NCBI GenBank assembly: GCA_018302685.1
Contig: JAGVZK010000009.1
Coordinates: forward strand, 1 to 34,321
Source of the DNA: Candidatus Woesearchaeota archaeon
Lineage (GTDB): Archaea; Nanobdellota; Nanobdellia; SCGC-AAA011-G17; GW2011-AR20
Reading direction: 5' to 3'
DNA length: 34,321 nucleotides
The notes beneath the pieces were generated by a model that saw only the letters and a program-made list of their open reading frames with translations, ran no database searches and was not told the DNA's origin. Made by a program: the position numbers and the translations under genes. Position 1 is the first letter of the stretch; every line of letters begins with the position of its first letter. Below are positions 1-34,321 of the stretch, in pieces.

Positions 1-726
1 TCCGACAACCATCCCCCCTTTTGGCGCTCTTGTGAGTGTTGTTGCTGTTTTTGCCTTTAAGCCTCCAAGAAAAAGCAGAGATCCTGTTTTCAATAATCCC
101 CCCCCCAAAACTTCAAATTTGCCCTGTATTGTTTCCGGAAGCCTTTTTTCCACACTGAAAACGGCATACAGCTTTTCATTTTCTTTTATTTCTAAATCGC
201 CGGAACCAAAATCTATCTCTGCGTCTTTAGTCCCAAGAAAGTATTCTGAATAAGTATAATCTGCGTTTGAAGGGAAATTATGGCTGAGCCACTGTTCGAA
301 ATCATCTATGTTTATTTTACCACCTTCTATATCTGTTTTTCCCATCTTTATTTCGCTCCCAATGAAACAACTTGTGCCTCCGAGGCCCCTGTCTGTAAAG
401 AAATCCACCTTGCCCTCACTGTACATCCTCCATGTGTCATGCATAGCATTTGCCAAAACTTCATAGACTTCAAATCTGCTTCCTTCAGCAGTATCCCTAA
501 ATGTTACGCATGGATTCTTAAAATTTACCAGAGGCACCCCAAGAGCAGGATCTTTTACAGAGCTTTGAAACACAGTCCAGGACCTGCATGCAGAAATGTC
601 GACCCCTCTTTTAGAGCCTCCTGTAATCAGCGAAGTTGAGTAGATTATTATAACCCCAATTATCAGAACCAAGATAATCTTCGCCAATGTTCCATACTTA
701 AAATCCCCTCTTTTATCCCAAAACAT
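1..726 (-). CDS. hypothetical membrane-anchored protein; C-terminus lies beyond the window edge (242 codons visible)
   Basis: Absent from the ORF track because it has no stop in the window. Plus-strand triplets read from nt 1 contain no tta/cta/tca up to 726, and there is an ATG at 726-724 on the minus strand. The translation begins MFWDKRGDFKYGTLAKIILVLIIGVIIIYSTSL, giving one N-terminal TM helix. It overlaps the upstream mini-ORF by 14 nt on the same strand as the pilus-like operon. Plus-strand ORFs 32-253 and 280-639 are its antisense shadows. Confidence 0.6.
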   Translation of the reverse strand, partial: MFWDKRGDFKYGTLAKIILVLIIGVIIIYSTSLITGGSKRGVDISACRSWTVFQSSVKDPALGVPLVNFKNPCVTFRDTAEGSRFEVYEVLANAMHDTWRMYSEGKVDFFTDRGLGGTSCFIGSEIKMGKTDIEGGKINIDDFEQWLSHNFPSNADYTYSEYFLGTKDAEIDFGSGDLEIKENEKLYAVFSVEKRLPETIQGKFEVLGGGLLKTGSLLFLGGLKAKTATTLTRAPKGGMVVG

Positions 727-823
727 TTTTCAGCCCATTTGTTATTATCACATAAACTATCACTATAAGGATTATTGTGATTGCTATTAATATAAGCTCT
801 GTTGTTGCGATTGCCTTTTTCAT
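713..823 (-). CDS. 36-aa Flp/class III-signal-like mini-pilin candidate
   Basis: Hand translation of the minus strand gives MKKAIATTELILIAITIILIVIVYVIITNGLKNVLG then TAA. The ATG at 823-821 lies 1 nt after the stop (827-825) of the 721-aa membrane protein (TAAAATG), which suggests translational coupling. The sequence has a KKA basic head, Glu at +5 if cleaved after Ala4, then about 20 hydrophobic residues. It is below the 60-aa ORF-track cutoff. Confidence 0.45.
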   Translation of the reverse strand: MKKAIATTELILIAITIILIVIVYVIITNGLKNVLG

Positions 824-824
824 T

Positions 825-2990
825 TTAGCCCAGTTGGATGTTTGTTGCAAGCAGCGTAAATATTAATGTCACAAACAACGAAATTATGAAGTACAATATT
901 CCTGAAGATAATAAATTTTTGCTTATCTTATTTTCCGCGGATATTTTGTTTCCTGATTCTATGCTGTTTGCCAGCGCTGTCAGGATGACCACAATCTCTA
1001 TCACATAAATCCCTATCACAAGCTGAAGAAAGTAGCTTGGAATTATGCTTGGTATCTCAAACAATCCAGTGAGGCCTTCAAGCCCACCCAGGCTCGCTTC
1101 GCCGCCTTGGCTTGTCGATTCCAGGAGGAGCAATGACAATCTTCCCAGAATTGTAACTATCATAGTAGATATTCCAACGACAATGCCCGCTATTATCGGA
1201 GTCAGGAAGGATATCTGTGACTTCATTGATGAAAGGGTTTCTGACAGCAAATCCTTCAGCCTTTCATTTACCTGATGGATCCTTTCGAAGTACGCTGATA
1301 TTGAAGTCAAGGATTTTGAAACCACCTGAGGACCTTTCCTTGAACTTTCCAACAAAACTTTCATTGAGCTTTCAATCAGGTTTGAAGGGTACTTTGCAAT
1401 CGCACCGATGTTTTTGTCGAAAATAGCCCTTTTTACATCTGCTCCAAATTTTTGAATATTGCTTGACACTAACTGAAAGAAATTTCCTGTGGGAGTGCCG
1501 TGCATGTTTCCTGCCACATCGCCGAAGGCAAGTTCAACAGGGACTCCGTCACCTATTCTGTTGCCCAGCTGGAACAGGCTTCCCGAAAATTCCAGCTCCA
1601 GCTTTTGAGTTTCCTCATTTATCTTTGTCAGCTTTCTGGACCTTATTCCAAAGTACAGTGAGAGCGCCAGTGCGAGCCCAAGCGGAAGGAAAAGGGACAG
1701 CAAAACGGCGCCTGATCCAAAAGGCCCATAGCAAGTTTGTTCAAGACTGCAGAAGCCTCCGTTCTGCTGCCTGAAGTCAACGAACTTAGCCCCAAGAAAA
1801 CTGAAGTCTGCTCCAACGGAATACATTATAATCGGCACAAGAGAGATTATCAAAAATACCATAAAAATGAACAGTGCTATTATTGCCGGGTCAATGTACA
1901 GCTCGGAATTTCCCGCTTTTACAATTATATTCTTGTACTTTTCATATTCCCTTTTTTCTATCAGTTGCGTGTCCGAGTATCCGGTCGGTTTTTTTGAAAG
2001 AATATTTATTCCGAACAGGTAAACCCCTACTGGCAGAACAATGTTATACAGTGCGAATATAACCAAAATTTTCGTCAGCGAGGATCCCCCCATCAAAGAG
2101 CCTATCAACGGCAAGATGACAAGGCCAAGAATTGGAAGCACAACTCCTATCATGTTTATTATTGTGATGGGATTTTTCAACTCCTGAGAATAGTGAAGCA
2201 TTTTTTCATAAGTCCGGTTTAGAATGATGTCCAATGCTTTTTCCAAGAGTGTCACCCTTCTCTCATCAGACGGCTCCTGCAGAGACGCTGTTATCAAATG
2301 GAAGGACTCAACGAATTCAAGGGAATATTCCCTCCATCCTTCAAGATAATAATCAAGGGACTCTTTTATTGTTGAAAATCTTCCAGTTTCAACGTCCCAG
2401 AATATCTTTCTCAAGTCAAGCGCCAAGGGGTTTCCAACGTGGTCTGCCGCGAATTTTATTGCAAGCTCAAGATTTGAGGTGTGCCTCATGTACATTACTA
2501 TGTAAAGAATGCAGAGGACCATCTGGTTTGACACCTTGAGCCTCCAATTTGATGCAATGTAATTTGGAATGTTTGATACTAACTTTACAGAGAACAGCAA
2601 AACTATCACTACAATCAGAGTTACAAGGATTAAATTTGTGTTTATCCCGCCAGTTCCTAAAAATGAAAGCGCATTCACTAAAAGAAGAAGGATGAAAACA
2701 AGCAATGAAGCAAGGACTGCAAAGCTGTATGCCCCGATAGGAGTTATGTTAATGTGGGCGGCCTCTATTGACTCCTGCAGCTTTTCATAATCTTTTTTGT
2801 TCGGCTCGACGTTTAATATTTTCTCAGAGGAATTGCACATGCTTTCATATGATGAAACCCTCCTTGTCAGGAGCTCTTTTTTGAATTCCTTGTATTCATA
2901 TGAGAATGTTTCAGAAGGAGAGTAATCCTTTATTTCGTTGTTTATCTTAGATTTGTATTTATTTAGAATGTTCTCTGTTTCCTTGTCCAT
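825..2990 (-). CDS. polytopic membrane protein; FlaJ/TadC-like (T2SS-F-like) pilus platform candidate
   Basis: 721-aa ORF with a soluble N-terminal region of about 90 aa followed by many long hydrophobic segments. It sits in an operon directly downstream of a secretion ATPase, the usual ATPase/platform pairing in archaeal type IV pilus loci. Family assignment rests on context and topology only. All plus-strand ORFs at 1045-2790 are antisense shadows. Confidence 0.6.
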   Translation of the reverse strand: MDKETENILNKYKSKINNEIKDYSPSETFSYEYKEFKKELLTRRVSSYESMCNSSEKILNVEPNKKDYEKLQESIEAAHINITPIGAYSFAVLASLLVFILLLLVNALSFLGTGGINTNLILVTLIVVIVLLFSVKLVSNIPNYIASNWRLKVSNQMVLCILYIVMYMRHTSNLELAIKFAADHVGNPLALDLRKIFWDVETGRFSTIKESLDYYLEGWREYSLEFVESFHLITASLQEPSDERRVTLLEKALDIILNRTYEKMLHYSQELKNPITIINMIGVVLPILGLVILPLIGSLMGGSSLTKILVIFALYNIVLPVGVYLFGINILSKKPTGYSDTQLIEKREYEKYKNIIVKAGNSELYIDPAIIALFIFMVFLIISLVPIIMYSVGADFSFLGAKFVDFRQQNGGFCSLEQTCYGPFGSGAVLLSLFLPLGLALALSLYFGIRSRKLTKINEETQKLELEFSGSLFQLGNRIGDGVPVELAFGDVAGNMHGTPTGNFFQLVSSNIQKFGADVKRAIFDKNIGAIAKYPSNLIESSMKVLLESSRKGPQVVSKSLTSISAYFERIHQVNERLKDLLSETLSSMKSQISFLTPIIAGIVVGISTMIVTILGRLSLLLLESTSQGGEASLGGLEGLTGLFEIPSIIPSYFLQLVIGIYVIEIVVILTALANSIESGNKISAENKISKNLLSSGILYFIISLFVTLIFTLLATNIQLG

Positions 2991-2994
2991 TGAA

Positions 2995-3489
2995 TTACCT
3001 CTTTTTTTTACTGAAAAATATGATCAATAAAACCACTGCCAGAATCATCAATCCGAGACTTATAGATGTGAAGTTGCTGGGCTGCCTAGGCTCTTCAATT
3101 TCCTCAGCCTGCACTTCTTCAATTTCCTCAGCCTGCACTTCTTCAATTTCCTCAGCCACACTGCCAAGACATGCTGTGTTGGAGCATGATTCATCGCATT
3201 CACGGTCTTCGTCCGAATAAATTAGCTTCAATTTTGCGCTTAAATCATAGATTGTCAGAGGCTCTATCTTCAGATTGCTGATTTCAATCTCATTCCCTCT
3301 TTCAATGATGCTCCTTTCATTGTTCACACAGATTACAATTGATTTTTTGTCATTTCCTATTCCAATCAGAGTTAGATTGTTTCCAGCAATTTCATAGCTG
3401 TCCAAATATCTTACTTCCTGCTCGATTGTTTTTGCCTGAACGATCAGCGCTCCGATAAGGAGCATTATTAAAAGTAATGTCTTTTTCAT
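2995..3489 (-). CDS. secreted, C-terminally membrane-anchored protein with an acidic EEIEEVQA repeat
   Basis: The N-terminal signal peptide is MKKTLLLIMLLIGALIVQA. A Cys cluster (CDESCSNTAC) and an EEIEEVQAEEIEEVQAEEIEE repeat follow. The C-terminal TM helix LGLMILAVVLLIIFF is followed by SKKKR. The gene lies between the ATPase and the platform gene. Confidence 0.75.
   Translation of the reverse strand: MKKTLLLIMLLIGALIVQAKTIEQEVRYLDSYEIAGNNLTLIGIGNDKKSIVICVNNERSIIERGNEIEISNLKIEPLTIYDLSAKLKLIYSDEDRECDESCSNTACLGSVAEEIEEVQAEEIEEVQAEEIEEPRQPSNFTSISLGLMILAVVLLIIFFSKKKR
3094..3157. repeat. perfect 24-bp tandem repeat, about 2.7 copies (unit ttcaatttcctcagcctgcacttc)
   Basis: Copies at 3094-3117 and 3118-3141 are identical, and a third partial copy spans 3142-3157. 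The repeat is in frame and encodes EEIEEVQA units of the 164-aa protein. Confidence 0.95.
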
Positions 3490-3511
3490 AGATGCCTACT
3501 CTCCCGAGAAT

Positions 3512-5809
3512 TTAAATATATTGTGATTGCCACATGGATTTGTTTTTAATGCTTCTCTTCAGCCATTCTTCCCATTCAAAAAATATTTTTTTAGGGTCAT
3601 GGCTTCCGATTTCATTTTTTACACTTCCAGAAATTTGGTGAAACATGTCATTGCTCTTTATCACGAAGCTCGCCTCAAGAAGAGAGGGAATATCCATTGT
3701 TTCTGAATAGCTGACCAGAGTCTGCTTTATTTTTGCCCTTAGCATTATATTGTCCCATACAGCGTCCCAATTTCCAATATACTCTTTTATGTTTGACGCT
3801 ATGGATTTCAATGTTTCAGAATCGCCGTTGATCAGATCCTGGGTTGGCTCCAGAGTGTCCGTCTTGCTGTTGTACTTCATCAAATCGACGAATCCCTTTT
3901 CCCTTAATGGATCTTTTTCCCAATGCTTTCTCACCTCTGTTATCTGGAGGATTCTCCTATTTTTTGTCAAACCGTCAGCAGATCTTACGGGATTTGAGAC
4001 CACAATTATATCTGTTGCCTTGAAGCTTGTTCTTGGAACCTTCAAGTCGTTTACAACCCTATCGAATACCCCATAAGGATCAGCGCCGTGGATAGTTCCT
4101 GCAACAACATTTGACAATGCCCCTATTCTCATTGCTTCATACAATGCTGCAGCTTCTTTTGATCTTACTTCACCGATGATTAATGCACTGTCCCCAAATC
4201 TCAGGCTTGTCCTTATCCCCTCATCAGCCCCGAGCTCCGATGTTGTCTTTGTCAGAGCAGACCTTACTTTCATCGGCTGGATGTTGTAGTTAAGTTTTCT
4301 CAGATAATCGACCTGAAGCTCCTGGGTGTCTTCGATTGTTATTATTCTGTATTTTCTCATTATTTCAACCAGCGTGGACCCTAAGACGCTTGTCTTTCCC
4401 GAGCTTCTTGTTCCTGCGAAGAGGATAGTCCTATTTCCGTCAACCAAAAAACTGAGCAGTCCCGCTGCCAAGGGGCTCATCATCCTGTTCTTGATGAATA
4501 AAGGGTATGTCCATGGGTTGTCCCTGTGCCTTCTTAATGCGAAGGCTAATCCGACAGGATTCAGCGGTTTGTTCATAACTGACACCCTTGCCCTTGCCTT
4601 TTCCGTCGACAGTTCGGTGTCCAAAATAGGATTCGCCTCGTCCAGAGGCCTTCCTGAAAGAATCCTAAACTTGGAAGCCCATGATTCGCCGTCCTCTTTA
4701 TTTGGGATTATATTTGTTATGCATTCATCGTAATCCTGATGCACAACAAAGATCGGACTCTCCCCTATAGGCCCGTTTATCGTTATATCCTGTATTTTTG
4801 GATCTTCCAACAGGACTTCTATCAATCCAAATCCAACAGTGTACCTGACTAGAATTTTTGACAGATTGTTCAACTGGCCGCTGCTCAGCTCAATTCCCTT
4901 ATGGTTTGCCAGCTCATTGATTAAATCCTTTCCTATGTTGATGAATGTCTGCCTCATTCTTGATGGATCTACAAAATTATCTTTCTCAGGTTTTGTTTCT
5001 ATCAGCGCATTCCTCGCTAAATCTAACAGTTCATATTCATCCTCGCTTAGCTTGAATTCAGGAGGATTAAGGTGATATAAGTTCTGAATTTCTCCAGGGA
5101 TTTTGAATATGTTTACCTCTGTCTCTTTACCCACTGAATAGGAATCCAATTCTTCCCCGTTTAATGGGGGCGTTGCCATTATTTTTGTAAACATGAAGTC
5201 AGGCGTCAGAGTTGGCTTCAGGATATACCTGTATATCTCTCTTGAGCCCACTTCATGCCCATTTAAATACTCTTTTGAGAGAGATATCATCTTAGTATTT
5301 TCCAACAACCTAAGAAGTTTTGTCAGCAGCTCAAGATAGTCTGTTCTTATGCTTGACTCATTGAAAAACTCTGTTTTTTCCAGCTTTATCTTTTCTTCCC
5401 TGATCATCCTCTTTATCTCTACATAAGCCCCTATGGGATCCTGCTTCAGTCTCCCCATTATCAATCTCTGAATGTTAACAGATGAGAATTCGGAATATGC
5501 GCCTATGCTTCTGTTTAATGAAAGATTTATTATGTTTTTTTCGTGAATCAGGTACTTGTACAAATTTGCTATTTCCTTCAAGATTGAGGTCTGGTCGTAG
5601 TTGTATTCGTAATTCCTCCTGTCGAGAAGGACTATCTTTGAGGCGGAAGGAACCTCTATCAGCTTGTCAATCACCAAAGCCATCCCTGTGGAGCTGCTTT
5701 CGATGGTTGGAAGATGCGGACAACCAAAACAGTTTATCCTAAGGACGTCACTGTTCCCCTCTTTTATGATTTCGTGCTCGCACGGCTTCAGTTTCCTGTT
5801 AAAATCCAT
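3512..5809 (-). CDS. type II/IV secretion-system ATPase (FlaI/GspE/VirB11/TadA superfamily)
   Basis: Motifs present are Walker A FAGTRSSGKTS, Asp box IITIEDTQEL, Walker B IIGEVRSKEA and His box GTIHGADP. The start is set at ATG 5809-5807 (MDFNRKLKPCEHE). The track's TTG start at 5932 would overlap the divergent gene and the TATA-rich spacer. The N-terminal region is long and includes a C..H / C..C.H cluster. Confidence 0.9.
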   Translation of the reverse strand: MDFNRKLKPCEHEIIKEGNSDVLRINCFGCPHLPTIESSSTGMALVIDKLIEVPSASKIVLLDRRNYEYNYDQTSILKEIANLYKYLIHEKNIINLSLNRSIGAYSEFSSVNIQRLIMGRLKQDPIGAYVEIKRMIREEKIKLEKTEFFNESSIRTDYLELLTKLLRLLENTKMISLSKEYLNGHEVGSREIYRYILKPTLTPDFMFTKIMATPPLNGEELDSYSVGKETEVNIFKIPGEIQNLYHLNPPEFKLSEDEYELLDLARNALIETKPEKDNFVDPSRMRQTFINIGKDLINELANHKGIELSSGQLNNLSKILVRYTVGFGLIEVLLEDPKIQDITINGPIGESPIFVVHQDYDECITNIIPNKEDGESWASKFRILSGRPLDEANPILDTELSTEKARARVSVMNKPLNPVGLAFALRRHRDNPWTYPLFIKNRMMSPLAAGLLSFLVDGNRTILFAGTRSSGKTSVLGSTLVEIMRKYRIITIEDTQELQVDYLRKLNYNIQPMKVRSALTKTTSELGADEGIRTSLRFGDSALIIGEVRSKEAAALYEAMRIGALSNVVAGTIHGADPYGVFDRVVNDLKVPRTSFKATDIIVVSNPVRSADGLTKNRRILQITEVRKHWEKDPLREKGFVDLMKYNSKTDTLEPTQDLINGDSETLKSIASNIKEYIGNWDAVWDNIMLRAKIKQTLVSYSETMDIPSLLEASFVIKSNDMFHQISGSVKNEIGSHDPKKIFFEWEEWLKRSIKNKSMWQSQYI

Positions 5810-5883
5810 CCTTGAGTTAAGTTTCAAGTATATAAAAAATTTTGTATAGAAACTTTTATATTGTTGGCAGAGAGATTTATTCA
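5810..5883. promoter_or_regulatory. divergent intergenic promoter region with TATA-like boxes
   Basis: The AT-rich spacer contains tatataaaaaa (about 5829-5840) and ttttatatt (about 5858-5866). These lie roughly 20-30 nt from ATG 5809 (minus strand) and ATG 5884 (plus strand), consistent with archaeal short-leader or leaderless transcripts. Confidence 0.4.
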
Positions 5884-6246
5884 ATGGATGGACAGGAAGA
5901 TTCTCTTGAAAGGCTGAGGCTGATTGAGTCAAGATACGGGATGCTGAGGGACAGGATGATTATTGTCAACCAGAACATGATTGATGAGTACAAAAAACTC
6001 AGCCAGAACATAAAAATTCTAGATTCAGAGATAAAGGATGTCAAGAAAGACATGATCCAAATCAAGGATGCCCTTAATGCTGTCTCGAGGGAACTCAAGA
6101 ATTTTTCAAAAGTTGAGGATTTTAAGGTTTTAGAAAAATATATTAACTTCTGGAACCCCCTTAAATTTGTAACCGAGGAAGAAGTTTTAAGAATAATCAA
6201 AGATAAAAGAGGTGTTGAGCATACCACAAGAAGAAAATCCAGATGA
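5884..6246 (+). CDS. hypothetical coiled-coil protein
   Basis: The start is taken at ATG 5884 (MDGQEDSLERL...). The track start at 5842 lies in the promoter spacer. The sequence is heptad-like and rich in K/E/I/L. Its 3' end overlaps the next ORF by 35 nt. Confidence 0.6.
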   Translation: MDGQEDSLERLRLIESRYGMLRDRMIIVNQNMIDEYKKLSQNIKILDSEIKDVKKDMIQIKDALNAVSRELKNFSKVEDFKVLEKYINFWNPLKFVTEEEVLRIIKDKRGVEHTTRRKSR

Positions 6247-6859
6247 ATGGGAAGACCAGGAAGAGAAGAGCAATGTTGATGTTCACGAGGCTGTTGGCAG
6301 GAAGTTGAATGGGCCGGCGGCTTCAGAAGTCTCTGATCCTCTGGGAGACTTGGACCAGTTTTCTGCGCCGGAATCTCCAAGTCCTGAAAGGAGCAGGTCC
6401 ACAGGATCAGGTTCTTTAGGCATTCCAGAGCCTCCAAATAGGTACTCTGATTACGGGGATGATTATCCGTTAGGGCAGCCTTCAAACTCTCAGGCTGGCT
6501 TTTCAGGGGGCTTTTCAGGGCAGCCGAATATTTCAACAGATATGATTCAGGAGATTACGGAAAGCGTTGTCGAGGAAAAATGGGATGAGCTGATGGACAA
6601 GGTTGGTGACTTAAGGCTTTGGAAGGAAAAGATAAACAGCGATATGACCTCTATAAAACAGGAGATCCTCAGAACCCAGAATAGGTTTGAAAACCTGCAG
6701 GCTGCTGTCTTGGGGAAAGTCCATGATTACAATGAGAATATAATAAATATCAACAATGAAATGAAGGCTTTGGAGAAGGTGTTTGAGAAGATACTGCAGC
6801 CGCTGACGGAGAATGTCAAGGAGCTCTCAAAAATAACTGATAAATTGAAGAAGAAATAA
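6212..6859 (+). CDS. hypothetical protein: acidic, disordered N-terminal half plus a C-terminal coiled coil
   Basis: Only GTG 6212 or TTG 6215 are available as starts, because this frame opens at 6197. The N-terminal half is P/S/G/D-rich (GFSGGFSGQ) and the C-terminal half is coiled-coil-like. It may be a second cistron or the frameshifted continuation of 5884-6246. Confidence 0.55.
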   Translation: MLSIPQEENPDEWEDQEEKSNVDVHEAVGRKLNGPAASEVSDPLGDLDQFSAPESPSPERSRSTGSGSLGIPEPPNRYSDYGDDYPLGQPSNSQAGFSGGFSGQPNISTDMIQEITESVVEEKWDELMDKVGDLRLWKEKINSDMTSIKQEILRTQNRFENLQAAVLGKVHDYNENIININNEMKALEKVFEKILQPLTENVKELSKITDKLKKK

Positions 6860-7387
6860 TTATCCTTTTTTTGCCAGCCCTTTGGAGACATTGCTTATCG
6901 CGAATAGGGCTATGACGAGAATCAGTATTGCCCCCAATATTCTTGGATGAAATATTGTCTTGAATCCTTCAGATGTTCTTGTTTTGTCTTCGCTTTGATC
7001 ATATGGAGACTGAGTATCTTGGAATACCACAGTTATCACGACTACCAAAAAAAGAATGACAACTATAAATATCGGCCAGAATGCCTCTTTTGTCACAGCA
7101 TTCATCACGCTTTCCTCTTTTGCGCCCCAGAACATCAGCACCGCTATCAGGAGGAAGCCTGCTATCGCCAAGACCAGAACCCACGGGGTAAACATGTTTA
7201 TTACATTCAATGCCTCTTTTGAAAATATGAACAGCATTGAGACTGAGAAGGCAGCGAGCAGTTTTGGCGCAACTTTATCCCCAAGCAGCTTGAATTTATC
7301 AAGGATTGCATAAGATATAACCAATATGAAGAGAAATGTAAATGCAGGGGTTAAAAATTCAAGTATTGATATGTCTAAAGTCGCCAT
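6860..7387 (-). CDS. membrane protein, paralog 1 of a tandem triplet (unknown family)
   Basis: The start is set at ATG 7387 (MATLDISILEFLTPAFTFLFILVISYAILDKFKLLG). It shares the N-terminal motif and the roughly 175-200 aa multi-TM layout with the two upstream genes. There is a 1-nt gap to the upstream stop. Confidence 0.75.
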   Translation of the reverse strand: MATLDISILEFLTPAFTFLFILVISYAILDKFKLLGDKVAPKLLAAFSVSMLFIFSKEALNVINMFTPWVLVLAIAGFLLIAVLMFWGAKEESVMNAVTKEAFWPIFIVVILFLVVVITVVFQDTQSPYDQSEDKTRTSEGFKTIFHPRILGAILILVIALFAISNVSKGLAKKG

Positions 7388-7388
7388 C

Positions 7389-7940
7389 TTATCTTCTTTG
7401 ATTTCTTTGGCCGAATATAAGCTCACCTAATTTTGCAGCATCCATCTTGTCATGTTGGTTACTCTTTGATCCTCCTCCAATCACAAGGGCAACTATAATA
7501 ACTATAACAACAATTGCTATGATGACATCAAAATTATACTGAATCCAGTATGGCAGTTCAAACCCTAGCGATGGAGACAGTGCCCAGTATATTGCAAACA
7601 ATGAGACTACTGCGCCTATCATTAATCCCACGTGCCCTAATCCTTTGTCAACCGGAGCGCCCATTATCCCGAATAAAATCAGCACCATGACTGCTATTAT
7701 TATGAAGAGAGATATCTTTGGCAGGAATGAGTTCAATGTGTAAACCAATGAAAACTGGGTCACGAATATCAAACCTAGTATTATTGCAACGACCGCATTT
7801 ATTCCCTTTTTCTCTTCCCCCAATATTTTTACCTTTTCCAGAATTGCGAATGTTACAGCAAATATCAGCAGAAACGGCAGAACATACTCATATATTCCTG
7901 AACCCTGAAGCGAATAAAATAAATCACCTGCGAAAACCAT
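7389..7940 (-). CDS. membrane protein, paralog 2 of a tandem triplet
   Basis: ATG 7940 is preceded by GGGGGAG (SD-like) and lies 2 nt after the upstream TGA. It carries the motif YEYVLPFLLIFAVTFAILEKVKILG. Confidence 0.8.
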   Translation of the reverse strand: MVFAGDLFYSLQGSGIYEYVLPFLLIFAVTFAILEKVKILGEEKKGINAVVAIILGLIFVTQFSLVYTLNSFLPKISLFIIIAVMVLILFGIMGAPVDKGLGHVGLMIGAVVSLFAIYWALSPSLGFELPYWIQYNFDVIIAIVVIVIIVALVIGGGSKSNQHDKMDAAKLGELIFGQRNQRR

Positions 7941-7942
7941 CT

Positions 7943-8545
7943 TCAATCTCCCCCCTTATTTTTAGATCCCCCGCCGCTTTTCGTGACGATAATTATTCCG
8001 GCGATGAGGACACCAAGTATTACAATTGAACCGACCACTGCTCCAGACCAATACTTTATGGCGTAGCCTATAGCATATTCCAGGACTGAAACTTCATCGC
8101 CCTGGTAGATGAAATAAATTGAGTTTAAGAATATCAGGACTACCCCGATGAACATTATGATTATGAATGCAATGTACCATCCATAGGTCGGAGTTCCTTT
8201 TTTTGTGAAATCCATTGGATCTTTTATGAATGTCCCGATCAAAATCAAGAAGCTGACTGAAATTACGACAAGAAGGACAATATTCGGCAGGGATTCATTT
8301 ATTGCCCTCACGACGTTTGCGGTCGCTACGACCAGCAGCCCGAACACAAATGAAACCATTGCGTTAAGGTTTTTATTTGGAATTGTCTCCTGGTCATCTT
8401 TCTTCCCTACTTTTGTAGTTCCGAGTATCTGAGTTTTCTCAAGAATTGCAAAAGTTAATGTAAAAGTCAGCAGGAACGGCAAAACTACGTCGAAGAATCC
8501 AAAATCCTGCAGAAATTCAACAGCCTGTCCTAAAGGGGATGCCAT
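7943..8545 (-). CDS. membrane protein, paralog 3 of a tandem triplet
   Basis: It carries the motif FDVVLPFLLTFTLTFAILEKTQILG. Its ATG 8545 overlaps the upstream TAA by 1 nt (TAATG). Confidence 0.8.
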   Translation of the reverse strand: MASPLGQAVEFLQDFGFFDVVLPFLLTFTLTFAILEKTQILGTTKVGKKDDQETIPNKNLNAMVSFVFGLLVVATANVVRAINESLPNIVLLVVISVSFLILIGTFIKDPMDFTKKGTPTYGWYIAFIIIMFIGVVLIFLNSIYFIYQGDEVSVLEYAIGYAIKYWSGAVVGSIVILGVLIAGIIIVTKSGGGSKNKGGD

Positions 8546-8829
8546 TATTCTTCAGCTTCCTCATCATAGTTAGGGATAGCAGCTTTTGAAATCACCATAA
8601 CATCCCCAACCGCCTTAACGAGCTGGTGTGGAATGATAACTCCCTTTGCCCCGCCAAGAATTTTTGACAAAGCCGATGTCTTGGTTGCTTTTACCTTCCA
8701 TCCATAAACCTTGTTTGAGGCCACTATTGCCTCTTCAATGTCTCCGAAATAGGAACCCTCATCAGTAAAAACCTTCATATCGTACGTAGATGTTATATTT
8801 TTTGTTTTTAGCATATTTACTACCTCCAT
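8545..8829 (-). CDS. PRC-barrel-like small protein
   Basis: The pattern V.T.EG..LG.I....V......V....V over about 90 aa (MKVFTDEGSYFGDIEEAIVASNKVYGWKV...) is typical of archaeal PRC-barrel proteins. The internal GGAGGT at 8826-8821 suggests the true start may be ATG 8814 (MLKTKN). It is the first gene of the operon containing the three paralogs. Confidence 0.55.
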   Translation of the reverse strand: MEVVNMLKTKNITSTYDMKVFTDEGSYFGDIEEAIVASNKVYGWKVKATKTSALSKILGGAKGVIIPHQLVKAVGDVMVISKAAIPNYDEEAEE

Positions 8830-8878
8830 TTATTTTCTAATTGATATGATTTAAATATTTAAAGATTTCTCTTTCCGT

Positions 8879-9550
8879 ATGAAAACTTATCAAAATCTGA
8901 CGATTCTTGGAACATCCCACATATCCAAAGAAAGCGTTGAATTAATTGGAAGCTTTGTTGGCAAGAACAAGCCAGAAATCATTGCTGTTGAGCTTGACAA
9001 GAGAAGATTAGTGGGCTTATTGAGCGAATCAAGAATGAATTTTAAGGACATTTTTGAGTGGGGCGTCGGTCCATTTTTAATAGGAATTATCGGAAGCTGG
9101 ATTCAGAAGAAACTTGGGAACATAGTCAATGTCAAGCCTGGCTCTGATATGTTAAAAGCTGTTGAAATGGCCAAAAACAATAATCTGAGGCTTTCTTTGA
9201 TAGACCAGGATGCGAGGATTACGCTGAAAAAACTGGTCAAAAACTTTTCGTGGAAAGAGAAGGGCAATCTGCTTTATGACTTAACGTTGGGGATGGTTTT
9301 CAGAAAAAAACCGATGAAGAGCTTTGACCTGAAAAAAGTCCCTTCAGGCAAATTAATCCAGGAGTTGCTGGAGATTATCAGGGGAAGGTATCCCTCAATC
9401 TACAATGTCCTGATTGAGGAGAGGAATTATGTCATGTCAAAAAATTTATATAAACTCATGAGCAAGTATCCTGATAAGAAAATACTAGCTGTTGTTGGTG
9501 CAGGCCATGAAGAAGGGATTTTTGAAATCATCAAAGGAATTAAGGCATAG
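8879..9550 (+). CDS. TraB/PrgY/Tiki-superfamily protein
   Basis: Family hallmarks present are ILGTSHISKESV near the N-terminus, AVELDKRR, and AVVGAGHEEGI near the C-terminus. The length is 223 aa. Confidence 0.8.
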   Translation: MKTYQNLTILGTSHISKESVELIGSFVGKNKPEIIAVELDKRRLVGLLSESRMNFKDIFEWGVGPFLIGIIGSWIQKKLGNIVNVKPGSDMLKAVEMAKNNNLRLSLIDQDARITLKKLVKNFSWKEKGNLLYDLTLGMVFRKKPMKSFDLKKVPSGKLIQELLEIIRGRYPSIYNVLIEERNYVMSKNLYKLMSKYPDKKILAVVGAGHEEGIFEIIKGIKA

Positions 9551-10277
9551 CCTTTTTGCTGTTGTCTTTCTTGCCATTATATTTGGATTCAATGATCCAA
9601 GTGATGTGTTTACCCTGAGTTCTTGGCTTGGCAACCTGTTAATAATATTGGTGTTGGCGGCAATCACACTCTTTATACACATCATCTCTTCCAAACTGGC
9701 GGCCAGCCATTTTGATCAGAAGGCTGAATTAAGAATCTGGGGCATGGAGAAAATAAAATTTAATATTCTTGGGATGATTAAGGTCAATTCAAAAATTGAC
9801 TGGAATATTCTGGGCTTCAAGGTAAAATTCATTCCCTTTGGAATACTAATCGGCCTGCTTCTTACACTAATGTCGATGGGAACTTTTTACTTTACTTCAT
9901 TGACAACAATCGTCCTTAATAAAACCCAGAGAATAGGGGATGAGTATCTTTATCTTAGGGAGAAGAACGAAGCTCTCATCTATGTCTGGAGTTTAGCCGG
10001 AAATCTTGCATTGATTGCGATTTTCAGCCTTTTGGAGATTCATCAAGGGGTTGTCATAGGAAGTTATTTTGTTCTGTGGAGCCTGCTCCCAGTTTCTGAT
10101 CTTCTTGGGGCGAAGATATTCTTCAACAACAGAATACTGTATGTTTTCTTTTTAGTGTTTATACTGCTCTTTTTGCTGTTGTTAGGAATAATTAATCTGG
10201 CCTGGCTGGTTGTAATATGCCTTGTTTTTGCATTTTTGATAACTCTTTGGTACTTTTTAAAAATAGAATATAAATAA
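9507..10277 (+). CDS. polytopic membrane protein; M50 (site-2 protease)-like with a degenerate active site
   Basis: The sequence has FIHIISSKLAASHF where M50 has HExxH (HIISS at 9678-9692). A later LLPVSDLLGAKIF resembles the NxxPxxxLDGG motif. Possible starts are TTG 9492/9495, GTG 9498 and ATG 9507, and all of them overlap the traB 3' end. Confidence 0.5.
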   Translation: MKKGFLKSSKELRHSLFAVVFLAIIFGFNDPSDVFTLSSWLGNLLIILVLAAITLFIHIISSKLAASHFDQKAELRIWGMEKIKFNILGMIKVNSKIDWNILGFKVKFIPFGILIGLLLTLMSMGTFYFTSLTTIVLNKTQRIGDEYLYLREKNEALIYVWSLAGNLALIAIFSLLEIHQGVVIGSYFVLWSLLPVSDLLGAKIFFNNRILYVFFLVFILLFLLLLGIINLAWLVVICLVFAFLITLWYFLKIEYK

Positions 10278-10305
10278 TTATAAATCATTTAGTTTAGGAA
10301 GAAAT

Positions 10306-12486
10306 ATGGATTTGAAAGATTTTAAGCCGAGGCTTTATCAGGAGAATATAGCTTACACTGCCCTGACTAAAAATACACTTGTTGTTCTTCCGACCGGCCT
10401 CGGGAAAACTGCAATAGCTATGATGCTGGCCAGTGAGAGGCTGAAGAATTTTAAGGACTCGAAAATTCTGATTTTGGCGCCGTCGAAGCCGCTGGTTGCC
10501 CAGCATTTTAAGACGTTTAAGAAGTATATTGATCTGCCAATGGAAATATTTACTGGCGAGGTCAAGCCTGAGCTGAGGAAAAAATTATACATGGAAAATA
10601 CACTCATCTTTTCAACCCCCCAGACTGTGGCCAATGACATTGCAAATAAGAGAATAGACCTCAATGGCTTTTCGCTGGCAGTCTTTGATGAGGCCCATAA
10701 GGCGGTTGGCAATTATGATTATGTGTCAATCGCCGGAGAATTTGCCAGAAAGTCAAGCTATCCGAGAATTTTAGGATTGACTGCTTCTCCTGGGAGCGAC
10801 AAGGCCAAGATTGAAGAGGTCATCAAAAACCTTTTTATCGAGGAGATTGAAATAAGAACAAATCTCGACGATGATGTGAGGCCCTATGTTCAGGATGTTG
10901 AAATTGACTGGATCAAAGTTGACTTGCCTGAAAGCTTTTTGGAGGTTGGCAATTTCCTGAAAACTTCTCTGAGCCACAGATTAAAAGAATTGAAAGGCTG
11001 GGGGCTGATTGGCAGGTCCCAGGATCAGGTTGGGAAGAAACAGCTGCTTGAGCTGCAGGCAAGGCTGCATGGAAAAATTGCCCAGGGGATAAAAGACGCA
11101 AGAATGTGGAGCGGAATCAGCATCTGTGCACAGTGCCTGAAAATAAACCATTCAATTGAGCTGCTTGAAAGCCAGGGACTCGACGGGCTTTATAGATACA
11201 TGAATGATATTTTTGATTCCGCAGAGAAGACAAGCGTCAAGGCAGTCAAGAGCCTTGTCAAAGACATCAACTTCAAGTCGGCATTTATCAAAACCAAAAA
11301 TCTCTATGAAGAGAGGGTGATCCATCCGAAGATGATAAAGCTTGGAGAGATAATTGCCGAGGAAGCCGGTGAAGATTTCAAGTGCATTGTTTTCACCCAA
11401 TACAGAGAGTCTGCAAAGATGATATCAGAGCACATTGAAAAGATTCCCGGAATCAGGCCGAAAGTTTTTGTTGGGCAGCTGAAGAAAGAGGGGCTTGGAA
11501 TGAGCCAGAAAGAACAGATGGAAGTGATCAAAGATTTCAGCGAAAGGAAAATCAATGTCCTTATATCAACTAACATCGGCGAGGAAGGCCTCGATATTCC
11601 CGAAGTCGATCTTGTTGTTTTTTATGAGCCCATACCATCCGGAATAAGGGCCATCCAAAGGAGGGGCAGGACAGGGAGGCAGAGCAAGGGGAAAATAATA
11701 ATCCTCATAGCCAAGAATACAAGAGATGAGGCCTATCATTGGACGTCATTGAATAAAGAGAAGAAAATGCACAGCCTGATCAAGAGTTTCAGCGAGAAGA
11801 TTGCCCTGGAAAAACAGCCGACATTAAATGACTTCAAAGAGAACAGCAAAACTAAAGTGATAGTTGACCATCGTGAAAGGAAAGTGGCCGATGAATTAAT
11901 GGACATTGATGTTGATGTTGAAATCAAAGAGCTGAAGGCAGGAGATTTTGTCCTCAGCGACAAGGTTGGGGTCGAGCTTAAGACAAAAAATGATTTCGTC
12001 GCTTCAATGATTGACGGGAGACTCAACAATCAGCTCAAGCTTTTGAGAGAGAACTTTGAAATTCCCCTCCTGATTGTTCAAGGAGAGGATGATATTTACT
12101 CAATCAGAAACGTTCATCCAAATGCGATAAGAGGGATGCTTGCCACAATCTCTGTCAGCTATGGAATTCCCATAATATACTCAAAAAATGCGAAGGATAC
12201 AGCCGGGATTCTAAAGATTGTTGCAAAAAGGGAGCAGGATCCTAATTTTAAATCCTTCAACTTAAGAAATGAAAGGAAGCCACTGACTTCGAAAGAGCTG
12301 AAAGAGTACATTGTTGAAAGCCTGCCAGGCATTGGAAGAAACCTTAGCAGGAATCTGCTTGAAGAATTTAAATCCGTCAGAAAAATATTCAATGCGGACG
12401 TTGAGGAGCTAAAGAGGGTTGATAAAATAGGAAAGAAGAAGGCAGAGAGCATAAAGAAAATCATTGATGAGGAATATCAATTATAG
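10306..12486 (+). CDS. hef: Hef: helicase-associated endonuclease for fork-structured DNA (SF2 helicase + ERCC4/XPF nuclease + HhH2)
   Basis: Helicase motifs are LPTGLGKT, FDEAHKAVG, LTASPG and QRRGRTGR. The ERCC4 domain shows VDHRER...GDFVLSDKVGVELKTKNDFVASMIDGRLNNQL. The C-terminal HhH region reads LPGIGRNLSRNLLEEF...VDKIGKKKAESI. Confidence 0.9.
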   Translation: MDLKDFKPRLYQENIAYTALTKNTLVVLPTGLGKTAIAMMLASERLKNFKDSKILILAPSKPLVAQHFKTFKKYIDLPMEIFTGEVKPELRKKLYMENTLIFSTPQTVANDIANKRIDLNGFSLAVFDEAHKAVGNYDYVSIAGEFARKSSYPRILGLTASPGSDKAKIEEVIKNLFIEEIEIRTNLDDDVRPYVQDVEIDWIKVDLPESFLEVGNFLKTSLSHRLKELKGWGLIGRSQDQVGKKQLLELQARLHGKIAQGIKDARMWSGISICAQCLKINHSIELLESQGLDGLYRYMNDIFDSAEKTSVKAVKSLVKDINFKSAFIKTKNLYEERVIHPKMIKLGEIIAEEAGEDFKCIVFTQYRESAKMISEHIEKIPGIRPKVFVGQLKKEGLGMSQKEQMEVIKDFSERKINVLISTNIGEEGLDIPEVDLVVFYEPIPSGIRAIQRRGRTGRQSKGKIIILIAKNTRDEAYHWTSLNKEKKMHSLIKSFSEKIALEKQPTLNDFKENSKTKVIVDHRERKVADELMDIDVDVEIKELKAGDFVLSDKVGVELKTKNDFVASMIDGRLNNQLKLLRENFEIPLLIVQGEDDIYSIRNVHPNAIRGMLATISVSYGIPIIYSKNAKDTAGILKIVAKREQDPNFKSFNLRNERKPLTSKELKEYIVESLPGIGRNLSRNLLEEFKSVRKIFNADVEELKRVDKIGKKKAESIKKIIDEEYQL

Positions 12487-12505
12487 AGGGGTTTGAATAA
12501 CCCCC
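12486..12505. repeat. IS terminal inverted repeat, left (GAGGGGTTTGAATAACCCCC)
   Basis: It is the exact reverse complement of 13696-13715. Confidence 0.95.
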
Positions 12506-12621
12506 TAAAATAGTATTTGTGCCTTGTTTTTCTATAATGCGCTCAGAATTTTTTAGTTATTGCACTGTTTTTTATGGTATTGGGAGTGATTTTTTTCCGA
12601 TTTTTGCATATTTATGAGAGC

Positions 12622-13608
12622 TCACGCTAGCCCTCTTTTTTTCAGTGTAACAAGTTGATATAAGTTAAATGCCATACATTTGAACATTTCTTTGATGCTC
12701 ACGCGTCCGAGTGTTTTTACAAATGTTCTTCCTCCCTTAAATATTCTTTTTATTACAGCGTACTGTCGTTCTCCTGGTGCTCGTATTCGTGATATTGCTT
12801 TGTTATAGAGTTGTTCTCCGCCATTGAGCTTTTTGTTTTTTGTTGCTTTCTTCATTGTCTTATCAAGAACATTGCCTGCGGCAATGTTCGCTCCAGCATA
12901 ACCTTTGTCGCGGTATGCTGCAATATCTCCATCTTTAATAAGATCTATCTGGGAATCATGAAGTGATGCAGTTGTGACTTTGTATGACCGTATGAGATCA
13001 TAGTCAGCATCTATTTTCGTATGGTTTTTGTATCCATAATGTACTTGCCCATGTTTGATACTGAAGCTTCCATCATTGTCCATATGACTTTTTTGTTGTT
13101 CTGTGTACTCAATAGTTTCCCCTTTCTTTTCTGCTTTTTTTTCTATGTAATGTCTTTTTCTTCCAAGATCAGCCTCTATGAAAGTGGCATCTTGGATTAC
13201 ACCTTTTTTAATCTCGTATCCTTTCTTATTGAGTTGTCGTTGTACTTCCTTCCATATTCTTTGTTCAGCACGAGAATTTCTAAGTCGTTCCCTTATCTTC
13301 CAGACCGTTGAAAAGTCTGGAATATTCTCGGGAAAGTCAAGGAAGTTTCTGAATGAAAGACGATCATGGCACTGAAATTCTAGCTCTTCATCGCTAAGAT
13401 TATACCACGCTTGTAATAGCATAACACGAACAACAATAATCTCATCAGTATGTGGCCTTCCACCGATTATTGGATTGTCATGGAATACGCTACTAACTAT
13501 TGGAATGAATGGTTTCCAATTGAACTGTTCTTTCATAATTTTAAGACGATCACCTAGCCCACTTACTTTCTTGTATTGTTCTTGAAGAATAAATTTGTTA
13601 AAACTCAT
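12622..13608 (-). CDS. IS5-family DDE transposase
   Basis: The N-terminal InsH-like region reads GGRPHTDEIIVVRVMLLQAWYNLSDEELEFQCHDRLSFRNFLDF...PDFSTVWKIRERL. Candidate DDE residues sit in DATFIEAD, YRDKGYAG and ERQYAVIKRIF. Confidence 0.9.
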   Translation of the reverse strand: MSFNKFILQEQYKKVSGLGDRLKIMKEQFNWKPFIPIVSSVFHDNPIIGGRPHTDEIIVVRVMLLQAWYNLSDEELEFQCHDRLSFRNFLDFPENIPDFSTVWKIRERLRNSRAEQRIWKEVQRQLNKKGYEIKKGVIQDATFIEADLGRKRHYIEKKAEKKGETIEYTEQQKSHMDNDGSFSIKHGQVHYGYKNHTKIDADYDLIRSYKVTTASLHDSQIDLIKDGDIAAYRDKGYAGANIAAGNVLDKTMKKATKNKKLNGGEQLYNKAISRIRAPGERQYAVIKRIFKGGRTFVKTLGRVSIKEMFKCMAFNLYQLVTLKKRGLA

Positions 13609-13695
13609 ATTATCTCACCTCAATCTTATCGACGATAAACTACTATTTATATCTTGTGAAATCATCGGGAGAAATAATTTTGTTATCCTTGCTTG

Positions 13696-13715
13696 GGGGG
13701 TTATTCAAACCCCTC
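13696..13715. repeat. IS terminal inverted repeat, right (GGGGGTTATTCAAACCCCTC)
   Basis: It is the exact reverse complement of 12486-12505. Confidence 0.95.
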
Positions 13716-14542
13716 TATAATATTCCCGCAAGCTTCATTGCCCTGGCCATTCTGGTTATTCCAATACCGCCCCCAAATCTTGGAGTCATTTCAAAGCTTA
13801 AATAGTTTTGAAGCTCTGACATCACCCTTTCCTTTCCAAATTTTTCAAATAGCAGCCTGGCGTATTCTCCATTGCTTATTGTTTCGAAGTTTTCCCTCAT
13901 TTCTTTTGCGTTGCAACTTCTTTCTGCTGATCCTATCGTTTCCATTCCATACAATATCACATCAATTTTATTGAAAATTCCATTTTGATGATGCTTCATA
14001 TTCCAGAACGGGTGAGTATGCTGCGGGAATCTTGTCAGAAATACAACATTTCCTATGTCTTTCCACATCTTTTCCTCATGCTCTGCCGTTAATTCCCTTA
14101 CCCCATATTTTTCTGACAGTTCATTATACTCTACCGATGCTTCCCCAGAAAACCCCAAATATTTTAGTACATCTTTTTCCATGGAAGTTAGATTTTGTAT
14201 ATCCCCCCTTCCTTCAAATTCAAACATAGGGAATACCTTGTCATGTCTGCCTTCTATTGGATTTGGTTCATCTCTATAGCTTGTCGTTATGCAAAAAACA
14301 CCTCTTATCGAGAGATCTTTTAGAAGCTCATGCTCCAACCACATCTGCCCTGTTTGTGGCAATGGAAATTCCTCTCCATTAAACTTAAATTTGCAAATTG
14401 TTTTTGGGTCTTCGCAGGCTGCTAGAATTGACAGTCTTGATTGTGCTGGAACTTCTATGAATCCTTTTTCAAGAAAAAAAGCCCTTAGTTTATTTACAAT
14501 AGTGTTGTATGCCCTAATATCTTTCATTTTAAACACCTCCAT
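13715..14542 (-). CDS. class II aaRS catalytic-core paralog without an anticodon-binding domain; archaeal AsnRS-like asparagine synthetase A candidate
   Basis: Motif 1 is KGFIEVPAQS, motif 2 is TSYRDEPNPIEGRHDKVFPMFEFE and motif 3 is FGGGIGITRMARA. At only 275 aa it has no N-terminal OB domain. The stop codon TAG is formed across the IS junction. Confidence 0.65.
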   Translation of the reverse strand: MEVFKMKDIRAYNTIVNKLRAFFLEKGFIEVPAQSRLSILAACEDPKTICKFKFNGEEFPLPQTGQMWLEHELLKDLSIRGVFCITTSYRDEPNPIEGRHDKVFPMFEFEGRGDIQNLTSMEKDVLKYLGFSGEASVEYNELSEKYGVRELTAEHEEKMWKDIGNVVFLTRFPQHTHPFWNMKHHQNGIFNKIDVILYGMETIGSAERSCNAKEMRENFETISNGEYARLLFEKFGKERVMSELQNYLSFEMTPRFGGGIGITRMARAMKLAGIL

Positions 14543-14606
14543 TTAGCAGAAATCATTCCAATGCAGAGAATTTTGGAAAACACCTTAAAATTTAAATGGA
14601 TATTTT

Positions 14607-15146
14607 TTAGTATTTAAGGTTTGTTATTGTGGAGGCTCTGTATGCCTCCAATATTTCATATTTGGCGCCGTCCTTTGACAGGATGCTTTTCATTAATTCG
14701 AACGAGTTTATCCCAAACTTTAATTTTTTAACTTCTGCCTTCAGCTTTTCTTCAAACATCTTTTTATCTTTTATTGACTTTATCCTAGCTAAAGTTATGT
14801 GAAATGAAAAATCATGAATGTTTGGAAATTCAATCACCTGCTCGTCTATTTTCCTGGCCAAGCTAAGGACTTTCTCGTTTGGCTTTATGTTAACCCACAA
14901 TACCCTGCTGTTAAAGTGCCCAAGTTCATCCAATGAAGTTTCAAATGAACTAAACTTCACGCTTGACAGCCTCTCCTTTATCTCCTCTAGTTTGTCTTCT
15001 TTTATTTCACCAAAAAATTTCATTGTTATATGATACTTGCTTTTTGCTGTGAAATTGAATTTTCCAAGGCCCCTGAATTCGTCTTTCAGCTCAAATAAAT
15101 AGTCCTTGACTTGCTTGGGGAGGTTTATTGCTATGAAGAGTCTCAT
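14607..15146 (-). CDS. thpR: RNA 2',3'-cyclic phosphodiesterase / 2'-5' RNA ligase (2H family)
   Basis: It has two H-x-T-x motifs (YHITMKF and FHITLAR), starts MRLFIAI, and is 179 aa long. Confidence 0.85.
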   Translation of the reverse strand: MRLFIAINLPKQVKDYLFELKDEFRGLGKFNFTAKSKYHITMKFFGEIKEDKLEEIKERLSSVKFSSFETSLDELGHFNSRVLWVNIKPNEKVLSLARKIDEQVIEFPNIHDFSFHITLARIKSIKDKKMFEEKLKAEVKKLKFGINSFELMKSILSKDGAKYEILEAYRASTITNLKY

Positions 15147-15352
15147 GGTGAGTGATTAATTGTCTTTGCTGTTATACTATTTTTAGATAATAACTTCCCA
15201 ATGTCTTTTAAATCAAGGCAATAAACAATCTTTCCTTTAAACTCATTAGTCGTCCTTGAGAAAGATTTTGCAAAAATTATGTAATTTTTATTTCTATTCC
15301 ACCATTTTATTTTTTTTGCCATTTCTTTTAGTTTATTCAAAATTCTCAACAC
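15143..15352 (-). CDS. small basic hypothetical protein
   Basis: Its stop overlaps the thpR start as ATGA (15143-15146), which suggests operon membership between tyrS and thpR. The start is uncertain (GTG 15352 or ATG 15322). No recognisable motif was found. Confidence 0.4.
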   Translation of the reverse strand: MLRILNKLKEMAKKIKWWNRNKNYIIFAKSFSRTTNEFKGKIVYCLDLKDIGKLLSKNSITAKTINHSP

Positions 15353-15398
15353 ATTGGCATTTTCCTGCTATTTGCATTCCTCAAATAAAATTTCCATT

Positions 15399-16403
15399 TT
15401 ATTTGTAAGCTTTTTTATATAGGATGTGCAACTCTTTGTTTCCTCTGAAGTTTTTTAACAATTCGTTTATTTCTACGGCAACAGCATTCTTCAAGTCTGA
15501 TGGATGCAATTTTTTATCCACAAAATCTTTTTCTATTTCTTTATAATTAGAATACTTTACATCTCCTCCGAATTTTTTTGGCCTTTCAACAACAAATTTT
15601 TCTTTTTTATCCTCTTTTAACACCATTATAAAATATTGCAACAAAGCCATTATCCCATTATTTGGATCTCCTTCGGCGCACTCGGCATTATTCACCTTTT
15701 TTCTTACTATTTCCTCATCATTTAATAAATCAATTTTTGTGGATTCAATGCTTGAACTCATCTTTTCCCCAATTAATCCCCGGATCATTGGGGACATTAT
15801 TTCTACTCTTTGTTTATATCCAATTTTGGGAAGATTTTCTCTCGCATAAACCATTATCTTTCTCTGGTCTAATCCTGCAAATTGGATGTCAGTTTTTAGA
15901 TATTCTTCATCCAATGCCTGCATTAATGGATAAATGAGATTCCCTAATTTTGGGTTATCAGACATTTTTACAACTTCGGAAGCTGCTTTTTTGCAATCAT
16001 GAATGTTTGAGATCATACTTAATTTTAAAATATCATTGAGATAATTCCCATTAAGCTGCAGATTGCTGCCCTTTACAAATTCCAACTTTTTTATGTTTAC
16101 TCCAATTGTTTTCAGAATAGTTATTATTGCTCTTTGATAGTATTCGAATCTTGCCTCCAAGATGTCCCAGGGAACTCCGTTTAGTGCCGCATGAAGATCT
16201 GCTATCAGTATCTTAACTTTTAATCCCGCCCTTAGAAAATCTGCAATCTTCAGCATGTGGAAAAAATAAGCTATTGAAATACTTCCTGTGGGCATGGTTC
16301 CCCAATAAACAGAGATTTCCATTTTTTTCTTTAATAGTTCATTTAATTCTTCTTCCATTAAAATTTCGGCTGTATTCCTTTTAATCAATTCAAGCTTATC
16401 CAT
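15399..16403 (-). CDS. tyrS: tyrosyl-tRNA synthetase, archaeal type
   Basis: It is collinear with my recollection of M. jannaschii TyrRS (MDxxExIKRNTxEI..., ADLHA, NPK...IYPxMQ, KMSSS, RPxKFGGD, LHPxDLKNAVA). KMSSS is present, but the HIGH position reads SIAY. Confidence 0.9.
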   Translation of the reverse strand: MDKLELIKRNTAEILMEEELNELLKKKMEISVYWGTMPTGSISIAYFFHMLKIADFLRAGLKVKILIADLHAALNGVPWDILEARFEYYQRAIITILKTIGVNIKKLEFVKGSNLQLNGNYLNDILKLSMISNIHDCKKAASEVVKMSDNPKLGNLIYPLMQALDEEYLKTDIQFAGLDQRKIMVYARENLPKIGYKQRVEIMSPMIRGLIGEKMSSSIESTKIDLLNDEEIVRKKVNNAECAEGDPNNGIMALLQYFIMVLKEDKKEKFVVERPKKFGGDVKYSNYKEIEKDFVDKKLHPSDLKNAVAVEINELLKNFRGNKELHILYKKAYK

Positions 16404-16446
16404 ATTTTCAATATCTTTTTATATTATTATAAATTTATCTATATGC
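16404..16446. promoter_or_regulatory. divergent promoter spacer between tyrS and the OB-fold gene
   Basis: The 43-nt AT-rich spacer contains ctttttatatt and ttataaattta, both TATA-like boxes, each within about 30 nt of a start codon. Confidence 0.35.
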
Positions 16447-16791
16447 ATGAATGAAAAGCAGCTTTTATCCGTCTCATTTATTTTTTCTTTGATTGGCATT
16501 TTGATTATTCTCCTGATATCCTATGTGTTTCAGCCTGAGCTCTATAAAATATCAGAGCTGAGCAAAGAGAATGTTGATGAGATTGTAAGGGTCAAGGGGA
16601 ACATAGAGTCCTTTTATGAGACTCCAGGGCTTTACCTGATAAACCTGGTTGATGATTCTGCAAGAATCACTGTTGTTGTCTTTAAGGAAAACGAAATGAA
16701 CCTGGTTGAGGGAGAGCTTATTGAAGTAAAAGGCAGCGTTGTGGAATATGGGGATGAAATAGAGATAATTGCCAAAGAAGTTGTTTTATGA
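16447..16791 (+). CDS. membrane-anchored OB-fold protein
   Basis: An N-terminal TM helix (LLSVSFIFSLIGILIILLISYVF) is followed by VRVKGNIES...ITVVVF...GELIEVKGSVVEYGDEIEI, a pattern typical of tRNA_anti-like OB folds. Confidence 0.6.
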   Translation: MNEKQLLSVSFIFSLIGILIILLISYVFQPELYKISELSKENVDEIVRVKGNIESFYETPGLYLINLVDDSARITVVVFKENEMNLVEGELIEVKGSVVEYGDEIEIIAKEVVL

Positions 16792-17980
16792 AATCCTGAT
16801 TGTCACTTTTCTTGGAGTTCTTGCAGGGATATTTACGGGCTTGATTCCAGGAGTGCACATAAATATGGTGTCAATCCTGATCCTGAGCTCATCCCCTTTT
16901 CTTCTGAATTATTTTTCACCTTTGAGCCTGGCGTTGTTTATAGTTTCAATGTCAATCACTCATACGTTCCTTGATTCGATCCCAAGCATATTTTTAGGGG
17001 CTCCTGATTCAGGATTGGAATTGAGCGTCCTTCCAGGGCACAGGTTGCTCCTTGATGGGAGAGGATACGAGGCAGTGTTTCTAACAATTGTAGGGAGCTT
17101 TTTTGCCGTTGTGATTGCGCTGTTCTTTGTTCCAACATTGATACCTATGCTTGAGCATGGATATCCCCTGATTGAGGATTATGTTGCATATATCCTTATT
17201 GCGGCTTCAGTAATCCTGATATGGAGAGAGTCCAAATCAAGAAGCAAATCCCTTATGGTTTACCTTTTGGCGGGCTTGCTTGGTTTGGGAGTTTTAAACC
17301 TGCCATTAGAGCAGCCTTTATTTCCATTATTAAGCGGATTGTTCGGGACTTCAATCTTGATTGTCAGTCTTATGGCGAAAACAAAAATTCCTGAGCAGAG
17401 AATAACTTATCCAAAGCTGGAGATCAAAGAAACTTTGACTTATCTTGGGCTTGGATTCATCGCTTCTCTATTGACTGGCACGCTTCCAGGACTTGGAGCC
17501 AGCGAGGCTGCAATAATGTCGAGCTCCATCAAAAAGAAAAACAAACCAGAGGGTTTTCTTATCCTGCTGGGATCAATCAATACCTTTGTCATGGTAGTGT
17601 CGTTCATAAGTCTATATGCGATTGATAAAGCCAGGAATGGCGCCGTGCTGGTCATATCCAAAATTCTTTTGGAATTTAATTTCAGCTATCTGTTCTTATT
17701 CTTGTTTGCCAGCCTGTTTGTTGCAGGCGTTGCAAGCTTTTTGGCATTGAAGATTTCAAAGATATTCAGCAAGGTAATGTCAAGGGTCAATTATGCCAAA
17801 GTCTGCATGAGTGTTATCAGCCTAATTGTCATACTTGTTTTTCTCCTTACAGGTCCTCTGGGATTATTTGTCCTGATAGTCAGCACGCTTTTGGGAATTA
17901 CAACTGGGTTGATGGGGATTGGAAAGAATCATCTTATGGGATGTCTGCTTCTCCCAGTTATTCTGTTCTTTTTACTCTGA
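16769..17980 (+). CDS. polytopic membrane protein; DUF112/TctA-like permease candidate
   Basis: The 403-aa protein has about 10 or more hydrophobic segments. GLIPGVHINMVS near the N-terminus and LPGLGASEAAI mid-protein resemble the duplicated PG-containing motifs of DUF112. The TTG start is uncertain. Confidence 0.45.
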   Translation: MPKKLFYEILIVTFLGVLAGIFTGLIPGVHINMVSILILSSSPFLLNYFSPLSLALFIVSMSITHTFLDSIPSIFLGAPDSGLELSVLPGHRLLLDGRGYEAVFLTIVGSFFAVVIALFFVPTLIPMLEHGYPLIEDYVAYILIAASVILIWRESKSRSKSLMVYLLAGLLGLGVLNLPLEQPLFPLLSGLFGTSILIVSLMAKTKIPEQRITYPKLEIKETLTYLGLGFIASLLTGTLPGLGASEAAIMSSSIKKKNKPEGFLILLGSINTFVMVVSFISLYAIDKARNGAVLVISKILLEFNFSYLFLFLFASLFVAGVASFLALKISKIFSKVMSRVNYAKVCMSVISLIVILVFLLTGPLGLFVLIVSTLLGITTGLMGIGKNHLMGCLLLPVILFFLL

Positions 17981-18069
17981 GTGTTTAGAAATTAATTTTA
18001 TCCCCATACTTTATTTTTTCCTTACCACTATAAGTTAATCTTAAATATTGTCTCTTCATATATCATAAC

Positions 18070-18276
18070 ATGAATGCCTTTTTGATATTTACTGCGTTGT
18101 TCTGCATCGGGGTTTTGTACATTGGGGAGGGGATGTCCGGATATGCGGTCACTTATTTGAATCCATCTGAGACTCAATCAATTTTTTACGTTGTCTATAT
18201 TTTAATAGGCATAGTTCTTGTTTTAATGGCTATTATTTACAGGAACATGATAAATTCCATTAAGAAGGTTTTTTAA
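18070..18276 (+). CDS. small two-TM hypothetical protein
   Basis: The 68-aa protein has two clear hydrophobic helices and ends 22 nt before ftsY. Confidence 0.45.
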   Translation: MNAFLIFTALFCIGVLYIGEGMSGYAVTYLNPSETQSIFYVVYILIGIVLVLMAIIYRNMINSIKKVF

Positions 18277-18298
18277 ATTACGATTTCTATTTGTTCCT

Positions 18299-19453
18299 AT
18301 GTTCAATTTATTCCGAAAAAAGCTGAAAGATGTTGTGGAGAAATTCAGCAAAAAGGCGGAGGAAGAAGCCGAGGAGGTTGTAAGCGAGGCTGAAGAAAAG
18401 AAGGATAAGCCGAAAAAGAGGTTTTCTATTTTCAGGAAAAAACCAAAGGAAGAAATAAAAGAAGAGCCCGCTGAAGAGGAAGGGGGGGCTCCAGAAGAGG
18501 CAGTTGAGGAAGAGATTAAAGAAGAGTCTAAAGAATCTTTTGAAAAAAAGCATGAAGAAGAATCATCAATTGAAAGGGAGAAGCCAAAGAAATCATTTTT
18601 TGAAAAGATAAAAGGCATAACTAGAGTCAAAATCTCCGAGGAAAAGTTTGAGAAATTATTTGAAGATCTGGAAACTGTTCTTCTGGAAAATAATGTTGCC
18701 TTTGATGTCATAGATAAGATCAAGGAGGACCTTAAGGTTGACCTTGTCAATGTCCCCATCCAGAATGTCAGGAAGGCTGTCAGAGGCTCTTTGATCAATT
18801 CTCTTGATGGAATCCTGAGCTTTACAGAGATAGATCTTGTCAAGCGGGCCAAACAAAAGAAGCCGTATATAATTCTTTTTGTAGGCGTCAATGGAGCAGG
18901 AAAGACCACTACAATGGCAAAACTGGCTGACTTATTTCTGAAGAATAATCTGAGGTGCGTGTTTGCAGCTGCCGACACTTTCAGGGCTGCCTCAATCCAG
19001 CAGCTGGAAGAGCATGGAAAAAAGCTTGGAGTTCATGTAATAAGACATGATTACGGCGCTGATCCTGCTGCTGTTGCCTATGACGGGATAAAACATGCAG
19101 AGGCAAAGGGATTGGACGTTGTCCTGATTGACACTGCAGGAAGGCAACACAACAATGAAAACTTGATGCAGGAGCTTGAAAAGGTAAACAGGATTGCAAA
19201 GCCAGACTTTAAGATATTTGTCGGAGAGAGCATTGCAGGTAATGATCTGGTTGAGCAGGTTAACAGATTCAATGAAATTGTCAGAATCGATGGCATTATC
19301 CTGAGCAAGTTTGATGTTGATGACAAGGGAGGGGCTGCAATATCTGTCAGCTATGCCACCACAAAGCCTATACTTTATTTTGGAGTCGGGCAGAGATATG
19401 ATGATTTGGAAAAATTCGATAAAAATAAGATAATTAGCTCCTTGAATATATAA
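18299..19453 (+). CDS. ftsY: signal recognition particle receptor FtsY
   Basis: An acidic, Lys/Glu-rich N-terminal domain precedes the NG domain motifs FVGVNGAGKTTT, DTAGR and SKFDVDDKGG. Confidence 0.92.
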   Translation: MFNLFRKKLKDVVEKFSKKAEEEAEEVVSEAEEKKDKPKKRFSIFRKKPKEEIKEEPAEEEGGAPEEAVEEEIKEESKESFEKKHEEESSIEREKPKKSFFEKIKGITRVKISEEKFEKLFEDLETVLLENNVAFDVIDKIKEDLKVDLVNVPIQNVRKAVRGSLINSLDGILSFTEIDLVKRAKQKKPYIILFVGVNGAGKTTTMAKLADLFLKNNLRCVFAAADTFRAASIQQLEEHGKKLGVHVIRHDYGADPAAVAYDGIKHAEAKGLDVVLIDTAGRQHNNENLMQELEKVNRIAKPDFKIFVGESIAGNDLVEQVNRFNEIVRIDGIILSKFDVDDKGGAAISVSYATTKPILYFGVGQRYDDLEKFDKNKIISSLNI

Positions 19454-19628
19454 TACAATATAATATATCTTCTTAGATAATGATATTTAATTACCAATAT
19501 CTTTATATTAAAGAACGTCATCTCTATGCCACAAAATTTTTGGGGGTGGAAACATTAGAATAAAGAAAGCATACGGAATTTTTTTTGTTTTAATTATTTT
19601 AGCAGCGATTGGTGTTTCTGCTTGGTGG

Positions 19629-20330
19629 TTGGTTGGAAGCCAAGAAGTTTTAACATGTACTGATACAGATGGTTTAAATTTTACAAGTTTAGGGCATATT
19701 TATGGTGTTGACCTTAATAATACTAATTATACAAAATATGACTACTGTAATGCCAATAACTCCACTGTATTAGAATATGGGTGTTATGAAGGCAATGTTA
19801 CATATGCAGCTCTTGTTGCACAAAATTGTGGCGACTTTGGCATGGGATGTATTAATGGCGCCTGTGTAAATCAAACACAGAACCAGACTAATGATTGTAC
19901 AGATACTGATGGGGGAATAGAGTACTTTGATGAGGGAACATTAAATGCTTTGGGTAATGATTATACTGATTTTTGCTTTGTTGCAGGAGACGATGAGTAT
20001 ATTTTGGAGTATTATTGTAGCGATCAACCCCAAATAATTTATGGAACCACTCGGTGGCTATGTCCTAATGGTTGTGAAAACGGACAATGTTTGCCTCCTA
20101 CTGAATGTACAGACTCTGATGGAGGAGATAACGTCTATGTTGCAGGAGTTACTGTTGGAAACAATGATGGTTATGGAGTGTATAGAGAAGATTTTTGTCT
20201 TGATGAGGACACTGTTTTTGAATACTTTTGTTGGGGGATTGATGTTGTGCAAGGTTCAAGAAATTGCGAATCTCAATGTGTTGATGGAGCTTGTTTGATG
20301 GTCCAAAATCAGACTGGGTTTGCACCTTAA
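19629..20330 (+). CDS. secreted Cys-rich protein with three CTD(T/S)DG modules
   Basis: Three repeats of 70-80 aa begin at 19656, 19896 and 20106, each with 6 Cys. There are many N-x-S/T sequons. The coordinates use the first canonical start (TTG 19629). The same frame is open from 19512 and encodes a signal-peptide-like IRIKKAYGIFFVLIILAAIGVSAWW upstream. Confidence 0.8.
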   Translation: MVGSQEVLTCTDTDGLNFTSLGHIYGVDLNNTNYTKYDYCNANNSTVLEYGCYEGNVTYAALVAQNCGDFGMGCINGACVNQTQNQTNDCTDTDGGIEYFDEGTLNALGNDYTDFCFVAGDDEYILEYYCSDQPQIIYGTTRWLCPNGCENGQCLPPTECTDSDGGDNVYVAGVTVGNNDGYGVYREDFCLDEDTVFEYFCWGIDVVQGSRNCESQCVDGACLMVQNQTGFAP

Positions 20331-20400
20331 TTTTTTCTTTTTTAGAAAAGTTTAATAAAGAAGAAATAATTGATGGTTAAATATTAACTGAGGTGATAAA

Positions 20401-20643
20401 ATGGCTTTTAACTGGGTGACTTTTATGAGTGTATATTCAGTGTGGTTTTGGCTGATTCTAGCATGGAGCGGAATATGGCAGGGGATTTCACTATGGAGAT
20501 CTGCAAGGAACAGGCATCTCACATGGTTTGTGATACTGTTCATTACAAGCACTCTCGGGATTCTTCCCATAATTTATCTGTTAATCCACGGAAGAAAGAA
20601 TAAAGCGGTTCCAAAGAAAAAAACTTCCCGAAAGAAGAAGTGA
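20401..20643 (+). CDS. small membrane protein, DUF5652-like
   Basis: GISLWRSARNRHLTWFVILFITSTLGILPIIYLL matches my recollection of the DUF5652 pattern (LWkAar...WFi...nTlGILeiiYL). A GAGGTGA SD lies at 20391-20397, and the C-terminal tail is basic. Confidence 0.6.
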   Translation: MAFNWVTFMSVYSVWFWLILAWSGIWQGISLWRSARNRHLTWFVILFITSTLGILPIIYLLIHGRKNKAVPKKKTSRKKK

Positions 20644-20656
20644 TTTTTTTATTCTC

Positions 20657-21035
20657 ATGGAAGATAACTTTGAGAAGAATCTTAGGAAGAGGCCTTCTGA
20701 AAAAGAGTTTGATGTTTTGAGGAGGAAGGGACTGAACAGGCTTTTTCCGGAAGATATGTTGATGATAAAACTCCTAAAAGATACTTCTACAGGGCCTGCG
20801 GCAATCTGCTCTTCAGCTCAGATAAGAAATTTGAATCTGGAACAGGATGACCGAGCTTCCGGGGTGTTGCTTCAAATGGTAATGTAACCCTCAAAGAAGA
20901 TTTAAGCCACGGAATGAAAAGGATAGAAGTTTCATGCAGAAAGTGCGGAAGCCATCTTAGGCATGTTTTTGATGATGGTCCAAAGCCCACAGGAAAAAGA
21001 TACCCATTAATTCTCTGACTTTGGTTGAGAAGTAA
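20657..21035 (+). pseudogene. msrB: methionine-R-sulfoxide reductase B, decayed (two frameshifts plus an in-frame TGA)
   Basis: MsrB motifs are spread over three frames. SEKEFDVLRRKG is in frame a. TEQAFSGRY...RACGNLLFSSDKKFESGTG[TGA]PSF...VSCRKCGSHLRHVFDDGPKPTGKRY is in frame b. INSLTLVEK-stop is in frame c. The TGA at 20848-20850 replaces the Trp of GWPSF, and only 2 nt (cc, 21004-05) remain where the catalytic Cys codon of RYCINS should be. Confidence 0.8.
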
Positions 21036-21066
21036 CTTTTATAAGATTTGATTTCAGATAATATCT

Positions 21067-22404
21067 ATGGTTTTGGACAGGCTTGGTGAATCTCTGAGGG
21101 GAACTTTAAACAAGATAGCAAGAGCTGTTTTTGTTGATGATAAACTACTTAATGAATTAATCAAAGGCATACAAAGATCATTATTGCAGGCTGATGTCAA
21201 TGTAAAGCTCGTTTCTGAACTTACAAAAAAGATAAAAGAAAAGGCTCTTGAAGACAAGGGAAAACTGGACAAGAGGGAGCATCTTGTAAGCATTGTCTAT
21301 GAGGAGCTGGTAAATCTTCTTGGCGATGAGAAATCCGAAATTGAAATCTCAAAGGCAAAACCGTTCAAGATTATGATGCTTGGAGTCTATGGTTCAGGAA
21401 AGACGACTAGTATTTCAAAATTATCCCATTATTACAAGCAGAGAGGATATAAGGTTGGAGTCGTCGGCCTGGATGTTCACAGGCCTGCTGCAATAGACCA
21501 GATAGAGCAGCTGTGCAAAAAAATAGGCGTTGACTGCTACACAAAAAAGGATGAAAAGAATCCTGTCAAAATCTATGAAAACTTCAAGGACAAATACTCC
21601 CGCTATGATATCTTATTCATTGACACTGCAGGAAGAGACGCTCTTGACACTGAACTTATCAAGGAAATCAAAGAGCTAAACAAGAAAATAGATCCTGATG
21701 AGAAGCTGCTTGTAATTTCTGCTGATATAGGCCAGGCTTCACAAAAATTAGCGCAGGGATTCAAGGACAATGCAGGGGTTACTGGCGTCGTCATTTCAAA
21801 ACTTGACGGAACTGCCAAAGCTGGGGGAGCCTTGACGGGAACTTCAGTCACAGGGGCCAAGGTTAAGTTCGTTGGCGTCGGAGAAAAAATAGATGATTTA
21901 GAGGCTTTCAATCCGAAGGGATTTGTTTCAAGATTGCTGGGAATGGGTGACCTGGAAGCCCTGCTTGAAAAAGCAAAGGAGGCGATTACTGAAGAGGATG
22001 CAGAGTCAATGAAGGACAGGATCAGCTCGGGCGAGTTTAACCTTGAGGATCTTTATGAGCAGATGAAAGCCATGAAGAAAATGGGCCCGCTGACAAAAGT
22101 CATGGACATGATACCTGGGCTTGGAGGCGTTAAACTGCCGAAAGATGTCTTAAAGAATCAAGAAGGGAAGATGGAAAAGTGGAAGATTGCCATGGACTCA
22201 ATGACGAGGGATGAGAAGACAAATCCCGACGTGATTGACATAAAAAGGCTGGAAAGGATTTCAAAAGGGTCAGGAATTCCAGTTTCAGAGATCAGAGAAT
22301 TGCTGAAGCAGTACAAACAGAGCAAGAAACTTTTCAGGATGATGAAAGGAAAAGATCCTGAAAAAATGCTGAAGAAAAAAGGATTTAACTTTAAGCTAAA
22401 ATGA
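21067..22404 (+). CDS. srp54: signal recognition particle protein SRP54
   Basis: The N domain begins MVLDRLGESLRGTLNKI. G-domain motifs are GVYGSGKTT, DTAGR and SKLDGTAKAGGAL. The Met-rich M domain includes LGMGDLEALLEK and MKAMKKMGPL. Confidence 0.93.
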   Translation: MVLDRLGESLRGTLNKIARAVFVDDKLLNELIKGIQRSLLQADVNVKLVSELTKKIKEKALEDKGKLDKREHLVSIVYEELVNLLGDEKSEIEISKAKPFKIMMLGVYGSGKTTSISKLSHYYKQRGYKVGVVGLDVHRPAAIDQIEQLCKKIGVDCYTKKDEKNPVKIYENFKDKYSRYDILFIDTAGRDALDTELIKEIKELNKKIDPDEKLLVISADIGQASQKLAQGFKDNAGVTGVVISKLDGTAKAGGALTGTSVTGAKVKFVGVGEKIDDLEAFNPKGFVSRLLGMGDLEALLEKAKEAITEEDAESMKDRISSGEFNLEDLYEQMKAMKKMGPLTKVMDMIPGLGGVKLPKDVLKNQEGKMEKWKIAMDSMTRDEKTNPDVIDIKRLERISKGSGIPVSEIRELLKQYKQSKKLFRMMKGKDPEKMLKKKGFNFKLK

Positions 22405-22462
22405 TAAGAAAGGCCAGGATAAAAGGATGGGATAACCAGATAGTCCTTGAGAAAATTTTAAA

Positions 22463-22669
22463 ATGAAATTAAACAAATTTGAAGAGGAAATTTTTGAAAA
22501 CATAAAAGATGGAGTCTCAGACACATGCCAATTAAAGGCATTTACGCAGTTCAGTGCAGAGGAAATAAAAGAAATCCTGATTAAGCTTGAACGCCTGGAC
22601 TTGATTGCCCTTGAGAGGAAATTTGACAGATATTACAATGAGGATTATTGGGAAGCCAGAATAAAATGA
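22463..22669 (+). CDS. small hypothetical protein, possible winged-helix
   Basis: The 68-aa ORF's stop overlaps the bud32 ATG as ATGA. The LKAFTQFSAEEIKEILIKLERLDLI segment is wHTH-like. The functional assignment is weak. Confidence 0.45.
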   Translation: MKLNKFEEEIFENIKDGVSDTCQLKAFTQFSAEEIKEILIKLERLDLIALERKFDRYYNEDYWEARIK

Positions 22670-23262
22670 AAATAATAAAACGGGCGGCAGAGGCGGTGAT
22701 ATATCTTGCCGGCGGCAGAGTAATCAAGGAAAGAATTTCCAAGGGCTACAGGATAAAGCATATTGATGGAAAATTAAGAAAATTCAGGACAAGGAGAGAG
22801 GCAAACCTGCTCAACAAAGTGGAAAATTCCCCAAAAGTTTTTTCGGTTGACGACAAAGAAATGAAGATTGAGATGGAATTTATTGACGGCAAATTGATAA
22901 AAGACATTTTGGATGATGCAAAAAACAGGGATGAATTGTTAAAGGAAATAGGGGCTTCAATTGCAAGAATGCATGACAGCAGTATCATTCATGGAGACCT
23001 GACAACATCAAACATGATACTGAATGGCAGAGTTTATTTCATTGATTTCGGGCTTGGATTCATATCGCACAAGATTGAGGACAAGGCAGTTGATCTGCAT
23101 CTCTTGAGGCAGGCCTTGGAAAGCAAGCACTACAACCATTTTGAAAATTCATTTAGAAGCATTCTGGATGGATACAAATTGAGCAGAAATTATGCGGAAG
23201 TTCTGGACAGGCTGAAAAAAGTTGAAAAGAGAGGGAGATACAAGAGAAAAAATGATAAATAA
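22666..23262 (+). CDS. bud32: Bud32/PRPK atypical kinase (KEOPS subunit)
   Basis: Matching segments are IKRAAEAVIY, TRREANLL, IIHGDLTTSNMIL, YFIDFGLG and EDKAVDLHLL, in a protein of about 198 aa. The start is taken at ATG 22666. Confidence 0.88.
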   Translation: MKIIKRAAEAVIYLAGGRVIKERISKGYRIKHIDGKLRKFRTRREANLLNKVENSPKVFSVDDKEMKIEMEFIDGKLIKDILDDAKNRDELLKEIGASIARMHDSSIIHGDLTTSNMILNGRVYFIDFGLGFISHKIEDKAVDLHLLRQALESKHYNHFENSFRSILDGYKLSRNYAEVLDRLKKVEKRGRYKRKNDK

Positions 23263-23487
23263 CTGGCTTATCGCAATCCTGAGCTTCATCAGTTTCTTAG
23301 TGGTTTTGTATTTAATATTCAATCCAAATTCAATCCTCAGGGGAAACAAGTGATTGACATTTTGTTTCAGCTAAATTTGAAGAGGGATTAGAAAAGGGTA
23401 ATTTTTTAAATTTAAATTGCCTCCCTCTATCTGCCTGGTCGTAAAACGATATGATTAATGAGTATCGCGATCCAAACCAGGCTACAC

Positions 23488-23573
23488 AGTCCCGTGGTGT
23501 AGCGGTCTAGCATCATAGCCTTTGGACCCGTGAAGGAAAGCTATGGACCCAGGTCCGAATCCTGGCGGGACTA
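23488..23573 (+). tRNA. tRNA-Gln(TTG) with a 13-nt canonical 37/38 intron (23526-23538)
   Basis: The acceptor stem AGTCCCG/CGGGACT is perfect, with discriminator A and no encoded CCA. The anticodon stem is ATAGC/GCTAT and the loop is CT-TTG-G. The relaxed BHB has a central helix cttt (23520-23)/aagg (23533-36), with bulges gga and aaa. The T-arm is CCAGG-TCCGAAT-CCTGG, so position 55 reads C. Confidence 0.85.
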
Positions 23574-23623
23574 TCAAAATTTTTATATATTTTAAAATCA
23601 TGTCATATTAGGGGTTGATTGGA

Positions 23624-23878
23624 ATGACAGATGAAAAATTAATAGGGGAGATATTTGCTTACTTTGCAAACATAGGAGTTGCTGCAATTAATCTCAGCGA
23701 TTCCCTGAAATTGGGCGACAAGATCCATGTGATAGGGAGCACAACGGATTTTATCCAGAAAGTAAAGAGTATGCAGATAGAGCACAAGCCGATTGATAAG
23801 GTCAAGCCAGGCGATGATGTGGGCCTTAAGGTTGATGATAGAGTGAGGCCAAAGGACAAGATTTATAAAGTGCTGTAA
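23624..23878 (+). CDS. small beta-barrel protein, EF-Tu domain-2-like
   Basis: The pattern GVAAINLSDSLKLGDKIHVIG...VKSMQIEHKPIDKVKPGDDVGLKV...PKDKIY resembles translation-factor domain II. AGGGGT lies upstream of ATG 23624. Confidence 0.5.
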   Translation: MTDEKLIGEIFAYFANIGVAAINLSDSLKLGDKIHVIGSTTDFIQKVKSMQIEHKPIDKVKPGDDVGLKVDDRVRPKDKIYKVL

Positions 23879-23948
23879 AACTTTAGTTTTAGGGTAGGTC
23901 GGTGAAAGCTTACTTATGCCTGGATGTTTTATTCTGGGCCCTATTAGA

Positions 23949-24404
23949 ATGGCAAGATTGTATTCAAGAAAGAAAGGGAAATCGGGCAGCACTAAACCTT
24001 TGAGCAAGGCTAATCCTTCATGGCTTAGGTATGATGAGAAAGAAGTTGAGCAGCTGGTTTTGAAGCTTTCCAAGCAGGGATTCACGAAGAGCCAGATTGG
24101 GCTCATGTTAAGGGATACTTATGGGATTCCAAGCGTCAGCAACATTCTAAAGAAGAAAATCGGGAAAGTCCTTGAGGAGAACAAGGTTGTCCATGCTCTT
24201 CCGGAAGACATGCTGGCCCTGATCAGGAAGGAAATAAGCCTGATGAAGCATTTTGAGAGCAATAAAAAAGATATGAGTGCAAAGAGAGGATTGAGGCTGA
24301 CAGAGAGCAAGATCAACAGACTTGTCAAGTATTACAAGAAAAAAGGAACCCTCGACAAGGCTTGGAAGTATGACAGGGATAAAGCCAAACTATTAATTTC
24401 TTAG
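23949..24404 (+). CDS. rps15: 30S ribosomal protein S15 (uS15, archaeal S15P/S13e)
   Basis: Matching segments are MARLYSRKKGKSGSTKP, PSWL, QIGLMLRDTYGIP, LPEDMLALIRK and KDMSAKRGLRLTESKINRLVKYY. The start is taken at ATG 23949. Confidence 0.92.
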   Translation: MARLYSRKKGKSGSTKPLSKANPSWLRYDEKEVEQLVLKLSKQGFTKSQIGLMLRDTYGIPSVSNILKKKIGKVLEENKVVHALPEDMLALIRKEISLMKHFESNKKDMSAKRGLRLTESKINRLVKYYKKKGTLDKAWKYDRDKAKLLIS

Positions 24405-24405
24405 G

Positions 24406-25743
24406 ATGGATGAATCAATCAGGAACTTTGAGGGTAAGTTCAATGAGGTGAAAGAGCCAATCAGGGTTGTATCGCATCTTGATGCCGACGGGCTGTCAAG
24501 CGCGGCGATTGTAATAAAGGCCCTTCAGAGGGAGAACAGGGAATTCAACCTGACAATTGTCAGGCAGCTTGATGAAACTGCCCTCAAAGAGCTGAGTGTG
24601 GAGAGCTACAATGTTTTTTTATTTTGCGATCTTGGCTCAGGGCAGCTGAGCCTGATATCAAAGCATCTTAAAGGGAAAAAAATATTCATTCTTGATCACC
24701 ATATTCCCGAGGATCATGAAAATGATTTCGTTCACGTAAATCCTCATCTTGAGGGGCACAGCTCATGGGATTATTCAGGGGCATGCCTGTGCTATCTTTT
24801 TGCAAAGAAATTAAATGAAAAGAACAAGGACCTGAGCTACATTGCCGTGATAGGAGGCCTTGGAGACCACCTTGATTTCACCAAAGGAGCCCTGAAAACT
24901 ATTTTGGATGATAGCGTGAGCTTGGGGAAGATTGAAGTCAAGAAAGGGCTTAGAATGTTCGGGACGCAGACAAGGAGCCTAGTCAATCTGCTTCAGTACA
25001 GCACTGACCCTTATATTCCCGGAGTTACAGGCGACTATGAGGGTGCTGCCGGCTTTCTAGGGAGTCTTGGGATTGATATCAAGAAGAACGGAGAATACAT
25101 CAAACTGAAAGACCTTGATGACAGGCAGATGAAGGACCTGATTGCAGGAGTGATTATAAAAAGATTTGGAAGCGAGGAGGACCCCGAGGATGTCATAGGG
25201 AACATTTACCTGCTGAAAGACGAGGACGAGGAGAGCTATACTAAGGATGCCAAGGAGTTTGCTACACTGTTGAATGCATGCGGCAGGCTTAAGAATTTCA
25301 GCGTTGGCATAGGAGTCCTGCTTGGGAATATTGAGCTGAAGAAAGAGGCCAATGATATTATGAAGGAGTACAAGTCCGAGCTCATAAAAGCAATGAACTG
25401 GTTCTATTCAAACAAAGACAGATTTGAGAAAGGCGGAAATTACATGATAATCAACGCCCATGACAGCATCAAGGATTCTTTGATAGGGACACTTTCAGGA
25501 ATGATTTTGGCGAATTCAGGCAAGAGAGGTTTCATCATTGTCGGGATGGCTGAAACCCATGAGGGCGAGATTAAAGTAAGCCTCAGGACAAATTCCGACA
25601 AGATTGATCTAAGGGAGATAATAAACAAGATTGCCGACGGAGGAGGGCATTCAAAGGCATGCGGAGCCTATGTCAAGAAGGAGAATGAGGATGAATTCAT
25701 TAGGAAGATAAAGGAAGAATTAAATAATCTGAATAGTTCTTAG
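24406..25743 (+). CDS. DHH/DHHA1 phosphoesterase, archaeal RecJ/Cdc45-like
   Basis: DHH motifs are SHLDADGLSS, FCDLGSG and ILDHH, and the DHHA1 motif is GGGHSKACGA. It follows rps15 immediately, which is a common archaeal neighbourhood. Confidence 0.8.
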   Translation: MDESIRNFEGKFNEVKEPIRVVSHLDADGLSSAAIVIKALQRENREFNLTIVRQLDETALKELSVESYNVFLFCDLGSGQLSLISKHLKGKKIFILDHHIPEDHENDFVHVNPHLEGHSSWDYSGACLCYLFAKKLNEKNKDLSYIAVIGGLGDHLDFTKGALKTILDDSVSLGKIEVKKGLRMFGTQTRSLVNLLQYSTDPYIPGVTGDYEGAAGFLGSLGIDIKKNGEYIKLKDLDDRQMKDLIAGVIIKRFGSEEDPEDVIGNIYLLKDEDEESYTKDAKEFATLLNACGRLKNFSVGIGVLLGNIELKKEANDIMKEYKSELIKAMNWFYSNKDRFEKGGNYMIINAHDSIKDSLIGTLSGMILANSGKRGFIIVGMAETHEGEIKVSLRTNSDKIDLREIINKIADGGGHSKACGAYVKKENEDEFIRKIKEELNNLNSS

Positions 25744-26207
25744 AAATGATACCAATTTGATTCTTTATTTCCTGCAAACCAAAAATACATATCCAATGTC
25801 TTCGTCAAAGGATAATTTTTAAATTTGATTTTTTGTTGTACCTATGCCCTTATGCCCCTTTTGTATTCTTTTCCCACCTCAACCTCGCGTTTATTTTCTT
25901 TAAATTAAAAAGTACAACTTTCTGCGGATTTGAAAGGAGCTTTTGATCTTCTCTTGTTTGCGATCCCTTCGTATGACCTAAATATTCATCTAATAACCCA
26001 TAAGGAATGTCTAATATTGGGATATCTTTTGATAGTTCCTAATTTCGTCAATATCTTTGCTCTTGAGATTTGCAGGGATTATTTTATCTTATTTTATTTC
26101 TATGCAAAAAGTAGTCTCAAATTAGAACTTTATACACAAAGCCCATTTAATGCACCAGAGAAATTTAACAGAAAGCTTTATAAGCATTTTTCAAGGTTTC
26201 TATAAAA

Positions 26208-26759
26208 ATGGCAGCAAAGAAAGAAAAGAAGCTGTGGTATGAGATTCTAAGCAGCAAGGAATTCAATGAATCTCCTATTGGAGAGACTTCAACGTATGAC
26301 CTTAACAGCCTCAAAGGGAGGGTTGTCAATGTCAACCTTGGAATGCTGACCAGAGATCCAAGATCGCAGAATATCCAGATCGGTTTTGAAGTCAATGAAA
26401 TAAAGGAAAACAAATGCCATACAAGGATAAAGAACTGCTCATTGGTAAGCTCTTATATAAAGAGGATTGTCAAAGTTGGAAGAAGCAAGGCTGATGATTC
26501 CTTCATTGGAGAAAGCAAGGATAAAGTCAGATTAAAGATAAAGCCACTTGTCCTGACAAGATACAAAGTTCAGAATAAGGTTCTGACTGAGCTCAGAAGG
26601 ATGATAAGAGGAGAGGTTTTGGATTACCTTAAGAAGGAAGATGCTGACAAGTTTATTTCTGAATTGATATATAAGAAGATTCAAAAAGAGCTTAAAGGAA
26701 AGCTCAGCAAAGTTTACCCAATTGGGACTTTTGAGTTCAGGATAGTTCAGAGGCTTTAA
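26208..26759 (+). CDS. rps3ae: 30S ribosomal protein S3Ae (eS1)
   Basis: It starts MAAKKEKKLWYEILSSKEF, continues LKGRVVNVNLGMLT, and ends KVYPIGTFEFRIV. At 183 aa, the layout fits archaeal S3Ae. Confidence 0.85.
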   Translation: MAAKKEKKLWYEILSSKEFNESPIGETSTYDLNSLKGRVVNVNLGMLTRDPRSQNIQIGFEVNEIKENKCHTRIKNCSLVSSYIKRIVKVGRSKADDSFIGESKDKVRLKIKPLVLTRYKVQNKVLTELRRMIRGEVLDYLKKEDADKFISELIYKKIQKELKGKLSKVYPIGTFEFRIVQRL

Positions 26760-26805
26760 TTCTTTAATGGATAATTATATATACAAATAAATTATACAAC
26801 ATATT

Positions 26806-26937
26806 ATGACTGAGAATTTATTGCATTTGGAAATGAAATGTTGTTCTATGTTATGGAAATGTCCTGAAGAAGACAAAAGGAAGAAAGTTTACAAACTTAT
26901 TAGTCCAGAAAATGCAGTAGGAGAATTAGAAGAATGA
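26806..26937 (+). CDS. 43-aa Cys-containing mini-ORF upstream of the helicase-nuclease gene
   Basis: The hand translation is MTENLLHLEMKCCSMLWKCPEEDKRKKVYKLISPENAVGELEE. A TATA-like ataattatatata lies about 20-35 nt upstream of its ATG, and the ORF ends 21 nt before the helicase start. There is no family assignment. Confidence 0.3.
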   Translation: MTENLLHLEMKCCSMLWKCPEEDKRKKVYKLISPENAVGELEE

Positions 26938-26958
26938 GAAGCGAAAATGAGATAGACT

Positions 26959-29946
26959 ATGGTGAAACATCTAAATTCAATTGAAGAATTTCGGTCACTA
27001 TTGAATTATTATATATCTTGTTTAGAGAAAGAGGATATGTTATCACTTACCTTTAACTTTAGATTAGATGGCAAAAAATTCCATTCGAATATTTTCAAAA
27101 AAGAACAGTTTTTCTCGCATAAAAAAGAACAAGTTATAATCAAGAAAACTCCTGAAATTGAAAATATTTTCAAAGACTATAAACTTCTTCAAAGAGATAT
27201 ACCCATTTTTTATGGTTATCCTTTGTTTATGGATTCCAATGGAAATGTCAGTCCTATTTTCTTTGTTGAAATATTAGATTTTGAGGAAAGAGAGGATTCA
27301 ATTATTTTTACTAAAGAATCTGTAATTCCAGAATTTAATCACTACATCTTAACTCAAAATAATTATAACTTAGAAGAAATAAATAAAATTCGTTCAGAAA
27401 TAGGAGAAGAAAATGATTTTGCTATTAAGCTTCATAAAATAATGGAATTGCTTAATCTCAATAAAAACATCTCTTCTGAACTTGAACAAAAACCACTAAT
27501 TTTAAGACCATCGTACCAATTAATAAACAAAGCAATTTTATATTTTGGTGGAAGGATGGGTTTTACTAACGGGTTAGTAGATGAATTACAAAAACTAAAA
27601 AAATTATCTCAACACCAGTTAGAATCAACATCATTAGGAATTTTATTTAATAAAGAAAAAAATGGAATTTCAGAGAACAAAAAAGATATTTTAGAGATTT
27701 TCAATCTAAATGAATCGCAAGAAGAAGCAGTTAAAAATACTTTTTTAAGTGATATTAATGTCATTACCGGACCTCCAGGCACAGGAAAATCACAAGTAGT
27801 TCTTAATATGGTTGCTAATGCTGTTTGGAATGATAAGACTGTCTTATTTGCAAGCAAAAATAACAGGGCAGTGGATGTGGTAAATGAGAAACTTAAGACA
27901 ATTTTATCCAGAGACCTAATCATAAGAATGGGTTCCAGTAAACACAGAAAGAATGCTAAACTACAGATTCACAAACTCTTTCAAAACAAAGATTCCTTAA
28001 AAATATCTTCTATTCTCGAAGACGACAATAAAAAAATCAACAATATTAAAAATGAGATAAATTCTTTTAAAGAACAATTAGAAGGTATGTCTAAGACTAA
28101 TGAAGAAATTGAAAAACTACAAAATAAAGCCGATAGTTTGGCAAAGGAGATTCCAGAAAAACTCTATAACCTTTGTAAATACAATGAGTTCAATTCAATT
28201 GATAAATTTAAATTAGAAAGTGACATTAAAAACAATTTTGAGTACGCAGGGTTTCTCAAAAAATTAATAAGAACTGTTATTCCTTATTTTTACAAGAAAA
28301 AAGAACAAGAACTATTTAAAGTATATTATGATAAGTTAAATGAAGAGTTTAGAAATTACTTAGACAAAAATATTCAACTTTCTTCTGACGAAATTAGAAA
28401 ATCATTAATGTGGATTTTAATTTTTAAACAAGTAGATTTATTTAAAGAAGATATTGGTAAATTGAAACAAAAATTATCAAAATTAGATTCTGTTTATAGT
28501 GTACAGTTAAAAATAGAAAAATTAAGAGAACAGAGAATTAAGACATCTAGAAACATATTTGAAAGTTATTGGTTCAAGAAATTAAAGAAAACTTCACCCC
28601 AAGATGAAAACCATGTTTCTAGATATATTGATGCGTCTGAGAAATTGGAAAAATACATTGAGAATTATTCTTTGTGGAAACAGTTAGTAGGAGAACAAGA
28701 AAGCGAAATTCAAGAATTGTTATCTTTCCTCCCAATTTGGGTTGTAACGAACTTATCAGCAAAAAAGAGTCTTCCCTTAAAAGAAAATCTTTTTGATTTG
28801 TTAATTATTGATGAGGCATCACAATGTGATATCGCTTCTGCTTTGCCATTATTTTATAGAGCAAAACAAGTTGTAATTATTGGTGATCCTAAACAATTAA
28901 AGCATATTTCATTACTTAGAGAAACAGAAGATAAAAAAATTGTATCTCAAAATAAAATTTCTGAGTTATACTTGGATTATGCTTATAGTAAAAATTCTCT
29001 CTACGATATTGCAGAAAGAACAATCAAGGGTAGGGATAAATCACCAATTTTACTAAATCAACATTATCGCTCCTACAAAGACATCATTAATTTTTCCAAC
29101 GAGTATTTTTATGAGAAAAAATTAAACATAATGACTGATGAAAGCAAATTGATTCCTGATAAAATTCACCCAAAGGGGGTTAAATGGGTTGATGTTTGTG
29201 GTAAAACTAGCCAAACTAAAAGCCCGTACAACAAAGAAGAAGCAATAGAAATAATAAAAATTCTCAAAAGTTTTAATAAGTCAGATTTAAAGAAAATCTC
29301 TTTTGGAATTGTAACTTTGTTTAGAGCTCAAATGGAATTAATTGCTGATACGATTAAAAAAACTAAAGAATTAAAAAATATGGATGTTACAGTAGGGACC
29401 GCTCACAAATTTCAAGGAGATGAAAAAGACATAATTCTCTTTTCACCAGCAATATCAAAAAATATAAAACAAACAACACTAGACTGGGTTCATACAACTA
29501 CACAATTGCTTAATGTAGCTATTACTAGGGCAAGAAGCGTTCTTATTATTATAGGTGATAAGAAAAAATGTTATGAGGTAGGGGGTTTCTTAAAGGATTT
29601 AGTAGAATATGTTGAATCCAAAAAACAGTTGGATGTTAATTTTGATTCTCCTGTAGAAGATAAACTATTCAAAAAATTAACTAAGGAAGGAATTAAAGTT
29701 TTTCCTCAATATGAAATAAAGATAAGAGGAAAAAAACATTATCGACTTGATTTTGCTTTGTTTATAAATAATAATAAATATGATATTGAAGTAGATGGTG
29801 ATAAATCCCATACTCAAAAAATTGAATCTGATATCTTACGAGACATTCATCTTAGAATTGAAGGATGGAAAGTAAGAAGATTTCAAGCTGGTAAAATTTA
29901 TGATGATATTGATGAAGTGATAAAAGAAATAAAAAGATTGTGTTAA
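26959..29946 (+). CDS. Upf1/DNA2-like SF1 helicase fused to a C-terminal DUF559/Vsr-type PD-(D/E)xK nuclease
   Basis: Helicase motifs are Walker A ITGPPGTGKSQ, Walker B LIIDEASQC, motif III VIIGDPKQL, LNQHYRS, GTAHKFQGDEKDII and NVAITRAR. The C-terminus reads QYEIKIRGKKHYRLDFAL...YDIEVDGDKSH...D..RD..L...GWKVRRF. The N-terminal region of about 260 aa is unassigned, and a coiled-coil insert of about 270 aa lies between Walker A and Walker B. Confidence 0.88.
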   Translation: MVKHLNSIEEFRSLLNYYISCLEKEDMLSLTFNFRLDGKKFHSNIFKKEQFFSHKKEQVIIKKTPEIENIFKDYKLLQRDIPIFYGYPLFMDSNGNVSPIFFVEILDFEEREDSIIFTKESVIPEFNHYILTQNNYNLEEINKIRSEIGEENDFAIKLHKIMELLNLNKNISSELEQKPLILRPSYQLINKAILYFGGRMGFTNGLVDELQKLKKLSQHQLESTSLGILFNKEKNGISENKKDILEIFNLNESQEEAVKNTFLSDINVITGPPGTGKSQVVLNMVANAVWNDKTVLFASKNNRAVDVVNEKLKTILSRDLIIRMGSSKHRKNAKLQIHKLFQNKDSLKISSILEDDNKKINNIKNEINSFKEQLEGMSKTNEEIEKLQNKADSLAKEIPEKLYNLCKYNEFNSIDKFKLESDIKNNFEYAGFLKKLIRTVIPYFYKKKEQELFKVYYDKLNEEFRNYLDKNIQLSSDEIRKSLMWILIFKQVDLFKEDIGKLKQKLSKLDSVYSVQLKIEKLREQRIKTSRNIFESYWFKKLKKTSPQDENHVSRYIDASEKLEKYIENYSLWKQLVGEQESEIQELLSFLPIWVVTNLSAKKSLPLKENLFDLLIIDEASQCDIASALPLFYRAKQVVIIGDPKQLKHISLLRETEDKKIVSQNKISELYLDYAYSKNSLYDIAERTIKGRDKSPILLNQHYRSYKDIINFSNEYFYEKKLNIMTDESKLIPDKIHPKGVKWVDVCGKTSQTKSPYNKEEAIEIIKILKSFNKSDLKKISFGIVTLFRAQMELIADTIKKTKELKNMDVTVGTAHKFQGDEKDIILFSPAISKNIKQTTLDWVHTTTQLLNVAITRARSVLIIIGDKKKCYEVGGFLKDLVEYVESKKQLDVNFDSPVEDKLFKKLTKEGIKVFPQYEIKIRGKKHYRLDFALFINNNKYDIEVDGDKSHTQKIESDILRDIHLRIEGWKVRRFQAGKIYDDIDEVIKEIKRLC

Positions 29947-30099
29947 ATAATAATTTATTATAATATTACGCTGTTCAAGCCAACCTAATTTTAGGATGCC
30001 TGACTTTAGAAGTGTATTCTTTAATATATATGTTAGAGTATAGTTCCTGCGGACAACCATGCGCGCCAGATATATAAACGAAATTTTCTTTTTATTGTC

Positions 30100-30741
30100 A
30101 TGTTTAAGATTGATGAGGATTTAGCTGAAGATGTGGGAATCCATATTGGGGATGGAAGCATGAATTTTTATTCTGGAATTGGATGTTACACTGTAGCATG
30201 TCATTGGATTGACGATAAAGAGTATATTGATAGTTATGTTTCTAAATTAATTGAAAAGATCTATGGTATTAAACCAAAATTAAGAATTTGGTCCAAAGGA
30301 ACTTACGGTTTTAGAATTTATTCAAAGGACGTTGTAAATTTTAAAAGTCAAGTTTTAAATCTTCCTTTGGGCCCAAAGAAAAACATTAAGATTCCAGAAA
30401 TCATTTGTAAAGATGAGAGATTACTAAAATCTTGTTTGAGGGGTTTGATTGATACTGATGGTTGTTTATATTTGGAAAAAAAGTATGGAAAATTATACCC
30501 GAGAATAATTTTTACAAATACATCTAAACCTTTAGTCTTTCAGGTTAAAAATTGTTTAGAAAAATTTGGTTTTACAGTTTCCTTACAAGTTAGAAACCAT
30601 GATAATAAAAATTGGAATATCACATATATTCTTTGTACTAGAGGTTTTAATAATTTAAAATTGTGGATGAGATTAGTAGGTTTTAGTAATCCTAAGAATA
30701 TAATGAAGATAAATTTATTGAAAGAAAGGAAATATTTTTAA
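30100..30741 (+). CDS. free-standing LAGLIDADG-family endonuclease (two motifs)
   Basis: Motif 1 is LAEDVGIHIGDGSM and motif 2 is LRGLIDTDGCLYLE, about 100 aa apart in a 213-aa protein. A TATA-like atatataaacg lies about 20-28 nt upstream of the ATG. Confidence 0.75.
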   Translation: MFKIDEDLAEDVGIHIGDGSMNFYSGIGCYTVACHWIDDKEYIDSYVSKLIEKIYGIKPKLRIWSKGTYGFRIYSKDVVNFKSQVLNLPLGPKKNIKIPEIICKDERLLKSCLRGLIDTDGCLYLEKKYGKLYPRIIFTNTSKPLVFQVKNCLEKFGFTVSLQVRNHDNKNWNITYILCTRGFNNLKLWMRLVGFSNPKNIMKINLLKERKYF

Positions 30742-30768
30742 AGAATTCTTATTGTTTAATCCTTATAA

Positions 30769-30876
30769 GCCTCTGTAGCTCAGTGGTAGAGCAAATTTCA
30801 AAGGAAAGCTCATCTGCCTTGTATGAGTTAGGCCCAAGTAAGCAGTAGGCCGGGGGTTCAAATCCCCTCGGAGGCT
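30769..30876 (+). tRNA. tRNA-Thr(TGT) with two BHB introns (30795-30813 at position 27/28; 30824-30840 at position 37/38)
   Basis: The acceptor stem is GCCTCTG/CGGAGGC with discriminator T, and the D-arm is GCTC-AGTGGTA-GAGC. The T-arm is GGGGG-TTCAAAT-CCCCT. Removing 19 + 17 nt leaves 72 nt with a perfect anticodon stem ACTGC/GCAGT and loop CT-TGT-AA. Both introns sit in helix-bulge-helix-bulge motifs, detailed in the findings. Confidence 0.8.
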
Positions 30877-30889
30877 TATTTTCTATAAA

Positions 30890-30991
30890 ATGGAGCATAC
30901 ATGCATAATATGTGGAAATGAAATGATTCAGAATAAATGCAAGATTATCTGTTTAAACTGCGGTTTTACTAGAGACTGCACTGACCAATAG
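30890..30991 (+). CDS. 33-aa zinc-ribbon mini-protein candidate
   Basis: The hand translation is MEHTCIICGNEMIQNKCKIICLNCGFTRDCTDQ, with a CxxC ... CxxC arrangement. It lies between tRNA-Thr and tRNA-Val and is followed by a T7 run. Confidence 0.4.
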   Translation: MEHTCIICGNEMIQNKCKIICLNCGFTRDCTDQ

Positions 30992-31024
30992 TTTTTTTAA
31001 GTTTATTTTATTTCAATTTGACAT

Positions 31025-31096
31025 GGGCTTGTTATCCAGTGGTTAAGATGCATCCTTGACGTGGATGAAACCCAGGTTCGAATCCTGGCAGGCCCA
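31025..31096 (+). tRNA. tRNA-Val(GAC), intron-less
   Basis: The acceptor stem is GGGCTTG/CAGGCCC (one G-U pair) with discriminator A. The anticodon arm is CATCC-TTGACGT-GGATG and the T-arm is CCAGG-TTCGAAT-CCTGG. It is 72 nt long and followed by TTTT. Confidence 0.88.
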
Positions 31097-31234
31097 TTTT
31101 ACTCTCATGCTACAATTTTTTACTCTCCAAACATTTATATATTAGTTTAATACTTATTCAATAAATGGTTATTTTAACACTAATAACGATTAAAATAAGC
31201 TTCATTTGGAAAAAAAAGATTTAAAAGGCTTTAA

Positions 31235-31420
31235 ATGATACCTACGGAAGAAGAGTTGCTGAATTTCATTAAGGCAAGAGATCTCGTTAATTTTTCCACC
31301 ATTGCAAAGTTCTATAACATTAATAATTCAACCGTTTCTGACATTGTTGATTCGCTGATTCACAAAAAATTGGTTGTTGTTAAAAAATTAGGGGGAAGCA
31401 AGATAATCAGGATAAAATGA
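31235..31420 (+). CDS. small winged-helix DNA-binding protein candidate
   Basis: The 61-aa protein reads LLNFIKARDLVNFSTIAKFYNINNSTVSDIVDSLIHKKLVVVKKLG, resembling a MarR/TrmB-type wHTH. Its stop overlaps the next ATG as ATGA. Confidence 0.5.
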   Translation: MIPTEEELLNFIKARDLVNFSTIAKFYNINNSTVSDIVDSLIHKKLVVVKKLGGSKIIRIK

Positions 31421-33309
31421 ATCTTTTAAAAATGGGAAAGAAGGGGCAGGTGACTATGTTTATTATTCTGGGAATTGTGATAGTTGCAGCTGTAGCCTCG
31501 ATTTTTGTGTTTAAGGATTACCTCATAAAGAATGAATTTGAAAGAGAGGCCGCAAAACTTGATTTAGGGGAAGAGGCAGTGCCTGTTTATAACTACTTCA
31601 AGGACTGCATTGCAGACATTGCATTTGATGGGATTGATATAATGGCGTCCCAAGGAGGATATCTTGAAATCCCAGACTATAATTATCCGATAGATCCAGC
31701 GCTGCCGTTTTCAAATAAATTGGAGGTCTTTGGAAATTCAGGGCTTGAAGTTCCATACTGGTTCTATGAGACAAGCAACGGGATACAGGAGCTGCAGATT
31801 CCAACTGTTGATGAAATGGAGAGCAGCCTTAATATTTACATTGAGAATAACGTCTTTGAGTGCACTAATAACTTCACTTTATTTGAAGAGTACAGCGTGA
31901 GGGGATTTGACAACTTAGATGTTATAACAAATATTGAGGATGATAAGGTCTACATCAAGGCTGTTACTGAACTGACTTTGGACAACAAGGGTGTTGAGCA
32001 GAAAATAGAGAATGTCTATGCTGTTTTGGACACTGATTTTGGAAGATTGTACAATGAGGCAAATAATATATTTGATGAGCTTTATCACAGCAACTTCACA
32101 GAGGAAAAAACAATTGATATGCTTGTTCTTTACGACGAGCTTCCATTTTCATTTACTGAATTCAGCTGCGAAAGAAAAATTTGGAGCAAGAAGAAAGTGA
32201 TTGAAGACTTCAAGAAAATTCTGGAATTGAACACATTTAAGTATGGAAGCAAGGAAAACAAGTACTTCTCCATTGATGCAGATTATGAGAGTGAGGTTTC
32301 ATTCAGCTACAACAGGGAGTGGCCAACAGACATTGAAGTCGTTGATGAAGAGGAAATACTTAAGGGAAATGAGATTACTGGAAATTCGCTTGCGGGCTCG
32401 TTTTTGAGAAGCGTGCTCTGCGTCAATGACTACAAATTCATTTACAATGTCAAGTATCCTGTTATGGTAAAACTTAGCTCCGACGTTGATTTCATATTTG
32501 CATATCAGACTTTGATAAAGCACAACCAGGCCAAGAATAATCTTGTTCAGGGCACGCTGAAGGCACAGGAGAGTCAGCTATGTTTAAATAAAATAATGCC
32601 AACACAGGTGAATACAAATGTAGGGAATGCAGAAATCAACTTCAAATGTTTTGACACTACGTGCGACATAGGCTTCACAGATTCAAGCGGATATTTATTT
32701 GATAATTTCCCCCAGTGCATGAATGGGCTGATAATTGCCCAGAAGGATGGGTACAAAAAAGCTGAGCTGTTAACATCCACAAACAGAGAAACCCAGAACA
32801 TCCTGCTCCTTGATAAGATCAGCAGTATAAACTTTGAAATCAGGATAATTGAAAATGGGGTTGAGAGGGGCATTCTTGATGACGAAGATGCAATAATCTT
32901 ACTCAAACAAGAAGATTATTCAACCTCACTGGAAAAAGGATCTGAAGCAGTTGAACTTGCTGAGGGAATCTATGAAGTTTCAAGCATAATCACAAAAAAC
33001 AAAAAAATTAATATTCCAAAACAAAACATAAGAGAGTGCACATCAGTTCCAAAACCAGGACTTTTGGGGTTGATATTCAATGAGGAGAGATGCATTGACA
33101 TTGACATAGGGGGATTTGATCTTGATGCTGTGGTCATCGGCGGCAATAACTTTGAATTTGACTTTAATCCTGATGACTCCAAGAGCAGTATTACATTTTA
33201 CATAAATGTTTATGGAATCCCAGACAACAATGAGGAAATCCAGGACATATTTGACAAAATAGAGGGAGGGTCTTTAATTAAAGACTTCAGGTATCCAAAA
33301 TATGAATAA
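31417..33309 (+). CDS. large extracellular protein with a class III (archaeal prepilin-type) signal peptide
   Basis: The N-terminus MNLLKMGKKGQVTMFIILGIVIVAAVASIFVF has a KKG-Q junction followed by a hydrophobic helix of about 22 aa, as in archaeal pilin-like proteins. The remainder is hydrophilic, contains Cys, and has no recognised domain. Confidence 0.75.
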   Translation: MNLLKMGKKGQVTMFIILGIVIVAAVASIFVFKDYLIKNEFEREAAKLDLGEEAVPVYNYFKDCIADIAFDGIDIMASQGGYLEIPDYNYPIDPALPFSNKLEVFGNSGLEVPYWFYETSNGIQELQIPTVDEMESSLNIYIENNVFECTNNFTLFEEYSVRGFDNLDVITNIEDDKVYIKAVTELTLDNKGVEQKIENVYAVLDTDFGRLYNEANNIFDELYHSNFTEEKTIDMLVLYDELPFSFTEFSCERKIWSKKKVIEDFKKILELNTFKYGSKENKYFSIDADYESEVSFSYNREWPTDIEVVDEEEILKGNEITGNSLAGSFLRSVLCVNDYKFIYNVKYPVMVKLSSDVDFIFAYQTLIKHNQAKNNLVQGTLKAQESQLCLNKIMPTQVNTNVGNAEINFKCFDTTCDIGFTDSSGYLFDNFPQCMNGLIIAQKDGYKKAELLTSTNRETQNILLLDKISSINFEIRIIENGVERGILDDEDAIILLKQEDYSTSLEKGSEAVELAEGIYEVSSIITKNKKINIPKQNIRECTSVPKPGLLGLIFNEERCIDIDIGGFDLDAVVIGGNNFEFDFNPDDSKSSITFYINVYGIPDNNEEIQDIFDKIEGGSLIKDFRYPKYE

Positions 33310-34321
33310 AAAAATAATTTCACTATTGATTGTAATCATGTTCCTTAGCAGTGATCTGGCTTTTGCAGCAAATAGCCTGCTTCCAATTCAACAAGAAGAT
33401 AATCAGGACTTATTTGGAAGAGAGCTGACAGGAGAGTCTATCTATGTTGAGGTTGCAGGCTATGAGCCAACCATAGTTCCTGCAAGTGTTTTGAACGACC
33501 AGAATGTTCCTGTTTATATTTATCTTAAAGGAACTACCTTGGGAGGAAGCATAGGATCTGATTTAGAACAGGCACCTCTCTATGGCTTGCCTAAGATTAA
33601 AAACATGCAGGTTATTCCCGTTGGTCCTGGATCTCAGTATGTTTCCGGAATAAATTATATAAAGCCGTTGAGAAGTGAATATACCTCTGATAATAGGTTT
33701 TATAATTTAGGATATTTGATTGTTAATTTGAAAAAAATAACAAATAACAACGATCTTCCTGATATGATTGACTTGAATTTAAGCGCAAGGATTGAGTTTG
33801 AACTTGATAATGCTTTTGGGGATTTTGGAGCACAAGATTTGGTTTTGGGGGAAAATTTGAATGAAGAACAATGGAAGACAAATCCCACTGGAAGCTTTTG
33901 GGGAAGAAGCGGCTATATTCGAGTTGAGAAAATTGATAATGGCAAAGCAGTAATTGTAGTTTATGATGGATTCTTGAGGCCAGTCAGCAAATTTACATTA
34001 GATGAAGATGATGAAAGTTATCCTATTTTATTAAGATATGGAGAGACGTTGCAGAACAACAGGTTTAGAGTTATGCTGAATAAAATAACAACTTACCAGG
34101 ATAAAGCTGAAATAGAAATAGTCAGAGACGGAAAAATTGAAACTAAATGGATCGTTGAAGGCTCTCCGATTTATTACGGTTCTAGCTGGGTTGTTAAGGA
34201 CATTAGAAAAGAGTTTGCTGGCAATCAACTTTATGAAATCGTTGATTTAGAGGATAATAAAGGAAATGTAAATACTCTGTATAGAACTTATGGAAGCAAA
34301 GGAGTTACCGTGGCTTTACCT
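33302..34321 (+). CDS. secreted hypothetical protein; C-terminus lies beyond the window edge (340 codons visible)
   Basis: Absent from the ORF track because it has no stop. ATG 33302 overlaps the upstream stop by 8 nt, and hand translation is open to nt 34321. The signal peptide is MNKKIISLLIVIMFLSSDLAFA, followed by ANS. Confidence 0.7.
   Translation, partial: MNKKIISLLIVIMFLSSDLAFAANSLLPIQQEDNQDLFGRELTGESIYVEVAGYEPTIVPASVLNDQNVPVYIYLKGTTLGGSIGSDLEQAPLYGLPKIKNMQVIPVGPGSQYVSGINYIKPLRSEYTSDNRFYNLGYLIVNLKKITNNNDLPDMIDLNLSARIEFELDNAFGDFGAQDLVLGENLNEEQWKTNPTGSFWGRSGYIRVEKIDNGKAVIVVYDGFLRPVSKFTLDEDDESYPILLRYGETLQNNRFRVMLNKITTYQDKAEIEIVRDGKIETKWIVEGSPIYYGSSWVVKDIRKEFAGNQLYEIVDLEDNKGNVNTLYRTYGSKGVTVALP

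Follow-up and report, generated by a model that had tools for sequence, protein, structure and literature searches.

We report here a single foreign gene, put in directly after the rpS3Ae stop codon of a DPANN chromosome, within a 34,321-nucleotide stretch of a Candidatus Woesearchaeota contig (the window). Its product joins a family-specific N-terminal domain to a Upf1-like SF1B motor split by a helical insert, followed by a Vsr/DUF559-type endonuclease with intact catalytic residues, and it belongs to an uncharacterised family of archaeal and bacterial proteins that resembles, yet is distinct from, the known one-protein antiviral helicase-nucleases. With moderate confidence, we take its most likely role to be an accessory one, that of a protein acting alone to guard against foreign nucleic acid, either virus or plasmid. 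As for the host, every named SRP54 relative belongs to the Woesearchaeota or the Nanoarchaeota.

Features of the rpS3Ae to tRNA-Val interval, in window coordinates
Feature	Position	Strand	Basis
rpS3Ae, host gene, left boundary of the insert	26208..26759	+	Pfam (9.4e-34)
Insert 5' flank, found in one strain only, with TATA-like box and 43-aa ORF	26760..26958	+	
TATA-like AATTATATATAC, in insert 5' flank	26774-26785	+	
43-aa mini-ORF	26806-26937	+	
Helicase-nuclease gene, 995 aa, ATG start, sole conserved gene in the insert	26959..29946	+	ORF; Pfam AAA_11, AAA_12, DUF559
N-terminal domain, residues 1-245, alpha/beta, family-specific	26959..27693	+	AlphaFold model, profile search
First part of RecA1 with Walker A (GPPGTGKS)	27694..27936	+	Pfam, alignment, motifs
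All-helical insert in RecA1	27937..28719	+	Secondary structure of AlphaFold model
Rest of RecA1 and RecA2 (DEASQ, GDPKQL, HYRS, QGDEKD, VAITRAR)	28720..29628	+	Pfam, alignment, motifs, structural matches
DUF559/Vsr-type endonuclease domain, C-terminal	29629..29943	+	Pfam DUF559; catalytic residues intact
Insert 3' flank, found in one strain only	29947..30001	+	Sequence comparison
Right junction: rpS3Ae-end relic GACTTTAG and ancestral spacer AAGTGTATTCTTTAAT	30002..30025	+	Local alignment to L006, L005, L008
LAGLIDADG cassette: 72-nt leader and 213-aa ORF (30100-30741)	30015..30741	+	Pfam LAGLIDADG_3
tRNA-Thr(UGU), host gene, with two short insertions (introns)	30769..30876	+	Rfam; alignment to intron-less orthologues
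tRNA-Val(GAC), host gene	31024..31097	+	Rfam

The site is empty in related genomes. All six contigs chosen as closest relatives by rpS3Ae (75-77% amino acid identity; L005-L010) keep the order rpS15-RecJ-rpS3Ae...tRNA-Thr-tRNA-Val without the helicase, and the gene is absent both from the orthologous site and from the fetched contigs of all these relatives. About 50 nt lie between the rpS3Ae stop and tRNA-Thr in L008-L010. The 74% nucleotide identity of rpS3Ae to its relatives stops at 26758, and homology to their uninterrupted site resumes at the right junction, where the last 8 nt of rpS3Ae persist as a relic. A 10-nt direct repeat, ATTCTTTAAT, shared with 26759-26768 is not significant alone (293 of 2000 shuffles). 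Pfam and Rfam agree on the rpS3Ae, LAGLIDADG and tRNA flanks that had been assigned by the sequence-only reading, an earlier interpretation made from the letters and their translations.

The composition of the block is also foreign. G+C is 0.26-0.29 across 26.5-30.5 kb against 0.38-0.44 nearby, and the GC3 of the helicase gene is 0.21, about 3.3 sd lower than the mean of the 25 other window ORFs (0.431, sd 0.067), so that the AT-richness first judged by hand counts is seen in both measures. Low G+C alone is no proof of foreign origin, since housekeeping genes (LigT and a class I tRNA synthetase) lie in another AT-rich dip, at 14.5-16.5 kb. Whether the host has 30%, 33%, 37%, 44% or 48% G+C, homologous genes keep to 27-30%, homologues of 76-83% identity sit in unrelated neighbourhoods, each different, and relatives match at 80-83% nucleotide identity across exactly the helicase ORF. 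The gene belongs to a family that is spread across prokaryotes and passes from genome to genome, and the empty site, the deviant composition and the differing neighbourhoods bear out its horizontal acquisition, here by insertion.

The sequence-only reading had taken the helicase and LAGLIDADG genes as one block and had pointed to a mini-ORF behind a TATA-like box as a candidate partner, and we have considered a multi-gene module in which the helicase acts with this 43-aa Cys-containing product, with the LAGLIDADG endonuclease, or with both. The LAGLIDADG gene adjoins the helicase gene and is equally AT-rich; however, one relative (L006) has the cassette alone at the same site, with 85% nucleotide identity, another (L005) has a diverged one, and it is absent in L007-L010. 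Because it occurs without the helicase in a relative, it is a separate cassette that lies outside the helicase insert, and the single-block proposal is not supported. The mini-ORF does exist, sits behind the TATA-like box and ahead of the helicase gene, and is included in the gene calls of two other samples, but the same-strain contigs that share it (L134 and L135) are uninformative, being 99.9% identical. Its peptide matches only itself and these contigs, with no homologue upstream of at least 14 related helicase genes or elsewhere in the fetched loci, and the insert 5' flank as a whole resembles none of the 5' flanks at 14 related loci. The partner role proposed for the mini-ORF is not supported, and a module of either kind is very improbable.

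The protein itself is as the sequence-only reading described it in domain architecture, and every SF1 motif it quoted is in place: GPPGTGKS at residue 271, DEASQ at 618, GDPKQL at 642, HYRS at 702, QGDEKD at 819 and VAITRAR at 853, followed in the nuclease region by RLDF at 929, EVDGDKSH at 944 and GWKV at 969. The start codon is correctly chosen, because the MV(K/H)... N-terminus lines up with the first residues of homologues. Pfam recognizes AAA_11 (1.3e-29), AAA_12 (1.2e-32) and, at residues 926-993, DUF559 (30.2 bits, passing the cut-off of 20.6). MTES_1575, the helicase-fused variant of the Vsr REase, matches residues 900-992 with 34.1 bits, slightly below its cut-off of 38.2, and bacterial and other family members score above it, at 39-59 bits. 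The SF1 motifs are invariant in 51 homologues, and the PD-(D/E)xK-type catalytic residues are intact and conserved, the D-E-D-H set (D931, E944, D946 and H951) being kept in 79 of the 79 family members with at least 46% identity. This set is degenerate in a Thermoplasmatota-type branch (41-44% identity), so the family does not always need the nuclease. The full-length AlphaFold model is confident (pLDDT 86, pTM 0.77), and Foldseek against the PDB finds the RecA1/RecA2 fold to be that of SETX/Sen1, Upf1, IGHMBP2, Aquarius and Dna2 (E 3e-22 to 1e-16). Judged from the SF1 motifs, the nuclease residues and the Upf1/Sen1/IGHMBP2/Dna2 fold, the protein is predicted to be an active enzyme.

Two parts of the protein set the family apart. 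Residues 1-245 are also modelled confidently by AlphaFold (pLDDT 84, pTM 0.72) and have no Pfam, NCBIfam or PDB match, the best Foldseek E-value against the PDB being 0.075, which gives no fold match. A profile of this domain returns only 393 clusters out of 1.84 billion, nearly all of about 900-1130 aa, and the domain is essentially confined to the helicase-nuclease family. The insert once described as a coiled coil is present, and its actual form in the AlphaFold model is an all-helical block at residues ~327-587. Its length is variable across the family, and homologues of 1110-1440 aa have their extra residues at ~425-450.

Comparison with known systems places the protein near, and outside, several defence families. 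The best library matches in PADLOC and NCBIfam searches are defence models, with partial PADLOC matches to MkoC (211 bits), PDC-S37 (177 bits), MkoA (169 bits) and Hhe (75 bits), and NCBIfam matches to ProA (NF058533, 183 bits) and Hhe (NF042953, 117 bits). All matches to named defence families are far under the curated thresholds and cover the helicase or the helicase and nuclease core only, and the same partial MkoC/PDC-S37-type pattern is seen across the whole family, archaeal and bacterial. Hhe (the 'DUF4011 domain-containing anti-phage protein Hhe' of NCBIfam; PADLOC PDLC02194) likewise has an SF1 AAA_11/AAA_12-type helicase followed by a Vsr/DUF559-type endonuclease on one polypeptide and has no obligatory partner gene. 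However, its profiles have about 1800-1900 positions and the window protein is about half that length; it begins with DUF4011, of which a Pfam search finds none in the window protein at E <= 0.01, the N-terminal domain here being another one without known fold; and the window protein is from an archaeon. Both Hhe matches are confined to residues ~586-807, and the NCBIfam score of 116.8 bits stands against an equivalog cut-off of 2000 bits, so that we reject membership. The same applies to ProA, the best NCBIfam match, in which profile positions 1281-1700 correspond to residues 589-992 (the second helicase half and the nuclease) with 182.9 bits against a 1500-bit equivalog cut-off, and most of the 1903-position profile has no counterpart in the window protein. 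Mokosh MkoA/MkoC and PDC-S37, a PADLOC candidate system, share the Upf1-like helicase core, and the PDC-S37 match also takes in part of the nuclease region, but these are partial matches to profiles of 1112-1607 positions. Membership of Mokosh is rejected since the window protein has no PLD domain and its neighbours in the window are rpS3Ae and the LAGLIDADG gene; the 25 families that are most common in 139 neighbour ORFs also include no PLD family. Nhi, Hna and HmaA share the concept of one protein in which a helicase is the sensor or motor and a nuclease the effector, and their models give no PADLOC match. In Nhi, an HsdR-like nuclease at the N-terminus is combined with a DUF2075 helicase, and Hna and HmaA are SF2 helicases (PMC11232893).

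By both sequence and fold, the helicase core comes closest to SETX/Sen1, Upf1, IGHMBP2 and Dna2, and TIGR00376 (the IGHMBP2 family) scores 157 bits, which would be consistent with a housekeeping DNA-repair or RNA-surveillance helicase equivalent to Dna2, Upf1/Sen1 or IGHMBP2. However, that score is under the 349-bit cut-off, the closest relatives do without the gene, its composition is foreign, and its synteny is conserved nowhere. Upf1, Sen1/SETX, IGHMBP2, Aquarius, Dna2 and ZNFX1 have the SF1B motif set and the RecA1/RecA2 fold in common with the window protein, but they lack both its C-terminal Vsr-type nuclease and its N-terminal domain, and they are conserved factors of housekeeping or immunity that are not carried as single-gene inserts. 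In Dna2 the helicase is preceded by an N-terminal Cas4/RecB-like nuclease that contains an Fe-S cluster, whereas the nuclease here is C-terminal and Vsr-type, there is no Dna2/Cas4 Pfam match, and only the helicase part is alike. The protein falls outside the housekeeping Dna2/Upf1 orthologues, and we consider a housekeeping function highly doubtful.

The family comprises more than 1200 homologues, many full-length, and its full-length members, of about 1000 aa, are distributed among DPANN, Methanoperedens, Thermoplasmatota and many bacterial phyla. N-terminal fusions to a WYL domain (6/33) or a NERD domain (3/33) were seen in a survey of members about half of which were picked for extra N-terminal sequence. 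IMG/VR contigs with bacterial homologues encode a terminase, an integrase and a repressor, as for carriage on prophages. No partner gene is conserved across 38 loci with 139 nearest-neighbour ORFs. Roughly 10% of these ORFs carry defence-type domains, in a survey that has no matched control, and the domains include AAA_15/AAA_21 (PtuA/AriA-like, four), GmrSD_N, NERD, Fic and SLFN_AlbA_2 (two each) and BrxL (one), with matches to mad3 (three) and NsnB (two); many other neighbours are housekeeping genes. Close archaeal loci adjoin an MmeI-like methyltransferase, ParE/MazE, PemK, PIN/MazE, an NTP_transf_2 pair and a DUF87 ATPase. We regard this neighbourhood evidence as suggestive; together with the missing partner, the WYL- and NERD-fused relatives and the prophage carriage, it makes a defence role plausible.

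At least eight independent DPANN loci have conserved flanks on either side of the gene that contain a 13-nt perfect inverted core (GGCTCTCTCGTTA at -59..-46, and TAACGAGAGAGCC beginning at the stop codon). The arms reach 62-175 nt, with matched changes in both arms at two loci, no further copy of the core turns up in the 1.65 Mb of DNA that was fetched, and many homologues are on contigs of 3-5 kb whose ends fall at the arms. These repeats hint at a transposon-like carrier, and the bracketing is no less compatible with a selfish element than with a defence gene. The long inverted repeats around the gene in relatives lend some weight to the 'selfish module' that the sequence-only reading had offered as an alternative. 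On this view the gene would be the only one of a transposon-like element, consistent with the lack of a conserved partner and the uniformly low G+C in every host; the helicase-nuclease would serve the element's movement or maintenance, and the window copy would be immobilised, with its terminal repeats lost. However, there is no transposase, integrase or HUH domain, neither a target-site duplication nor an empty site is found for the inverted-repeat unit, the repeats are missing in the window, Methanoperedens and Aenigmarchaeota copies, and we know of no element that moves by a Upf1-type helicase and a Vsr nuclease. We judge this explanation to be unlikely, if a good deal less so than the module and housekeeping proposals. 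Mobile elements often carry defence genes as cargo, so a defence role is compatible with the repeats.

An integron cassette, which would have a complete attC site (R''-L''...L'-R') behind the ORF and an integron integrase close by, was also considered and rejected, as the second half-site in relatives is upstream of the ORF and not downstream, there is no further core copy, Phage_integrase is not one of the 25 families seen most often in the 139 neighbour ORFs, and the window copy has no repeat.

For the guard role that we favor, we infer the defence function, the substrate and the gating, and a plausible model can be proposed. The motor would load on single-stranded DNA, or on intermediates of replication or recombination, and would travel presumably 5'->3', and the C-terminal endonuclease would then nick or cut the tracked DNA, with the N-terminal domain and the helical insert perhaps providing the sensing or gating part. 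As a minor observation on the right flank, the intron-bearing tRNA-Thr is missed by ARAGORN and detected by Rfam.

The AT-rich block behind rpS3Ae encodes a protein whose helicase core is Upf1-like by both sequence and fold and whose C-terminus is a DUF559/Vsr nuclease, and the sequence-only reading of this block as a helicase-nuclease ORF is confirmed by the frame itself, its motifs, and its Pfam matches. Every motif quoted there is found in the translated protein: GPPGTGKS (residue 271), DEASQ (618), GDPKQL (642), HYRS (702), QGDEKD (819), VAITRAR (853), RLDF (929), EVDGDKSH (944), and GWKV (969). The Pfam models AAA_11, AAA_12, and DUF559 score above their cut-offs and MTES_1575 slightly below its own, and residues 1-245 are without any Pfam assignment. 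The full-length AlphaFold model is confident (pLDDT 86, pTM 0.77) and presents an insert of about 260 residues (327-587) as long helices.

The AT-richness of the block is likewise borne out, as G+C drops to 0.26-0.29 across it and GC3 is 0.21 in the helicase gene and 0.22 in the LAGLIDADG gene, versus 0.431 +/- 0.067 in 25 other ORFs of the window. A second AT-rich dip (14607-16403, minus strand, G+C 0.31-0.32) holds genes for a LigT-like phosphoesterase and a class I (Tyr/Trp) tRNA synthetase, so some native genes are AT-rich and composition alone is insufficient to establish a foreign origin. The window also carries archaeal housekeeping genes (a Hef-type ERCC4 helicase, FtsY, SRP54, rpS15, and a RecJ/Cdc45-like protein), and because the named relatives of its SRP54 (63-72% identity) are all from Woesearchaeota or Nanoarchaeota, the description of the host as DPANN-like was right.

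Coordinates of the genes and tRNAs discussed, in the window unless another contig is named
Feature	Position	Strand	Remarks
IS5-like transposase gene (DUF772 and DDE_Tnp_1)	12622-13608	-	GC3 0.30, low
rpS3Ae	26208-26759		left neighbour of helicase block
Mini-ORF	26806-26937		43 aa
Helicase-nuclease ORF	26959-29946	+	ATG start, 995 aa
LAGLIDADG and tRNA-Thr region	30100-30876		
LAGLIDADG_3 gene	30100-30741		downstream of helicase gene
tRNA-Thr(UGU)	30769-30876		with inserts
tRNA-Val	31024-31097		
LAGLIDADG and tRNA-Thr region, L005	6618-7353		
LAGLIDADG and tRNA-Thr region, L006	9812-10588		

The site behind rpS3Ae can be compared with those of close relatives. Outside the window strain the closest rpS3Ae proteins are 75-77% identical and lie on contigs L005-L010, which keep the order SRP54, RIO kinase, rpS15, RecJ-like gene, and rpS3Ae on one side, and tRNA-Thr, tRNA-Val, a 61-aa HTH protein, and a 625-aa protein on the other. 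Despite this synteny, the helicase gene is absent from all of these contigs, on which its presence was assessed via the protein index; a scan of GTDB genomes with rpS3Ae gave no match. About 50 nt lie between the rpS3Ae stop codon and tRNA-Thr in L008-L010, and the L006 site holds only the LAGLIDADG cassette, whose nucleotide sequence is 85% identical to that of the window. The window aligns with these sites up to 26758 and again from about 30002, which gives an insert of about 3.24 kb (26760-30001), and the right junction retains GACTTTAG, the final 8 nt of rpS3Ae with the stop codon, together with the ancestral spacer. This relic is the sole solid junction feature. A 10-nt repeat, ATTCTTTAAT, present at both junctions was considered as a target-site duplication and rejected, since 15% of shuffles reach a match of this kind. 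Two further samples yielded contigs that are 99.9% identical to the window and have the same order of rpS3Ae, mini-ORF, and helicase gene, so the insertion is stable in the population of the window strain. Horizontal acquisition, as first proposed, is thus well supported and in our view very probable, given the gene's absence at the same site in L005-L010, its homologues in unrelated settings, and its deviating composition.

Two neighbouring elements had been taken together with the helicase gene, and neither association holds. Since L006 has the LAGLIDADG cassette alone at the same site and homology resumes at about 30002, this cassette is an older and independent insertion rather than part of one block. 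A free-standing LAGLIDADG gene lies beside tRNA-Thr in exactly the window, L006, and L005, the loci in which tRNA-Thr(UGU) has inserts: two in the window and L006 (of about 19 nt following position 26 and about 16 nt following position 37) and three in L005. The tRNA-Thr gene is uninterrupted in all four of L007-L010, which are without a LAGLIDADG gene, and it looks as though a homing endonuclease gene travels with introns that break its target site. The 72-nt leader ahead of the LAGLIDADG ORF (30015-30086) recurs with 84% identity at L006 1267-1339, where it precedes a second, longer LAGLIDADG/HTH_5 gene, and may serve such cassettes as a common promoter or mobility signal. The mini-ORF, suggested as a partner of the helicase, finds no support in that role, having no counterpart upstream of any other homologue and recurring only in the near-identical contigs. 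Between tRNA-Thr and tRNA-Val, a small ORF (30890-30991) encodes a CxxC...CxxC zinc-ribbon peptide, MEHTCIICGNEMIQNKCKIICLNCGFTRDCTDQ, with no homologue in related loci.

The protein belongs to a broadly distributed family, of which more than 1200 homologues were scored. Archaeal relatives of full length (980-1000 aa) occur in Woesearchaeota and Nanoarchaeota (50-81% identity), Methanoperedens (47%), Aenigmarchaeota (43%), and Thermoplasmatota (40-42%), and bacterial ones (27-33%, aligned over residues ~14-992) in many phyla, with hosts that include CPR groups, Dehalococcoidia, Bacteroidales, Paenibacillus, Bifidobacterium, and Sphingomonadales; these bacterial relatives share the Pfam architecture of the window protein, the N-terminus again being without assignment. 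Conservation of the catalytic nuclease residues is upheld, with D931, E944, D946, and H951 retained in 79/79 members at least 46% identical, and the set decays in a Thermoplasmatota-type branch. The N-terminal domain, modelled alone with a pLDDT of 84, has no fold match in the PDB (best E 0.075, TM 0.13), and a search with its profile picks out just 393 of 1.84 billion clusters, almost all of which are 900-1130 aa long with the domain at or near the N-terminus. Domain scans of 33 of these clusters, about half picked for extra N-terminal sequence, found the helicase in every one, MTES_1575 in 21, and an added N-terminal WYL or NERD domain in six and three respectively. P0153 and P0162 are among the members with such additions, and in the archaeal member P0071 a zinc-ribbon interrupts the N-terminal domain. 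Split alignments of homologues of 1110-1440 aa raised the possibility of inteins, which we rejected because BLAST places the extra residues inside the helical insert (~425-450), some of them as internal duplications; the insert is expanded by as much as about 445 aa in longer members.

The best library matches of the window protein are defence models, every one of them partial. PADLOC scores are 211 bits for MkoC, 177 for PDC-S37, 169 for MkoA, and 75 for Hhe, and the NCBIfam scores all fall below the curated cut-offs: 183 bits against 1500 for ProA, 117 against 2000 for Hhe, and 157 against 349 for the IGHMBP2 family (TIGR00376). Eight other family members repeat this pattern. The window protein thus falls outside Hhe, ProA, and Mokosh. 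It resembles Hhe in its plan, a single chain in which an SF1 helicase precedes a Vsr-type nuclease, but is half as large and differs in its N-terminal domain. In the literature searched, no paper describes this family and none treats "ProA" as a protein of phage defence. We conclude that the family is an uncharacterised, widespread, and compact variant of the known single-protein helicase-nuclease kind, and its architecture of about 1000 aa, spread over archaea and many bacterial phyla, could define a new compact relative of Hhe.

Homologues of 76-83% identity occupy unrelated neighbourhoods. Among the settings of the family, the gene adjoins an MmeI-like methyltransferase, an HD protein, ParE/MazE, and PemK in L001, lies among hypothetical proteins and ABC transporter genes in L002, adjoins NrdD and a stand-alone DUF559 protein on the contig of P0046, and adjoins an NTP_transf_2 pair and a DUF87 ATPase in L121. 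In Methanoperedens (L003) it follows a Bro-N protein (9524-9991, ending 10 nt ahead of its start) near FtsZ and YcaO, and a second Methanoperedens contig (L004) has a 98-aa ORF at the Bro-N position. The gene has 27-30% G+C in hosts whose flanks have 30%, 33%, 37%, 44%, and 48%. Phage and plasmid collections gave partial, helicase-level matches only.

In DPANN relatives, but not in the window, conserved non-coding sequence flanks the gene on both sides. A 13-nt core, GGCTCTCTCGTTA, is situated 46-59 nt ahead of the ATG, its exact complement, TAACGAGAGAGCC, starts at the stop codon, and the core has no other occurrence in 1.65 Mb of fetched DNA. The repeat-flanked loci are L001, L002, L119-L126, and L130-L133; both arms are seen in L001, L002, L119/120, L122, L124, and L126/131, the contigs of L125, L132, and L133 include just one arm, the 5' arm of L121 is present and diverged, and L122 and L123 have matched changes in both arms. 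Arm length is 62-66 nt in L132 (compared with the 3' trailers of L122 and L125), about 110 nt in L119 (a score reached by 0/1000 shuffles), about 130 nt in L126, and about 175 nt in L123, whose contig stops within the arm. No transposase was found within the repeat-bounded unit of the relatives, no target-site duplication was seen outside the long arms of L123 and L126, and the empty palindrome CTCTCGTTAACGAGAG was not found in the fetched loci. An integron attC interpretation was set aside, as the half-sites lie on either side of the ORF and there is no complete site downstream of it. Around the window copy (26760-26958 and 29947-30001) there are no inverted repeats above chance, and because its homology to relatives is limited to the ORF, from 1-4 nt before the ATG to the stop codon, this copy has lost the arms or never had them. 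The repeats point to a transposon-like or invertible carrier, and such a unit explains why many homologues are on contigs of 3-5 kb. The main rival to a defence role, that the gene serves a selfish element, bears on these same observations, and we consider it unlikely. More speculative still, and improbable, is that the family constitutes a new single-gene mobile unit of ~3.2-3.4 kb with long inverted repeats, spreading among DPANN and in other forms across bacteria, whose product (a Upf1-type helicase, a Vsr-type nickase, and a domain of unknown fold) is its mobility enzyme, or which is an immunity gene that transposes as a self-contained unit and has a new sensor domain.

A role in defence is the best reading, and one that in its full statement we hold with modest confidence. 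The gene is an accessory one that moves between genomes, WYL and NERD fusions occur in some relatives, and defence-type neighbours, noted in an uncontrolled survey, include PtuA/AriA-like ATPases, GmrSD, NERD, Fic, Schlafen/AlbA_2, BrxL, MADS and Nsn components, and toxin-antitoxin pairs. No conserved partner gene was found among 139 neighbour ORFs, the commonest neighbour family having four occurrences. IMG/VR contigs with bacterial homologues also have terminase, integrase, and repressor genes. Judged from its domains, the helicase motor would track single-stranded DNA or replication intermediates 5' to 3', the tethered Vsr-type nickase would cut DNA, and the N-terminal domain and helical insert would gate this activity. 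The genomes of DPANN archaea are tiny and few immune systems have been recognised in them, and a stand-alone helicase-nuclease that was acquired and kept would be a candidate for their resistance to viruses or to the mobile DNA of their hosts. The inverted-repeat packaging in relatives offers a concrete route to studying how single defence-type genes move between genomes.

We also note a 233-aa ORF (19629-20330, plus strand) with no Pfam match and a GC3 of 0.23, low like that of the helicase gene, which may be a further foreign gene or a wrongly called frame. Variability extends to the stretch that separates the RecJ/Cdc45-like gene from rpS3Ae (25744-26207), with an ABC ATPase and a 163-aa ORF in L006 (6931-9086) and other small ORFs upstream of rpS3Ae in L008-L010, and the near-identical contigs L134 and L135 both break at window position 25759.
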